In this document: positions 1 to 64,000 of the stretch, piece by piece
Layout: each line of letters starts with the position of its first letter
How positions within the stretch are numbered: position 1 is the stretch's first letter
NCBI GenBank assembly: GCA_964610875.1
Contig: CAZSWP010000001.1
Span: 64,001 to 128,000, forward strand
From: an uncultured archaeon
GTDB lineage: Archaea; Asgardarchaeota; Thorarchaeia; Thorarchaeales; Thorarchaeaceae
Length of the DNA: 64,000 nucleotides
Direction of reading: 5' to 3'
Translations under genes and position numbers: made by a program
Notes under the pieces: generated by a model
Database searches by the model: none
Seen by the model: only the letters and a program-made list of their open reading frames with translations
What the model was told of the DNA's origin: nothing

Positions 1-180
1 ATAGATGAGCTTTCATCCCTTAAAGCGGTGAGTGTTGAAAATGCCAAGTTATTGGTAGAAGCTGGAATCCTAAGTGTATCCGATTTGGCTTATTGCGAAA
101 TCGATAAGGTAGCTAACAAAACAGGTATTGATGAAGAGAAACTAACCAAAATGGTGAAAGCCGCTCTAAATAAGGTATAA
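1..180 (+). CDS. 3' end of a gene ending in a helix-hairpin-helix (HHH_5-like) domain (partial)
   Basis: Frame 1 is open from base 1 to TAA at 178-180: IDELSSLKAVSVENAKLLVEAGILSVSDLAYCEIDKVANKTGIDEEKLTKMVKAALNKV, matching the HhH pattern 'akkL.eaGi.sv.dLa'. Confidence 0.7.
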   Translation: MDELSSLKAVSVENAKLLVEAGILSVSDLAYCEIDKVANKTGIDEEKLTKMVKAALNKV

Positions 181-185
181 ATCAA

Positions 186-1307
186 ATGTTCATGGGAGTT
201 ATTCCCATGGACTATTCAAGTTTAATACAAGAACTGAAAAAGACACCAGTTCTAGACACACCGGTTATTCTTCCAGACTTCTTTCTAGATCATTTTGTAA
301 TAGCCGGAGAGTTTAATGAATTCATTCAGGGGCTCAAAGAACTTGCAGAACAGGGTGGGGGTAATCTTCTTGGCAATACACAACTAGTGCGTCGTGGTGG
401 CAACTCGGTTAATACGGCCTGTGCTCTAAAGGCTCTAGATGCTAATCCTTGTATTATTATCACAACAGACGAACAAGGTCTAGCTTTGATGAAAGGTCTA
501 GCACCTGAATTGGACTTCTCTTATGTTCATCTTGAAGGAAATCTCTCCGCAACTGTTTCAATTGAAGTGACGTATGATGGACGTAGAGTGAACTTGATGA
601 TCAGTGATAGCGGTTCTGCATCTGATTTTGGATTTAATGATTTAACTAAAAGTGACCTAGAATTGATAAAACAAAGTGGACTTGTTTCATTATTGAATTT
701 GAATCATAATAGGCGCGCAGTGGAACTATCAAGTGAATTGTTCTCTTTTGTCAAAAGCGAAACCTCCGCAATTACCTTCACAGATATTGGTGACCCATCA
801 AATAACCCTGAAATCATTGAACCATTAGCAAAAAAAGTAGTATCAGAAGGTCTTGTTGACTATCTTGGTGTGAATGAGAACGAGGCTGCATGGTTCGCAT
901 GGGCTTTGGATGGAAGAAACGGGAAGTGGCGTGAAGCACTAAAAGACCCTACTAAATGGCTGTCTGCAGCTAGATATCTTGCTAAAGAAACGGGTGTGTC
1001 TGTGCAACTGCATACACAATACTACACAGGAGTTGTAGAAACCGATGATGTGTTGTGTGTTCCTACATTCGATGTGCCATCTGATTTATTGTGTGGTGCA
1101 GGTGATGCATGGAATGCAGGGGCGATTTACGGAATCCTATCAGATTTCACAAAACATGAACGGTTAGTTCTTTCAAATGCAATATCTGCACTTTATGTTT
1201 CATCAAAGGATGCAACACATCCCACTAAATCTCAGATTATTGAGTTTTTGGAATCCAATCCTTTACTTTCAGAAGAAGGCAAAAAGTTACTTAAGCCTGA
1301 ATGTTGA
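186..1307 (+). CDS. PfkB/ribokinase-family carbohydrate kinase
   Basis: GGNSVNTA N-terminal motif, NENEA, CGAGDAWNAG anion-hole motif; start may be ATG at 207. Confidence 0.85.
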   Translation: MFMGVIPMDYSSLIQELKKTPVLDTPVILPDFFLDHFVIAGEFNEFIQGLKELAEQGGGNLLGNTQLVRRGGNSVNTACALKALDANPCIIITTDEQGLALMKGLAPELDFSYVHLEGNLSATVSIEVTYDGRRVNLMISDSGSASDFGFNDLTKSDLELIKQSGLVSLLNLNHNRRAVELSSELFSFVKSETSAITFTDIGDPSNNPEIIEPLAKKVVSEGLVDYLGVNENEAAWFAWALDGRNGKWREALKDPTKWLSAARYLAKETGVSVQLHTQYYTGVVETDDVLCVPTFDVPSDLLCGAGDAWNAGAIYGILSDFTKHERLVLSNAISALYVSSKDATHPTKSQIIEFLESNPLLSEEGKKLLKPEC

Positions 1308-1347
1308 TTCAAAGTTGGTATTCGCTTCTTAAAGTAGGGGAAAGTGA

Positions 1348-2256
1348 ATGGAACTAGAGCGCGTCTTGACAAAATTACGGTATGATGAAAAAGTCATAGG
1401 TTATGCTCTCGTAACGAATCAAGGCATTCCCTTCCTATCATTTTCACTACCTGATGAAACACTCCCTGCAATTCAGGGGACATTATTTGTTTACAAAGAC
1501 TCGCTAAAACTCATGAATGTGATGACTGGCTCAGGTACAGTGATTCTGGCACGGATTGATCCCAACTGGGTTCTTTCTGTCCTTTTTCATTCTGATGAAT
1601 CATTAGGTTCTGCTCTTCAAAAGACTCAGGATGTAATTGACTTACTCGAAGGGACAGAATTACCTCCTCCGCCAAGTACAAAGCTTGAAACTATGGAATC
1701 GCCTGAAATTCCAGAAGCAACAACTGAATCTATTGAAACTACCGAATCTTCATTGATTCCGATTGCTATTTCTGAGATTGATGTGCGACATGGTTGTATC
1801 GTCCATAAGGGACCATTTTTTTCAGAAACAGGAAAAATTGATTCAACCCTCTACAAAATGCTTGTAGATCAATTCGGGAATGTCGCACTTGATATTCTAA
1901 TGATGGTCGATGATAAGAAAACAGTCTTCAAGCTTGCTGAAACACTTGGAAAACGTGTTGAAATAGCAATTGAAGTAGTCAAATGGAGTGTTTCTCAACA
2001 CATAGTCACAATTGAGTGTCCTGAAGAACAAACACATGGTGCAACTGAAATCGTAGAACTACCCATCTTTGAGGGTGACTTGAAGAAGGCAAAGAAGGAA
2101 CACAGGCTGATCCTTAGTCACTGTGATGGAACAAAGACACTACAAGAGATAGCTGAAGAACTGGGAATCCCGTATTTCAACGCACTGCAGAGTGTGGTAT
2201 CTTACAGAGGAAAGACTCTGAAGTTCATCAAGAAGTCGAAAAAAGTAATGAAATAG
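1348..2256 (+). CDS. Roadblock/LC7-like N-terminal domain + poly-Pro linker + two winged-helix repeats (paralog A)
   Basis: Helix-VIGYALVTNQG-strand pattern of roadblock folds; ELPPPP; repeats VDDKKTVFKLAE and CDGTKTLQEIAEELG; clear paralog of 4185-5165. Confidence 0.6.
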   Translation: MELERVLTKLRYDEKVIGYALVTNQGIPFLSFSLPDETLPAIQGTLFVYKDSLKLMNVMTGSGTVILARIDPNWVLSVLFHSDESLGSALQKTQDVIDLLEGTELPPPPSTKLETMESPEIPEATTESIETTESSLIPIAISEIDVRHGCIVHKGPFFSETGKIDSTLYKMLVDQFGNVALDILMMVDDKKTVFKLAETLGKRVEIAIEVVKWSVSQHIVTIECPEEQTHGATEIVELPIFEGDLKKAKKEHRLILSHCDGTKTLQEIAEELGIPYFNALQSVVSYRGKTLKFIKKSKKVMK

Positions 2257-2267
2257 GTGAAATAAGC

Positions 2268-2774
2268 ATGGGTGTAAAAGGAAAACTAGCTTGGAGTCTA
2301 AAGATCGACAAAGTATCTAAAACTTTATTTCAAGCTACATATCGCGAGCTACAGAATATATTGATGGCCACAAATGACAATGTTGACGAAATAAACCATC
2401 AAATGCAAACGATTGGGTTCAAAGTTGGAGAAACTCTTTTGATGGATTATGCTGACCGCATTAGTCAACATGCTGGTACATTCCAAGAATTCGCAAAAAC
2501 TCTTCAATTAGCATACAAAGTAAATTCTGGTCAAGACTTCACAGATGTATGGATTAGTGACGATGGACAAACTATCAAGTTTACCGACGCAAATTGTGCC
2601 ATTTGTGAGGGTGTGGTTATTACCGATATGCCGGGATTACAATACTGCAACCTCATCAGTGGGGTATTCGATGCTGTAATGAAGCTGAGGGGTTTCAAAG
2701 CTGAAACATACCAAGAATCATGTAAAGCTCTTGGGGACAGCGTTTGTACATGGACTTTACGACAAACAGTATGA
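2268..2774 (+). CDS. V4R (H-NOX/Bet3-fold) domain protein
   Basis: CAICEG, YCNLISGVF, ESCKALGDSVC V4R cysteine pattern; AGGTGA Shine-Dalgarno upstream. Confidence 0.8.
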   Translation: MGVKGKLAWSLKIDKVSKTLFQATYRELQNILMATNDNVDEINHQMQTIGFKVGETLLMDYADRISQHAGTFQEFAKTLQLAYKVNSGQDFTDVWISDDGQTIKFTDANCAICEGVVITDMPGLQYCNLISGVFDAVMKLRGFKAETYQESCKALGDSVCTWTLRQTV

Positions 2775-2788
2775 AGTAACGATTTGAG

Positions 2789-2808
2789 ATGCCTTACCTG
2801 TAAGGCAT
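2789..2808 (+). terminator. Inverted repeat after the V4R gene (terminator or operator)
   Basis: ATGCCTTAC-CT-GTAAGGCAT, perfect 9-bp arms. Confidence 0.45.
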
Positions 2809-2872
2809 AACCATAAAAACGCTCATTCCTAGTTCAGAGTCAGAAGACATTATTCGTTAAGGATGCGATAAA

Positions 2873-3388
2873 ATGGGTCAGATTCTAGGCACTTTCGTTG
2901 GACTCATCACATCTTTTGTAATCACTTTCATTGTCCTCACATTTGGTCTATCAATTCCAGAAGATGTAATTAGTGGTACAGTTGTGAATGATTTTTTGTC
3001 CCGTTCGGATTTGGAATTGAAACTGACTGTAGTTGGAACCGTCCTCTATGCATCCAGTCTGACTGGCATTAATTTAGGCACTTTTGTGGGATATGGCGCT
3101 AGTGGTAGTACAGTATTGATGTTTCTTGCATGGGGGACTGGTGGTTTAATTGCAGGGTTACTTGCTGGTGATTTCGTAGAGGGTATCTTTGCAGCAGTGT
3201 TTGCAGTAATAGTTGGAGCATTTCTAACATGGTTATTGGTTTTCTTTGTCCAAACAACGGATTTCACAGCAATTCTCGGTACCCAATCTATACTAATTCT
3301 GCAGGTTGTTTTAGAAGGCGCACTCTATCCCGGAATAGCCGCAGTGGTGGGTGGATTACTGGGTGGTGGAATTTCAAGAGACCGTTAG
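2873..3388 (+). CDS. Gly-rich polytopic membrane protein
   Basis: About 5 hydrophobic segments with GxxxG motifs (GGLIAGLLAG, GGLLGGG). Confidence 0.75.
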   Translation: MGQILGTFVGLITSFVITFIVLTFGLSIPEDVISGTVVNDFLSRSDLELKLTVVGTVLYASSLTGINLGTFVGYGASGSTVLMFLAWGTGGLIAGLLAGDFVEGIFAAVFAVIVGAFLTWLLVFFVQTTDFTAILGTQSILILQVVLEGALYPGIAAVVGGLLGGGISRDR

Positions 3389-3391
3389 ACT

Positions 3392-3955
3392 TCACGTTTG
3401 ATTGTCTAGAACTCTTCCACACTCAGAACATAATATCGGATTTGATTTGAAAACCGCACCACACTCACATCTAGTTTCAATTTTAGTAATTGTGATAGGT
3501 TCTCCTCGTTCTCTCATCGTTTCAATTAATTTTATTACCGGAGCAGTTGTTATAATTGAGGTTACACTCAGTAGGAGTGACTGAATGAAGATACTTAGAA
3601 GTATCACATTTCGGTCAGCACTGTACCAAAATTGACTGTCTTTCAGCAATAATGATGAAGTTGAAAGAATCGCTAATATTACGCCCGTCCATAAAACCGT
3701 TCTAAAGATATTCCAGAATGACCTTGAAAAGACTCCTAGTATCGGTCCAGCAATTAATAGCGCAAAAATGACTGATATTAGATAGGGGCCATTTGTTAAG
3801 TTAGAAACAGTTTCTGATAGCTTCTCTGCACCATCAAGAATAAACCAAATTGAATCAAAAGGTAGGGGATAAGGAACAATCACCGATTGTAGAAACAGTG
3901 TGATTAGAGAAGCGATAATAAGGGCTCCTAGTAATCCTCCAATTAGATTTCGCAT
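3392..3955 (-). CDS. Membrane protein with C-terminal zinc ribbon
   Basis: About 4 TM segments; CECG...CSECG. Confidence 0.75.
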   Translation of the reverse strand: MRNLIGGLLGALIIASLITLFLQSVIVPYPLPFDSIWFILDGAEKLSETVSNLTNGPYLISVIFALLIAGPILGVFSRSFWNIFRTVLWTGVILAILSTSSLLLKDSQFWYSADRNVILLSIFIQSLLLSVTSIITTAPVIKLIETMRERGEPITITKIETRCECGAVFKSNPILCSECGRVLDNQT

Positions 3956-4184
3956 TATGATGGCTCCTTTTCAGCTATGCATCCGTACTACAAGCACTCT
4001 TAACAGTTATTGATGAAACTAAACATACCCCTTCAGATGTGATCTGTTCAGCATAAGTACCATACGCTCTGAAATTTGCTTCCAAATTTATTGGTGTCAC
4101 CGCAATGCTTTTCAGAATGGCATCGGAAGAAAACATATACGTGTGAGTCTAGTCCGCCGTTTAATGCCGAGAGGTTAATACAAG

Positions 4185-5165
4185 ATGTCCAGTGATTTGG
4201 AACGAGCACTGTCAAAGCTTAGATTTGATGACCAAGTCTTAGGATACTCCCTTATGACAAAAGTTGGTCGTCCGTTTGTGAGTTTCGCATTTCCAGATGC
4301 ACTCTTTCCCCGCGTGAAAGATAGCATCAATTTGTACAAAACGGATTTACGTCTTATGACAATCGATACTGAGAAAGGTCTTGTTGTTCTCTCACCAGTG
4401 GATGATAATTGGATTCTCACGGTTCTTTACGTTCCCGAACTCCAACTTGGTTTGGCAATTGCAAAAACAAAGAATGTACTTCGGCTATTGGAAGGCATCG
4501 AATTACCTCCACCTCCAGATGATTTTGAAGAATCATCTGAAGATAATCTACAGGTCTTGGAGAGTATAGCAATAAAGGCAGCGTCAACATTGGCTGAAGA
4601 GGCTGCAGTAACACCACCACCAGAAGAAGTTAAAGAAGTCACACTGGAAGAAGAAGAAAGGGATCTGTCTCCTGATGATTTTGCAATAGCTCCTTCAACA
4701 GTACCCAAACGTGGCGATACTTACTCTACTGCACTCTCATTGGATTCCGATCTCTATAATCAAATGAAATTGCAGTATCGTAATTTCGGATTTGATGTAT
4801 TGATGCTTGTGAATGGCACATTGGATATCACCAAGATAGCTGATTCTATGTTCCAACCCACAGAACGTGTGATTGAATGTTTGAAATGGGCGGCATCTAA
4901 AGGAATTGTCAGTGTTCCTGTTGCGAAAAAGAGCGAAACTGGTGAAGCTATCGAAGAAAAGGGTATGGGACGTTATGTGAAATGTCCCAAATATGAAGGC
5001 GATTATTCGAAGATTCCTGAGAATGAGGCCAAGATTCTTCGTTTCTGTGATGGCTCTCGTAGTACTAATGAAGTAGCTGAATCTGGTGGCGTTCCAAAAC
5101 CAACTGTGATTAAAATTCTGGCTAAATACCGCAAAGATGTAAAAATGATTGGTAAGACAGTATAA
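4185..5165 (+). CDS. Roadblock/LC7-like domain + poly-Pro + two winged-helix repeats (paralog B)
   Basis: LERALSKLRFDDQVLGYSLMT...LLEGIELPPPP aligns with 1348-2256; VNGTLDITKIAD and CDGSRSTNEVAE repeats. Confidence 0.6.
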   Translation: MSSDLERALSKLRFDDQVLGYSLMTKVGRPFVSFAFPDALFPRVKDSINLYKTDLRLMTIDTEKGLVVLSPVDDNWILTVLYVPELQLGLAIAKTKNVLRLLEGIELPPPPDDFEESSEDNLQVLESIAIKAASTLAEEAAVTPPPEEVKEVTLEEEERDLSPDDFAIAPSTVPKRGDTYSTALSLDSDLYNQMKLQYRNFGFDVLMLVNGTLDITKIADSMFQPTERVIECLKWAASKGIVSVPVAKKSETGEAIEEKGMGRYVKCPKYEGDYSKIPENEAKILRFCDGSRSTNEVAESGGVPKPTVIKILAKYRKDVKMIGKTV

Positions 5166-5190
5166 ACAACTATACGGAGTTTCGAAGCAT

Positions 5191-5664
5191 ATGGCAAAAA
5201 CAGAGAATCCCCTACTACTAGCAATTTATTCCTATATTGTCGATGGAGTTCTTGATGAAACTTCCAATGTTGAAGAAGCAAATGAACGATTACGGGACAT
5301 TGGGCGACTATTGGGATCGCAATTATACCTAAATACAGAGATAGCGGATAAGACTAAAGATACTATAACCACTCGTGAGGATGTTTCAAAGCTGGTCGAT
5401 GTGATTTTCAGAGTTCTTCATGATAAACGACCTAGCGATGTTGATATGGACTCTGCACGCGGTTCAATAAGAGTTAGTGATAAGGAATGTGTCTGGTGTC
5501 AAGAAGTATCACTTGAAGGCATGCGTGGTTTCGGATATTGTGAGATATTCAGTGGCATATTGGAATCTATTTTGGAATTCAAGGATGTAGATGCCAAAGT
5601 CTTCCAAGAAATGTCAAAAGCTACTGGTGCAGAAGCATGTATTTGGAACATCAGATTGGGCTAG
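5191..5664 (+). CDS. V4R (H-NOX/Bet3-fold) domain protein
   Basis: CVWCQE, YCEIFSGILE, EMSKATGAEAC; ATG at 5191 follows GGAG and avoids overlap with the upstream gene. Confidence 0.8.
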   Translation: MAKTENPLLLAIYSYIVDGVLDETSNVEEANERLRDIGRLLGSQLYLNTEIADKTKDTITTREDVSKLVDVIFRVLHDKRPSDVDMDSARGSIRVSDKECVWCQEVSLEGMRGFGYCEIFSGILESILEFKDVDAKVFQEMSKATGAEACIWNIRLG

Positions 5665-5720
5665 ACAAGTCTTGAGTCTATCAGCACAAAGAACATATCC
5701 TCTTCTGTAGACACGTTCTA

Positions 5721-6284
5721 TTGTTGGAGCGACTCAACATGTCAAAAGAGGAAGTAATAGAATGGTGGCAAGGAAGGCTCAAAGAACGTCAATTGATGCG
5801 AGCCTTTTTCTCAAAGACTTGGAATAAAATTGGCAGTCGTATTGCTGTTATGTTTCCTGATCGTGTAAGAGACCTCTACTACTCTGCAGGTAGACTTGCT
5901 GGACTTGAAGCGCAAAGAGAGTACTTCAAGATTGGAAAACAAAAACCACCTGGTGATTTCAAAGGTATTATTGAATTCATAAAGATGGCTCTTGAAACGC
6001 TTATCGTACCTTTTGGTGACATAAAGATAGCAAAACTATACAAATTATGGTTAGACGAAGAAGCCATTATAGAAATCCGTGATAATCCGTATGCTTCTGG
6101 GTATGAAGGTGATGATCCTTCGTGCTTCTTCTTGAAAGGTTTTATTGAGTCTGTGCTTGAATATCTTACAGACTTCAACAGAATTGAATATGAGAAATTA
6201 CTTGTAGAAGAAGAAAGCTGTATGTCGACTGGTGCAGAATTTTGTGCTTTCCATATCAAACTTAGCTATCCTCCCAAAGGGTAA
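5721..6284 (+). CDS. V4R domain protein
   Basis: DNPYA...PSCFFLKGFIES...EESCMSTGAEFCAF; start may be ATG at 5739. Confidence 0.8.
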   Translation: MLERLNMSKEEVIEWWQGRLKERQLMRAFFSKTWNKIGSRIAVMFPDRVRDLYYSAGRLAGLEAQREYFKIGKQKPPGDFKGIIEFIKMALETLIVPFGDIKIAKLYKLWLDEEAIIEIRDNPYASGYEGDDPSCFFLKGFIESVLEYLTDFNRIEYEKLLVEEESCMSTGAEFCAFHIKLSYPPKG

Positions 6285-6356
6285 ATCATAGTACAAAATT
6301 ACATCAAACCAAGCGTCTATATATATAGAAGTGTTTCAACAGTACAGTGAAGTGCA

Positions 6357-7106
6357 ATGGGAAGAGTGAGTAAGAGGTTAGTAATGACAGGATTGCTGGC
6401 CCTGATGTTCTCAGGTTTAGTCAGTTATTTCTTAGTTAGTAATGGTTATTCCTCTTCAGAACTCATTATCCCTGACTTATCTGGTGATACAACCTCCATA
6501 AACGGTGCATTGAATGTCACATTATGTTCTTCACCCATGAGTATCGGCACTTCGGTCATTACAATCGCTTGGAATGACCATTGGCTTCCTAGTGGCATAT
6601 TCACTATGGCAATTGGCACTGTGGTTGCTGACCGGAGAAGTGAACAACAACCACTGAAGCTAAAAGAACGAATTTTGATTGCGATTGAAGACAATCCTGG
6701 TGTCCATCTGCGAGAACTTCAAAGAACAGTTGAGTGTGCCATGGGTGCACTCCAGTATCATATAAGGAATCTTGAGAAGAGTGGCATCATCGAAGCCATA
6801 AAAGTTGGCAATTCAAAGCATTTCTTCCTTTCAGGGTTTTCAGATGATGAGAAAGTTCTAGTCCTCAGTGCAGTTGGACGCAATCCAACTGTACAATCAA
6901 TTTTAAGCGAGGTCCTCTCAAAGAATCGAGTGACTCAGGCTGAATTGAGTAGGACACTCTCTTTAGATAAGAGTCTAATTTCCTATTACACAAGTACGCT
7001 CCTTAAGGCTGACATTCTGCGGACCATCAAGGTCTTCGGTCGTGAGCGTCCAATCATGTTGAATGAATGGGCACACAGTGCTATCCTTGAGATGGCAATT
7101 GTGTAG
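6357..7106 (+). CDS. Membrane-anchored double winged-helix transcriptional regulator
   Basis: N-terminal hydrophobic helix; NPGVHLRELQR...LQYHIRNLE and TQAELSRTLSLDKSLISYY HTH motifs. Confidence 0.7.
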   Translation: MGRVSKRLVMTGLLALMFSGLVSYFLVSNGYSSSELIIPDLSGDTTSINGALNVTLCSSPMSIGTSVITIAWNDHWLPSGIFTMAIGTVVADRRSEQQPLKLKERILIAIEDNPGVHLRELQRTVECAMGALQYHIRNLEKSGIIEAIKVGNSKHFFLSGFSDDEKVLVLSAVGRNPTVQSILSEVLSKNRVTQAELSRTLSLDKSLISYYTSTLLKADILRTIKVFGRERPIMLNEWAHSAILEMAIV

Positions 7107-7220
7107 GAATTAGTTGAGGTGTCGTACCCCTATCCTTATCTTTTATTCTGGTTGCTTTGATTATCCAAGAGCCAATAGGATGTCCGACACCTCGTATAGT
7201 GATATTGAAAAATTTGGGGT

Positions 7221-7985
7221 TTGAATAATATGAGTGATGAACCACTACTAGGATCTGAAGAATTCACAGATGAATTTGATCTTGATATCGAAGGATTAGA
7301 CCAAGTGCGATATGCGGTGAAGCTTGATAATATGTCCAAGACTTATGAGTTGGGTAAAACCACGATAAAAGCACTTGACAAAATCTCTCTAACAGTAGGC
7401 CCTGGCGAAATCATTGTGGTGTCGGGACCTTCTGGATCAGGGAAAACAACTCTCCTCAACATAATTGGGGCAATAGACCATGCAACTGAAGGTAGAGTAT
7501 ATGTGATGGATGTTCCAATTGGAGATTATGATGAAGCCTTTCGAGCTACTTTCAGGTTATACAATACTGGATATATTTTCCAAAGCTATAATCTCATTTC
7601 CACATTGACTGCTATCGAGAATGTTATGTTCCCGATGCAATTGACTGAAAAGAGCGAGAAGGAACTACGTGGAGATGCAAAAATACTACTGGAGCGTGTT
7701 GGGATGCATGAACGGTTGGAACATCTACCATGGCAACTCAGTTCTGGGGAACAACAACGTGTGGCAATTGCACGTGCAATGGCTAATGATCCAGCCTTAA
7801 TTCTTGCAGATGAGCCAACTGCAAATCTTGATGCTGACACGGGACAGAGTATCATCTTGCTGCTTCAAGAGCTGAATAAGGCAGGCAAAACACTTGTTGT
7901 GATGACCCATGATGAGAGGATTCTATCTCTACCGTCTGTGCGTCATTTGCGTATACAAAATGGGGTGATGCAAGAAGATGTCTGA
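7221..7985 (+). CDS. ABC transporter ATP-binding protein (LolD/MacB type)
   Basis: GPSGSGKT, LSSGEQQR, LADEPTANLD, MTHD. Confidence 0.92.
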   Translation: MNNMSDEPLLGSEEFTDEFDLDIEGLDQVRYAVKLDNMSKTYELGKTTIKALDKISLTVGPGEIIVVSGPSGSGKTTLLNIIGAIDHATEGRVYVMDVPIGDYDEAFRATFRLYNTGYIFQSYNLISTLTAIENVMFPMQLTEKSEKELRGDAKILLERVGMHERLEHLPWQLSSGEQQRVAIARAMANDPALILADEPTANLDADTGQSIILLLQELNKAGKTLVVMTHDERILSLPSVRHLRIQNGVMQEDV

Positions 7986-9828
7986 ACAAGACTATGCATC
8001 CAAAGATCTCAAGCGCAGGCCATTCAGAACAACAATAATACTTCTCTCTCTTGTATCAGTTATAGCCGCAACAACATTTCTATTTCTCTTCTCTAGTATA
8101 TTATTAGATGTAACATCCTCTTTGACATCAACGGGAATCGCATCCGTTCTAGGTGTATTCTACGAAACATTCATGCTTGCCACTGTGCTGTTAGTTTTCA
8201 TTTTGGGAATCACAGTTGTGTCAAGCAATATCTCTCTTGAGATGGTGAGTAGACGAAAAGACATCGGTCTTATGAAATCAATAGGTACCCTCACAGATAC
8301 TATATTCGACCATTTCATGGCACAAGCTGTGATACTTATTCTAACAGGGATTGTTCTTGGTATTGCAATAGGAATAGTATTGTATTTTGTAGGATTGATA
8401 TGGCTTGCTTTCAGCATAACTGGAATCGAGTTTATCTTTAATTTTCCATGGATTCAGATTACTGTTCTAGCGATAATTCTTCTCATTGTCGGATACTTTG
8501 CGGCACAGAAGCCTATCTATGATGCGGTAAACGAATCCCCATCATCTTCCTTGAACCCTGATGTTGGAATGCGTATACAGAGATTTGGTTATCTTGATTC
8601 TTTCGGTCTGCCATTTCGTATTGCATCTAAATCAACAGGACGAAGAATAAAAGGAACACGGCGTACCCTCCTGACTCTATTTCTCAGTTTTGCCCTCGCT
8701 TCAACATTATGGATTGGTGGAGGAATAGTAGAATCAACAATGGATGGGTATGTTATCCGTTCTATGGGCTACAATGTTGTAGCAATAGGCCATCCGACAA
8801 TGCTTGAAGACTATTATGAAGCGTACAGTCTAACAGGAGAACGATTGAATGATTCATTCAGATATCTCGATAGCGAATATATGATTCCTAATACCCTTAT
8901 TGAAGAACTTGCTGGAGTTTCTGGAATAGATACAGTTGAATCACGATTAGTGGATTATACTACGGTTTCTGAAGGGGCAGCAATAATCTGGAATCCCACA
9001 CTTGAACAATATGAGAGAATAGGTGGGGATAGAGCAGATTCAGCGGCAGTTGTAGGTATCGACTTCGAACTGACCTTCTCTGATTGGTACTATGATGGAA
9101 GTGATGTCAATGATTCTCGAAGTGCTTGGATTGGTGGTAAGATGGCGAATGATTTGTATATCGATCCACTAATACAATCTGTAGGCGTACGTGGTACGAA
9201 CTTTGAGATTCGAGGTATTGCTTTTGAGGTTCTGAATGCAGGCATGATAACAATGCTGCCATTAAAGGCTATGCAAGATCTATATGAAATAGACGGAGTG
9301 AATTTAGTTCTAGTGCAGTTGGATTCATACTCCGAAAGTGTAATTTCAGCTATAGAAGAGCTTGCTGAAAACTACGGCTTTGGAATATATCGTCAACAGT
9401 CACTATTAGAATACAATTTGTCCATCATTTCTGCATATTGGAATCTGATACAACCAATACCAATTATGGCATTGATTAGTGCATTTCTTAGTTTGATGTA
9501 TTATCTTCTGATATCCGTCTTTGGAAGATTTAGAGATTACGTGATCATGAGATCTATAGGTGCAAAACCAATATTCATAGCAAAAACAATGGTTGCTGAA
9601 GGATTGGACATTGGGTTGAAAGCAGGTATTCCTGCAGTATTGTTTTCAGTTGTTTTCAGTGTGTACTTCTTAGTTCCAGAGGCTTCTGTATTATCACTAC
9701 TTTACCTGCCATTGTCTATAATCTCGATACTTGGTATTCTTGTCCTTGTGCTTGTACTCTCAGCCATACCTGTATACATGATATTTGCAAGTAGAAGTGA
9801 TCTACGAGTATCAGAATTTGCGGTCTAG
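7978..9828 (+). CDS. FtsX-like ABC permease
   Basis: RRKDIGLMKSIG and RFRDYVIMRSIGA FtsX motifs; multiple TM segments; overlaps the ATPase gene. Confidence 0.85.
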   Translation: MSEQDYASKDLKRRPFRTTIILLSLVSVIAATTFLFLFSSILLDVTSSLTSTGIASVLGVFYETFMLATVLLVFILGITVVSSNISLEMVSRRKDIGLMKSIGTLTDTIFDHFMAQAVILILTGIVLGIAIGIVLYFVGLIWLAFSITGIEFIFNFPWIQITVLAIILLIVGYFAAQKPIYDAVNESPSSSLNPDVGMRIQRFGYLDSFGLPFRIASKSTGRRIKGTRRTLLTLFLSFALASTLWIGGGIVESTMDGYVIRSMGYNVVAIGHPTMLEDYYEAYSLTGERLNDSFRYLDSEYMIPNTLIEELAGVSGIDTVESRLVDYTTVSEGAAIIWNPTLEQYERIGGDRADSAAVVGIDFELTFSDWYYDGSDVNDSRSAWIGGKMANDLYIDPLIQSVGVRGTNFEIRGIAFEVLNAGMITMLPLKAMQDLYEIDGVNLVLVQLDSYSESVISAIEELAENYGFGIYRQQSLLEYNLSIISAYWNLIQPIPIMALISAFLSLMYYLLISVFGRFRDYVIMRSIGAKPIFIAKTMVAEGLDIGLKAGIPAVLFSVVFSVYFLVPEASVLSLLYLPLSIISILGILVLVLVLSAIPVYMIFASRSDLRVSEFAV

Positions 9829-9878
9829 GGGAATATTCTTTAGAATTCCCCTCCGCGAATCATCATGGATGATTCCCC

Positions 9879-11546
9879 ATGACAGAAGATATACATGAAG
9901 AAGAATTCTCAATACACTGGATTGAGGACGTTGTTCAGAGCGTACTGGAAAGAGACGAAGACGAATACTTGATATCAACTGGTAAGAGTCCGAGTGGAAG
10001 TATTCACATAGGCATCATGAGAGAGATAATCATCTCTGATGTAATCAAACGTAAGATTCTGAAGATGGGGAAAAAGGCACGCACAATGTTCGTTGTTGAT
10101 GACTATGATCCTTTGAGGTCTCTACCTCCTTCTGTAAATCTCGATTTGAATGAATGGGCGGGTATTCCCTACTCTGATGTTCCTGATCCCTTTGGATGTT
10201 GTGAGAGTTTTGGAGCTCACTGGGCAAATGAACTTGTAGCGTCTTTCAACGAGTTTGGTGTAAATCCTGAGGTTGTGTATACCAGTATAATCTACACAAC
10301 TTCGGAGATGCAGAAAGCAGTGCGAATTTGCTTACAACACACTGAAACAATACGTGAAATAATGATCGAATATGTTGCAAAGGATTTCAACGAGAAACAG
10401 AAAGCAATGTATATTGAAACAATGAAAACATGGTACCCTGCATCAGTAGTGTGTCCCAAATGCGGCCGACTGCAATCTGGCGTGAAAGGAGAGATCAGAC
10501 CAAATCGTATCACAGATTACGATTCAGAAAAGGATTTGATAACATTTGAATGCCATGCATGTGGTCATAGTGATACTCTTCCTCTAGACCAGGTCAGAGT
10601 GAAGCTCACATGGCGCATTGATTGGCCTGCAAAATGGTATGTGTATCATGTTTCATGTGAACCCGCTGGAAAAGACCACTCAGTAAAAGGTGGTTCTTAT
10701 GATACGGGATTGGAAGTTTCCAGACGTGTCTTTGATTGGCCAGGCCCAGTAAAGGTGCCCTATGAGTGGGTACGAATTGGTGGGCGTGATATGAGTACTT
10801 CAGAAGGAATCGTTTTCATTCCCAAAACATGGCTTTTGATAGCTCCCCCTGAGCTATACAGATTCCTCATGTTGAAAACAGACCTTGCACGAGCAATCAA
10901 TATTCAACCAGATAGGATTCCAGACATGATCGATGAATATGAACGATTTGAAAGAACCTACTATGGTCTAGAGGATGTGGATGATGAAAGACTTATGCTT
11001 TCAAAGACACTCTATCCTCTGTGTGTACAGAATGAGGTTTCTGAGGAATACATACCAAAGCTTTCCTTCAAATTCGCAGTAGTTCTAGGACAACTTAAAG
11101 ATGTATTAGGATTAGATGTTGTTATCGAAAAATGTAAAGAAGTCATGCGTAAGCAATACAACATTAGTGAAATCCCTAAAGCTTCTATGGACCTCATTCC
11201 AATTCGATTGGAGAGAGCAAGAAACTGGGTCAAGATGTTTGGCTCTACTCGTGATCAAATAGAAGTCCACGAAGAGATTCCTGACACGATTCTTTCCACT
11301 TTCAAAGAGGAGGATAAGACATTCCTTAGAGATTTTGCAAATGCATTGAAAAATGGACCCCTTGATGATGAAGAGATACAAGCTCAAATATTTGAAACTG
11401 CAAGAAATGCCGGGATAAAAGACAGACGGGCTTTTATTGCATTGTATCGTCTTCTCATTTCAAGTAAGAGTGGTCCTCGTCTTGGACCATTTCTAAATCT
11501 ATTGGGACTCGATTGGGTCATAAAGAGAATCGAAAGGGTCCTCTGA
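9879..11546 (+). CDS. lysS: Lysine--tRNA ligase, class I
   Basis: SPSGSIHIG, WRIDWPAKW, EPAGKDH, DMSTS (KMSKS equivalent), GPRLG. Confidence 0.95.
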   Translation: MTEDIHEEEFSIHWIEDVVQSVLERDEDEYLISTGKSPSGSIHIGIMREIIISDVIKRKILKMGKKARTMFVVDDYDPLRSLPPSVNLDLNEWAGIPYSDVPDPFGCCESFGAHWANELVASFNEFGVNPEVVYTSIIYTTSEMQKAVRICLQHTETIREIMIEYVAKDFNEKQKAMYIETMKTWYPASVVCPKCGRLQSGVKGEIRPNRITDYDSEKDLITFECHACGHSDTLPLDQVRVKLTWRIDWPAKWYVYHVSCEPAGKDHSVKGGSYDTGLEVSRRVFDWPGPVKVPYEWVRIGGRDMSTSEGIVFIPKTWLLIAPPELYRFLMLKTDLARAINIQPDRIPDMIDEYERFERTYYGLEDVDDERLMLSKTLYPLCVQNEVSEEYIPKLSFKFAVVLGQLKDVLGLDVVIEKCKEVMRKQYNISEIPKASMDLIPIRLERARNWVKMFGSTRDQIEVHEEIPDTILSTFKEEDKTFLRDFANALKNGPLDDEEIQAQIFETARNAGIKDRRAFIALYRLLISSKSGPRLGPFLNLLGLDWVIKRIERVL

Positions 11547-11571
11547 TTGAGGAGGTATATACCTCCCTCAA
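11547..11571 (+). terminator. Hairpin immediately after lysS
   Basis: TTGAGGAGGT-ATAT-ACCTC(C)CTCAA. Confidence 0.4.
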
Positions 11572-11630
11572 CAGCTTTATTAACACTCCAAAGATGCCGA
11601 CGGCTAAGTCTATAGGTTTGAGTGAATTAG

Positions 11631-12362
11631 ATGTTAGGTGCTTTACGAGAAAGATACCAGAAAATTATGAACCCTGTTGGGAGAATATTAGCCAAGACTG
11701 GCATCACTCCCAACATGATTACAGGTTTAACCGTCATGGTGGCAATAGTAAGCACCTATTTCTTCTATTTAGGTGACCTTCTAATTGGACTTGGATTCAT
11801 GATTTTGACAGTCGTTATGGACATGTTTGATGGTGCTGTAGCGAGAGCCTCTAATCTTGCATCTCCCTTTGGTGCAACTTTCGATCACACACTAGATCGA
11901 TATGCTGAATATTTCTTCATGCTTGGTCTAATGTCAGGACCAACAGTAATCGTTACTATCTCTTGGTGGCCATATTCTGTTGGTGATAGCTTTGTCCCGT
12001 GGTTCTGGGGATTCTTTACTCTCTTTGGCATGATAATGGCAAGTTTCTCAAGAGCAAAGGCTGAATCTGTAGGAGGGATGGATGATTGTGCTGTTGGCAT
12101 TGCTGAAAGGCAAGAGAAGTTAATACTAACTATTGCTGGAATCCTCTTGCTGGCGATTCCTGAAACAAACATTTGGGTCGACTTTTTACAATTAATCTCG
12201 ACCTCTATTGTTGACTTCTTTGTTCTAATTGATATCACCAACATTCTGACCGTATGCATTGTAATAGCTGGTATATTATCTCACATCACTGTTGCTCAAA
12301 GACTATTGTATGCTCGGAAGATGATTGTTGGTTCGGAGAGTGATTCACCCTCAGATGTATGA
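11631..12362 (+). CDS. CDP-alcohol phosphatidyltransferase (archaetidylinositol-phosphate synthase-like)
   Basis: TPNMIT, DMFDGAVAR...GATFDHTLDR signature, SFSRAKAES, GIAERQE. Confidence 0.88.
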   Translation: MLGALRERYQKIMNPVGRILAKTGITPNMITGLTVMVAIVSTYFFYLGDLLIGLGFMILTVVMDMFDGAVARASNLASPFGATFDHTLDRYAEYFFMLGLMSGPTVIVTISWWPYSVGDSFVPWFWGFFTLFGMIMASFSRAKAESVGGMDDCAVGIAERQEKLILTIAGILLLAIPETNIWVDFLQLISTSIVDFFVLIDITNILTVCIVIAGILSHITVAQRLLYARKMIVGSESDSPSDV

Positions 12363-13266
12363 TGTAACAGTAATTGGGAACCCGCTCTATAGTACAATTC
12401 GTACTCCCACCTTTAGCTCTCAAGGTCGTATTCTTAGTGGCTCTAGTCCTATGATTTCAAGAATACTCGTAGAGATTGGCGTAGAGCAATTTGTGATGGC
12501 TGGCTCAATATCCAATCAATTCCGTGATAATCTAGCTAATGACCTCTACTCATGGAATATACCCGAATTTCTGGCTATTGAAAATGACAACACTGCAGGA
12601 TTTGACATAGTTTGCAAAAACGGTGTTGAGGAAAAAATCGCTCTTATAGATCCAGGAAAAAAACTCGGCATCAAAGAGATTCCTGATGAATTTCTTGATA
12701 CCAAATATATTGTAATAGTGCCCGAGTTTCAAGAGATTGACTATGAATTCGTGAAGTGGGTTTCAAACACGACTAGTGGAAAAATAGTGCTTGATCCATT
12801 AGGAATGATGCGCAAAGCGGGCTCTGATGGGCTAGTTAGTACAAAAATTGATGAAAGCTTGTTGGAGAAGTTGGCGCGGCGCGTGGATACAATGTACCTG
12901 CGATATTCATTCTGGAACGCAATCGATGATGATCCTCTTCTTGTTGCAGAAAGAATTGTTGAATGTGGTTCACAATTATCAATAGTTGGCATTCCAAGAG
13001 AAGGAAATGTTGTATACGATGGGAGTGATTTTATAGTTTCTCCTCTTTCAGCAGAGTCAGTCAATAATGGTCTCTACACAGATAGTGCTTTTTTGGGCAC
13101 ATTTGTTGCTGCATCTTTGAGAAGCAATGACCTAATTGATAATGTGGCTCTGTCATCTAGTGTTTCCAGTCTTATATCTGAACAAGAATGTAATTCATTT
13201 AAAATTGATACTGAAAGCGCACAGAGAAGAAAAGCACAAGTCATCAATGAGTTAGTCATCAAGTGA
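12355..13266 (+). CDS. Divergent PfkB/ribokinase-fold protein
   Basis: DVTVIG start, VLDPLG, anion-hole region GLYTDSAFLG (GAGD degenerate); ATG at 12355 overlaps the upstream gene end. Confidence 0.6.
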   Translation: MYDVTVIGNPLYSTIRTPTFSSQGRILSGSSPMISRILVEIGVEQFVMAGSISNQFRDNLANDLYSWNIPEFLAIENDNTAGFDIVCKNGVEEKIALIDPGKKLGIKEIPDEFLDTKYIVIVPEFQEIDYEFVKWVSNTTSGKIVLDPLGMMRKAGSDGLVSTKIDESLLEKLARRVDTMYLRYSFWNAIDDDPLLVAERIVECGSQLSIVGIPREGNVVYDGSDFIVSPLSAESVNNGLYTDSAFLGTFVAASLRSNDLIDNVALSSSVSSLISEQECNSFKIDTESAQRRKAQVINELVIK

Positions 13267-13272
13267 GTATAA

Positions 13273-13635
13273 TTAATCAGTCAGGTCAAATACACTTTTC
13301 ATAGTGTGTGTTAGGAATCTTTTAGCTTCTTTCATAGCTTCTTTTCCCCTTTCGGTTATCTCATAGTATTTTCGTGTTGATTCTGCCTGTTCTTGTTCTT
13401 GAATCAATCCATCTTTTTGTAAGCGGTATATTATAGCATAGCCACTTACTGTTGCTGGTGAAAACCCGAAACGTGCAGTAACTAGCTCTTTAATCTCATA
13501 TCCATAATGAGGCCTTTCTTGGAGCAATCTTAGTATGTAAATCCAAAGCATCTCCTTTGTTAATTTATTCACCAGTCTATGCATTGCTTTGGCCTGGTCA
13601 TCAGGTTCCACACTTAATTTATCGCTCATCTTCAA
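13273..13635 (-). CDS. PadR-family transcriptional regulator
   Basis: LRLLQERPHYGYEI...RLQKDGLI...RKYYEITERG. Confidence 0.9.
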   Translation of the reverse strand: MKMSDKLSVEPDDQAKAMHRLVNKLTKEMLWIYILRLLQERPHYGYEIKELVTARFGFSPATVSGYAIIYRLQKDGLIQEQEQAESTRKYYEITERGKEAMKEAKRFLTHTMKSVFDLTD

Positions 13636-14221
13636 TTAACCTCTCAATTCTTGCTACCATCGTTGCAATACAATGACTCCCAAGATATTTCATTGACCCC
13701 AGTGAAATTCTCTCAATCTCAAATGAATCAAAGATCTCTTCAGTCTTAGAATCGAAGCCACGATGGTCTCCAAGCATAAAACTGTTCTGTGAAGCGATAT
13801 CAATGATGTCAGAGTAAAAAGGTTGTCCTTCTTCATGAAGAATATACAAATTCCCTGTTTCCTGAAGGAACCTAATTAGAGTGATTAGATCCATTCTCTT
13901 AACAGACATGAATTCCCTATCATTGCCATCAAGTACATCCTTGATATAAGCTGCCCAGTCCCTTTCCCCAATTATTTCTTCAGTAGGATGCCTGAATGTC
14001 AGCAGCAATTCATTCTGTATTAAAGCCATGACTTCGATTTTCTGTTGACTGTAGAAGCATCTTCCCCAAGAAAAACCCGCAGCAAGACAGCGACATAACA
14101 CATCAATTCGTTTCCCTGAACCTGGAAGGTCCTTTAAAGAAAAATTACCATCTGTTCCCATTTCAGGAAATACTATGATAAACCGCAATACACCGGATGG
14201 AACTGTCATTTGGCCTACCAT
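13619..14221 (-). CDS. trmY: tRNA (pseudouridine-54-N1)-methyltransferase, SPOUT family
   Basis: FSLKDLPGSGKRIDVLCR, LHEEG, FMLGDHRG, ISLG..YLGSHCI. Confidence 0.88.
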   Translation of the reverse strand: MVGQMTVPSGVLRFIIVFPEMGTDGNFSLKDLPGSGKRIDVLCRCLAAGFSWGRCFYSQQKIEVMALIQNELLLTFRHPTEEIIGERDWAAYIKDVLDGNDREFMSVKRMDLITLIRFLQETGNLYILHEEGQPFYSDIIDIASQNSFMLGDHRGFDSKTEEIFDSFEIERISLGSMKYLGSHCIATMVARIERLIEDER

Positions 14222-14295
14222 CTAAAGGTTTAGTTCAAGTGGAAATGAGCATTTACAAACGTATTGATAGACATCGTGAAGCGTAATCGGGAGTG

Positions 14296-14571
14296 TTACT
14301 CGTCTCTTCTATCGGAAGCCTGACGAATCTGTACTTTTCCAGTATGCACTGCACAACTAATGCAATATGTCTGTGTGATTATTTTTGTAGGTATAAATGC
14401 ACCATCTTTTCGAAGTTCTCTTGCAAGCTGTGGGTCCACTGCCGAAATACGTCTAGTTCTGCGCTTTGCTTTGTCTGCAGGGATAATTCGTCCACATTTT
14501 GAACATTGAACTGTTTTCGATTTTCCTTTTCGGCCTTTGCTACGGCCACCAGATTTTCTTTTTTTTGCCAC
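14296..14571 (-). CDS. rps26e: 30S ribosomal protein S26e
   Basis: KKRKSGGRSKG...CSKCGRIIPADKA...YCISCAVH; GTG start after GGTGGAG. Confidence 0.95.
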   Translation of the reverse strand: MAKKRKSGGRSKGRKGKSKTVQCSKCGRIIPADKAKRRTRRISAVDPQLARELRKDGAFIPTKIITQTYCISCAVHTGKVQIRQASDRRDE

Positions 14572-14644
14572 TTGTTTTCTCCACCGGATTATGGGTTTCA
14601 ACCGCGCCTGACAGGGTGACCTTAAAATCTTGTTCCTAACGTTG

Positions 14645-15787
14645 TTATTTCCAGTAGCTAGACACGAGTTCTAGCACTTTGTTGATTATTTCTGAGTTCG
14701 CCTGCCGCAAGTGTTCAAAAATATCTCTTTCAATCTGATCTTCGAATTTTGGTTTCTTTTCATCCAAGAGACCCATCATATACGCTGCAATACTTGGTCC
14801 TAATGCTAATGGATTGTATCCCCCTTCAAGTACTGAGAAGGAACCTATAGCAGAGACTCTCTCTGTTAAATTGTTGACTGTTTTGCCAAGCAGCCAAAAT
14901 GTACGACTATCCACATTCATGTTTCCAATCGGGTCTGAATAGTGTGGATCAAAACCAGCTGATACACCAATAAGATCCGGTTGAAAAGATATTACTGCTG
15001 GTACAATTATTCTCTCAATTGCTTCTTTGTAGGAAACATCATGTGTGTCATCAATCATTGGTATGTTTATGTTAGTACCCTTGGCTTGTCCAAATCCAAT
15101 CTCTTCATAGTGCCCGGTCCCAAAATTCTCATAATCGTATTCGTGGATGCTGATATATTGGACATTTGGATTGGCATAGAAAATTTCTGCTGTTCCATTT
15201 CCGAAATGGTCATCAAAATCAATAATAGATACTTTATTCACACGTTTGTCTTCTAATATTGAATTTGTTGCAATTGCTATATTGTTGAAATAACAGAGCC
15301 CTGCAGGGGTTGAGGTTGTTGCATGATGCCCTGGTGGTCGCAATAAAGAGAATGAATGCTTTGCAGATTCTTTAGTAACAACATTTGCCGCGTCAATAGC
15401 ACCACCCGCTGAGATGATTGCTGATCTATATAGGTCCGGACTAGCAAACGCTGATTCCCCTACTTGCCCGCTGCCTATACTTGACATAAGACGAATTGAA
15501 TCTAGGAGGTATTCAGAATGAACTTTTAGAATGTCCTCCTTTTTTGCTCGGGTTGCTTTTTTCATCTGTACCTTCACTAGAACTTCCACTCGTTCAAGAA
15601 ACCGTTCTACCATTTGAATTCTCAATGGATTCTCAAACGACTCAAGATGAGGTCTAGGAAACGGTGTGGTATGCAAGAGCGATTTTGGATGATGTAGAAC
15701 AACGAGTTTCTGCAACCTGACACACTCAAGTTTTCTGATGACTTGATACTTTATCACTCCTTCCTTTAAAGGAGAACTCAGGTTCAA
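14645..15787 (-). CDS. Histone deacetylase-family (Rpd3/Hda1/AcuC) protein
   Basis: RPPGHHA, GLCYFNN, DFDDHFGNGT, SAGFD, LEGGY; true start probably near 15715. Confidence 0.92.
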   Translation of the reverse strand: MNLSSPLKEGVIKYQVIRKLECVRLQKLVVLHHPKSLLHTTPFPRPHLESFENPLRIQMVERFLERVEVLVKVQMKKATRAKKEDILKVHSEYLLDSIRLMSSIGSGQVGESAFASPDLYRSAIISAGGAIDAANVVTKESAKHSFSLLRPPGHHATTSTPAGLCYFNNIAIATNSILEDKRVNKVSIIDFDDHFGNGTAEIFYANPNVQYISIHEYDYENFGTGHYEEIGFGQAKGTNINIPMIDDTHDVSYKEAIERIIVPAVISFQPDLIGVSAGFDPHYSDPIGNMNVDSRTFWLLGKTVNNLTERVSAIGSFSVLEGGYNPLALGPSIAAYMMGLLDEKKPKFEDQIERDIFEHLRQANSEIINKVLELVSSYWK

Positions 15788-17207
15788 TTTGAAGAATATA
15801 TAGACTCAATGTATTCAGTACACGTGCAGAAACATCGCTATGTGTTGTCAATTCAAGTCCGCTTATTTTGTCAGCTGAAATAACATGATTAGTGAAATGC
15901 CATGCATTGGTCCATTCCCTGTCTTGGACCGACCAGAGATGCCCTTCCTTCTCGAACACATTTTGGTGTGCTTCTCTGAATCTTTTCTCACCCTCACCAA
16001 TTCCAATGGGTGGTCCCCTACGTTTGAATGTCTTTTCAATATCGGGTGTTTCCACCATAAGTCCTAGGGCAAACCGATTTCTCTCAAAATATAATTCAAA
16101 CAATGCTTTACCAAATCGTGTTTCGCCAGTGTTTTCTTTTTCTAATGAAGACACTATTTTGTTCCCAAGACTGTAGAGTTTGTCTCTAATAACAGTATAG
16201 TGATAGGACCCATCTGAAAGGAATTCATATGCCTTGGAATGCTTAGCAGTAAGTCCTTTTAGTGGTGTTTTCGGGACCGGTCTTTCGATGACCATATTTA
16301 TGACATCGTCCCATTTTTTTCTGTTTATGGATTCAATTAGTAAAGATGTTCTAATCTTTAGCCATGAATAACATCGTGGGTCAAAACTTGATGCAGCATT
16401 TCTGTTTGGATCTGTGGGGTCGATAATAAATAGATGGTCGTCTTTGAATGCATCAATTGTTCTTAATAATGAAATATCTCTCTCTAGAGGATCGATTGGA
16501 TTGTTGTACAGAGATGATAATCTGTGGAGGGCAGGCATAATTTCTCTCTCATTGATGATCAGCATCTCTAGAGTGTATCCAGTGAATCCCATTCTACCTA
16601 TGGCGCATGCATCACCATAGACATGTGATGCACGTACAAATGACTTTAAGATTCTCACATCATTTCTTTGTCTTTCAGATATCCTCTCTACTACCCATCT
16701 AGTGTGGTGAATTGTTCTATCAACTGCAGTAATTGGGCCATTCCGCAACAGGTCTTCAGGTGATATAGAGAAACATAGAACGATGTCAACATCGATCTCG
16801 TTTAGTACCAGTGTAAGATACGGATGTTGTGAATATGTCTTTCTTACCAGTGTAGGATTGAGTTTATCAATCGCAGGTTTTATCCAATTCTCAATATGTC
16901 CATCTAGTAATGTACTGATTTCTTGGTTTTCTAGAAGAGTTTTCCCGTCATTTACAACTCCATATTCTTCCGGTGAGAGGGCAATGAAAAGATCAATGTC
17001 TCCAGCGTTTCTTAGCTGTGTCTGCTTTTTTCCCGTTGATCCCTGTGGCTCAATGAATTGATATGATATTCCCTTTTCTAGAGCTTCTGTTTCTAGTACT
17101 TCTACAAGACTATTGATAGTCTCCTTTTGCAATTCTATCTCTTGAGGAGTAGGAATTATTTGTAATAGGATGTTTTCCCGTATTTCTATTTCCAAAGCTC
17201 TGTCCAA
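15726..17207 (-). CDS. cca: Archaeal CCA-adding tRNA nucleotidyltransferase
   Basis: GSTGK...GDIDLF, HPYL, TAVDRT, GFTGYTLE, IDPTDPNRNAAS, GPP. Confidence 0.9.
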   Translation of the reverse strand: MDRALEIEIRENILLQIIPTPQEIELQKETINSLVEVLETEALEKGISYQFIEPQGSTGKKQTQLRNAGDIDLFIALSPEEYGVVNDGKTLLENQEISTLLDGHIENWIKPAIDKLNPTLVRKTYSQHPYLTLVLNEIDVDIVLCFSISPEDLLRNGPITAVDRTIHHTRWVVERISERQRNDVRILKSFVRASHVYGDACAIGRMGFTGYTLEMLIINEREIMPALHRLSSLYNNPIDPLERDISLLRTIDAFKDDHLFIIDPTDPNRNAASSFDPRCYSWLKIRTSLLIESINRKKWDDVINMVIERPVPKTPLKGLTAKHSKAYEFLSDGSYHYTVIRDKLYSLGNKIVSSLEKENTGETRFGKALFELYFERNRFALGLMVETPDIEKTFKRRGPPIGIGEGEKRFREAHQNVFEKEGHLWSVQDREWTNAWHFTNHVISADKISGLELTTHSDVSARVLNTLSLYILQIEPEFSFKGRSDKVSSHQKT

Positions 17208-17346
17208 AGTATACGCCTATAGAACATGAACCGCACAGGGCTATGAACTTTGGCGTTGCTAGAGGTAAAGGACACCATCTTTAAGGGAATGAGAAGAAAC
17301 AACTAACCTAGTCGATTTGTAGAACATTAGATGGAAAGTATCGAGC

Positions 17347-17844
17347 ATGTCAAAAATAATCACTATCGCTATTACTATCCTAAGACACAAAGGATGTTAT
17401 CTCTTTCTGAAGAGGAGAAATGCACCTTATGAAAATCTATGGAGCCTTGTGGGAGGGAAAGTAAATCTTGGGGAGCATCTATCCTTCGCAGCGGTACGTG
17501 AGATAAAGGAAGAAACTGGAGCTAAGCATGTGGAAGATTACAGGTTGCAATCTATAATTTCTGAAAGGCTCGTTGATCCAAAAGGAGAATTAGAAGCTCA
17601 TTTCATAATATTCTTGGGCAGTGCAACCATCTCTAATTTTTCCGAGGAACACAGAGAAGGAGATTTAGAAACATTTACCAAACAAGGTATCGTGGATAAC
17701 TCAGATGATTTTCTACCTTCGGATCTTGAGATGTTTTTGCGCTTTGTTGATAATACACATCATTGTATTGCATATCACGAAGCCGAATTACTCAGAAACG
17801 GGAGTGAGTACAGATTACAGTACTATAGAGAGGGACACATTTGA
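17347..17844 (+). CDS. NUDIX hydrolase
   Basis: GGKVNLGEHLSFAAVREIKEETG Nudix box. Confidence 0.9.
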   Translation: MSKIITIAITILRHKGCYLFLKRRNAPYENLWSLVGGKVNLGEHLSFAAVREIKEETGAKHVEDYRLQSIISERLVDPKGELEAHFIIFLGSATISNFSEEHREGDLETFTKQGIVDNSDDFLPSDLEMFLRFVDNTHHCIAYHEAELLRNGSEYRLQYYREGHI

Positions 17845-18815
17845 GAATCGGCGATATTGAGATAACTCCACTAGCATCTGAAAGCATGGGTGTAAGATCC
17901 TTTGCAATCTCAATAATAACACCTCATACTAAAATTGTTCTTGACCCGTCAGCAGCTCTTGGAATCAGGTCTTCACTAGATCCTCATCCACAGGAATATA
18001 GAGCCTTAGAAAGCGCTCTTGAGAGAATCTATGCCTATGTATCTGATGCTGATATTCTAACTGTATCACACTATCATTTCGACCATGTACGTCCTGGTTT
18101 TGAGAACTGGCATCTAAATTTTAGTACACGATATGAACGACAAGAGCTCTATCAAGGAAAGAAATTATTGGTTAAAGATAACCGTGAGAACATCAACCCT
18201 TCTCAGAGAAGAAGAGGCTTCTTTTTCGAGCGAGATTTAGAGAAATGCAATTGTGAAATCACATTTGTGGATGGAATGACACTTGAGTTTGGGGACACAT
18301 CAATCATGTTCTCTAAACCACTTCATCACGGTCCTGATGATTCTAGACTTGGGTATGTTTTAGCGTGTGTAATCTCACATAATGATTATTCTGTCCTTTT
18401 TGCCCCTGATGTTCAAGGCCCTTGTAGTGAAGACACCTTACGTTACCTCTTGTCAATTGACACCGATTTGCTCATTGTTGGAGGACCTCCTATATATTTG
18501 GACAAATTCGAGCAAAAATACAGGGATAAAGCGTTGTATTCACTCTGCTTATTGGGCAGTTCCATCTCTCATGTCATTGTCGATCATCATCTTCATCGTT
18601 CTTTGGAATGGTCGGATTGGCTAAATCCAGCTTTAGCTGCGGCAAAGAAAGCTAACAATCAGATGGTTTCTGCAGCTGAATTCCTGGGGCTAAAAAACAA
18701 TCTCTTAGAAGCCAGACGAGGAGAATTGTACTCTAAAGACCCTCCTGATGATGATTTCATCCATTGGACAGAAGCAACTAGAGAATACAAACAAAAAAAC
18801 AAGCCACCAATATAG
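17841..18815 (+). CDS. Metallo-beta-lactamase-fold hydrolase (UPF0282-like)
   Basis: LASESMGVRS, SHYHFDH, DVQGP, GGPPIY, DHHLHR. Confidence 0.85.
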   Translation: MRIGDIEITPLASESMGVRSFAISIITPHTKIVLDPSAALGIRSSLDPHPQEYRALESALERIYAYVSDADILTVSHYHFDHVRPGFENWHLNFSTRYERQELYQGKKLLVKDNRENINPSQRRRGFFFERDLEKCNCEITFVDGMTLEFGDTSIMFSKPLHHGPDDSRLGYVLACVISHNDYSVLFAPDVQGPCSEDTLRYLLSIDTDLLIVGGPPIYLDKFEQKYRDKALYSLCLLGSSISHVIVDHHLHRSLEWSDWLNPALAAAKKANNQMVSAAEFLGLKNNLLEARRGELYSKDPPDDDFIHWTEATREYKQKNKPPI

Positions 18816-18864
18816 ATGAATCAAAATTCAAGGGAGGACATCATAGGTTAGTTTTAGGGCAGAA

Positions 18865-19161
18865 GTGTACATCAATAATTTGGAAATGAGATCTAAGAAA
18901 CTGGTAGACTCACTCAAAGTTGATATTGACACAACAAAATATCTCCTCGGTGAGTTAGGAATAGCAACACTTGCTCTAGTCAGAAGTGGATGCACAAATG
19001 ATTGCGAGATAATGAAATTGAGTTCAATCTCTGAGAACTGCCTTGATGTCAAAATCCCGCTTCTGAACACACTTGGCTTAATTGAAATCACTAAAGGTGA
19101 GTATCATATCACTCCTACAGGTGAGGTCTTCATTGATGAGGTGTCCGGATGGGAGAATTAG
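18865..19161 (+). CDS. Small winged-helix protein
   Basis: LNTLGLIE...YHITPTGE wHTH ending. Confidence 0.6.
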   Translation: MYINNLEMRSKKLVDSLKVDIDTTKYLLGELGIATLALVRSGCTNDCEIMKLSSISENCLDVKIPLLNTLGLIEITKGEYHITPTGEVFIDEVSGWEN

Positions 19162-19562
19162 AGGAATTAACAAAAGCATCAGTGACTCCTCTTAAAGAGA
19201 ATGGGATTTCCATTGCTGGTCATGTCAAAGCAATTGGCCTTGAGGAAGGTATGGATGTCCTGATAATTAGTTCAAAGAGCAATTTTCTTCGGGTGATTCC
19301 ACTTCCTGAAGGTAGAGTTTACCAAATCCGGGTTGCCATGGACCTTGATTCCTTTACACTTACTGCTAGAAACCTATACGGAAAACTGAAGTTGCTAGAA
19401 TTACAAATAATGCATTCAACTGGATTTTGTCCACTCTCTGATGTTTGTTTATGGGAAGGGTATTTCTTAGTTACTGAAACGGATAAGATAGATAAGTTCA
19501 TTGAATGGCTTCGTTCAACAAGTTCTGTGCGTGATGTTGAAACCATAATACTGAAAGAATGA
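19149..19562 (+). CDS. Hypothetical protein, possible AbrB-like + ACT-like domains
   Basis: GISIAGHVKAIGLEEG (AbrB-like) followed by a beta-alpha-beta-beta-alpha-beta pattern. Confidence 0.5.
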   Translation: MGELEELTKASVTPLKENGISIAGHVKAIGLEEGMDVLIISSKSNFLRVIPLPEGRVYQIRVAMDLDSFTLTARNLYGKLKLLELQIMHSTGFCPLSDVCLWEGYFLVTETDKIDKFIEWLRSTSSVRDVETIILKE

Positions 19563-20146
19563 TCTCAGATTCAGAATCGAGGTGTGAAAACAGCGTGACT
19601 GAGGGTAACACAAACTCCACGAGAATCCTCATAGAGCGATTCAGAAACGCTGCTCGGGAAGCTGAGGAACACCTAATGAATGAAGAGTATCAGCAGGCTA
19701 TGGCACTCTATTATGACGCAAGCCAATCCGCTGATGAGATGACGGAACGTTTCCTTACACTACTAATGAAAACAGCTCCTAGTAATGCTCATCGTGTACT
19801 AATGGTGGAATTTTTGAGTTGGCGTCTGAGATATTTCACCGCTCAGCATGACTATCACTTTGCAGTTGCTCAAACACTAACTGGTCTCCCTCGTGAGGAG
19901 TGGATAGCTCGACTGGAAACGATACTAGTTTCGTCACAGAGTCTAGTGGGAAAATTGATTCCACTACTGGAAGAAGTTGAGGATAATGGGATAGAACGAA
20001 GGATTCGTGAGTTACTCAACGACTGGGTCAAAGGAATTCGGGAACTCGTTCAAAATCTTCAGAGTTGGGGTATGGCTAGTGCTCAAGCTGCTCAGATATT
20101 AGAGTGGGCTTTGGATAATGGATTGGAATCAAGAGGAGTACTATAA
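19559..20146 (+). CDS. All-helical hypothetical protein
   Basis: Long ORF overlapping the upstream stop; amphipathic helices. Confidence 0.65.
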   Translation: MISDSESRCENSVTEGNTNSTRILIERFRNAAREAEEHLMNEEYQQAMALYYDASQSADEMTERFLTLLMKTAPSNAHRVLMVEFLSWRLRYFTAQHDYHFAVAQTLTGLPREEWIARLETILVSSQSLVGKLIPLLEEVEDNGIERRIRELLNDWVKGIRELVQNLQSWGMASAQAAQILEWALDNGLESRGVL

Positions 20147-20160
20147 TCTGAGTTGGTTGA

Positions 20161-20388
20161 CTAATCTTTTGATGTGCCTTCAACAAAACCAACTGCAACT
20201 TCTGTATCTGCTAATTGCAAATGACTATCTACGTAACATATCAAATAATGGTCCTTGTGTTTGATGACAATTGGTGCCGGAAATCGTTTTACATCTTTTA
20301 TTGCATCTGCAGGAATTTCCCAATACAATGTCGCCTTACAAACGGGGCACTGCAACCATTTTAGCCCTTTATCTGTCATCAATACCAC
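20161..20388 (-). CDS. Small zinc-binding protein
   Basis: CPVC...HKDH.LICYVD. Confidence 0.7.
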   Translation of the reverse strand: MVLMTDKGLKWLQCPVCKATLYWEIPADAIKDVKRFPAPIVIKHKDHYLICYVDSHLQLADTEVAVGFVEGTSKD

Positions 20389-20492
20389 CTAGTTCGTGGA
20401 ATAACCGGCAAGTGTCAGTTTCAGCAATCGTACTAAAAACGCTTTCTACTGTGTTTACCTATTAACGTATGTGTGATTAAGTAAGAGAAAAA

Positions 20493-21341
20493 TCATTCAT
20501 CTAGGTCCATATCCCATGCCCCTGGGTCCTCAAGATCTCTACTTAAGATAGGACCTTTGCGTCTAGTCAAACCCGAAATATCAACTCTCTCACTATCTAT
20601 AATCAATTCTTCTGTTTCTCTATCCAAGAAAGCGGGAATCTCTCCCCGTTCTATACCTCTTTCAACAAGGTCTCGAGTGCGATTAAGATCCATACCTGTA
20701 CTCTCTGCAATACTACTGATAGTCACTACAGTTTCCGATTCCAATAGGGACCGAACAAACCCAGTAAAGGCAAGGCTGAAAATCTCCTTTTTTTTCCGCA
20801 TTTCAATTTTGTCAACCACTCTCGATAACGCTGCATCAATATACATGTCTGCGTCACCATATTGGAATTCGGCCAACATCAATGCAAGATTGACTAATTC
20901 TTTCATTCTGCCTTGAGTAGTTTCGGCAGCTGCATGTATCAAATGGCGTGCAATATCTGTGTCACCACCGAGGATTGCACAAAAAGCACCTTCTATGAAG
21001 AGGTCAGGATTTTTTTCTTCTTCAGCACCATAAATATACGCTTCAGCAGCGATTTGAAAATCAATTTCAAACTTCTCATGCTCTCCTTGTTTTAGCCATA
21101 CTCTACCAGCCCTTTTCATTAAATCTGCAGCTAGACAGAACTGGTGTGAGAGCATTGCATGCTCATATGCTCTTTCAAATGATTTGGCAGCATTGGGGAA
21201 CGATTCCCAGCGCTCCCAGCACTCACCTGCAAAGGTGAATAATTCTGTTGCATCTTCATTTTTTCCCTTTTTTGCACGTTCCTCTGCAACTTCCATGAAG
21301 CTTTGACATTTGGACCGCGACATATTACAGGGCACTCTCAT
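20493..21341 (-). CDS. SNAP/TPR-like helical repeats + C-terminal PCI-like winged helix
   Basis: A.ELF..AGECW...NAAKSFERA repeats; VTISSIAESTGM...LVERGIERGEIPAFLDRETEEL resembles a PCI winged helix. Confidence 0.6.
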   Translation of the reverse strand: MRVPCNMSRSKCQSFMEVAEERAKKGKNEDATELFTFAGECWERWESFPNAAKSFERAYEHAMLSHQFCLAADLMKRAGRVWLKQGEHEKFEIDFQIAAEAYIYGAEEEKNPDLFIEGAFCAILGGDTDIARHLIHAAAETTQGRMKELVNLALMLAEFQYGDADMYIDAALSRVVDKIEMRKKKEIFSLAFTGFVRSLLESETVVTISSIAESTGMDLNRTRDLVERGIERGEIPAFLDRETEELIIDSERVDISGLTRRKGPILSRDLEDPGAWDMDLDE

Positions 21342-21395
21342 CGAATAGAAATTATTACACCATCTAAAACTTTGTCTAAGATGAAATAGAAAGAC

Positions 21396-21415
21396 GAGCC
21401 GGATGGTTCCGGCTC
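21396..21415 (-). terminator. Hairpin downstream of the ABC ATPase gene
   Basis: GAGCCGGA-TGGT-TCCGGCTC next to an A7 run (U7 on the minus strand). Confidence 0.55.
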
Positions 21416-21428
21416 AAAAAAATCGTTA

Positions 21429-22115
21429 TTACTTGTCAGAAGTGATTGCGCCATCGTGCATTCTGAGAACACGTTTTGCGTACTTTGTCAACGATTCGTT
21501 GTGTGTAACTAGAACAACAGTCATCTTTCTCTCCTTATTCAACTGGGCGATTATTTTCATAATACCATCTCCAGTCTTGGAGTCCAGATTTCCAGTTGGC
21601 TCATCACAAAACAGAATTGGTGGGCTGTTCACCAATGCTCTAGCAATTGCCGTTCTTTGTTGTTCTCCGCCACTCAACTGCATAGGTCGGTGATCTTTGC
21701 GTTCAAGCATGTCTACCTCTCGAAGAACTTTGAGTGCCATAGCTTCTTGCTTTTCTTTCTTGAGTTCTTCATTAGGCCATAAGACGGCTTCAACATTCTC
21801 TACTACAGTTAGATCATCAATAAGCAGGAATGATTGGAAAACAAAACCAATTTTCTCTGCTCTTACCTTGGGTAGGTCTCTCTCACTTATGAGAGTCACA
21901 TCTACCCCATCCAAGAGAATTCGACCATTCGTGGGTTGTTCTAAACCCGCCATGACATGAAGTAATGTCGATTTTCCGCATCCAGACGGTCCCAATACAG
22001 CGGTAAATTCTCCTGGCATTATCTCAAGATTAATGTTCTTTAGCGCGGCAACAGTATTCCTTCCACGACCGTATTCCTTATTGACACCTTCCACTCTAAT
22101 GATTGGGTTTGTCAT
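21429..22115 (-). CDS. ABC transporter ATP-binding protein (LolD type)
   Basis: GPSGCGKS, LSGGEQQR, DEPTGNLD, VTHN. Confidence 0.92.
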   Translation of the reverse strand: MTNPIIRVEGVNKEYGRGRNTVAALKNINLEIMPGEFTAVLGPSGCGKSTLLHVMAGLEQPTNGRILLDGVDVTLISERDLPKVRAEKIGFVFQSFLLIDDLTVVENVEAVLWPNEELKKEKQEAMALKVLREVDMLERKDHRPMQLSGGEQQRTAIARALVNSPPILFCDEPTGNLDSKTGDGIMKIIAQLNKERKMTVVLVTHNESLTKYAKRVLRMHDGAITSDK

Positions 22116-22119
22116 GATT

Positions 22120-22629
22120 TTATTCCTCCCTCAATGCTTGCATTGGTGGTATTCTCATCGCTCGCAGCTGTGCCAAGATAAGACCTGGTATCTGCAAAAT
22201 GACAATATAGAGAAGAGTTGTTGCCATCGAGGCTGCATCAATCACCAGTATGTCTATGAGGTCTTGGAAAAGAGCTGACTGAAAATAAGCTGCAAGTCCA
22301 ATAATCTCTACACTTACTTGAAATACAATCAGAAAAGCAGAGAATGCAACTAACACAACCTCTCCAATAAGAAGCAGTAGTATCTCCGAGTTGCTCCAAG
22401 ATACGCACTTGAGTATTGCAATATCCCTTCTTCTAAACTGAGATATCAGAATGGCGTATATAGTCGCTACAACAAATGCCATCAAGAGTGCAGGTATTTC
22501 AAAACCTGGAATTGTAACCTCCTTTGCTACAACAATGTAAAGAATCGCATATATTATCATAAATGCGAAAACTCTCTTTCTGGCACGAAATGCGAATTTT
22601 ATGCTCTTGAATAGAATCCTTAGATTCAA
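22120..22629 (-). CDS. Minimal FtsX-like permease
   Basis: RRRDIAILKCVSWS, IPPMQALREE; about 4 TM segments. Confidence 0.8.
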   Translation of the reverse strand: MNLRILFKSIKFAFRARKRVFAFMIIYAILYIVVAKEVTIPGFEIPALLMAFVVATIYAILISQFRRRDIAILKCVSWSNSEILLLLIGEVVLVAFSAFLIVFQVSVEIIGLAAYFQSALFQDLIDILVIDAASMATTLLYIVILQIPGLILAQLRAMRIPPMQALREE

Positions 22630-22707
22630 TGAATAAGTCCTCCAATATGCGTGCTTAGAGAAATGTGAACTAACTATGCTTAATCTGTGTTTCGGATGAA
22701 TATTATA

Positions 22708-22914
22708 TTAGTCAACCGCTTCCGTTTTTGCACGGATTTGACCGGGCATTCCTTCTTTTGGCCATAACTCCTTCATTAACAGGTCACGGATTGCCACTCT
22801 GATTGCTTCACTTCTTGAAGGATACATTCCTAATTCCACAAGTCTGTCAAGGCCATCTACGTAAATATCGCTCATTTTCACTGTAATAAGATCCAATGCG
22901 TGTCCTCCCGGCAT
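22708..22914 (-). CDS. Ribbon-helix-helix (CopG/NikR-like) protein
   Basis: ITVKMSD...LDRLVELGMYPSRSEAIRVAIRDLL. Confidence 0.9.
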   Translation of the reverse strand: MPGGHALDLITVKMSDIYVDGLDRLVELGMYPSRSEAIRVAIRDLLMKELWPKEGMPGQIRAKTEAVD

Positions 22915-23176
22915 GCAAGATTTTCCCTATTTATGATATAATCCCTTCGTGTGTTAGTAATTCCAAGAAAAATACCGCGCCATCTGTGCCGAAAAAGGCT
23001 AAATAATGTAGTTAACTGCCACCGAGATAGTGAAAGACCAGAAACGAATATACCTGAGGAAACATGTACGTGTGAACCGAGAGTATCTATGATGTTGATA
23101 CTTTTGCTTCCCTATCGTTTCTTTGGACAACGTATTCGCATAACAAGGAAAAGAAATCATTTCGGAGGAATTCGTA

Positions 23177-23719
23177 ATTTCAGAATCGTTTGACTATATG
23201 CGAAAGGTCTGCATGATTGGTGCAGGTGGAAGTGGAAAAACCGCGATTGTGAATAGATTCCTTACACAGAAGTTCTCAGAACAATATATTGTTACAATTG
23301 GAAGTCAGTTTGCTGTGAAGACAGTCACTGTGAATACTAAAGATGGTAGCCCTGTAATTGTAAAACTCCTTGTCTGGGATCTGGCTGGACAACAAAGATT
23401 TGATTTTATAAGATCAAGTTACTATAAAGGGTCGAAAGGAGCTCTTCTTGTTTTTGATGTGACCCGGAAAAGCACCTGGAAAGAACTTCCTCGATGGATT
23501 GAAGAAACAGAAAATGCTCTGGGACACAGAATCCCAATTGTACTCCTTGCTAACAAAATCGATCTTGAGGAAGAACGGGTAATTACTCTAGAAATGGCAC
23601 AAGAATTTGTCAAGGAACACGGATTGAGTGGGTTACTCGAAACAAGTGCTCTAACAGGACAGAATATTGAAGAAGCATTCAGGATTTTGGCGCAAACAAC
23701 AATTGAAGAATTAGGTTAA
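23177..23719 (+). CDS. Rab-like small GTPase (probable ATT start at 23177; first ATG at 23198)
   Basis: GAGGSGKT, TIG, WDLAGQQRF, SSYYKG, NKID, ETSAL; in-frame upstream SESFDY matches the Rab N-terminal consensus. Confidence 0.9.
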   Translation: MSESFDYMRKVCMIGAGGSGKTAIVNRFLTQKFSEQYIVTIGSQFAVKTVTVNTKDGSPVIVKLLVWDLAGQQRFDFIRSSYYKGSKGALLVFDVTRKSTWKELPRWIEETENALGHRIPIVLLANKIDLEEERVITLEMAQEFVKEHGLSGLLETSALTGQNIEEAFRILAQTTIEELG

Positions 23720-23795
23720 AAACTCCCAAACCGAAAATGACTATAGTACCGATATTTCGATTTTCATAACAAGGTTACATTTTGGAGTCATCATT

Positions 23796-24926
23796 ATGTC
23801 AAAGAAAGATATGGATCTGAAGCTTCTAGAAGACCTCTGTAATGCATTTGGTCCTAGCGGCCATGAAGACGAGGTTCAAAAGATTGTCCATGATTACGGA
23901 AAGAAATTTGCCGATAAGGTATTATTCGATAGACTTGGCTCGGTAGTATTCCAAAAGGGGAACTCTGGTCCAAAGATCATGCTTGCCGGCCATGTTGATG
24001 AAATAGGGTTTGTAATTTCAGAAATCACCAAAGAAGGATATTTGAAATTCGCACAACTAGGAGGATGGTGGGATCAAACACTCTTGACTCAGGAGGTTGT
24101 TATTCGACCATTCAAAAACGGTGAGAAGGTAATTGGCGTCATCGGCGCACCACCTCCACATATACTGAAACCAGAGCAAAGAACAAAGGTGGTTTCTAAA
24201 GATGATATGTTCATTGATATTGGTGCATCTTCTAAGGAAGAAGTTGAAGAGATGGGTATTCGTGTAGGAGACCCCGTCGTTCCCTTAGCCACATTTAGAA
24301 CTATGAAGAGAAAGAAGACTGAGAAAAAGGACGATAAAAAAGAAACTAGGGAAGTTCTTCTTGGAGTAGCAAAGGCATTTGACGATAGAATTGGAGTGTT
24401 CATAGCCCTTGAAGTTCTAAGAAGGCTCAAAGAAGAAAATATTACACATGAAAATATAGTATATGCAGTTTCTACGGTTCAAGAAGAAGTCGGTCTTAGA
24501 GGAGCACGTACTGCATCACAAATGTTGATGCCTGATATTGGGTTTGCACTTGATGTAGACATCTCCGGAGATTCTCCTGGAGCTAAGGGGCTCGTTCAAA
24601 AAATGAGCAATGGGGTTGCCATATCAGCTGGAGATGGTTCAATGATACCCAATCCCAAACTTAGAAAATTCGTCTTAGAACTTGCTGAAGAATTGGATAT
24701 CCGACATCAAGCAGCGTTCTTGAAGTCTGGCGGTACTGATGCTGGTGCAATTCATCTAGCAGGAATGGGCGCTCCATCACTCTTTCTAGGTATACCAACG
24801 AGATATATCCATTCCCACCATGGTATCTTGGACCTTGGTGATGTCGAGAGTGCAATTCAACTCCTTATAGAAGTCATTAAGAAACTTGATGCTAAGACGG
24901 TAGAGGGTTTCACTAAAATCGGATAA
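23796..24926 (+). CDS. M42-family (TET) aminopeptidase
   Basis: GPSGHE, AGHVDEIG, KAFDDR, QEEVGLRGA, GGTDAG, RYIHSH. Confidence 0.93.
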   Translation: MSKKDMDLKLLEDLCNAFGPSGHEDEVQKIVHDYGKKFADKVLFDRLGSVVFQKGNSGPKIMLAGHVDEIGFVISEITKEGYLKFAQLGGWWDQTLLTQEVVIRPFKNGEKVIGVIGAPPPHILKPEQRTKVVSKDDMFIDIGASSKEEVEEMGIRVGDPVVPLATFRTMKRKKTEKKDDKKETREVLLGVAKAFDDRIGVFIALEVLRRLKEENITHENIVYAVSTVQEEVGLRGARTASQMLMPDIGFALDVDISGDSPGAKGLVQKMSNGVAISAGDGSMIPNPKLRKFVLELAEELDIRHQAAFLKSGGTDAGAIHLAGMGAPSLFLGIPTRYIHSHHGILDLGDVESAIQLLIEVIKKLDAKTVEGFTKIG

Positions 24927-24938
24927 AGAAAGAGTAGA

Positions 24939-24969
24939 AAAGTCAGTGCAGAAGATTCTGACTGACTTT
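24939..24969. terminator. Bidirectional hairpin between convergent genes
   Basis: AAAGTCAGT...ACTGACTTT with inner CAGAA/TTCTG; A-rich and T-rich flanks. Confidence 0.6.
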
Positions 24970-24978
24970 CTTTCTGTT

Positions 24979-26067
24979 TTAACGTTCTCGTTTTCCTTCA
25001 ATGAACTCATCGACGCGTTTTCTTGCTTCAAAGTCATCGATTTGATATCTTGGATGCTTGAATGAGTAAGAACTGATACTTGAGAGTTCTCCACCAATAC
25101 CTCTATCCAATGCTAGTTTAACGGCACGGATAACATCGATTATTACTCCAGCACTGTTTGGTGAGTCCTGTACTGAAAGTTTTAGATCTAGGTCAAGAGG
25201 TAGGTCACCAAAAGCCTTCGACCTCATACTGATGTAACAAACTTTATTGTCCTCAAGGAAGGGAACATAGTCACTAGGCCCAATCTTTGTGGGTAGTTCA
25301 TATTCAACACAACTGGTAACAGCTTCAGTCTTGCTGACCCTCTTAGATTTTAGTCTGTCTTCCACCTGCATGTTTTCAAAGTCCGTATTTCCACCGATAT
25401 TGAGTTGGTATGTATTTTGAAGAATTAGCCCTCGTTTATCAAAGAGCTGTGCCAATACTCTATGGAGTATTGTTGCTCCTAACTGACTTTTGATATCATC
25501 ACCTGCTGCAGGAATATTCGCCTTCTCAAATTCTTGGGCAATTGGATTATTGGGGTCAGATACAATGAATTCAGGAAATGCATTGATGAACCCAACACCC
25601 GCCTCGAGTGCAGCTCTCGCATATAGTATTGCACCTTCTTCGCTACCAACTGGCAAATATGCCACAAGAACATCCGCTTTTACTTTCTTTAGTTCTTCTG
25701 CTACATCTACAGCATCCATTTCATTTTCATCATAACAGAAGAATGATTCTCTCATGTGAGGTGCAACACCATCAGAGATTGGTCCTGGAAGTACTTTCAC
25801 TCCAGTTTTTGGCAAATCTGGTGCAAATCTGACACAACAATTTGGTTCAACCCAAATGGCATCTGATATGTCCTTGCCAATCTTATTTTTGTTGACTTCA
25901 AAAGCTGCAACAAATTTCAGGTCCTTAGGGAAATATCCTCCAAAATCGACGTGCATAAGGCCTGGGACCTCATCAGTTTCCTTTGCATCCCTATAGTAGT
26001 GAACACCTTGAATTAAGGCTGAAGCGCAGTTACCTAATCCTGCAATAGCAACACGAATGTCGCCCAT
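24979..26067 (-). CDS. ino1: Inositol-3-phosphate synthase
   Basis: GLGNCASAL, YLPVGS, GDDIKSQLGAT, QLNIGGNTDF, DSPNSAG. Confidence 0.95.
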   Translation of the reverse strand: MGDIRVAIAGLGNCASALIQGVHYYRDAKETDEVPGLMHVDFGGYFPKDLKFVAAFEVNKNKIGKDISDAIWVEPNCCVRFAPDLPKTGVKVLPGPISDGVAPHMRESFFCYDENEMDAVDVAEELKKVKADVLVAYLPVGSEEGAILYARAALEAGVGFINAFPEFIVSDPNNPIAQEFEKANIPAAGDDIKSQLGATILHRVLAQLFDKRGLILQNTYQLNIGGNTDFENMQVEDRLKSKRVSKTEAVTSCVEYELPTKIGPSDYVPFLEDNKVCYISMRSKAFGDLPLDLDLKLSVQDSPNSAGVIIDVIRAVKLALDRGIGGELSSISSYSFKHPRYQIDDFEARKRVDEFIEGKRER

Positions 26068-26135
26068 TATATCATCTCCTGGTATTATATGGTCATAAAA
26101 TAGTTGGGCTCTTTTAAAACTATCGAGATGACCCT

Positions 26136-26957
26136 TTAAGACTCTTCCTCATTCTCTTCGGTTTCATCAACAATATACTTCGAGTATATCATCTTTTTTG
26201 CGGTAGCAGTGATTTTTGGTCCTATACCTGAAATCTCTTGCCAATCATCCAATCTTGAAATGACTTCCATTGGAGATTGATACTTTTCTAAAAGACTCTT
26301 CGCTCTAATGACATTGATTCCTGGAATTCCTGCAATGAAAAACTCTTGCTCATCATTCATGGTTTCTAGACCTTTCCTGGTTCTTATGATTGGTAATTTC
26401 TGACCAGATGATTTCTTCTCATAATTATCATCGTCCATTAAAATGCCATAAAGAAGCCCTGCAGAATGAAGTGCATTGAATCCCTCAACGACCTCTATCC
26501 CTTTCTCCCTGATGCTCTCTATGAGTGCATCCAGAGCATTTGGGTGGATGAAGCTTGCACGCTCCATTGTCACAAAGAAAGGCTTTCCTTTTGTTCGTTT
26601 TGATTTGAATGGGATATAGACGCATTTCTTCAAAGGATCCCTGCGAATTGCGAGTATATTTTCAATGAGCAAGTATGGCTTTTCATATTCCAACAAGGCA
26701 TCCATCTGCTTGGTCAATCTTGGTACGCCTGAAGCACTACCTTTCAGAGTATTTACTAGATCGTTGACTGTCTTTCTCTCAACAGCAATTCCATTCAATC
26801 CAAGTACGTCGCCTATTGGTATTTTCTGAATACTGTACCGAATATTCTCTTTATCCAGCATTGAAATCAAATGCTTTACAGCATTCTGCCCTCTCCCTTT
26901 TATTTCATGAACATCAATAACTATCTCAGGGACATTGCCAAACAAATCCATCTGCAT
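26136..26957 (-). CDS. xpf: Short XPF/ERCC4 endonuclease with HhH2 domain
   Basis: DVHE, GDV, VERKTVND nuclease motif; IPGI and ISGIG HhH motifs; no helicase domain. Confidence 0.82.
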   Translation of the reverse strand: MQMDLFGNVPEIVIDVHEIKGRGQNAVKHLISMLDKENIRYSIQKIPIGDVLGLNGIAVERKTVNDLVNTLKGSASGVPRLTKQMDALLEYEKPYLLIENILAIRRDPLKKCVYIPFKSKRTKGKPFFVTMERASFIHPNALDALIESIREKGIEVVEGFNALHSAGLLYGILMDDDNYEKKSSGQKLPIIRTRKGLETMNDEQEFFIAGIPGINVIRAKSLLEKYQSPMEVISRLDDWQEISGIGPKITATAKKMIYSKYIVDETEENEEES

Positions 26958-26959
26958 AA

Positions 26960-27598
26960 TTAGTCCTCTTCAAATAGAGTAAGTACAGCCGCCATTGAAA
27001 CTTCTCGTGCTAAATTTTGATTAATTGCAGAACCAATAACAATTACATCTCCGTTCTCCGCCCTTAGTGACTCGGTGATTAACATAGCCTCCTCTTCATA
27101 TTCTAATAGAATATTGTAGTCATCTGGGGGCATTACGAGAAGACCGCTTTTCTGAACTAGGGTGGTAGATCCAGAGATTCCATGACCTCCTTGGATTATT
27201 GCTTCATCTCTCTGTCTAATTCCATCAGTCACTTTCTCATCTCTTCCTTTTACAAGATTGGCATATGCAAAATCATAGACCACAAGGTCTCCTACATTCA
27301 GGGATAGTCCAAGAGGAACATCGTTTGTAATGTCTGTGTAAAGCTCCTTCCCCTCCCCAGTGAGAATCTGTCCCTGTTTTCCTTCAGCAATGATGTATCC
27401 CGCTTCGGAGAGCCTCTTCAATAACGTTCGAGCACTGCCCTCTCCAATGGTCATTCTATCACACAGTTCATAGCGTCCTATGGGTTCTTCTCTACCAATC
27501 ATTACAAGTGCGACAGCAGCATGATGTGGCTTAAAAACTGGGGACACTCTTCCATTTGCAGCTTGAGAAAGACGGATGAATTCATCCTTCCATGTCAT
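26960..27598 (-). CDS. Winged-helix protein, DUF4443-like
   Basis: PIGRYEL...GEGSARTLLKRL; GIRQRDEAI. Confidence 0.7.
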   Translation of the reverse strand: MTWKDEFIRLSQAANGRVSPVFKPHHAAVALVMIGREEPIGRYELCDRMTIGEGSARTLLKRLSEAGYIIAEGKQGQILTGEGKELYTDITNDVPLGLSLNVGDLVVYDFAYANLVKGRDEKVTDGIRQRDEAIIQGGHGISGSTTLVQKSGLLVMPPDDYNILLEYEEEAMLITESLRAENGDVIVIGSAINQNLAREVSMAAVLTLFEED

Positions 27599-27639
27599 TA
27601 TCAGAATATCTCCATATTTCGTATTAGGAACCTGCTTTT

Positions 27640-28227
27640 TTATTCTTCTCCAAGTTCAATGATCGATGGTTGCCAAATCATATGTCCTAAATCTTGGTGG
27701 ATAATTCGTTGGAGGTCAGGCACAACCAATGCAAATAGGACTGCGTTGGAAAAGGTATGAACTATTAGAAACAAACTTCCTGTCACGAGAACAAACCAAT
27801 ATGGATTGCCCGTCACCCAGGCAACACCAAGATTTGTTACTAGATCGTAGAATAGAGTGACCAAGAATCCGATGAAAGCAAGCATTCCACGATAATGGGG
27901 ATCTTTGAATTCTTTGTATCCGCTTCGTCTGATAGTTCCTCCTGCCAAGACGACAAAGAGCCATCCTATGACCTGAGTAATCCAAATTTGGGGGATGAAT
28001 GGACCCCATGGATTGAAAAGGCCAAAAATGAGGGACATGATGATGGTGACCCAAAAACCCATGTGGATGCCAAAAGTGAACGCAGTAACAAATAGGACTG
28101 TTGTTCCAAATTCTACATTTGGTATGGCAATTAGTACATAGTTGCCTACTAATGCCAAAGCAGTCATGACGGAAGTAATTGAAACTCGTCTACTTTTTGA
28201 CATTTCTCCTCTTCCATCAGTCACCAT
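27640..28227 (-). CDS. ECF transporter S component (CbrT-like)
   Basis: AIPNVE, about 6 TM segments, FYDLVTN, HTFSNAVLF. Confidence 0.75.
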   Translation of the reverse strand: MVTDGRGEMSKSRRVSITSVMTALALVGNYVLIAIPNVEFGTTVLFVTAFTFGIHMGFWVTIIMSLIFGLFNPWGPFIPQIWITQVIGWLFVVLAGGTIRRSGYKEFKDPHYRGMLAFIGFLVTLFYDLVTNLGVAWVTGNPYWFVLVTGSLFLIVHTFSNAVLFALVVPDLQRIIHQDLGHMIWQPSIIELGEE

Positions 28228-28241
28228 CTCTTTTCTACCTC

Positions 28242-28973
28242 TTATCTACGATATGTGACTATCACTACACCTGCAACAGCTATGATTCCGATAATTGCGA
28301 TAACTTCCCAACCTATTGGGAATGGAGGTGTGATTGAATCTAGTTCAAGTTCTAATACATATGGCACACCAAATGAATAGGTGGTCCGGCACTTCACCAA
28401 TACTCCATTGGAAATATCGTAATAGAGTTCAGTAGTCTGAGGTTCTCCAAAACTTGTATCATCTTGTACATATGAGAATACTATAGTTTGATAAGCAACC
28501 CCATTTATTGTGCTATTCTCAAAGTATGACTCCATTGTTCCATTGAGATAATTACCTAGAACCCTCTCGGCAGAACTGAATGCTGTTTCATTCAGTGATT
28601 CGATATTTTCCTCTCCAACCTCGATAAAGAACCCTGGAAGGAATGGTGTTAAGCCCCAAATTCCAATCGTCAGATCCATAGCTAGAGTTGTATCATTTGC
28701 CACCCATGTCATATTGCCAAGAGTGATTTGACCTGTGATGTCTTCATCTATTGTTTGGATGGTGAATATGAGTTGTGATTCATCTTCGGCCAGCCATTTG
28801 TTCGTACCTGAAATATACAATGCAAATGCCTGTTCTGGTGCATCAATCACGTTCCATGTGATTTGTGTATTTGCTGTTAGATTTGTATCAAAGGTTGTCT
28901 GTGCATGTACTGAATTGACAGAAAGTAAAGTTGCTAGTACTAGAAATAGAAAAGCTTCACTTGTTCGTTTCAT
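28242..28973 (-). CDS. Exported protein with C-terminal membrane anchor
   Basis: Signal peptide (…SVHA/Q), C-terminal TM followed by RR. Confidence 0.75.
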   Translation of the reverse strand: MKRTSEAFLFLVLATLLSVNSVHAQTTFDTNLTANTQITWNVIDAPEQAFALYISGTNKWLAEDESQLIFTIQTIDEDITGQITLGNMTWVANDTTLAMDLTIGIWGLTPFLPGFFIEVGEENIESLNETAFSSAERVLGNYLNGTMESYFENSTINGVAYQTIVFSYVQDDTSFGEPQTTELYYDISNGVLVKCRTTYSFGVPYVLELELDSITPPFPIGWEVIAIIGIIAVAGVVIVTYRR

Positions 28974-29469
28974 GTTGCTTTTTCCTCCTATGTCCTAACC
29001 AATAGAGAACTGAAAGAATGACAATGCCCAATACACTTACACCTAATATGCCTAGGAAGAGTGTTTCATCCAGATTAGTTGTTGTAGGTGTTATTATAGA
29101 AGACGTCAGTTTCCACTCGATGGTTTCGTTTCCATCAAGCATAAACAAATTGGCGGCTAAAGTTGCATAATTGCCATCGACCCAATATTGCCAATAATAA
29201 CCTTCATTCGTATCTTCTTCAACACCATTTATAGAATAAACGTAAGCCAAGTTACCGAACCACCGGGCTTTGATTTCCACAACACTCTCAGTGGCATTAT
29301 ATACAGTTTCACCAATTGCATTATCAAAATCTTGAACTGTCCCATTTCTATATTCAATAACCACGCTGACTGAATCTACTTGTGAGGTGGAACTAACATT
29401 GGCCATAGTACTTGTAGCACTCAGTGATAAAATGACTATTAGTAATATTATCACGGAACCGGGTTTCAT
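28957..29469 (-). CDS. DUF4430 (transcobalamin C-terminal-like) surface protein
   Basis: AYVYSINGV...YWQYWVDGNYA...GNETIEW; signal peptide and C-terminal TM. Confidence 0.8.
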   Translation of the reverse strand: MKPGSVIILLIVILSLSATSTMANVSSTSQVDSVSVVIEYRNGTVQDFDNAIGETVYNATESVVEIKARWFGNLAYVYSINGVEEDTNEGYYWQYWVDGNYATLAANLFMLDGNETIEWKLTSSIITPTTTNLDETLFLGILGVSVLGIVILSVLYWLGHRRKKQHETNK

Positions 29470-29616
29470 TCTTCTCCCTCATAGGATAGGTTATCCTATG
29501 GCGAATGAAACCTCATAATAAGGATTCCTGTTCATGATTACCAAAATCTGTCAGGAAATATGCATCGACTGAACATGAGAACTCTGCAAGGGGACCTTAG
29601 ACCCTTAGGAGGGTCC

Positions 29617-29913
29617 TAAGAACGAACGCGGTTACGCTTTCTGCGCGGTTGGACGCAAGTCGTTATCGCAGCCTACAAGCAGTTGGTTAATGAGTATCAG
29701 TCCGGTCCTGAGGAATGGAAGAAGCAGTGTCAGTACGGACAGAGGAATCTTGTGGAGACCGTGTTCAGCATGCTGAAGCTACGGTTCACCGGGAGCCTGA
29801 GTTCGAGAAGAGCTAGACAACGTCGGAGAGAGATCTTGATCAAGGTGGTCCTGCACAACATCCATCGACTCAACCAACTGGAGTGTGCTGGGAGATAATT
29901 TATTTTACAGGGC
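29617..29913 (+). mobile_element. Truncated IS5-like DDE transposase remnant
   Basis: YGQRNLVETVFSMLK (Y-x2-R-x3-E-x6-K) C-terminal motif; no N-terminal catalytic region; locally higher GC; possible right end TTTTACAGGGC. Confidence 0.75.
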
Positions 29914-29956
29914 CCATATTTGCGGAAAAATTATTTACTAAAAATGTAATAATCAT

Positions 29957-30835
29957 TTGGGGTTTGTAATGAAATCTGTTAGAAGGAAAACAATTTTAGC
30001 AGTGGTAGTATCAATTATTTTTCTTGCTTATGTATCTCCAATTCCCGAAGCAAGAATATCTGAACAATTAGACATGGCTAATGATATAAGAATGCAAAAA
30101 TTCCAATTGAACACGGGAGAATTCTCATATAGTGAATCGTTTACGTTCAATGGGACTGATTTTACTTTGTCAATAGTTGGCGAGGTTATAGAGAACTCAG
30201 ATTCAAATGTGGCTCAATATAGTGTAGTAGCAACTAGCCAAGATAAGGCAGGTAGAATCACATTAATTTTGGATAACAATTTTACTCAAGAACTTCCATC
30301 AGATATTTGTTTTATCGATGATAGACCTCTTAGAAACAATATTCTTGCATTAGATGATTATGGAACATTTCAGTATTACTACTGGTATACTGCAAAGATG
30401 GTTAAGGTTCCAGGTAGCACAATCCAAGAGGTTAAGTATGATCACCCAGATAATTACTACTATCGCTACTATCATCCACAAGAGTGGAATCTGAATTGGA
30501 AAAGAGCAATGCAAACCAATTATGGTATGATTCATCTCTCTCAGAGTGAAATTAGTAATGCAATAATGCAGGCAGGTATTGTCAATGTTGCTTTAGTAAT
30601 TGCTGATGCAGCTATTGGATTGTATTTTCTAAGCATTTCATCCATGACTTTAGCATTATGGATCATTGCAGGAATTATGGCATTCTTAGCAGTATTTAGT
30701 ATCGCCCTAACAGTCTGGTTGGAATATGTTCTTAAAGCTGAACAAGGAGATGGTTGGGCATATACATATTGGAATGGGGCATACTTACAGGCATCGTATG
30801 GTGGTTGGAAGGATTACTGGATAATATCATGGTGA
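29957..30835 (+). CDS. Exported hypothetical protein with a C-terminal hydrophobic hairpin
   Basis: Signal peptide (RRKTILAVVVSIIFLA); two hydrophobic helices near the C-terminus; AT-rich coding sequence. Confidence 0.7.
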   Translation: MGFVMKSVRRKTILAVVVSIIFLAYVSPIPEARISEQLDMANDIRMQKFQLNTGEFSYSESFTFNGTDFTLSIVGEVIENSDSNVAQYSVVATSQDKAGRITLILDNNFTQELPSDICFIDDRPLRNNILALDDYGTFQYYYWYTAKMVKVPGSTIQEVKYDHPDNYYYRYYHPQEWNLNWKRAMQTNYGMIHLSQSEISNAIMQAGIVNVALVIADAAIGLYFLSISSMTLALWIIAGIMAFLAVFSIALTVWLEYVLKAEQGDGWAYTYWNGAYLQASYGGWKDYWIISW

Positions 30836-31386
30836 AGGTGAGTAATTTGGAAATCGAGAAAGATAGCAATAGAAGCTTTGAGAATTATCTGATATCAGGA
30901 AGATTCGCTTTAATCTTAGCAGTTGAGATTGGTGTCACTATCATCAGTCTGTTTACTGTGTTATATTTCGCATTAACTAATCCTTATGGATTCGATTGGG
31001 GTATTCCGTTGTCTAACTCAATTGTTTTAATTCTCTTTTTTATTGGTAGTACACTAGGTTTGGTAGTGAGTCTATTGCCATTGTTTAAATTAAAAACAGA
31101 TCTCAAAGTAATGGAATCAAAAACACTATCACTTAGCTCGATAGTATTAATCCTCAATCCACCATATTCACTGGTTGCTATTATTGGAGGCTTTCTTTTT
31201 AACATATTCATAGTTGAAATATCTTTTATTCAGTTCGTTTCATTATTCTATAGTTTTGGATTAGGACTCCTGTTTGCACACCTATTGTTCTTTGTCTTTG
31301 AATCACGGTATTGGTCATTTACACCAAATAAAAACGAAGATATCGAAAGTAAAATTCGCATAATCTCATATACATTGAAACGCTGA
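30829..31386 (+). CDS. Small polytopic membrane protein
   Basis: ATG at 30829 overlaps the upstream stop; 4-5 TM segments; AT-rich. Confidence 0.65.
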   Translation: MVKVSNLEIEKDSNRSFENYLISGRFALILAVEIGVTIISLFTVLYFALTNPYGFDWGIPLSNSIVLILFFIGSTLGLVVSLLPLFKLKTDLKVMESKTLSLSSIVLILNPPYSLVAIIGGFLFNIFIVEISFIQFVSLFYSFGLGLLFAHLLFFVFESRYWSFTPNKNEDIESKIRIISYTLKR

Positions 31387-31732
31387 TATAATGATGAACA
31401 TAATTCAAATCAAGGATTCAAGCTTTCTTCAAATCAACTTTATAGAACGCGTTCGTTACCTAGTTCTAGCTAAAGGATTTACTAAGGACAGTTCATCTAT
31501 CATTCATACTTTTCATTAGTTCCGCCCCTATTTGTTTTACAGCATCCATGCTGTGCCATTTTCTAGTTTCGCACATGCAACTCACAGTTATACCGTTTTT
31601 CAGCATGCAATTGGAGAAAATCTGAACTAATATTACGCGAACTGTCTAGTGACAAGCTTTTTTAGTCACACAACAATTTCCATCATAAGTTGCGCTTTTG
31701 AAATAGAATAGCGGGACTGGAGACGGGAAACT

Positions 31733-32872
31733 ATGCCTGTTGCGATGCTCCTAATTGACTGGGACTCCAAAGTTGGAGCAGTATTGAAAGCCAAAGTTCC
31801 GAATGATTTTGCGGACTATTACCGTGAGGACTTGAATACTGAAATTATGCGTATTTTCACCTCTCATGCCATGGGTGATGCAGCTGCTGGATTCGCATCT
31901 CTGAGTATTAGAATTGGAGGTGAAGAATACAATGTTGCATCATATTATACTGGCATTGTACGTGAAGAGGAACAATATTGTGTTTCATTATTGCTTACAC
32001 CTTCAGAGGACCCCAAAATCTACGAAGCTGCGATAACCTCTGTTGTTTCTCCAATAACTAACGCAGTTATTTCAATGACTGACCAAGAGCTTCAAGATGA
32101 ACTCGATAATACCTATCGACGAATTATACGATTGGCAGGAATGACCGATGAGTCAAGATTAGCCAGATTATTCTCTGACGAAGTTGCCAGAGCAGTTTTT
32201 CCAAAACTTTGGAAAGGAGGAATAACAAAAGAAGATCTTGAAGAATGGTTAAAAATGGTGACCGGTCTACCTAGTGTGAGTGTAGACTCCATCGTTGCAC
32301 CATTTGAGGAGCTAGGTATTGTAAAGACAGATTGGGTTGACGAAATCGGTAGGTCTTGCGTTTTCATGGTAAAAGATTTAGAAATCTTCAGAGCCCCTCC
32401 TCTGGTTTCAATGGAAGCCGCATCAGACATCATTGACCCAGAACTGGCAGCTGAGTATAAAGGAGAAGTGCTTGAATTCCTAACCGAATGGCAAAAGACT
32501 CCTGAAGATACTGTTGCAGTTGCAGAAATTCTTGCTGACCCTGACTGTTATGACACACTTAGTGTTCTGCGTAGACACCCAGCCAATATCGCAGAACTCG
32601 AAGCAACTCTCGGAATACCTCCGAAAGAACTCAAACAGGCTATTCAGACATTGAAGAAATACCGCGTTGTATCTGAGAAACGGAGAAAGGGTCCCTCTGG
32701 TGAATATGACAAATGGCTATTTCTCCTGAACGATATTCGAGTACGGTTATTCTTCCCTGAATATTTCTTGAGTACGCTAGTATCTGAACTTGAGAAGAAT
32801 CCTGATGACACACGAATGATGGAAATGGTACATCATCACCTCAGATTACTCCGTGACAATTTTCCACGATAG
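31733..32872 (+). CDS. uDENN/longin-like N-terminal domain + winged helices (NPRL2-like architecture)
   Basis: AMLLIDWDSKVGAVLKAKVPNDF resembles NPRL2/uDENN first strands; C-terminal NIAELEATLGIPPKELKQAIQTLKKYRVV wHTH. Confidence 0.55.
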   Translation: MPVAMLLIDWDSKVGAVLKAKVPNDFADYYREDLNTEIMRIFTSHAMGDAAAGFASLSIRIGGEEYNVASYYTGIVREEEQYCVSLLLTPSEDPKIYEAAITSVVSPITNAVISMTDQELQDELDNTYRRIIRLAGMTDESRLARLFSDEVARAVFPKLWKGGITKEDLEEWLKMVTGLPSVSVDSIVAPFEELGIVKTDWVDEIGRSCVFMVKDLEIFRAPPLVSMEAASDIIDPELAAEYKGEVLEFLTEWQKTPEDTVAVAEILADPDCYDTLSVLRRHPANIAELEATLGIPPKELKQAIQTLKKYRVVSEKRRKGPSGEYDKWLFLLNDIRVRLFFPEYFLSTLVSELEKNPDDTRMMEMVHHHLRLLRDNFPR

Positions 32873-32928
32873 GGCCAAATAACAAATCCCGAATCAGACT
32901 ATCTCGGATACAGGTATACAAAATAGAA

Positions 32929-33320
32929 GTCCAATGGCATGTTGAACGGATATTAGTTTCTGGTTAAGTTCATCGACCAATGGAAAGCCTTTTCGATATT
33001 TTGAAACTAGGAAGGTTCATATGGGCTCAATGTGGACGAAATATGACTTCCTCGGAAGTCATCTTCGAAAGCCTGACGCCATAACGTGAGGATTTACCCC
33101 CGTTATAGGAACTCAATTTCGCAACACACGGTTAAACGGTCCCTTGGATTAAGTCCCCGCTTAATCTATAGAGTTTCTACGCATTGGTCCCAAATCGCAG
33201 AGTTATCTGCGACATTGCGCATAACTGAATTCTTCCGCGCGTTATTGGAACAGGCTCTCCAAGGATGCGGATTCGGTTCACTTTTTGTGGTGAGCCGCTC
33301 CGTTTCCAAATTTGTTTTTC
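32929..33320 (+). ncRNA. Candidate large structured non-coding RNA of unknown class
   Basis: More than 10 complementary stem pairs, three long-range pairings, G-U pairs favouring the + strand, and a U-rich 3' tract (see findings). Confidence 0.55.
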
Positions 33321-33481
33321 AATGTCCGTTTCAGAAATGATATTTCATTAAGTAAGAAGAAGGAAGGACTGTACCAACAAAGACAAAATAGGACTATTAA
33401 CGAAGATAACACCCATAGATATAGAAATAGAACGGACAATGAAACCATGTATGACAATCTAAGTGTCCGTTAAGCGAACAG

Positions 33482-35167
33482 GTGACCCAAATGATTCATA
33501 ATACGTTCCTCGTGAAGATGTCTTCTAGAAGTATTGTTGCTTCGTCCCAGTACTGGCCAGTAGAAGTGTTAGAGGATGAGGTATTTGAGTTTCTAGGCAC
33601 AAGGGAGGATCTTAGAAAAGAAGAAGGGCGTCTTGCCAATCTGCCTCTGCTAATTGGAGATGACAAGTTTATCGGTGCTGATGTTGTCAAAGACTTGGTA
33701 CTGGTGTTTGTCAGTGACAAAGGAGAGGAAGAAGCCTCGCTTGATGATCGTATCCAATCTGCCGCTAAAATACTATCAAAACGTTTGGTTGAACATGGTC
33801 TATCTGATGTCCGTGAGAATTATGAATCTTTGATTGAAGGTGCTATCACTACTCGTCTGAAGATAGCTCTTGTTGGAGAGGGTGGTACTGGTAAGACTAC
33901 TACACTTCATCTCCTCCTCGGTGACACACCACCTCTACAATATGTGCCAACAATTGCTCTTAATCTTGAAACAGTCGAGAATATCCGATTTGGTAGTTAT
34001 TCTCTGGTTTTGTGGGACTTTGCTGGGCAGGAGAGATTCAGAACTCTCTGGAGGTTCTACTTCCATGGTGCGGATGTAATTTTTCTTGTATGTGACTCAA
34101 CCCTTAGAAACGTAATAATTAGTAAGGATATTCTCAAACTAATCAAGCGCGACGCTCCAAAGGTTCCTGTGTTCTGCTTAGCGAACAAGCAAGACAAACC
34201 TAATGCGATGAAACCAGAAGTTGTACAGAAAATATTGGGAGTACCAACTTATCCCATGGTTGCAATTGATAAAGGACGAAGAGATGAGATGTTACGTATT
34301 CTGATGACTGCTGCAGCACAGTATGTTGGTGTTGCATTACCTGATGTTCCTGCAACAGAATTACTACGATTTACTGATGAAGCTATCACTGATTTTGAGG
34401 AGATAGGAGAAGAGGAAGAAGAGGCAGAAGAAGACCTTGAAGAGGATGAGGAGTATGAGGTCATCTATGTAGATGAAGAAGGTCATGTAGTTGACGTTGA
34501 AGATGAGGAATATGAGATAATTGAAGAAGAAGAAGAGATTGAAGTAGAAGAAGTACCGAGTATAGAAGATGATGTAGCTATGGAAGAACTTTCTGCTGAA
34601 TCTCATGAAATGGATTTGATTAAAGAAGAAACAGAAAAAATCCTTCCAGAGAAGGAAGAAGTAACTGTAATAGAAGATGTGTCTGAGATTGATGTGGAAG
34701 AAGTTACAATTGAGGATGAAGGTGCAGTTGAAATAGAGATTGTGCCAGAGGCAGAACCGATTCAAGATGAAGAAGATGTATTTGAGGTTCCTGTTATTGC
34801 AGACACAGAAATTAATGATGATGGTCGTGACATTGCTAAGCATATGATTTTTGAGAAACTTGAAGCAGATGAGATAATTTCTGCAGAGATTGAGCGGGTG
34901 GATGAACAAGACATCGACAAAGCCATTGAAGCATTTTCAAGTGATGAAGCTCTGGAAAACGAAGATGATGAACCAGTTGATGTCATTGATACACAAACCA
35001 TGCGGGAATTAGAGAGTATCCTTAGTGCACCATGTGACAATGATGATGAAGACAAGGAACCTGTAACATCAGAAGCAGCAGAAACAAAAGAAGACAAAGA
35101 GGAAACTTACGAAGAGGAATTAGATGAACTTGATGCGCTTTTTGAGTACTATGGAAGTTCTGAGTAG
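33482..35167 (+). CDS. Longin-like domain + Arf/Sar-like small GTPase + long acidic tail
   Basis: GEGGTGKT, PTIALN, WDFAGQERFRTLWRFYF, NKQD; N-terminal ~120 aa longin-like; C-terminal ~260 aa very Glu/Asp-rich. Confidence 0.8.
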   Translation: MTQMIHNTFLVKMSSRSIVASSQYWPVEVLEDEVFEFLGTREDLRKEEGRLANLPLLIGDDKFIGADVVKDLVLVFVSDKGEEEASLDDRIQSAAKILSKRLVEHGLSDVRENYESLIEGAITTRLKIALVGEGGTGKTTTLHLLLGDTPPLQYVPTIALNLETVENIRFGSYSLVLWDFAGQERFRTLWRFYFHGADVIFLVCDSTLRNVIISKDILKLIKRDAPKVPVFCLANKQDKPNAMKPEVVQKILGVPTYPMVAIDKGRRDEMLRILMTAAAQYVGVALPDVPATELLRFTDEAITDFEEIGEEEEEAEEDLEEDEEYEVIYVDEEGHVVDVEDEEYEIIEEEEEIEVEEVPSIEDDVAMEELSAESHEMDLIKEETEKILPEKEEVTVIEDVSEIDVEEVTIEDEGAVEIEIVPEAEPIQDEEDVFEVPVIADTEINDDGRDIAKHMIFEKLEADEIISAEIERVDEQDIDKAIEAFSSDEALENEDDEPVDVIDTQTMRELESILSAPCDNDDEDKEPVTSEAAETKEDKEETYEEELDELDALFEYYGSSE

Positions 35168-35235
35168 ATCCTAATGGCCTCTTCGCAAGACTGATTTAGA
35201 ACCTATTCAGCTAAGGATGAGAAGGAAATCAAACA

Positions 35236-35613
35236 ATGAAGCTAGATGAAGTTGAACCAGATAAGAACGTGGACGAGTTAATAGTAAGGGTTGTGTCTAT
35301 TGCACCACCAAGAATGATTACCACTCGTTCTGGACGCAAGACACAACTAACTGAAGTACTCGTTGCTGATGACACCGGCACTGCAATCCTCTCTATTTGG
35401 GGTTTTAAGGAAGGAAAAGGGCTTCTAGCAGGCAAGGTTATCAAAATTACAGATGGCTGGGCAAAGGAATGGAAAGGCAAGGTTCAACTCTCTTTGGGAA
35501 GATCTGGTAAATTCGAAATGCTTCCAGAGGATGGTACACTCCCCTCAACAAAGGATCTACTTGAACCTAGTAGCGAATCTGGGCCTGAGGTGGATAAACT
35601 CTTTGAAGGTTAA
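35236..35613 (+). CDS. ssb: Single OB-fold ssDNA-binding protein (crenarchaeal SSB/hSSB1-like)
   Basis: VADDTGTAILSIW, GWAKEWKGKVQLSLGR. Confidence 0.85.
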   Translation: MKLDEVEPDKNVDELIVRVVSIAPPRMITTRSGRKTQLTEVLVADDTGTAILSIWGFKEGKGLLAGKVIKITDGWAKEWKGKVQLSLGRSGKFEMLPEDGTLPSTKDLLEPSSESGPEVDKLFEG

Positions 35614-35618
35614 GTTTA

Positions 35619-36104
35619 ATGACACAAGCTTATCTCTCTGGTCCAATCATCAATATCGAGGACCGTAAGGATGATTTCTACACATTGGTAGTAAATATCC
35701 TCAATCAGATGAATGTGAGAGTATTCTCACCTCAATTTCTTCCTCCTGCACCAGCAAAGGAGATCTATGAGCGTGATGTGGAGTGGGTCCGTTCTTCTGA
35801 CTTCATTATTGCAGAAGTATCAAGACCATCACATGGTGTGGGAATGGAAATCATGCTTGCTATAGAACTTGGAAAACCAATAGTCATGTTTAGAGACCGA
35901 TCTTCTAAGGGATTATCAAAGATGGTGTTGGGTGCAACTGGCAAAGTGCTCTTTGAGTATGATGAACCGTCGCAAGTAGAAAGAATATTGAAGAGCATTA
36001 GTTTCAGATCAGTTCAAATTGGTGAGTGTAAATCGTGCACATCGCAGGTTCTCGATGAGAAGGATTCAAAATTGCGATGTGTTCTCTGTGGTACTTTGAA
36101 CTAA
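35619..36104 (+). CDS. Nucleoside 2-deoxyribosyltransferase/RCL-like protein with zinc ribbon
   Basis: AYLSGP, IYERD, AEVSRPSHGVGMEI; CKSC...CVLC. Confidence 0.85.
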   Translation: MTQAYLSGPIINIEDRKDDFYTLVVNILNQMNVRVFSPQFLPPAPAKEIYERDVEWVRSSDFIIAEVSRPSHGVGMEIMLAIELGKPIVMFRDRSSKGLSKMVLGATGKVLFEYDEPSQVERILKSISFRSVQIGECKSCTSQVLDEKDSKLRCVLCGTLN

Positions 36105-36113
36105 CAAGGACTG

Positions 36114-37061
36114 ATGCGTTCGATGAGTCAGGCAGATCTTTTTGAGAAAGACGATTCAAATCTTCGAGTAATCTTGCTTCTTGTTTTGTCTGTGTCAATG
36201 GTTTCAAGTGCCAGTATTCTGATTCGTTTCAGTCAATCACATCCTCTTGTTATTGTATTCTGGCGAACTCTTTTTGGAGCAATTGTGATGGCATCAATTG
36301 GAGTTCTACGCAGGGACTTTCAGAAGTTTGATGATACAAAGGTAAGAAGCAATTGGCCATGGCTTATTCTAATTGGTGTAATTCTATCACTTCATTTCTC
36401 CACGTGGTTTACATCGTTATTCCTTACAACTGTTGCTGCAAGTGTAGTTTTAGTAAATACCAGCCCTATATTCACAGGCATTATATCTACACTAGTACTA
36501 GGTGAATCCCTTAGAAGAAAATCATGGATTGGTGTTGTCATTGCAGTAACTGGTGCCGTCTTTCTTGCTTGGAATGATTGGGAGACCCTTGGAGCAGGAG
36601 CCCTTACAGGTGACATTCTTGCTCTTTTGAGTAGCTTCTTTCTAGCATTATACTTCATAGGAGGCAGAAAGTATGCAAGGGGAATACCAATCACTGTGTA
36701 TACTACAATTGTATACGTTACTGCGGCCTTTGTAGCTCTCGTCATGTGTATGATGTCCGGAATTACTGTTTTTGTACTAGATCCCATTGAGATTGCAATT
36801 TTCGTTGCTCTAGCAATCTTTCCGACAGCTCTGGGTCATTCTGTGAACAACTATCTTCTGACCTTGGTGCCTGCATATGTTGTATCTTCAGCCGTACTTG
36901 GTGAACCTATTGGAGCTACAATTCTAGCTGCAATCTTTCTGTCCGAGATTCCAGCACCATTGACATTCGTTGGGTTTGTGATAATCCTGATAGGAATTGC
37001 AATCGTCTTGTTTGATCTAGCTCGTGAAGAGCAATCTGAATTATCCCTTAATGACTCCTAG
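36114..37061 (+). CDS. DMT/EamA transporter
   Basis: About 10 TM segments; TTVAASVVLVNTSP, LGEP. Confidence 0.9.
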   Translation: MRSMSQADLFEKDDSNLRVILLLVLSVSMVSSASILIRFSQSHPLVIVFWRTLFGAIVMASIGVLRRDFQKFDDTKVRSNWPWLILIGVILSLHFSTWFTSLFLTTVAASVVLVNTSPIFTGIISTLVLGESLRRKSWIGVVIAVTGAVFLAWNDWETLGAGALTGDILALLSSFFLALYFIGGRKYARGIPITVYTTIVYVTAAFVALVMCMMSGITVFVLDPIEIAIFVALAIFPTALGHSVNNYLLTLVPAYVVSSAVLGEPIGATILAAIFLSEIPAPLTFVGFVIILIGIAIVLFDLAREEQSELSLNDS

Positions 37062-38486
37062 TGGTTTCAGACGGACTGCTTTCGTAGCAATACCAACTGC
37101 ATCAGAAACCCGTACGACTTCATCTACATCTTTGTATGCACCTGGAGCTTCCTCAGCGATAACAACACCCTTTGTTGCTTTAACGAGTATTCCTTCTCCT
37201 TCAAGTCGTTTCTGAACATCTTTTCCAAAGAATTCTCGTTTCGCTTGTGACCTGCTCATGAATCTTCCAGCGCCGTGAGCTGTTGAACCAAATGATAATT
37301 TCATACCGCGTTCGTCACCTGTGAGTATGTATGAAGCAGTCCCCATTGTTCCGGGGATGATGACAGGTTGCCCTGTACTCTTGTAGGCTTGTGGTGTTTC
37401 TGGATGATTTGGTGGGAATGCTCGAGTAGCACCTTTTCTATGCACAACTACCTTTGTTTTCTTTCCTTCGATATCGTGCTCTTCCACTTTACCCATGTTG
37501 TGAGCAACATCATAGATCAGTTTCATATCCATATCTTCCGGGTCTGTTTTCATAACCTTTCCAAAAGCCTCTCGTGCCCAATGCATCATTGATTGTCTAT
37601 TTGCGAATGCATAATTTGCTGCAGCACTCATTGCTCCTAGATACGCTTGACCCTCGGGGGAAGTTGTGGGCGCACTACAAAGCTCTCTATCTGGTAGATC
37701 TAGATTGTATTTTCGCATGGCTGTGGTCATGGTTTTGATGTAATCTCCACAGACTTGGTGACCAAGACCTCTTGAACCACTATGAATCATCACTGTTATC
37801 TGCCCTTGTCGAGTAATGCCCATTGCTTTTGCTGCTTCTTCGTTGTATATATCGTCAACAGTTTGTATCTCAAGAAAATGGTTACCTGATCCAAGAGTTC
37901 CTATCTGCGAGAAACCTCTGCTCTTCGCTTGTTGGGAGACTTGTGAAGGGTCTGAAAGTTCTATCTCTCCATTTGCTTCTTGATGATCTAAGTCTTCTTC
38001 CCAACCATAGCCATTTTCAACTGCCCATCGTGCACCGCCCCTAAGTACTTCATCAACACCACGTTTACTTTCCAGTCTGATTTTTCCTTTTCTGCCGACA
38101 CCTGTTGGAACATCATCAAATAATCGATCAATCAACTCTCGAATTCTTGGTCTAACATCGCTCTCATCAAGGTTGGTTCGTAGTACTCTTACACCACAGT
38201 TTATGTCATATCCCACACCCCCTGGTGATATGACTCCAGTTTCATAGTCTGTTGCCGCAACTCCTCCGATGGGGAAACCATATCCCTGATGTCCATCGGG
38301 AAGGACAATACTGTGAGAATAGATTCCAGGTAGTGCTGCTGCATTTGTAGCTTGGTCAAAGGTCTTATCTTGACGCATCTTTTCAATCAAGGGGTCTGAT
38401 GCGTATACCCTTGTTGGAACTCTCATCCATGATTTTGTGTTCTTAGGTATCTCATATATATTCTCAGCGATCTTCTTTAATTCCAC
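37041..38486 (-). CDS. rtcB: RtcB tRNA-splicing ligase
   Basis: PDGHQGYGFPIG, DINCG, GSGNHF, HSGSRG, AHN, HGAGR. Confidence 0.97.
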   Translation of the reverse strand: MELKKIAENIYEIPKNTKSWMRVPTRVYASDPLIEKMRQDKTFDQATNAAALPGIYSHSIVLPDGHQGYGFPIGGVAATDYETGVISPGGVGYDINCGVRVLRTNLDESDVRPRIRELIDRLFDDVPTGVGRKGKIRLESKRGVDEVLRGGARWAVENGYGWEEDLDHQEANGEIELSDPSQVSQQAKSRGFSQIGTLGSGNHFLEIQTVDDIYNEEAAKAMGITRQGQITVMIHSGSRGLGHQVCGDYIKTMTTAMRKYNLDLPDRELCSAPTTSPEGQAYLGAMSAAANYAFANRQSMMHWAREAFGKVMKTDPEDMDMKLIYDVAHNMGKVEEHDIEGKKTKVVVHRKGATRAFPPNHPETPQAYKSTGQPVIIPGTMGTASYILTGDERGMKLSFGSTAHGAGRFMSRSQAKREFFGKDVQKRLEGEGILVKATKGVVIAEEAPGAYKDVDEVVRVSDAVGIATKAVRLKPLGVIKG

Positions 38487-38634
38487 AGTACATCTCTCCG
38501 ATTAGTAATAAGAAACCTCTCGACAGTTCCTATAAGATTTGTGAACTGTATGTTGTTGAGTCTAAGGTGGACCAATATCTTCTATAGTGAGTGATTTTAT
38601 GTTAAAGCAAACATATGGAGGATTGATCAATCAA

Positions 38635-39669
38635 GTGCCTGAAGTAAGATTGACTGCAATGGTTAGAACTCACGGCTGAAGTGTCAAGATAAAGCGGGAT
38701 GACCTGATCCACCTACTCCAAAGGGCTGACCTCTTACCAAAAGATACAACCTGTAAGGACTTGGTTGGCGATGATGCCGTTGTTAGCATCGTTGATGACC
38801 AAATAGCTCTAGTAGAGAATGTTGACATCTTCACACCTATTCATGATGATCCCCTTATCCAGGGAAAAATCATCGCTTGTAATGCCACAAATGATGTCTT
38901 TGCAATGGGTGCGACCAAGATATTATCCCTGCAAGCTTTTCTGGGCTATCCTAAAGAAATGCCGGAAGAAATTGCCATTGATATCTTGAGAGGAATGTCT
39001 ATGTTCATGTCAAATCTTGATTCAAGGGTAACTGGTGGCCAAACCATTCGGAATCCTTGTCCTGTCTTTGGTGGTATCTGTTTAGGAATCACACATCCTA
39101 GTAATATTGTGTATTCATCAGGTGCCAAACCTGGTGATATTGCAATACTAACCAAACCACTAGGTATCCAACCTGCGATGCGTTCCTACCGTGATTTGAA
39201 AGATGAAAAACGCGATAGCTTGCTTAAAAATTTCAATGAAGCGGAACTTGTGAAAATGCAGGAAATTGCTGTGAAAATTATGACAACCAGCAATTTGGAA
39301 GTTGCGAAGGCAATGAATGAAATTGGGGTTCATGCTGCGACTGACATCACAGGATTTGGATTACTTGGTCACGCTAGCAATATTGCAACTCTAAGTGATG
39401 TTGACATAACTATAGATTCTCTACCTGCTATTAGTGGGACTCTAGAACTTGCTGAGTTCTTCGGTCACAAACTGAAGCAGGGCTGGGGTGCCGAAACTGC
39501 TGGTGGAATGTTGATCCTCTTACCCCCCAATAAAGTAGATGCTTTCATGGCAAAACTTGAGAGTTATGGATTATCCAGCTGGATTGTTGGCCAAGCTTCA
39601 AAATCCGCCGATATCTCATCAGCAAAACTTGCAGATGATGTTCAGTATATTGAGACCGAATTTCGATGA
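38635..39669 (+). CDS. selD: Selenophosphate synthetase, selenoprotein (in-frame UGA=Sec at 38677-38679)
   Basis: GTG at 38635 after GGAGGA (ATG at 38599 is also in frame); RLTAMVRTHG-U-SVK, then GDDA, DIFTP, NDVFAMG, LTKPLG, TDITGFGLLGH, ETAGG. Confidence 0.9.
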
Positions 39670-39706
39670 TGCTTATCAAAAACCGCAACGGGAGATAACT
39701 GAGAAG
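39661..39706 (+). promoter_or_regulatory. Eukaryote-like SECIS element (type II-like)
   Basis: AUGA (39666-69), stem UUAUC/GAUAA, apical AAAAA, mini-stem CCG-CAA-CGG, 3' UGAG (39700-03). Confidence 0.7.
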
Positions 39707-39768
39707 AGCTGCCGCAAGCAGCCGGTCTTCTTCATGATAAGAAGTGAATTCTGGACTTATTCTTTGGA

Positions 39769-39933
39769 TTATTCCAGAAGATGATTCAGCTTGTGAAACA
39801 ACCTATCGATATTCTCGAGACATTTCAAATCGATCTCAGGATCTATGAATTTTCTGAGTTCTACAATCTCTTTTTCTTCGACATCATGGAATAACCAAAA
39901 GTCATTCTTCACTGCTTGTTTGATTTCAGCCAT
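39769..39933 (-). CDS. Small hypothetical protein (54 aa, below the ORF-track cutoff)
   Basis: MAEIKQAVKNDFWLFHDVEEKEIVELRKFIDPEIDLKCLENIDRLFHKLNHLLE; GGAG upstream. Confidence 0.5.
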   Translation of the reverse strand: MAEIKQAVKNDFWLFHDVEEKEIVELRKFIDPEIDLKCLENIDRLFHKLNHLLE

Positions 39934-40176
39934 CCTATTTTCGCTCCTATTATACTATCATGAAATAATTCGTGTTTTGCCGATATTAATTCTTCCATCG
40001 AGTACGTCATTCGTACGAATAACTAACATCATATCGGCAATTGTCTAATTCTAGCGAGGAAGAATCAAAATAGGTCTATGACAAATAGCGCAATATATTC
40101 TGCAGGGGAGTATCAGCTCACTAACTTTAATATGAATAGCCCCTGTCATAAAACCACACACAAACAGGAGGTCGCC

Positions 40177-40881
40177 GTGATTAAAATCGTCGTGACTGGA
40201 CCTTATGAAGCTGGAAAAAGTTTGATGATACATCATATTACGAATGGTCAATGTATCAATGTAGAAAGAAGTGGTACTACTATCGCAATGGATCACGGTG
40301 TAGCCAAAAGAGATGGACTGAATGTGTACCTATTCGGTACTCCAGGTTTACTCAGGTTTAGAACAATGCGTAAAATTCTTAGCTCTGGTGCTGATGGAAT
40401 AATTTTTGTAGTAGATTCCGTTGATAAGGAATCAGATGCACGTGCTAAGATGTTCTTTAGGGAGATTGCCTTCTTCCTTCCAGGTGTTCCCTGTGTAGTT
40501 GCAGCTAACAAGCAAGATCTTGATGATGCGCGTCCTGTGGACCAACTTCGAGATAATATGAGGTTCATAGTTGGACTGCCAGTAATCCCTGTTTCTGCGA
40601 AGACTGGTGAGAATGTCGATCGTATGCTCAGAACTCTTCTATATCTGTCCATGATGCAATGGAGTTCCGTATTTGATAGATTTTCAGAATACAGCGGTCA
40701 AAAAGATGGTCTTAGTAAATTAATGGAAGACCTGAGAGTCACTCGTGAACAAGCTGTGGGCTATTTGCGTCGATTTGAACTACGTAAACTCCTGACCGTC
40801 CAAGTCGGCGATGAACAGTTTGATGTAGATGATTCAATTAAACCGCTACTTGAAAATCCCGTTCTCATTATGAGAAAATAA
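40177..40881 (+). CDS. Small GTPase, MglA/CvnD-like, with C-terminal helical extension
   Basis: KIVVTGPYEAGKS, TTIAMDHG, LFGTPG, NKQD, VSAKTG; GTG at 40177 after GGAGG. Confidence 0.85.
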   Translation: MIKIVVTGPYEAGKSLMIHHITNGQCINVERSGTTIAMDHGVAKRDGLNVYLFGTPGLLRFRTMRKILSSGADGIIFVVDSVDKESDARAKMFFREIAFFLPGVPCVVAANKQDLDDARPVDQLRDNMRFIVGLPVIPVSAKTGENVDRMLRTLLYLSMMQWSSVFDRFSEYSGQKDGLSKLMEDLRVTREQAVGYLRRFELRKLLTVQVGDEQFDVDDSIKPLLENPVLIMRK

Positions 40882-40886
40882 AGCCT

Positions 40887-41816
40887 ATGCAGAAAGAATC
40901 AAAAGCAGGACGAACACAAACGCCACTATCTGTGGAGGTGCCACATTTGAGTAATGAAGAAGATTCGATTGAAGATATGGACCCTACGGAACTGATTGAA
41001 CAGGCCGTAGCGGCAAAAGAAGCTGGTGAAGATGAGATCTCAGCAAAGATATACAATGCAGCTGGCAACATCTACATGGCCGTGGCTGAATTTGAGGAAG
41101 CACTCGAGTGTTTCGAAAAGTCCCTTGAGATATATCGAGAATTAGATGATGAGCTTGGTATCTGTGATACCATGTATAATTTAGGTGTGGCACAAATCAA
41201 TCTTGAGAATTGGGATGACGCAATAGCAACTCTTCAGTCAGCTGTGAAGTTATTTGAAAAACAATCGAATGAGGATGGCGTAGCAGATACAACATATGGT
41301 CTAGCTCTTGCCACACTTGGCAAGGGTGGATTTGATGATGCAATGGAGCTCTTTAAAGAAGCGCAGACAGCATATAAAAAGGCTGACAATCAGCAAGGTG
41401 TGGCAAGCACCATTATGGATATGGGAAATGCTTACGCTGACAAAGAAGACTGGGAGAATGCTGATAAAACCTTCAAGAAAGCCCTAAAAATTTATCGAGA
41501 TATTGATGACAAAGCAGGTATAGCTGATGCACTCTCTTTGATAGGCGATATTGCTGAGATGAAAGGTAATCAGAGGAAAGCTGCTGAATCATTCACTGAG
41601 GCGGCACAGTGCTATTTGGAAGCTGAAATCTACGACATCGCAAGAGAAGTAGTTGATAGAGCAGAGCAAAAGATGTGGGATATTCCCAAAGCAACACGTC
41701 GTCGACTCAGACGAGTCATTGATGATATTCGTGATGCTCTTCCTGAAGAGGAAGAGGAAGATGATGATGACGACGATTTCGATGAGGATCTGCTTGAATT
41801 CCAAGATGTTGACTAG
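40887..41816 (+). CDS. Tetratricopeptide-repeat protein with acidic tail
   Basis: Repeated A..Y.N.G..Y...E.A...F.KSL.I TPR consensus; true start probably near 40947 after GGAGGTG. Confidence 0.88.
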   Translation: MQKESKAGRTQTPLSVEVPHLSNEEDSIEDMDPTELIEQAVAAKEAGEDEISAKIYNAAGNIYMAVAEFEEALECFEKSLEIYRELDDELGICDTMYNLGVAQINLENWDDAIATLQSAVKLFEKQSNEDGVADTTYGLALATLGKGGFDDAMELFKEAQTAYKKADNQQGVASTIMDMGNAYADKEDWENADKTFKKALKIYRDIDDKAGIADALSLIGDIAEMKGNQRKAAESFTEAAQCYLEAEIYDIAREVVDRAEQKMWDIPKATRRRLRRVIDDIRDALPEEEEEDDDDDDFDEDLLEFQDVD

Positions 41817-41908
41817 ATGTCATCTATAATCTGCAGCATCCCTTGATGCAGGAAAACCATATTTGGTAAGCATTGTAAGGAAGGCTATCCTATAGGAGAT
41901 GCCTTCAT

Positions 41909-44900
41909 TTGAGTGTGACAGATAGATGCACAGGTCTGATCTTAATTGCTATTATAGTGTCACCTATTTTCATTATAGTATCATCACCTGTAGAGTCGAT
42001 TGACTATACATACCATGATAATCATAATACTAGTATTCCAAGCCAATTTTCTGATGATCCAACTCCCTTGTCAAAGGTGACTTTGGTATCTCCTGATCCT
42101 ACTTCTTATTTGGATGAATTCTCCTATATGGCTGCAGTACCCACATCTGTCTTCTATCATAATGGAAATCAAATTCTATCACCATTGATGTACAGTAGTT
42201 GGGATGATAGCATGGATTATCTTCTCGCAGATTGGCGAGAATATTTGGAGCCTGATGGTGGAGTGTTTCAGGTAGTTGCCATAGGAGATTATTCGGCATC
42301 CGAGATTTCGAGTTTGCAAAAAACACTTGGTTCTAAAGTGTATCCTCAAATCTCTGGCGAAACCTCTGCAGAAGTTGCCGCTAAAATAGCCGTCAATGAT
42401 TGGTCTTCAAGCGATATTGTAGTTTTGTCTTTAGCTCAAGATTCATTTTCAGTTCCTGCAACAATTACTGGTTCAGCATTACACGCGTTCAGTAGCCCCT
42501 CTGTAGCACCACTTTCTGAAACGAATACATTCAGTGGCGTTGGGCCCTTTGAAATCACATTTACTCCTCCTGTAGGTGCTGGGTGGATTGAAGGGTTTGC
42601 TGATTGGCCAAGTTCCTCAGGAGTAGTGATGACTCATACATTATATGATCCGAATGGAAACCCAGTTGACTACTCTGTCTATAGTAGGGTTGTTCATGAA
42701 AGAGGTACAACATATGGTCCTATTCCATTGAATTTTTGGTTGCCTGTAACAGCTCAAGGTGAATATACACTTCGATTGACTCCCTCCATCCCTGTATCTG
42801 GAAGTTTAGAGGTTGAATGTGAGATAACTTACCATCCGGGTTTCACTCAGAATATCGATGTTCCTGGAAATGCAAAATGGCTCAATGTGAGTGCTTCTTG
42901 GGATAATGCAGGGACAATCGTTAATCCTGCTCTCATTGATCCGTCTGGTCGAATGGTGCAATGGGATCCAGCAGAGAGTCTCCTATCTGGCGCTGGGAAA
43001 AAGAAAATTGCAATTCCTTATCCCATTCAAGGTTCATGGACATTCACTGCATCTTGGATGAATCCAGAAGCAGAGGATAATAATGTAGATGTTGAGTGGA
43101 GCATTTCTACCCTGCCAAGTAATATTGATGGATACTTCGAATCAGCAGCTAATGGTGCAGTGCTTGCTTCACTTCTGAATGTTCCCCTCCTATATGTCAA
43201 CTCCAATAACATTCCTGAAGCAACTGAATGGGCAATCTCTAGACTTGGAAGTTCAATAGGTATCCTTGTGGACCCTCAGGATATTCATGCTCCCGGATTG
43301 GAGGGAGAACTCTCTTCCTTGGTTGCACTCTCTAACATTAGTACTTACCAAGGCTTGACAAATATGATACAAACAGCTTCGCACAGCAAAGACGTCATTC
43401 TTACAATACCTCGAGGTAATAACGATGAACTTTTCTCAGTTGCAGCACTCTCTGGAGCGTTTCATGGTGCTCCTGTGTTCTCTATGACTGGTGAAAATAA
43501 CCTGCTTACAACATATGCTGAAGAGACTTGGGCTCCGTATAAAATCGGTCCTGAGATTGAAGTATTCATCACAAATCAATACACAACACGTACCGAAAAT
43601 GGTTGGTATGATGAAAGAATACCAAATATGTATTCAATGATGAATTCGTTTAATGCATTTCATGATTTTCTAGTTGCACGAGGTGCCTATAATGATTCCA
43701 TTACTCAATCTGTAGTAATTCTGTCTCCAACTGATCTCATTAAAGTGAGTTTTGACAGGTCTATTATTGGTTCATTTAATACAGGTCGTATACCAGCTGA
43801 AAAATCCTCAATGGCGTCTTTTATGGTTAACAAAGCTATTCTACATAGATTTCTGTATCTTATTGCTGAGAATCACAATGATGCATTATTGACAATGTAT
43901 GCTTATACACATGGTACTCCTATTACTGACTCTTTCTTCAATACAAGGACTCTATATCAAATGACTGATACATCCACTCCACTTGATGGATATGGGTTCG
44001 ACATTGTACGACATGTCGGAGAAAATGAGGTATTCGCATCTCTCGCATCACAAGTTGGTTTCTGGACCATGAGTACTCATGGAACCCTTACAATGTATCC
44101 TACAGATCCTCCCCAAAGACCAGAGGGTCCTGGTATATTCTCCTTGAGAAGTCTTGATGCTGCTTATGGCTTCGAGAATGAATCCACCGTTGATTATAAT
44201 GGAGATGGAATTGTTAATCCTGTCCAATTCCAAGCTGAGAACAGAATTCATGTATTAAAGACAACAGATGATTTGGAAGCTGAGATTCAAAATCTTGGTT
44301 CGCCATTAGTTATCCTTACTGCATGTCTTCTTGGTGGAAGCAGACTTCCAACAATGCTCATGGAACATGGTGCAGTAGCGGTGACTGCTGCTCCTAGAAC
44401 TGTCTATTTCAGACCTGCAGGAATGCTTTCAGTACTACTCGTTGAGAGTCTTGTTGCTGGCAACACAACTGGTCAGTCTCTAAACTACGGTCTAAGAGCT
44501 CTATCATATGTGTATACTTTACCGGGTGGTACGAATGTTAATGATTATGCAAATCAACAGATAGTATTTGGAGACCCTAGCATCAAACTCTATGTTGAAT
44601 CCTCTCATCCACGAATTGCTTCTATAGACCCGTCGGAAACAGACTTTGGTACGCATACTCCTAATCGTGGTTTCCCCGCCGTCGTTGGTCTTGGAACAAC
44701 AGATTACCTATCTAGCATTTATGATACACTTGGTATCGACTATGATTACTACTCGACCAACAATATCTCTGAGATGTTTGAGTCTCTCGATTTGAGACGC
44801 TTGCTTGTAGTTGAACCCGACACTATTGACAACATTGCCGGTTCACTCGCTGATTACCTAATGTTTTTGGATGATTATGTTGATACAGGAGGTTGTATTG

Positions 44901-45769
44901 TACTACTTGGTATGAACAGTGATATTTCCAGTCTTCCTTGGGGTTTTGAATTTCTGACAACATCTCCCTCTGGTCCAATCACCATAGTAGACACAACTCA
45001 TCCACTGTTAACCAGCCCAAATACACTCGCATTAACAGGGAGTTTGTCTGGAAGCTTTGCCCAAGTTGGTGCTAATATATCTGTATTAGCAGAATCAGAA
45101 GGCAATCCTGTTTTCATCGCACGTGTAAAAGGGTCCGGTAAAATCGCTGCTACAACTGTTATTCCGGACGAAACGGAAGAAGAAAACCTCATTCAGAACG
45201 TCATATCATGGTATGATGCTCCAATGCTCAGAATTGATAATATCCAAAAGAATCAGGAGATAATATGGGCTGGGGATCGTGTAATAATAACATTGGAGTT
45301 AACGGACCTCATAGGAAATGGCGTTTCTGGTGCAAGTGTTCAGGTATGGATCAATGAAACAGAAATCATTGTGACAGAATCCGGTTCTGGATTCTATACC
45401 CTCGTTCTTGATGAGATGTGGACTTCTTCTCATGAAGGAATTCTCGACATTCGTGTCAACGCACAAAAGGATGGCTATGACACCTTGGATCTTGTATTGT
45501 CTGATTTTCTCTATATTCGGCCCTCTCCTTGGATTGCCATAGCTATAGTGGGAGTAATTGTTGGTATAGCCTTTACTGGATGGGCTTATAGGAAGCGAAA
45601 GCGTGGTGAGCCTCTCTACGAACGTAAGAAAAAGAAAAGATTCCAGGACTATAGACGACTCAGCAAGGAAGAAAGGAAGAGGAAAGAAAAGGAAGAAGAA
45701 GCTAAACGAAAGCGGAGAAAAGAAGAAGATGAGCGGATTGATGTAGGCGAGTTCTTTGGTGTAGAATGA
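41909..45769 (+). CDS. Large membrane-anchored surface protein with a gingipain/C25-like domain
   Basis: Signal peptide; cell-wall-binding-2-like motifs; STHG...TACL dyad; FGDPS; DYNGDGIVN Ca-binding loop; C-terminal TM and basic tail. Confidence 0.6.
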   Translation: MSVTDRCTGLILIAIIVSPIFIIVSSPVESIDYTYHDNHNTSIPSQFSDDPTPLSKVTLVSPDPTSYLDEFSYMAAVPTSVFYHNGNQILSPLMYSSWDDSMDYLLADWREYLEPDGGVFQVVAIGDYSASEISSLQKTLGSKVYPQISGETSAEVAAKIAVNDWSSSDIVVLSLAQDSFSVPATITGSALHAFSSPSVAPLSETNTFSGVGPFEITFTPPVGAGWIEGFADWPSSSGVVMTHTLYDPNGNPVDYSVYSRVVHERGTTYGPIPLNFWLPVTAQGEYTLRLTPSIPVSGSLEVECEITYHPGFTQNIDVPGNAKWLNVSASWDNAGTIVNPALIDPSGRMVQWDPAESLLSGAGKKKIAIPYPIQGSWTFTASWMNPEAEDNNVDVEWSISTLPSNIDGYFESAANGAVLASLLNVPLLYVNSNNIPEATEWAISRLGSSIGILVDPQDIHAPGLEGELSSLVALSNISTYQGLTNMIQTASHSKDVILTIPRGNNDELFSVAALSGAFHGAPVFSMTGENNLLTTYAEETWAPYKIGPEIEVFITNQYTTRTENGWYDERIPNMYSMMNSFNAFHDFLVARGAYNDSITQSVVILSPTDLIKVSFDRSIIGSFNTGRIPAEKSSMASFMVNKAILHRFLYLIAENHNDALLTMYAYTHGTPITDSFFNTRTLYQMTDTSTPLDGYGFDIVRHVGENEVFASLASQVGFWTMSTHGTLTMYPTDPPQRPEGPGIFSLRSLDAAYGFENESTVDYNGDGIVNPVQFQAENRIHVLKTTDDLEAEIQNLGSPLVILTACLLGGSRLPTMLMEHGAVAVTAAPRTVYFRPAGMLSVLLVESLVAGNTTGQSLNYGLRALSYVYTLPGGTNVNDYANQQIVFGDPSIKLYVESSHPRIASIDPSETDFGTHTPNRGFPAVVGLGTTDYLSSIYDTLGIDYDYYSTNNISEMFESLDLRRLLVVEPDTIDNIAGSLADYLMFLDDYVDTGGCIVLLGMNSDISSLPWGFEFLTTSPSGPITIVDTTHPLLTSPNTLALTGSLSGSFAQVGANISVLAESEGNPVFIARVKGSGKIAATTVIPDETEEENLIQNVISWYDAPMLRIDNIQKNQEIIWAGDRVIITLELTDLIGNGVSGASVQVWINETEIIVTESGSGFYTLVLDEMWTSSHEGILDIRVNAQKDGYDTLDLVLSDFLYIRPSPWIAIAIVGVIVGIAFTGWAYRKRKRGEPLYERKKKKRFQDYRRLSKEERKRKEKEEEAKRKRRKEEDERIDVGEFFGVE

Positions 45770-45868
45770 AATGCGCAATTGAAGTAGTTTTTCATGTCAT
45801 AATACACGAAGCCTTTATAGACCTACACGAACTCAAATCAACGAGTAAACACAACTGAGGTTGTTCTC

Positions 45869-46231
45869 ATGTCTAGCCGTGTGGATCGTATTAATTCGGC
45901 AATCCGAGATTTTGAAACTGTGCCAGGTGTTGAAGGTGCGGCTCTTGTGTCCTTAGATGGACTAATGATTTCATCAGCACTTCCTGAGAGTGAACATGAT
46001 AGAGTAGCCGCTATTAGTGCAGCAATGCTGTCACTAGGTGAGAAGGCAACAAAAGAACTTGACCGTGGTACACTCATGGAGATTTATGTGAAAGGTGACA
46101 AAGGATTCACATTGATGACCTCTGTTGGTGATAGTGCTCTTCTTCTCGTGCTTGCGAAAGCTGATGCACAGCTTGGTCTAATATTTGTAGATATGAAACG
46201 AATGGCTGATAGTTTGATTGAGATTCTATAA
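45869..46231 (+). CDS. Roadblock/LC7 (MglB-like) protein
   Basis: GVEGAALVSLDGLMISS, RVAAISAAMLSLGE, LGLIF. Confidence 0.93.
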   Translation: MSSRVDRINSAIRDFETVPGVEGAALVSLDGLMISSALPESEHDRVAAISAAMLSLGEKATKELDRGTLMEIYVKGDKGFTLMTSVGDSALLLVLAKADAQLGLIFVDMKRMADSLIEIL

Positions 46232-46248
46232 TCAGTTCAACTGGCCTA

Positions 46249-47484
46249 TCATTTCAGCAGCTCTGCAATAGAATCAGCAATAGCTCTCGCTATCTCTCTC
46301 TTGGGCGATAAAGGTACATGTTTCAAATACTCATTCTCTCCTACGATGAGTACCTCATTCGTATCTGTCCCAAAAGCCACTCCCTTTCTGCTAGCATCAT
46401 TTGCGATGACGAGATTACATATTCCATTCTTGATTTTTGCTCGTGCTCTTTCTTCCAACTCCTCATCAGAAACACCTGATTCTACCTTGAACCCAATTAC
46501 TGGCAAAGTCTTGTACTTCTTTCTAACCTCTTCAATTATCTTTGGAGTTGGGACAAGGTCGACACTATAGGCTTTACCTGATGGTCGTTTCCTGTCTTCT
46601 TTCTCTTCGGGTTCATAATCTAGGACTGCTGCCGTTGAAATGAATGCTGTCAAATCTTTGGATTCAAGTGTTTCCATGACTTTGCTGAACATCTCATGGG
46701 TAGTTTCTACAGGAATCACGTCTGCGGTATGAGGTGCTTTCTCACTAGTAGGTCCTAAGATTAGAGTCACATTGGCTCCTCTTCCAAGAAGTTCTTTGGA
46801 GAGAGCTATCCCCATCTTACCGGTGGCTGGATTGGTTATGAATCGGACTCTATCAAACCAGCCTCTAGTAGGTCCTGCTGTGATTACAAAATGTCTTCCT
46901 ACCATATCTTTCGGTCCGAGGATGCCAAGCACTTCTTCCACAATTACCTCGGGCGTTGGTATCTTAGCCTTTGCTTCTTCCATCCTTGGTTCCATTACGT
47001 GTACTCCGATTTTCACAAGCTTGCTGATATTATCCTTTACACTGGGATGATCATACATTGATTCGTGCATGGCTGGTACGATAAATACTGGAATCGATGC
47101 TCCGATGGCTGATGAAACTGTTGTAGTAACGGGCGTGTCATCAATTCCGCAAGCAATTTTACTAACAGTGTTAGCAGTTGATGGTGCAACCATAACCAAA
47201 TCCACATGCTCATCATGTTTTCCTGCAAGTGTTATGTGTTCAATCTGACCGGTCAACTCAGTAATCACTGGGTTGCCTGTTGCCCATTCCAAGAGGTGTG
47301 GATGCACGATCTTTTGGCTTGCTGCACTCATTACTACGTATACTTCTGCTCCATGTCGCATCAATAATCGTGATAATGCTACTGTTTCTACAGCTGCTAC
47401 ACTTCCAGTGATACAGAGTGCTATTGATTTACCATCCAAAAGTTTACTTGAACTGCCAATGATGAGCTTGGATGTATGTTTCAC
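46249..47484 (-). CDS. coaBC: Bifunctional phosphopantothenoylcysteine decarboxylase/synthetase
   Basis: TGSVAA, APSTAN, PAMHESM, TAGPT, VRFITN, GKMG, GFKVE. Confidence 0.95.
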   Translation of the reverse strand: MKHTSKLIIGSSSKLLDGKSIALCITGSVAAVETVALSRLLMRHGAEVYVVMSAASQKIVHPHLLEWATGNPVITELTGQIEHITLAGKHDEHVDLVMVAPSTANTVSKIACGIDDTPVTTTVSSAIGASIPVFIVPAMHESMYDHPSVKDNISKLVKIGVHVMEPRMEEAKAKIPTPEVIVEEVLGILGPKDMVGRHFVITAGPTRGWFDRVRFITNPATGKMGIALSKELLGRGANVTLILGPTSEKAPHTADVIPVETTHEMFSKVMETLESKDLTAFISTAAVLDYEPEEKEDRKRPSGKAYSVDLVPTPKIIEEVRKKYKTLPVIGFKVESGVSDEELEERARAKIKNGICNLVIANDASRKGVAFGTDTNEVLIVGENEYLKHVPLSPKREIARAIADSIAELLK

Positions 47485-47729
47485 TATTTCACACCTACTT
47501 CAAAAAGCACAACAATCCTTGATAATCTATTCGAAGAGTGTTATTTGTATTGATGAAACCAAATTCAATCACTTAGGAAAGAATATATGTGCCCAGTTTA
47601 TTCATCGGTTTTGCATAGGACAGCTCAACTAGTGTAAAAACCGTTCTATGTATCAATAGATGTTATATTGTTGGATGTATAGTCAGGAACGACAATAACT
47701 GAATATAATGTGAGTGTGGATGGTTTGGG

Positions 47730-48560
47730 TTGCTATCTCGTTGCAAGGAGGCGATTATAAGAGTGGATTCTGAAAAGGAAGCTCGTTATAACGCATACGA
47801 GAAAGTGCTTTCCGCTTTTGGAACTCCCTCACAGTCCATGTTTGTAACAGATAGTGATGAAGAGGTTGACACCTTCACACGAGATTTGAATGAGTATTTG
47901 ATTTCTATTGGTCAACTTGAGAGACAATCAGATGACAAACCTTACCATATTGTTCGCATTGGTTATGATGGGGACATGCTGGATGACATCTTTAGATTGG
48001 TAGTCGCGGAGGAGTCTGATAACTTTGAACCAGCGAAACTGGATCCTTCTATGCTTTATTCTAAACAACATATCTTTCAACATCTATATCAGACTATAAC
48101 AAAGGACAAATGGGTCATATTTCACATTACTGAGTTTCCTCTTGCCTATTATTTTGAAACAGCCATCACAGTTGATGTAGAAGAACTCTCTGACATAATG
48201 GATCCGCAAGTTCATGATGAAACTATCCATAGGTACTTGAACGACCTGCGTATTCAAGGTACAGAAGAACACAGAAAGACATACAGCTTCTTCTATCGAA
48301 TTAGCACCTCTCTGCTCATGGAGCTTTCAAATGTCTTTCTAGTCGTTCCTACAGCTGACATGAATAGACACATCGTGGTTGGTAGCTGGCGGACTCAAAC
48401 TCTACTACTTGGATTTAGTCCCTTAACGTGGTCATCTGGCAGTTTCAGAGTCTATGACCTCAGTGGTCGAGACATTGATGCACGTTGGGCATATCCTGCA
48501 CCTCCCTCTGATGATCCTCGCGTCAAACAATACACCCGTCTTGTACCTTTACGCGAATGA
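47730..48560 (+). CDS. Hypothetical protein
   Basis: 276-aa ORF with genome-typical composition; no motif recognised. Confidence 0.6.
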   Translation: MLSRCKEAIIRVDSEKEARYNAYEKVLSAFGTPSQSMFVTDSDEEVDTFTRDLNEYLISIGQLERQSDDKPYHIVRIGYDGDMLDDIFRLVVAEESDNFEPAKLDPSMLYSKQHIFQHLYQTITKDKWVIFHITEFPLAYYFETAITVDVEELSDIMDPQVHDETIHRYLNDLRIQGTEEHRKTYSFFYRISTSLLMELSNVFLVVPTADMNRHIVVGSWRTQTLLLGFSPLTWSSGSFRVYDLSGRDIDARWAYPAPPSDDPRVKQYTRLVPLRE

Positions 48561-48656
48561 TTTATGACCTCTCTATTGTATATAATATATATACGCATAC
48601 CATTAGAAGCGAAAATGTAATGGTTATATTTATACTGTGCTGTGTGAGAGAATCAT

Positions 48657-49592
48657 ATGAAGAGCAAATTGAGTTCATTAGTGGGAACTGCAGATGCTTT
48701 TGTCCCAGGCCACATCACTGGTATTTTTCGAATCCATGATGACCATGAGGATATCCTCTATCGAGGCTCGACAGGAGCAGGATTCTCAATTCAAGCAGGG
48801 ACCAAGACGACTGTTGCTCTGTTCGAAAATAACCGCGTTGACATCAAAACGACATACAATGGAATCAAAATAGAGGCTCCAGTGACAGAAACGGTGATTC
48901 GCAGATTGACTGATTTACATGATATAAAACTAAAAGCAGAAGTCGCCCATGTTTCCGAGCTTCCTATAGGAGTCGGTTTTGGGGCTTCCGGAGCTGGGGC
49001 TTTAGGAACTGCTCTAGCAGCATCAACTATTCTTGAAGACAACTTGGATACTATCAAAGCAGCACAAATTGCTCATTATGCTGAAGTGAAAAATCACGCT
49101 GGACTTGGAGATGTAATTGCTCAGTTCTCTGGGGGTGTTGAAATTCGTACCCATCCTGGTGCACCAGGCATTGGTGAAACAATTCCTCTCAGCTACCCGT
49201 CTGATACAATAGTGGTACTAGCAGGAGCAACTGGACTAGAAACAAAAGAAGTGCTAACAAACCCAACAAAGAGAACCAACATAAACCAATTTGCCGGATC
49301 ACTACTTAAGGAACTTAGAAGAGGTACACCTTCTCTAGAAAACCTCGTGAAAAGTTCTCGTACATTTTCAAAATCTATTGGACTAATGACTCCACGTATA
49401 TCTAATGCTCTTGATGAAATTGATCAACAAAGTCTTGGTATGTCAAGTATGGTCATGCTTGGAGATTCACTATTCTGCCTTTGCCAGCAAGATGAAAAGG
49501 ACCAAGTATCGGAAATTCTCCTCAAGGGTTGGAAACCCAATGAACTCCTTGTGACAAAAATATCGGAAAGAGGAGGCCGAGTCATATCATGA
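48657..49592 (+). CDS. Pantoate kinase (GHMP family)
   Basis: PGHITGIF, GSTGAG, PIGVGFGASGA, GLGDV, GAPG, SMVMLGDS. Confidence 0.92.
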   Translation: MKSKLSSLVGTADAFVPGHITGIFRIHDDHEDILYRGSTGAGFSIQAGTKTTVALFENNRVDIKTTYNGIKIEAPVTETVIRRLTDLHDIKLKAEVAHVSELPIGVGFGASGAGALGTALAASTILEDNLDTIKAAQIAHYAEVKNHAGLGDVIAQFSGGVEIRTHPGAPGIGETIPLSYPSDTIVVLAGATGLETKEVLTNPTKRTNINQFAGSLLKELRRGTPSLENLVKSSRTFSKSIGLMTPRISNALDEIDQQSLGMSSMVMLGDSLFCLCQQDEKDQVSEILLKGWKPNELLVTKISERGGRVIS

Positions 49593-50386
49593 CCAAAATA
49601 ATAGTGCCAGATAATCATCCGCGAAAGGTCTCTCTTGATATCAGGGATCGAATTATAGATGGTCATGAAAAGGATATAGTAGCTACAGCCGGTCTCTTAG
49701 CTCATGGTAGAGGAGAAGCTTTTGATTATTTCATTGGAGAAGAAACTACTGAGGAAGCAAAGACTGCAATTCGTGCTGCGGCTGCAGCCTTGTTGATTGC
49801 AAAACATCCTGTGATCAGTGTAAATGGAAATGTATGTTCATTAGTTCCCAATGAATTGATTGAACTCCATGAAATAACAGGGGCTGAATTAGAAATCAAC
49901 CTTTTTTATTATCGTCCTGAACGGGAAACTGCGATACTGGCTGCATTACAAGAAGCTGGTGCAACACGAGTCCTAGGAACACATGATAGACCCTCAGAAA
50001 CTATACCTGAATTAAGCCACAACCGAAGAAAGGTGGACTCTGAAGGAATCGCTAAAGCTGATCTAGTTCTTGTTCCATTGGAGGATGGTGATAGAACTCA
50101 AGCACTGAGGAAGATTGGCAAGTTTGTGGTGACTATAGATCTTAATCCAATCAGTCGAACTTCTATTTTTTCAAACATAACTATTATTGATAATATCATT
50201 CGTGCGATGCCCCTTATGGTGGAATATGTTTGGGAGATGCATGATTGGCCTAGGACGAAACTGGAACGACTTGTTAGTGATTTTGATAATGAGAAGACTA
50301 TACAATCAGCACTTGAGATTATGATTGCTAATCTTGCAGCAAAAGGTGCAACTGGATTGAAGGGGTTAAAGGAGGCGAAACAATGA
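49589..50386 (+). CDS. 4-phosphopantoate--beta-alanine ligase (phosphopantothenate synthetase)
   Basis: HPR, AHGRGEAFDY, SVNGN, VPLEDGDR, IDLNP. Confidence 0.95.
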   Translation: MTKIIVPDNHPRKVSLDIRDRIIDGHEKDIVATAGLLAHGRGEAFDYFIGEETTEEAKTAIRAAAAALLIAKHPVISVNGNVCSLVPNELIELHEITGAELEINLFYYRPERETAILAALQEAGATRVLGTHDRPSETIPELSHNRRKVDSEGIAKADLVLVPLEDGDRTQALRKIGKFVVTIDLNPISRTSIFSNITIIDNIIRAMPLMVEYVWEMHDWPRTKLERLVSDFDNEKTIQSALEIMIANLAAKGATGLKGLKEAKQ

Positions 50387-51372
50387 AAATAGTTGTAATG
50401 GGTTCTGGAGCCATCGGTAGTCTTTATGGTGGTCTCATAGAAAAATACAATCCGGGATTGGTGACTCTTGTTGGTCGTCCTTCTCATGTGACCGCAATAC
50501 AGAAAGACGGACTCAAGGTAAAGGGTGTTCTAGGTGAATTTACAGTTAAAATAGATGCAGTGTCCAATCCCTCTTCAATCACAAAAGCAGATGCTGTATT
50601 CATAACAACAAAGACCTATGATACTATCAAAGCTGCAAAAAAGATTGAACATCTTGTAAAATCTGGTGCTTTTGTATTAATCATCCAGAATGGTATAGGT
50701 ACAGAGAAACTTGTTGCAAAAGCTCTCAACACAACCAAAGTATTACGAGCCACAACCTGCATGGGTGCTCTAATAACAAGATCTGGAGAAGTTACAATAA
50801 CTGGTGATGGTCTGACAGAGGTTGGAACTCATTATCCTGAAAATCACGAATCGGTTGAGAGTATTGTGAATATACTCAAAGAAGCTGGATTCAATGTTAG
50901 GTCTTCAGACAACATTGATGGAGTTGTATGGACTAAAACCGTTGTTAATTGTGGAATCAATCCTATTGGTGCACTTACTGGAATGAAAAACGGTGACGTA
51001 TATTCCAATCTGGTCCTTCGTGATCTAGTTGTACGTCTTGTTCAAGAAACTGCAAGAGTTGCTGACGCATTGAATATCTCTCTTACAACAGAGAATCCTA
51101 TTAGGTACACACTGGGTACAGCTAAGGCAACATCTGAAAATATCAATTCGATGCTGCAAGATATTCTTGCGAGAAAGAAAACTGAGATTGATTCAATAAC
51201 TGGTGAAGTGATTCGAATCGGACAGGAACTTGGAATTGAAACTCCCGTTAGTGAAACAGTTTATGCACTCATTAAGGCAATCGAATCAAAGTACATGGAT
51301 GCTGAGGATGAGAGAGATTCCGAAACCCCACTGACGCCAGAAGAGCTACTTGGCGTGATTTCTACACCCTAA
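50383..51372 (+). CDS. panE: 2-dehydropantoate 2-reductase
   Basis: GSGAIG, QNGIG, WTK...N.GINP, SMLQD, TEID. Confidence 0.93.
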   Translation: MKIVVMGSGAIGSLYGGLIEKYNPGLVTLVGRPSHVTAIQKDGLKVKGVLGEFTVKIDAVSNPSSITKADAVFITTKTYDTIKAAKKIEHLVKSGAFVLIIQNGIGTEKLVAKALNTTKVLRATTCMGALITRSGEVTITGDGLTEVGTHYPENHESVESIVNILKEAGFNVRSSDNIDGVVWTKTVVNCGINPIGALTGMKNGDVYSNLVLRDLVVRLVQETARVADALNISLTTENPIRYTLGTAKATSENINSMLQDILARKKTEIDSITGEVIRIGQELGIETPVSETVYALIKAIESKYMDAEDERDSETPLTPEELLGVISTP

Positions 51373-52042
51373 ACCAGTTCTTAGCCATTGTATATGATGA
51401 CAATGCTGAACGTTGTGCATTCTGTCTTACAATTCCCATATGTCCCGGAATCGCAATTTGGAATTCAATTTCTGATAATCTCTTTAGACTTTTTACTAGC
51501 TTCGCTGCATCCCCTTCAGGAAAGTCAACCCTTCCAAAGCTCCCCCCAGAGAACATTGTGTCTCCTGTGAACATGAGAGAGTCCTGTTCAATATAGAAAC
51601 AGCAACTTCCTGCTGAGTGTCCAGGAGTATGAAGAGTCCTCATTTTGACCTCGCCAAATTCTAATACATCCCCTTCAGTTAGAATGCCTTCTATATTCAG
51701 TGGAGGCAAATCGTGACCAAAAGTATCAGCTAGTGTGGCTCCTGTGTTTCCCACATTAATCTTTTCAGCTTCGTCTTTATGTAAGTGTATTTTCGGAGTG
51801 GCTTCTTTCAGAATTGGTTCGACACCTCCGATATGGTCTATATGACAATGCGTAAGTACTATGTTTGTTAAGTCTGTGACTTTGACATCGAGATTAGCCA
51901 AGTCTTTCTCGATTTGATGCATATACATACCAGTCCCTGTATCAATCAGTACACGACTATCCCCACTCTCAATAAAACCAATATTGGAATCAAAACTATT
52001 ACTCACTCGAACATAAATGCTATCGGTTATTCTCTCAAACAT
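51362..52042 (-). CDS. MBL-fold metallo-hydrolase (glyoxalase II-like)
   Basis: THCHIDHIGG, TPGHS, GDTMF, PGH. Confidence 0.9.
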   Translation of the reverse strand: MFERITDSIYVRVSNSFDSNIGFIESGDSRVLIDTGTGMYMHQIEKDLANLDVKVTDLTNIVLTHCHIDHIGGVEPILKEATPKIHLHKDEAEKINVGNTGATLADTFGHDLPPLNIEGILTEGDVLEFGEVKMRTLHTPGHSAGSCCFYIEQDSLMFTGDTMFSGGSFGRVDFPEGDAAKLVKSLKRLSEIEFQIAIPGHMGIVRQNAQRSALSSYTMAKNWFRV

Positions 52043-52046
52043 AATA

Positions 52047-53177
52047 TCACTTCATTAGTTGCATTATTAAGTCGATTTCATTTATTGAATTATAGAAGTG
52101 CGGTGATACCCGCAAACGTTCATTTCGTACAGAACAATGAATTTTAGATTTCTTCATCTTTTCATATAATTCTTCAATATTCGCTGGTGCGCAGGATACA
52201 ATAGCCGAATTGTGTTCAGGACCAAAGTCATAGACCGGTATATCTACTTCCTGAAGACATTCTCTTAGATAGTTTGCAACTGCCATTGCTGTTCCTTCTC
52301 TAGTTTGTGGTTTAAAACTAAGCAAGGTTTCAAGAGATTTGTTGAATCCTACATAAGCAACCATAGCTGGGGACCCAACTTCAAACTTTGTTGCATTCTC
52401 CAGAGGTTCTCTCTGGAAATACCCGAACTCATGTAGGTCCTTTACTCCCCACCATCCAAGAAATCTTGTATCGACCTCATCAATGATTCTTTTATCAACG
52501 TAAACGAAACCAGCTCCGATTGGTCCGATCAACCATTTTGCCGCCTGTGCTGAAGCAAAGTCAACTCCCATTTTTGGCAGGTCAATATCCACACAACCTG
52601 CAGCTTGGATTATATCTGCGAACAGATAGCCTCCATTTTCATGAACAACCTGTGATAACGATTTCAAATCGTTGCGGAATCCTGATGCAAATTGTACATG
52701 ACTAACTCCAACTACACGAGTATTTTCATCAATCATTTCTGCAAAGGACTCTGTGGGAACAGCTCCGTCTTCTGATCTCAAAACTCTCAGTTCTACACCA
52801 TATATTCTTGCAACATTTTGCCATGGTATATAATTTGCAGGGAACTCAAGGTCACATATCACAATGTTAGAGCCTTCTGGATATTCTATACCATGTGCGA
52901 AGATATTGACTCCTGTTGATGTGTTTGGTACTAGCCCAAAATTCTCTTCCTTTCCTCCCAACAATAATGAAAGATTTCTACGTATCGAATTTAGTAGTTC
53001 CAGAGTTTCTTTGAAGTCCCCAATTGCACATTCTCTATTATGAAGGTAATCGTTCATCGCCTTTATCGTTGCATGAGGGGGAATACCAATTGATGCATTA
53101 TTTAGATAAATCATACTCTTCAATGTGGGAAATAGCAGGTCAATCTGGTTCTGATCAATATCCAATATCATAAGCAA
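52047..53177 (-). CDS. Class V PLP-dependent enzyme
   Basis: YLNNAS, EFPAN, DIIQAAG, KWLIGP, LRVSPHFYN. Confidence 0.88.
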   Translation of the reverse strand: MLMILDIDQNQIDLLFPTLKSMIYLNNASIGIPPHATIKAMNDYLHNRECAIGDFKETLELLNSIRRNLSLLLGGKEENFGLVPNTSTGVNIFAHGIEYPEGSNIVICDLEFPANYIPWQNVARIYGVELRVLRSEDGAVPTESFAEMIDENTRVVGVSHVQFASGFRNDLKSLSQVVHENGGYLFADIIQAAGCVDIDLPKMGVDFASAQAAKWLIGPIGAGFVYVDKRIIDEVDTRFLGWWGVKDLHEFGYFQREPLENATKFEVGSPAMVAYVGFNKSLETLLSFKPQTREGTAMAVANYLRECLQEVDIPVYDFGPEHNSAIVSCAPANIEELYEKMKKSKIHCSVRNERLRVSPHFYNSINEIDLIMQLMK

Positions 53178-53266
53178 TTTCCCATATTTTCACTCTGATA
53201 AACAATACGAATACAACCCCCTAAAGTTTAAGTCGTTGTAATCAGTTTCAAAAGTCGGAGAGAGGC

Positions 53267-54109
53267 TTGTCTGCATTTCGAAGGATACTCACCCGAATAA
53301 GAGGCTCCAAAAAGGAGGAAGAAAAGAAAGATGATAAGGCAGAGCCCTCCATAAAAAAAGCCACACCTTCAGAATCTGAATCAGAGTTAAAACCTGCTGA
53401 AAGTAAGGAAATTCTTGAGGTTCAACCCGAAGGTACACTTTTTGCATCATCCGCTGAACTTCGAGTAAATCATAATGAGACTGCATTACTCGCAAAAGAA
53501 GCAAAGATTTCTGATGTCACCACTTCTGAGATAGTGCCTGGCAAACTACTGAAGAGAGATAATCGAGGTAGAGTGCATATCAAGATTGTATTCTATGGGC
53601 CGTCATTATCTGGAAAGACAACCGCCCTTCGTTGGTTGTTTGCCAATGTGAGGTCTCTCTCTAAAGGTAAAATTGTAGAAATTGCTGACGAACTTGGAAG
53701 AACCACATTTTTCGACTTCGTGCCAGTGACTGCAAGTGAAAGGATTGTTTTTGATGTATTCACCGTTGCTGGCCAACGAAGACATGCAAGAGCTAGGATT
53801 TCCGTGTTACGTGATGCAGACGGAATCATCTTCATGGCTGATTCCAGACCTGAAGCAATGAATGAGAATCTTGCATCCATTGAGGAGCTCAGAATTGCAT
53901 TGGGAACTGACCGTGTTTCCACACTGCCAATTGTGGTGGCATTCAACAAAAGAGATTTACCGAATGCCTTACCCATTGAGTACATGTCTCAAATGCTTGA
54001 TTTTGAAGAATATCCTATTTTCGCAACAATCGCTACAGAGGGAAAAAACCTTCTGCGAATGTTCCAACGTATCTTACGTGACGCCTTAGTATTTAAAGTT
54101 GGTATCTAA
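53267..54109 (+). CDS. MglA-like small GTPase with charged N-terminal extension
   Basis: KIVFYGPSLSGKTT, RTTFFDF, FTVAGQ, NKRD, TIAT. Confidence 0.88.
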   Translation: MSAFRRILTRIRGSKKEEEKKDDKAEPSIKKATPSESESELKPAESKEILEVQPEGTLFASSAELRVNHNETALLAKEAKISDVTTSEIVPGKLLKRDNRGRVHIKIVFYGPSLSGKTTALRWLFANVRSLSKGKIVEIADELGRTTFFDFVPVTASERIVFDVFTVAGQRRHARARISVLRDADGIIFMADSRPEAMNENLASIEELRIALGTDRVSTLPIVVAFNKRDLPNALPIEYMSQMLDFEEYPIFATIATEGKNLLRMFQRILRDALVFKVGI

Positions 54110-54843
54110 GTTATAGAACTGAACGGTAGTTTTCCTCGTTCGAGTTCTTCAATTAGTTCAATCAATTCACTCTCAGCTTGTTCCATTATTGCCTTACCTT
54201 TCTCAGGTCTGGCCTTTGCAGGATCTCCATATACGGCATCCTGATAGAGGTCTGCTCTATAATGTGCTGATATGATTCTGAACTTTTGCACATTCCTTCT
54301 AGCAATTACACTGTCCATGTCAACTAGATTAGGTGATATATGCATGACTTCAGAAGTTTCATCCTCTGCAGCATGACCCATGGGGGTCTCTAAAATCTCT
54401 TCTCTCACATCTCCAGCCAAATCCCTCCACCAATTTACTATGATGACGACACGTTCACCTCGCTTTGTAGCAGCCTTTGCTGCTGTTTCAATATGTGCTG
54501 AGTTTCCTCCATGACCATTCAGTACCACTAAATAGGTGAACCGTTGCTTGAATACACCTTTCATTATGCTGATGTATAGATCAACTAGACTCGATGGCTT
54601 AACTGATATTGTACCAGCAAACTGATTGAATACCCAACTATCACCAAATGGAATTGGCGGAAGTACTAGTGCTCTTGTCTTTTCTGCAATCCCCTTTGCT
54701 AGACTCCAAGGCAAAATCGTATCGGTACCAAGGGGTAGATGATGTCCGTGTGCCTCAAGTGCCCCTGTCACCAACACAGCTACTCGTGTGTTCTTTGAAA
54801 TATCTCTGAAATGTTTTTGTGTCAAGTCTGACCAGAATGGCAT
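54106..54843 (-). CDS. Creatininase-family amidohydrolase
   Basis: EAHGHHLPLGTD, NGHGGN, HAAEDETS. Confidence 0.92.
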   Translation of the reverse strand: MPFWSDLTQKHFRDISKNTRVAVLVTGALEAHGHHLPLGTDTILPWSLAKGIAEKTRALVLPPIPFGDSWVFNQFAGTISVKPSSLVDLYISIMKGVFKQRFTYLVVLNGHGGNSAHIETAAKAATKRGERVVIIVNWWRDLAGDVREEILETPMGHAAEDETSEVMHISPNLVDMDSVIARRNVQKFRIISAHYRADLYQDAVYGDPAKARPEKGKAIMEQAESELIELIEELERGKLPFSSIT

Positions 54844-54981
54844 TTATTTCCACCTGACTTCGGAACAGTTCCCTAATTAATACTAGCAATCTTCTAGTAG
54901 ATAGGTGTTTTCAAGCGAAAAGGTAATTAGAGATTCCAAGCACCGCGACGCACACCCAATATGGATTTCACAAAATGAAAT

Positions 54982-55091
54982 AGCCCCGTGGTGTAGCGGT
55001 CCATCATGAGGGGTTCTGGTATCATTGAGCTTTTTCGGTTCTCTGATAGGAACTCCCCTTGACCCAGGTTCGAGTCCTGGCGGGGCTACCA
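54982..55091 (+). tRNA. tRNA-Gln(CUG) with a 34-nt BHB intron (55020-55053) and encoded CCA
   Basis: Acceptor AGCCCCG/CGGGGCT, anticodon stem AGGGG/CCCCT, CTG at 55016-18, T-arm CCAGG-TTCGAGT-CCTGG; BHB helix TTCT/AGGA with bulges GGT and ACT. Confidence 0.93.
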
Positions 55092-55386
55092 CTAATTTTT
55101 TTTGTGTTTTTGATTGCGAAAAATCGGAATTTAGATAAGAAATCAATATTAACGATTTTTAGAAAGGTTTAACAGTTTTAGCAGTAAAGTATAGATTTAT
55201 AGGTATATCTTCAAAAGAATAGACAAGACAGGTTGCCAGATTCTCTGCTAATTATGAGCAGTTTCTGCTCGTATCTGCGTCCCCTCCCGGCGACGATATA
55301 CAGAACTTTGGTACCTGTCCTTTTACAGTTATTTTTCAATTCGTTAGGGATAACAATCTTCATATCATGAATAAATCCTATTTCTG

Positions 55387-56181
55387 ATGGATTTGATTCC
55401 CATGGAGAAAGTAGAACTTGGCTGGGATGAATTCTGGGCTGAGTTATTTAGAGTAAAACATCGTAGGTCTCTTCCAGCTATAAAGCACTATGATGAGATG
55501 ATAGTCAACTTCTGTATTGAAGTTCTCTGTCTAGAAAAAGATGATGAGATTCTTGATATAGCATGCGGTGCTGGAGAACATAGTGTCCTTTTTGCAAAGC
55601 AGGGTCTCCAAGTGTCTGGATTTGACCTATCAAAGACTCTCATATCTTTCGCTGAAAATTTGGCTAAGGATGAAGATGTTGACGTTAATTTCTATACAAG
55701 TGACATGCGTGAGATTGATTTTGAACATAGATTCAATGCTGCGGTTCTCTTGAGTCACAGTTTTGGTTTCTTTAACCATGAGGAAAACAAACGCGTTCTG
55801 AAAGGAACACTGGATGCTCTTCGTGATGAAGGAAAGCTTCTCTTAGATCTTATGAATCCTTACAGGATACCTCGGTTCAAGAAGACTTGGTCTCAAATTG
55901 ATGGCGGATATCTTCTTAGCGAACCACACTTTCTTGATGCTCCGTCTGGAGTCCTAAGAGGCAGACCTGCAACTTTTATTGATGTAGAAAATAATAGAAT
56001 CGTACTTGCCAATCAGGATGCACTAGCCAATAACGACATTCGTATGTATACCGCACTAGAAATAAGAGAACTTGTGGAAGAAGTGGGCTTCTCAAAAATT
56101 GATTTCTATGGACAGAATAAGCTCCCAAGAATGCCATATACAGCTAATTCTGAACGAATGGTAGTAGTTGCAACAAAATAG
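55387..56181 (+). CDS. Class I SAM-dependent methyltransferase
   Basis: ILDIACGAGEH, GFDLS, DMREI, SFGFF. Confidence 0.92.
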   Translation: MDLIPMEKVELGWDEFWAELFRVKHRRSLPAIKHYDEMIVNFCIEVLCLEKDDEILDIACGAGEHSVLFAKQGLQVSGFDLSKTLISFAENLAKDEDVDVNFYTSDMREIDFEHRFNAAVLLSHSFGFFNHEENKRVLKGTLDALRDEGKLLLDLMNPYRIPRFKKTWSQIDGGYLLSEPHFLDAPSGVLRGRPATFIDVENNRIVLANQDALANNDIRMYTALEIRELVEEVGFSKIDFYGQNKLPRMPYTANSERMVVVATK

Positions 56182-56217
56182 CTCCTCTGACGGAAATCTT
56201 TTAAACAACATTTGGAG

Positions 56218-56295
56218 CTGACGCGCAAGCCACCGATGCGGCTATCGGTGACCCCGACCGAGTTCTCTCGTGTTAACTTCGTAAGTTGGGGTCAG
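56218..56295 (+). promoter_or_regulatory. GC-rich structured leader upstream of the EF-2 gene
   Basis: CACCGAT/ATCGGTG, TGACCCCGAC/GTTGGGGTCA and CGAG/CTCG stems. Confidence 0.5.
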
Positions 56296-56316
56296 ATAAT
56301 CCTAGTAAATTAGAGA

Positions 56317-58539
56317 GTGAATAGAATGGTCAAAATAAAAGACCCCGATGCAATCAAGCGACTGATCAAATCAGATGACTATGAACATAAACGTATCATA
56401 AGTATCAGTGCTCATATCGACCATGGCAAAACAACGACCACTGACTATCTCATGCGAAGAGCTGGTCTAATGAGTGATGCTGCAGCAGGACAGGCACTCA
56501 TGACAGATAGTGATGAGGAAGAGCAGGAACGTGGTATTACAATCTTCACCTCTGTTGTTCTTCTTAACTTCGAAGTTGATGGTGAGGAATATCTCGTACA
56601 GCTTTCAGACACCCCTGGTCACTTGTCTTTCACAGGTGAAGTATCAAGAGCACTTCGAGCTAGCGATGGTGCAGTTATTCTTGTTGATGCATTGGAAGGT
56701 GTTATGACTCAGACTGAAACAAATATTCGACTTGCAGTTGGCGGTGAAGCTTGCAAGCCAGTCCTTTTCATCAACAAAGTTGACAGATTGATAAACGAGC
56801 TCAAACTTCCTCCAAAGAAAGTCTACGAGAGAATTGACATAATTATTGCAAAAGTGAACGAGCTAATTAGGAAAGTAGCTCCTCCTGAATACGCAAAAGA
56901 TTGGCGTGTTAGTTTTCAAGATGGTAGTGTTGCCATTGGTAGTGCAAAGACTGGTTGGGCTTTCACCATGAAGACCCTTGAGAAGAAAGATATCAAACCT
57001 GTTGTTGTCTTTGAGAAGTATAATGAGGGTGATGAAAAATGGTTGAGAGAAAACCTACCTCTTGATGATGCACTTCTTGAGATGATTGTCAAACATCTTC
57101 CTGATCCCAAAACAGCTCAGAAATATAAGATACCACGGATTTGGAAAGGAGATCCCGAAAGCGAAGAAGGTAAAGCATTACTTGAGTGCGATCCAAAAGG
57201 TCCACTACTCGGAATGATTACAAAGATATTCGTTGATCCAAAGAGCAAGAGACCTACCCTAATTGGAAGAATCTTCTCAGGTACCGTAAAATCCGGTCAG
57301 ACTATCAGGCTTGTGGGGATGAAACAGAATGTTACAGTGAAGCGTCTTGGTGTACAAGAAATCACAGATATTCTTCCAATGGAAGAGGTGCCTGCGGGTA
57401 ACTTGTTCTCAGTATTTGGTTTCATCTGCCCCTCTGGTGAATCATTCATTGGTGCAGAATCCGAAATGCAGGGTTTTGAAGCCATCGAGTATGTTAGTGA
57501 ACCTGTTGTTAGCAGAAGTATCAAACCCATTGATCCTCAAGAAATTGCCAAACTAGGTGAAGTTGTGTCCAAATGGATTATGGCTGACCCTACTGCGAGA
57601 TTCATTCACGACAAAGAATCTGGTGAGTACAGATTGGATGGTATTGACCCCCTTCAGATTGAAATTCTCACAAAGAGAATAAATGAACAGGTTGAGATTC
57701 AAGTATCTGAGCCAATTATTGTGTACAGAGAGAAAATCACCGAAAAAGGTGATGAATTCCATACTAAATCACCTAATGGTCATAACAGACTTCGTCTTTA
57801 CCTCGAACCATTAGATGAGAAGACAATTGCTTTGATTAAACGAAAGAAAATCACTGCTGATCAAAACTCTCGAGAACGAGCTCAAATTCTACGTGATGAA
57901 GCGGGTTGGGATGCAAAAGAAGCACGTAAGATTCTAGATATCTATGAATCAAGCATGCTTGTCGATGCCATGAGTGGTGTCCAGCGATTTGATAGGATAT
58001 TCTCCTATCTCCAAACAACCTTCAGAGAGTTCATTGATGAAGGTCCACTCGCAAAGGAACCCATTATGGGTGTGAAAGTGGTGTTGACTGATGCTACTGT
58101 CCACACTGATCCTGCACACACTGGTTACAATGAAGTAGCTACAATGACGAGTGCTGGATTAAATTTGAGCTTCTTGACAGCACGACCCGGTCTATATGAA
58201 CCAATCCTGAATACTGACATCAAGACACCAACTGACATGCAGGGTGGAGTTATCAAAGTTCTAACATCCCATAGAGGTCAGATTGTGACAATTGAAGCTG
58301 AGGAGGACACAGTTACTGTAAAGGGTACCCTTCCAACAGCTGAAACAATTGGTATAGCTGATGAGTTCCGAAGTGCAACAGCTGGTAAGAGCTTCTTTGG
58401 ATATGAGTTCAGGGGCTTCGAGCAAGTGCCAGGAAGCATGCAAGAAGAGAAGATTCTTGAAATTCGCAAGCGGAAAGGCATGCCTGAGGAGCTACCCAAT
58501 TTCGGTTCATGGAGCCGCTGGGTATACAAGAGAACCTAA
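56317..58539 (+). CDS. Elongation factor 2, divergent (possibly the Asgard EF-2 paralog)
   Basis: AHIDHGKTT, RGITI, DTPGH, NKVD; five-domain length; diphthamide loop VHTDPAHTG rather than HRG. Confidence 0.88.
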   Translation: MNRMVKIKDPDAIKRLIKSDDYEHKRIISISAHIDHGKTTTTDYLMRRAGLMSDAAAGQALMTDSDEEEQERGITIFTSVVLLNFEVDGEEYLVQLSDTPGHLSFTGEVSRALRASDGAVILVDALEGVMTQTETNIRLAVGGEACKPVLFINKVDRLINELKLPPKKVYERIDIIIAKVNELIRKVAPPEYAKDWRVSFQDGSVAIGSAKTGWAFTMKTLEKKDIKPVVVFEKYNEGDEKWLRENLPLDDALLEMIVKHLPDPKTAQKYKIPRIWKGDPESEEGKALLECDPKGPLLGMITKIFVDPKSKRPTLIGRIFSGTVKSGQTIRLVGMKQNVTVKRLGVQEITDILPMEEVPAGNLFSVFGFICPSGESFIGAESEMQGFEAIEYVSEPVVSRSIKPIDPQEIAKLGEVVSKWIMADPTARFIHDKESGEYRLDGIDPLQIEILTKRINEQVEIQVSEPIIVYREKITEKGDEFHTKSPNGHNRLRLYLEPLDEKTIALIKRKKITADQNSRERAQILRDEAGWDAKEARKILDIYESSMLVDAMSGVQRFDRIFSYLQTTFREFIDEGPLAKEPIMGVKVVLTDATVHTDPAHTGYNEVATMTSAGLNLSFLTARPGLYEPILNTDIKTPTDMQGGVIKVLTSHRGQIVTIEAEEDTVTVKGTLPTAETIGIADEFRSATAGKSFFGYEFRGFEQVPGSMQEEKILEIRKRKGMPEELPNFGSWSRWVYKRT

Positions 58540-58551
58540 TTCAATGTATAT

Positions 58552-58592
58552 GAGTAGCGTCAGACTGAGGCTACTCCTATCTTCTTCTTTTT
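58552..58592 (+). terminator. Hairpin plus pyrimidine tract after the EF-2 gene
   Basis: GAGTAGC...GCTACTC followed by CTTCTTCTTTTT. Confidence 0.55.
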
Positions 58593-58639
58593 GTCTAATC
58601 GTTGAATATTTGTGTGAGTTCATTCACTGAATTACATGA

Positions 58640-59965
58640 TTGAAAATGACATTGGACCCACGAGAATTCTTAGAGAAATTGGTATCGATTGATACAGTAA
58701 ATGATGCAGCCAAGAATAAGAAAGCAACATCTGAATGTCCTGAACTCATTAACTCCGTGCTAAGCGAGAGAGGTTTTGAAACCGAACTGATTGAATCGGA
58801 TGGATATTATACATCTCTCGGTACTCGTGGAGAAGGAAGCTACAGTATTCTTTTCTTGGCGCATTTTGATGTTGTGCCAACAGGTGACGGATGGGATACT
58901 GATCCCTTCTCATTAGTGGTTGATGGCGACATAGCTTATGGACGCGGCACCTGTGATGATAAGGGTAATATTGTAAGTATGTTACTTCTTGCGGACTACG
59001 TGAAAGACAAGGAACTCCCATGCACACTCATGCTATCTGCTAGTGGTGATGAAGAAATAGGTGGTAGAAATGGAGCAGAAGTCCTCTGTAAGAAACTACA
59101 GGATGAGGATCGCTTTCCTAACTTCATTGTCATCGCTGATGGTGTAAAACAACAGATTATTCACAGAAGACGTAATATATTACCCACCTACATTAGAGTG
59201 AAATCAACATCCTCAATGATCAAAGGCAAGAAAGAAACCCAGCGATTTGAAACTGATACATATGGGACGAAATCCCGTCATTCAGCTTACATGCGTCTAG
59301 GAGTTGACAGACATGCAATGCTTGCAGCTTCCAAGTTTCTTGATTTACACCCAGCCACGACAGTGAGTGATATCAGAGGTGCATTCCTGAAATCGAACGT
59401 TGTTCCAGATTGGGTTGAGATGGATGTTATCCACCCAGATATAAACGGACCAGAACATGCATATGATCCTGCTTTGACCGATTTGATACAATCACTACTT
59501 GCAATCAATCAGGCATCATTTCCAACCAGGCCTTCTGATAAAGGCACAATGATTTATCCTAATTTACTCTCTAAAGACGAAGATATTTGGAAACTCTACT
59601 GTGATATCCGCGCCATGACAAATGATGCTGAGCAAGTCATGAAAGGATTCGAGAATGCAATTCGCGGAAAACTGACTGTCGAATCAATAGATGTACATGC
59701 CGGTATTGGTTATGTTGACTCTGACCCTGATTCCAGATTGATTAGAGCGGCAAGAAAAGCTCTAGAAGAAGAAAGCATCTTCTATTCTATCGTTGAAGGA
59801 TTTGGCGGCTCAGATTCCAGATACTTTGCTGGGCACGGTTCTGATGTGTTTGATTTTGGTCCTCGTGGAAACAACCTGCATGGTCCAAATGAATGGGTTT
59901 CTTTATCTTCCCTTGAAGAGAATGCACGTTTCTTTGAATGTCTGTTACAGGTTCTTGCAGAGTGA
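58640..59965 (+). CDS. M20 metallopeptidase (ArgE/DapE-like)
   Basis: AHFDVVP, GRGTCDDKG, DEEIGG, GGSDSR, HGPNE. Confidence 0.9.
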   Translation: MKMTLDPREFLEKLVSIDTVNDAAKNKKATSECPELINSVLSERGFETELIESDGYYTSLGTRGEGSYSILFLAHFDVVPTGDGWDTDPFSLVVDGDIAYGRGTCDDKGNIVSMLLLADYVKDKELPCTLMLSASGDEEIGGRNGAEVLCKKLQDEDRFPNFIVIADGVKQQIIHRRRNILPTYIRVKSTSSMIKGKKETQRFETDTYGTKSRHSAYMRLGVDRHAMLAASKFLDLHPATTVSDIRGAFLKSNVVPDWVEMDVIHPDINGPEHAYDPALTDLIQSLLAINQASFPTRPSDKGTMIYPNLLSKDEDIWKLYCDIRAMTNDAEQVMKGFENAIRGKLTVESIDVHAGIGYVDSDPDSRLIRAARKALEEESIFYSIVEGFGGSDSRYFAGHGSDVFDFGPRGNNLHGPNEWVSLSSLEENARFFECLLQVLAE

Positions 59966-59980
59966 AAGGAAAAATGAAGG

Positions 59981-62900
59981 TCAGTTGGGGGACATACCGA
60001 CCTTTATTCTAAGATCATCTATCTCCCAATCTTTCACATAATCATGATCCTTCCATTTCACCCTTTCTTTCGGCCCTAGTAGTTTCATCTCTGTTGCTCG
60101 TGTTTCATTAGCTAGATAGTCTTCATACATTTCAGCTAACTCAAGTGATTCTTTATCTGAGAAGTGTACCACTAAAATCAAAGTCTGTTCGACACTAAGA
60201 TCAAGTTCTTTTCTCATGACCTGTATGCGTCTCGTCACATCCCTTACAAGTCCTTCCGCCTCAAGCTCTTTTGTTCTTGTAACATCTACGTAGACCTTAC
60301 CAATTCTACTCTCTGCTTGAGTGAGATGGTCTGGCATTGTCTCAATGAATTCCACATCACCTGGTTCGAGAGTGACAGTTTTCTTTCCTACTTTCAGTAT
60401 GGCCTTTCCTTTTTCTAATTCATCACGCAGTTTACCTGCATCAGCTTTTTCTAGAGCATCAACTAGTTGCTTCATTAGATCCTTATATTTTGGTCCAAGC
60501 GACTTGTAGTTAGGCTTGACTGAAAGCTCTGTATACCCGGCCAACACATCCGTGGTGTGAACTTCAAATTCCCTTGTGTTCAAATCCCCAAGGAGGAGGT
60601 CTTTCAGTCCTTCTGCTCTCTTTGCTACATCTTCTGAAGCTGCAACAAGTGTAACCTTTGCAACAGGGTGTCTTAGTTTGACTCCTTTCTTATTTCGAGC
60701 ATGACTTGATGCAGATCTCAATTCTTGTAGAACATCAAAGGCAGATTCTATCTCAGCATCGAGTAAGGTTTCATCAACTTCAGGCATATCCGTCATATTC
60801 AGAGATTCAGGTAGGTTTTTAGCAAAGCGATTGAGAAAGTTCTGATGGAGATATTCTCCTAGAAATGGTGTGAATATGTTGAGGCACCGAAGGAGAGTTT
60901 CCAATGCATAGTACATCACATCATATGCCATGACCTTCTTTGGATCCTCAGCTTCAAGCCAGACACGTTTTTTGACGAGAGGCAAGTAAATTCTACTCAG
61001 ATCCTCGGATATGAATTCTAATAGCACTCTACCTGCATGATGCCAGAGATATTTTTCCATGTGCTTATGAAACTCTGCAACAACACTTTGAACTCTCGAC
61101 AGAAGCCACTTGTCTTCAAGGTCTGAATTCTTTAATTGTTTCATCAATCTTTTCTGATCATATTGAAAATCATCGAGGTCCATGTATGTTTCAGCAAACA
61201 AAACCACATTCCACAAAACATCCAGTTTCTTACGTAACAATTCTATCTCTTTTGGACTGTAGTTCATACGTGTCCATGATGCCGTCTTTGTTAGCATGAA
61301 AAGCCTGAATGGGTCTGCTCCTGTACTCTCCAAAGCATCTTTTGTCCAGACTACATTACCCCTGGATTTACTCATTTTCCCTCCATCTTCATCAAGTACA
61401 TGTTCCTGACTCACACACGCTTTGAAAGCTACACTTCCATGTAGTACCACAGATGTGTAGAGTAAGCTATAGAACCATCCTCTTGATTGGTCTACAGCTT
61501 CCGTGATGAAGTCAAACGGGAATAACTTCTTGAATAGACTTTGGTCTTTCATGTAGCTGACACTCGCAGTATGAGCTAATCCCGAATCCAGCCAGCAGTC
61601 TGTAACAAATTCCTCTCGTGTCATTGGCTGTCCGCAATCCGGACATTTCAATACAACACGGTCGACCCATGGCCTGTGCATCTCAAAGTCGCTAGGGACC
61701 TTTTCTGCAAGTTCTTTGAGTTCTTTTCTAGAACCTACTACCACCTCTTTGTTACATGCACCACATACCCAAACAGGGAGTGGTGAACCCCATATTCTAG
61801 AACGTGATATGCACCAATCATCTGCATTAGCAACCCAATCTCCAAACCTGCCAGTTCCAGCCCAGTCTGGTGTCCAATCAACCATCTTATTCTGTTTTAC
61901 AAGCTTGTCCCTGATTCCTTCCATTTTCAGGAACCATTGTGTACTATCAGCTATATAGACGAGCGGTGAATCGCAACGCCAACAATGAGGATATTCATGA
62001 GATAGCGTTTCTTCATGAACCAGTAAGCCTTTCTCCTTCAACATTTTTTGGACTTCTGGATTCACATCAAATACATACTTACCTTGGAATATTGGCACTT
62101 CATCTGTGAATTTTCCAGTGGTTGTTACAGGACAAAATACAGGGACATCATACTCCTTACCGACATTGAAGTCATCTGGACCAAATCCAGGTGCAGTGTG
62201 AACAAGTCCTGTGCCATCCTCAATTGTGACATGCGTTCCTGTGACTACTGAGTGCAGGTATTTCTCTGAATGTTCTCTATGAAAGGGTACTTCATTTGTG
62301 AATGGATGCTCATATTTCCATCCCAACATCTTTTTTCCATTTAGAGTTTCAACTACTTCGTAGTCATCTACTCCTGCTTTCTCCATTACCGTGTCAACAA
62401 GATCTTTTACTATCCACCAATACTCATTTCCAACCTTTATCTTCTCATACTTGTACTTGGGATGAACTGATACTAGCTCGTTTGAAAGCAATGTGAATGG
62501 TGTGGTTGTCCATATGACTATGTATTCGTTTTCTTTGTTAACCAGTTTGAACTTTACATATATTGATGGATCCACTTTTGTCTGATAACCTTGCGAGACC
62601 TCGTGTCCAGAAAGGGCGGTATTACATCTGGGACATGTTGGATTCACTCGGTAACCTCTTCCTAGTAGTCCCTTCTTGCTTGCTTGTTTGAGGAAATACC
62701 AGACATGTTCTATATAATCATCACGACGTGTTTGATATGCTTGCGGATAGTCTAACCAGAGTCCCAATCTTATTGAGTCACTTACCCATCTATCAAGATA
62801 GAAGTCAACAAGCTCCTTACATTTTGCAACGAATGTTTCTAAGCCCATTGTTGCTTCGATATCTCCTTTCTCTGCAAGTCCCTCGTTTTTCTCCACTTCT

Positions 62901-63178
62901 AGTTCAACAGGGAGCCCTTGCATATCCCATCCGCCTCTTCTCCAGACATTATATCCCTTCATGGTCATGTACCGGAGTTGTGCATCTTTCATTGCCCGGC
63001 CTCTAGCATGTCCTACATGCATGAAACCGTTGGTGGTTGGTGGTCCTTCTAGGAAGTTCCATCGGGGTCCTGATTCTCTGAACTTTACCGTCTTTGTATA
63101 GATGGCAGTTTCCTCCCAAAATTGGAGGACGTCTTTCTCTAAAGATAATGGGTCATATCTTTTTGGTAGTGGACTCAT
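59981..63178 (-). CDS. ileS: Isoleucine--tRNA ligase (archaeal/eukaryotic type)
   Basis: EGPP...HVGH, WTTTP, GTGLVHTAPG, DWCISRSR, KMSKS. Confidence 0.96.
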   Translation of the reverse strand: MSPLPKRYDPLSLEKDVLQFWEETAIYTKTVKFRESGPRWNFLEGPPTTNGFMHVGHARGRAMKDAQLRYMTMKGYNVWRRGGWDMQGLPVELEVEKNEGLAEKGDIEATMGLETFVAKCKELVDFYLDRWVSDSIRLGLWLDYPQAYQTRRDDYIEHVWYFLKQASKKGLLGRGYRVNPTCPRCNTALSGHEVSQGYQTKVDPSIYVKFKLVNKENEYIVIWTTTPFTLLSNELVSVHPKYKYEKIKVGNEYWWIVKDLVDTVMEKAGVDDYEVVETLNGKKMLGWKYEHPFTNEVPFHREHSEKYLHSVVTGTHVTIEDGTGLVHTAPGFGPDDFNVGKEYDVPVFCPVTTTGKFTDEVPIFQGKYVFDVNPEVQKMLKEKGLLVHEETLSHEYPHCWRCDSPLVYIADSTQWFLKMEGIRDKLVKQNKMVDWTPDWAGTGRFGDWVANADDWCISRSRIWGSPLPVWVCGACNKEVVVGSRKELKELAEKVPSDFEMHRPWVDRVVLKCPDCGQPMTREEFVTDCWLDSGLAHTASVSYMKDQSLFKKLFPFDFITEAVDQSRGWFYSLLYTSVVLHGSVAFKACVSQEHVLDEDGGKMSKSRGNVVWTKDALESTGADPFRLFMLTKTASWTRMNYSPKEIELLRKKLDVLWNVVLFAETYMDLDDFQYDQKRLMKQLKNSDLEDKWLLSRVQSVVAEFHKHMEKYLWHHAGRVLLEFISEDLSRIYLPLVKKRVWLEAEDPKKVMAYDVMYYALETLLRCLNIFTPFLGEYLHQNFLNRFAKNLPESLNMTDMPEVDETLLDAEIESAFDVLQELRSASSHARNKKGVKLRHPVAKVTLVAASEDVAKRAEGLKDLLLGDLNTREFEVHTTDVLAGYTELSVKPNYKSLGPKYKDLMKQLVDALEKADAGKLRDELEKGKAILKVGKKTVTLEPGDVEFIETMPDHLTQAESRIGKVYVDVTRTKELEAEGLVRDVTRRIQVMRKELDLSVEQTLILVVHFSDKESLELAEMYEDYLANETRATEMKLLGPKERVKWKDHDYVKDWEIDDLRIKVGMSPN

Positions 63179-63471
63179 GATAGTCTCCTCTCTGAGGATG
63201 AGTGTTTTCTTGGCATGTTTAGCAGAAATAGCCTGCTTATCATAAAAGGCGAGAGCAAATTGGCATCACAATTTAATGATATGTCGTCGTTATTGAATAA
63301 TTTGACAATCCATCCTTATCTCACCTTATGGAATTACATTTGAGTCCCTAAAGACTCAGATAAAAACCTTGGGCTAACTACGCTTGACCAAGGACGTTCA
63401 ACCAACACTTAATTGGAAGTTCATGAAAAGTTCATTGATGATAAGAATCAGCAATTATTAAGGTGATTCAC

Positions 63472-64000
63472 ATGAGTACAATTGAAGACCGGTCTCTTGA
63501 CAAACTTGCAGATATGATCTACAACGTTCTATGGCAAGATCTTCTCGAAGTATGGCGAGTCATACGGAAAAAGATGGATGCTGAAGGTGTTGACTCAGTA
63601 AGAGCAGCTCTTAAGGGGGCACGAAAAAGATTCATGGACGGTCCCTTTGAGGATCATATTGAGGTCAGATGGGGAATGAATCTCTGTGTTCACTGCAATG
63701 ATGATAATATCGAAAAGAATGGCATTGCTTATTTACAACCATCTGGTGATGGACTGGAATTCAACCAGTGCTTGAATTGTAGAATCGGCATTCTTTATGA
63801 TCTTGTTACAGCAAAAGCCACAATGGATTCGTATAATATTGCACTTGGGAAACCAGGACAATTTGGTGATTATTCATTCTTTTGGAACGCAATTTTTCCT
63901 GAAGAGATGATACCGCTCGCACCAACATATGAAGTTATCAAATCCGGAGAATGGATCGGTACAATTTCCTTTGATGATGAACTCAATGTTCGTCATTTGC
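63472..64000 (+). CDS. Hypothetical protein with two CxxC motifs (3'-partial)
   Basis: ATG after AGGTGA; open to the window end; CVHC and CLNC. Confidence 0.65.
   Translation, partial: MSTIEDRSLDKLADMIYNVLWQDLLEVWRVIRKKMDAEGVDSVRAALKGARKRFMDGPFEDHIEVRWGMNLCVHCNDDNIEKNGIAYLQPSGDGLEFNQCLNCRIGILYDLVTAKATMDSYNIALGKPGQFGDYSFFWNAIFPEEMIPLAPTYEVIKSGEWIGTISFDDELNVRHL

Follow-up and report, generated by a model that had tools for sequence, protein, structure and literature searches.

A conserved folded non-coding RNA in one family of Asgard archaea, possibly an antisense regulator of the gene beside it

The question raised by this locus is what occupies the 609 bp (32873-33481) between two genes of a Thorarchaeote whose genome is 95% complete. 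The window, that is the whole stretch of 64,000 nucleotides analysed here, is part of its contig C1. An earlier note had read in this gap a compact, pseudoknotted non-coding RNA of no known family, either ribozyme- or RNP-scaffold-like or a large cis-regulator, and the complementary segments that it listed are all present where it placed them. Gene order at the locus is kept throughout the family, with gaps that usually measure 400-690 bp, and in the sister family the corresponding gap is 115 bp long with 21% G+C. The genes on either side are the following.

31733-32872, + strand: upstream gene, candidate target, 379 aa, with a C-terminal winged helix and a longin-like N-terminal topology (low confidence)
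33482-35167, + strand: downstream neighbour, Arf-like GTPase with an N-terminal extension and an acidic tail (Pfam Arf, E 3e-21)

Orthologs of the upstream protein are 81-91% identical across the genera of the family, its matches come almost exclusively from records named Thorarchaeota, and in the sister family it is still 64% identical, while identity for the GTPase is only about 65-82%. No named family was matched in Pfam and other searches. The structure model is poor (pLDDT 54), its sole confident part being a C-terminal ArsR/TFE-like winged helix with weak matches, and neither the NPRL2-like identity that had been suggested for this neighbour nor a longin one was confirmed. NPRL2-like proteins have been reported in most Thor genomes (bioRxiv 10.1101/2020.10.19.343400). 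Many genomes also encode paralogs of the upstream protein (24-28% identity), and further Asgard families have distant homologs of it. Elsewhere in the window, 29470-29900 contains many hairpins followed by a 71-codon ORF that resembles, by eye, the C-terminal remnant of an IS transposase, and ARAGORN called two tRNA-SeC genes in the genome.

The stretch for which an RNA had been proposed (32929-33320, ~390 nt) does fold better than its shuffles, with z -4.5 on the + strand and -4.1 on the - strand, and the signal sits in 33043-33315 (z -6.7). Its first part, which had been described as a domain of the RNA (32929-33037), has a z of only -1.2, is not conserved and contains a probable promoter, and we therefore take it to be upstream DNA plus promoter. 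This leaves an RNA of about 270 nt.

33004-33023, + strand: predicted BRE and TATA promoter of the RNA, a conserved block inside the former first domain
33043-33312, + strand: predicted extent of the non-coding RNA (z -6.7; homologs in 25 of 26 family genomes; 5' end placed by TATA spacing, +/- 4 nt)
33311-33320, + strand: U-rich tract, likely terminator

The predicted promoter is the most 5' of the conserved blocks and is followed by a spacer of ~22 nt that is not conserved. It looks like the promoters that 16S, 23S and tRNA genes have in Thorarchaeota and, scored with a matrix built from 23 tRNA promoters, is the top + strand site in the gap (99.5th percentile; the median homolog reaches the 99.9th). 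A pairing of this block with 33230-33 was considered and dropped, the block being BRE/TATA-like and the pairing score weak. Since the RNase P and SRP RNA genes begin 22-24 nt downstream of their TATA-like element, the 5' end of the RNA should lie near 33045. At the other end, the U tract noticed earlier recurs as a U-rich tail after the 3' hairpin in 56 of 88 homologs. The RNA usually starts less than 250 nt past the upstream stop codon, the distance grows to 700-850 nt in four lineages (one case containing a 188-codon ORF), and in several lineages unrelated ORFs have been inserted between the RNA and the GTPase gene. Because it has its own predicted promoter and keeps its position despite insertions on either side, the RNA is not the leader of the GTPase gene, and we infer that it is transcribed independently, with the ends predicted above. 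In several lineages (L058, L072, L074, L077, L088 and L116) the RNA is directly followed by a gene on the other strand that encodes about 230-320 aa and is, by eye, perhaps an acetyltransferase.

Homologs of about 185-270 nt are found at the same locus as in the window, in about 94 syntenic loci by profile search. In a set of 24 of them the mean folding z was -4.5 on the + strand, -2.9 on the - strand and +0.1 for the stretch upstream and over the promoter. A covariance model of the core gave one match each in 25 of the 26 family genomes searched and none in 124 other Asgard genomes of the phylum sample, and the RNA was not found beside the homologous genes in 26 non-Thorarchaeota loci from other Asgard families, with filters off. 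This model (R1) is mostly sequence (7 pairs), and diverged homologs with the same fold could escape it, so that homologs outside the family are to be read as not found rather than absent. A further 25 viral pattern matches were judged to be chance. Within the family the RNA was not found in genome G011, and its core is deleted at two loci, L100 (4140-4460) and L101 (4140-4350), where just the 3' hairpin is left; both retain the leader site of the upstream gene described below, and their close relative L049 has a complete RNA. The RNA spans 16 genera with its invariant motifs, as a single-copy sequence with fixed synteny. Judged by this comparative evidence, the gap contains a real gene, not described before, whose product is a folded non-coding RNA about 270 bases long, and nearly all members of one family of Asgard archaea, the relatives of the eukaryotic ancestor, have retained it.

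As the earlier note had supposed, it belongs to no known class. Rfam gave no match in the core of the gap at E<=10 (one chance miRNA match, E 8.5, fell on the former first domain) and none at E<=1 in seven homologous loci. The archaeal RNase P RNA (RF00373) of this genome is on contig C12 (150 bits), with no match at the locus, and the archaeal SRP RNA (RF01857) is on C32, which bears out the earlier view that the RNA is neither of these. Box C in 1 of 88 homologs and CUGA in 46 of 88 speak against a C/D box sRNA or U3. An H/ACA guide is rejected by an ACA after the last stem in 17 of 88 and no conserved pocket, and a group II intron or derivative by GUGYG at the 5' end in 1 of 88 and no Rfam intron match. 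For a Y RNA, the partner gene Ro60/TROVE (PF05731) was not found in the 95%-complete genome; the long stem joining the ends around a pyrimidine-rich loop is alike, but the stem sequence is not conserved here and there is no Rfam match. Single copy and fixed synteny speak against a MITE or IS end. An ORF of 84 codons at 33086-33340 was also rejected, the lengths from anchor to anchor falling in all three frames (45, 37 and 20), with no Pfam match. In the literature, we found no description of a conserved regulatory RNA family in Thorarchaeota.

The homologs support a covarying predicted fold. A closing stem of ~20 bp surrounds a loop that displays near-invariant motifs; the other elements are the hairpin GGAACUC/GAGUUUC and, at the 3' end, a hairpin followed by a U tail.

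33043-33062, + strand: optional 5' hairpin, missing from many homologs
33067-33092, + strand: closing stem P1, 5' arm, closes the main domain
33097-33105, + strand: near-invariant single-stranded motif CCCCGUYA (CCCGT invariant in 45 of 45 aligned rows), complementary to 16S h28
33108-33177, + strand: hairpin P2 (33108-14 with 33171-77), whose loop carries GGUCCC copy 1 and a lineage-specific hairpin (33145-33168)
33138-33143, + strand: GGUCCC copy 1, candidate seed in the P2 loop, invariant in 45 of 45, mean predicted unpaired probability 0.71
33186-33191, + strand: GGUCCC copy 2, after P2; AGUCCC, GGACUC or GGUUCC in some lineages
33195-33212, + strand: P3, variable optional hairpin
33215-33222, + strand: conserved motif UUGCGCAU, inside P1
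33234-33259, + strand: closing stem P1, 3' arm, pairs with 33067-92
33263-33307, + strand: 3' hairpin P4, with the conserved GGAUGCGG as its 5' strand; two-sided changes in 6 of 14 pairs

The covariation is of the type expected for an RNA. In 84 of 88 homologs P1 reaches 8 bp or more (median 20), with arms that vary widely in sequence and several pair types at each position, and its cognate arm duplexes reach -28.2 kcal/mol vs -17.0 for permuted partners. P1 escaped column-wise mutual information on the anchored alignment, which was noisy, since the two arms of the stem align poorly. P2 is 98% paired, with two-sided changes at three pairs, and its exchanges between G-C, G-U and A-U therefore fix the + strand, the one favoured earlier. 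The hairpin at 33145-68 is optional, like P3 and the 5' hairpin, and a GCGCAU/GUGCGC hairpin without two-sided changes was replaced by P1. GGUCCC is found in loops, in 1 to 5 copies per RNA, mostly 2.

This fold, in which P1, P2 and P4 covary across the homologs, retains part of the one drawn in the earlier note. Three helices of that note find no support in the alignment of 45 homologs, namely the closing stem AAACGG/CCGTTT (53% of cells paired), CCTTGGA/TCCAAGG (51%) and ATAACG/CGTTAT (66%). Two of its three pseudoknots are pairings that are simply nested: GGAACTC/GAGTTTC is P2, and AGCCTG/CAGGCT is the outer part of P1. The third (32975-82 with 33182-89) is not conserved and has its 5' arm upstream of the predicted promoter. 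A compact ribozyme-like fold is not favoured either, the conserved core being largely single-stranded motifs on a long stem, an arrangement that fits an RNA that pairs or binds better than a compact ribozyme.

What such an RNA could pair with is suggested by its only repeated near-invariant motif, GGUCCC, the complement of which, GGGAC(C/U), is conserved in the leader of the upstream gene.

31651-31665, + strand: BRE/TATA predicted for the upstream gene, which gives it a leader of about 50 nt
31713-31722, + strand: candidate target GGGACU (31713-18) in the leader of the upstream gene, with the Shine-Dalgarno GGAG (31719-22) next to it

No other 5-mer of this leader is as well conserved as GGGAC (73 of 87 loci; the Shine-Dalgarno 5-mer is kept in 69 of 87). 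It was found at the leader position in none of 20 paralogs, and neither in the sister family, which is without the RNA, nor in G011. The variant AGUCCC is confined to a clade in which the site is mostly GGGACU (10 of 12), representing one or two events, and in G013 a GGUUCC in the RNA stands opposite a GGGAAC in the leader. Altogether the candidate compensatory changes between seed and target amount to two or three events, and permutation tests are weak: comparing cognate and permuted duplex energies, copy 2 gives p 0.02, copy 1 is worse than permuted and the sum gives p 0.27, among kin that are not independent. About eight genomes have GGUCCC without the leader site (G004, G012, G019, G029, G026, G035, L116 and L120). 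The seeds are mostly predicted unpaired (0.71 and 0.63), the predicted pairing of the target is 0.41 vs 0.57 in shuffled leaders, and that of the Shine-Dalgarno is 0.72 vs 0.61. The duplex is short, 6-9 bp (7 bp in the window genome), and ranks 89th of 3272 gene starts in the genome. GGGACY sites across the genome show no clear enrichment, and a wide regulon is not evident. Two further occurrences may be recorded here. Near the start of the upstream gene, the codons for Asp-Trp-Asp (31756-31764) create another GGGAC, seen in 57 of 86 orthologs, which may be an additional site or may simply follow from conservation of the protein. Seed 1 with its flank (33138-33148) is like the bases just 5' of the BRE in several Thorarchaeota 16S promoters, a likeness that is not conserved and probably due to chance.

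Because its repeated loop motif complements the mRNA leader of its neighbour, the RNA is probably regulatory. The interpretation to which we incline, giving it slightly less than an even chance, is that of an RsaE-like antisense regulator of the translation of the upstream winged-helix (wHTH) gene. The small RNA would be transcribed independently from its own promoter, P1 (long and variable in sequence) and P2 would hold two or more GGUCCC motifs open, and these would pair with the GGGAC(C/U) directly 5' of the Shine-Dalgarno, altering translation. A block to ribosome loading would be somewhat likelier than an opening of the Shine-Dalgarno stem of the leader. That the pairing occurs in the cell, its sign, and any help from Sm-like proteins are what we infer; three LSM-family genes are present in the genome (G000 C9, C16 and C25). 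At the sequence level we find several features of small RNAs with C-rich seeds, namely a predicted promoter and terminator, a conserved motif predicted to be unpaired and a conserved site at the ribosome-binding site. CCCCGUYA and UUGCGCAU, both invariant, fall outside what the antisense interpretation accounts for.

Precedents are known from Firmicutes and from archaea. In RsaE an unpaired UCCC motif blocks formation of the initiation complex (PMC2790875), and the RNA described here is like RsaE/RoxS and other Firmicutes small RNAs with UCCC motifs in being intergenic and in having several unpaired C-rich motifs facing a G-rich stretch at the ribosome-binding site (PMC2790875). However, it has no sequence or Rfam relationship to them, has an archaeal promoter and a long closing stem, aims its GGUCCC beside and not at the Shine-Dalgarno, and, unlike the RsaE/RoxS regulon, has one conserved candidate target, which is adjacent. 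Among archaea, sRNA154 and sRNA41 of M. mazei mask ribosome-binding sites (PMC5867862), and Methanosarcina sRNA154, sRNA41 and sRNA162 are likewise intergenic small RNAs whose loops mask such sites (PMC5867862). Those are described as conserved within Methanosarcina, whereas the Thorarchaeota RNA spans 16 genera, and no homology between them was found. This is an undescribed RNA family, likely a new form of the base-pairing small RNAs.

Several alternatives to this antisense interpretation have to be weighed. CsrB and RsmZ are protein-titrating RNAs with GGA repeats. In a similar fashion, the GGUCCC loops and the other invariant motifs might bind a protein, perhaps the winged-helix neighbour or an Sm ring, making the RNA a scaffold or sponge. 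We regard this as unlikely, yet as the most serious of the alternatives: the number of GGUCCC copies is variable, as is that of the single short motif in the loops of CsrB/RsmZ, the motifs are displayed on a variable stem and stay invariant where the mRNA site has been lost, and the neighbour does have a winged helix. However, the motif is not that of CsrB/RsmZ, the copies are just 1-5 and the mRNA bears their complement and not the same motif. A scaffold leaves unaccounted this exact complement, conserved in the neighbour's leader and shifting with the motif, and no Ro60/TROVE gene was found in the genome. Alternatively, GGGAC/GTCCC could be a DNA operator for a transcription factor, e.g., the winged-helix neighbour, found once in its own leader and again, repeated, downstream, or the RNA could be mainly the 3' UTR of the upstream mRNA, pairing with the 5' leader in cis. 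The motif is indeed present at both places on opposite strands, the weak winged-helix matches are ArsR/TFE-like and the RNA usually starts within 250 nt of the stop codon. Yet the motifs occupy the loops of helices that show G-U exchanges and compensatory pairs, a promoter-like block and a U tail belong to the element itself, and it persists with 700-850 nt to the upstream stop, once including the 188-codon ORF, all of which makes this improbable. A ribozyme or other compact, pseudoknotted catalytic RNA, for which one could cite the invariant nucleotides in a multi-branch loop and a possible 4-bp long-range pairing CCGU/ACGG (97% paired), appears very improbable: that pairing shows no two-sided change, competes with P4 and is broken in the genome analysed here, the pseudoknots of the earlier note were not borne out as pseudoknots in any of the three cases, and there is no Rfam ribozyme or intron match.

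One of the invariant motifs left aside by the antisense interpretation could have a partner in the ribosome. CCCCGUCA would pair with 16S h28 beside the central pseudoknot, with shorter matches to h6, h15, h39, h44 and h45, and the RNA would then be an assembly chaperone or ribosome-binding RNA acting like U3 or snR30, to which it is alike in size and in having a conserved single-stranded motif complementing small-subunit rRNA near the central pseudoknot. Complementarity of 9-12 bp to h28 is found in most of 29 cognate pairs, nine pre-16S sequences gave 12 cells scoring at least 7 vs 3.9 +/- 2.2 in column shuffles (no excess for pre-23S), and the RNA is kept family-wide in single copy. Nevertheless, none of the seven sites compared shows cognate covariation (p 0.2-0.8), h28 being a nearly invariant target, and the best helix score, 9.3, is within the shuffle range (maximum 9.6). 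The h28 match is broken in three genomes with the rRNA unchanged, the h6 match is broken in genus g10 and lies inside P4, and searches of other Asgard families did not find the RNA, although the rRNA sites are conserved there. Unlike U3 and snR30, it has no C/D or H/ACA boxes, no Rfam match and no rRNA covariation, and is restricted to one family. Antisense to h6, h15, h39, h43, h44 or h45 was rejected by the lack of cognate covariation, and antisense to pre-23S by the lack of an excess of matches. We hold this ribosomal function to be about as improbable as the operator or 3' UTR, and a shade less probable again a combination, a housekeeping RNA with several partners in which an invariant motif would act on 16S h28 and the GGUCCC loops on the mRNA leader, as assembly chaperone or as adaptor between mRNA and ribosome; if true, this would be a functional parallel to eukaryotic U3-type RNAs in an Asgard archaeon. 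As for the rRNA loci of Thorarchaeota themselves (L161-L200, L213-L228), at most of them 16S and 23S each have a promoter of their own and a long structured leader. A conserved K-turn-like hairpin opens the 16S leader, and a CCCCGUYA/UGACGGGG pair, similar to the first motif of the RNA, is present in leader and trailer.

The fold of this RNA is backed by covariation, its promoter is predicted, and its candidate target can be named and tested: a highly conserved Asgard-type wHTH protein encoded beside an Arf-like GTPase. The invariant motifs that the antisense interpretation does not explain would allow a more unusual role. If the pairing with the leader is real, archaea related to the eukaryotic ancestor would control a putative signalling module of eukaryote-like type at the RNA level.
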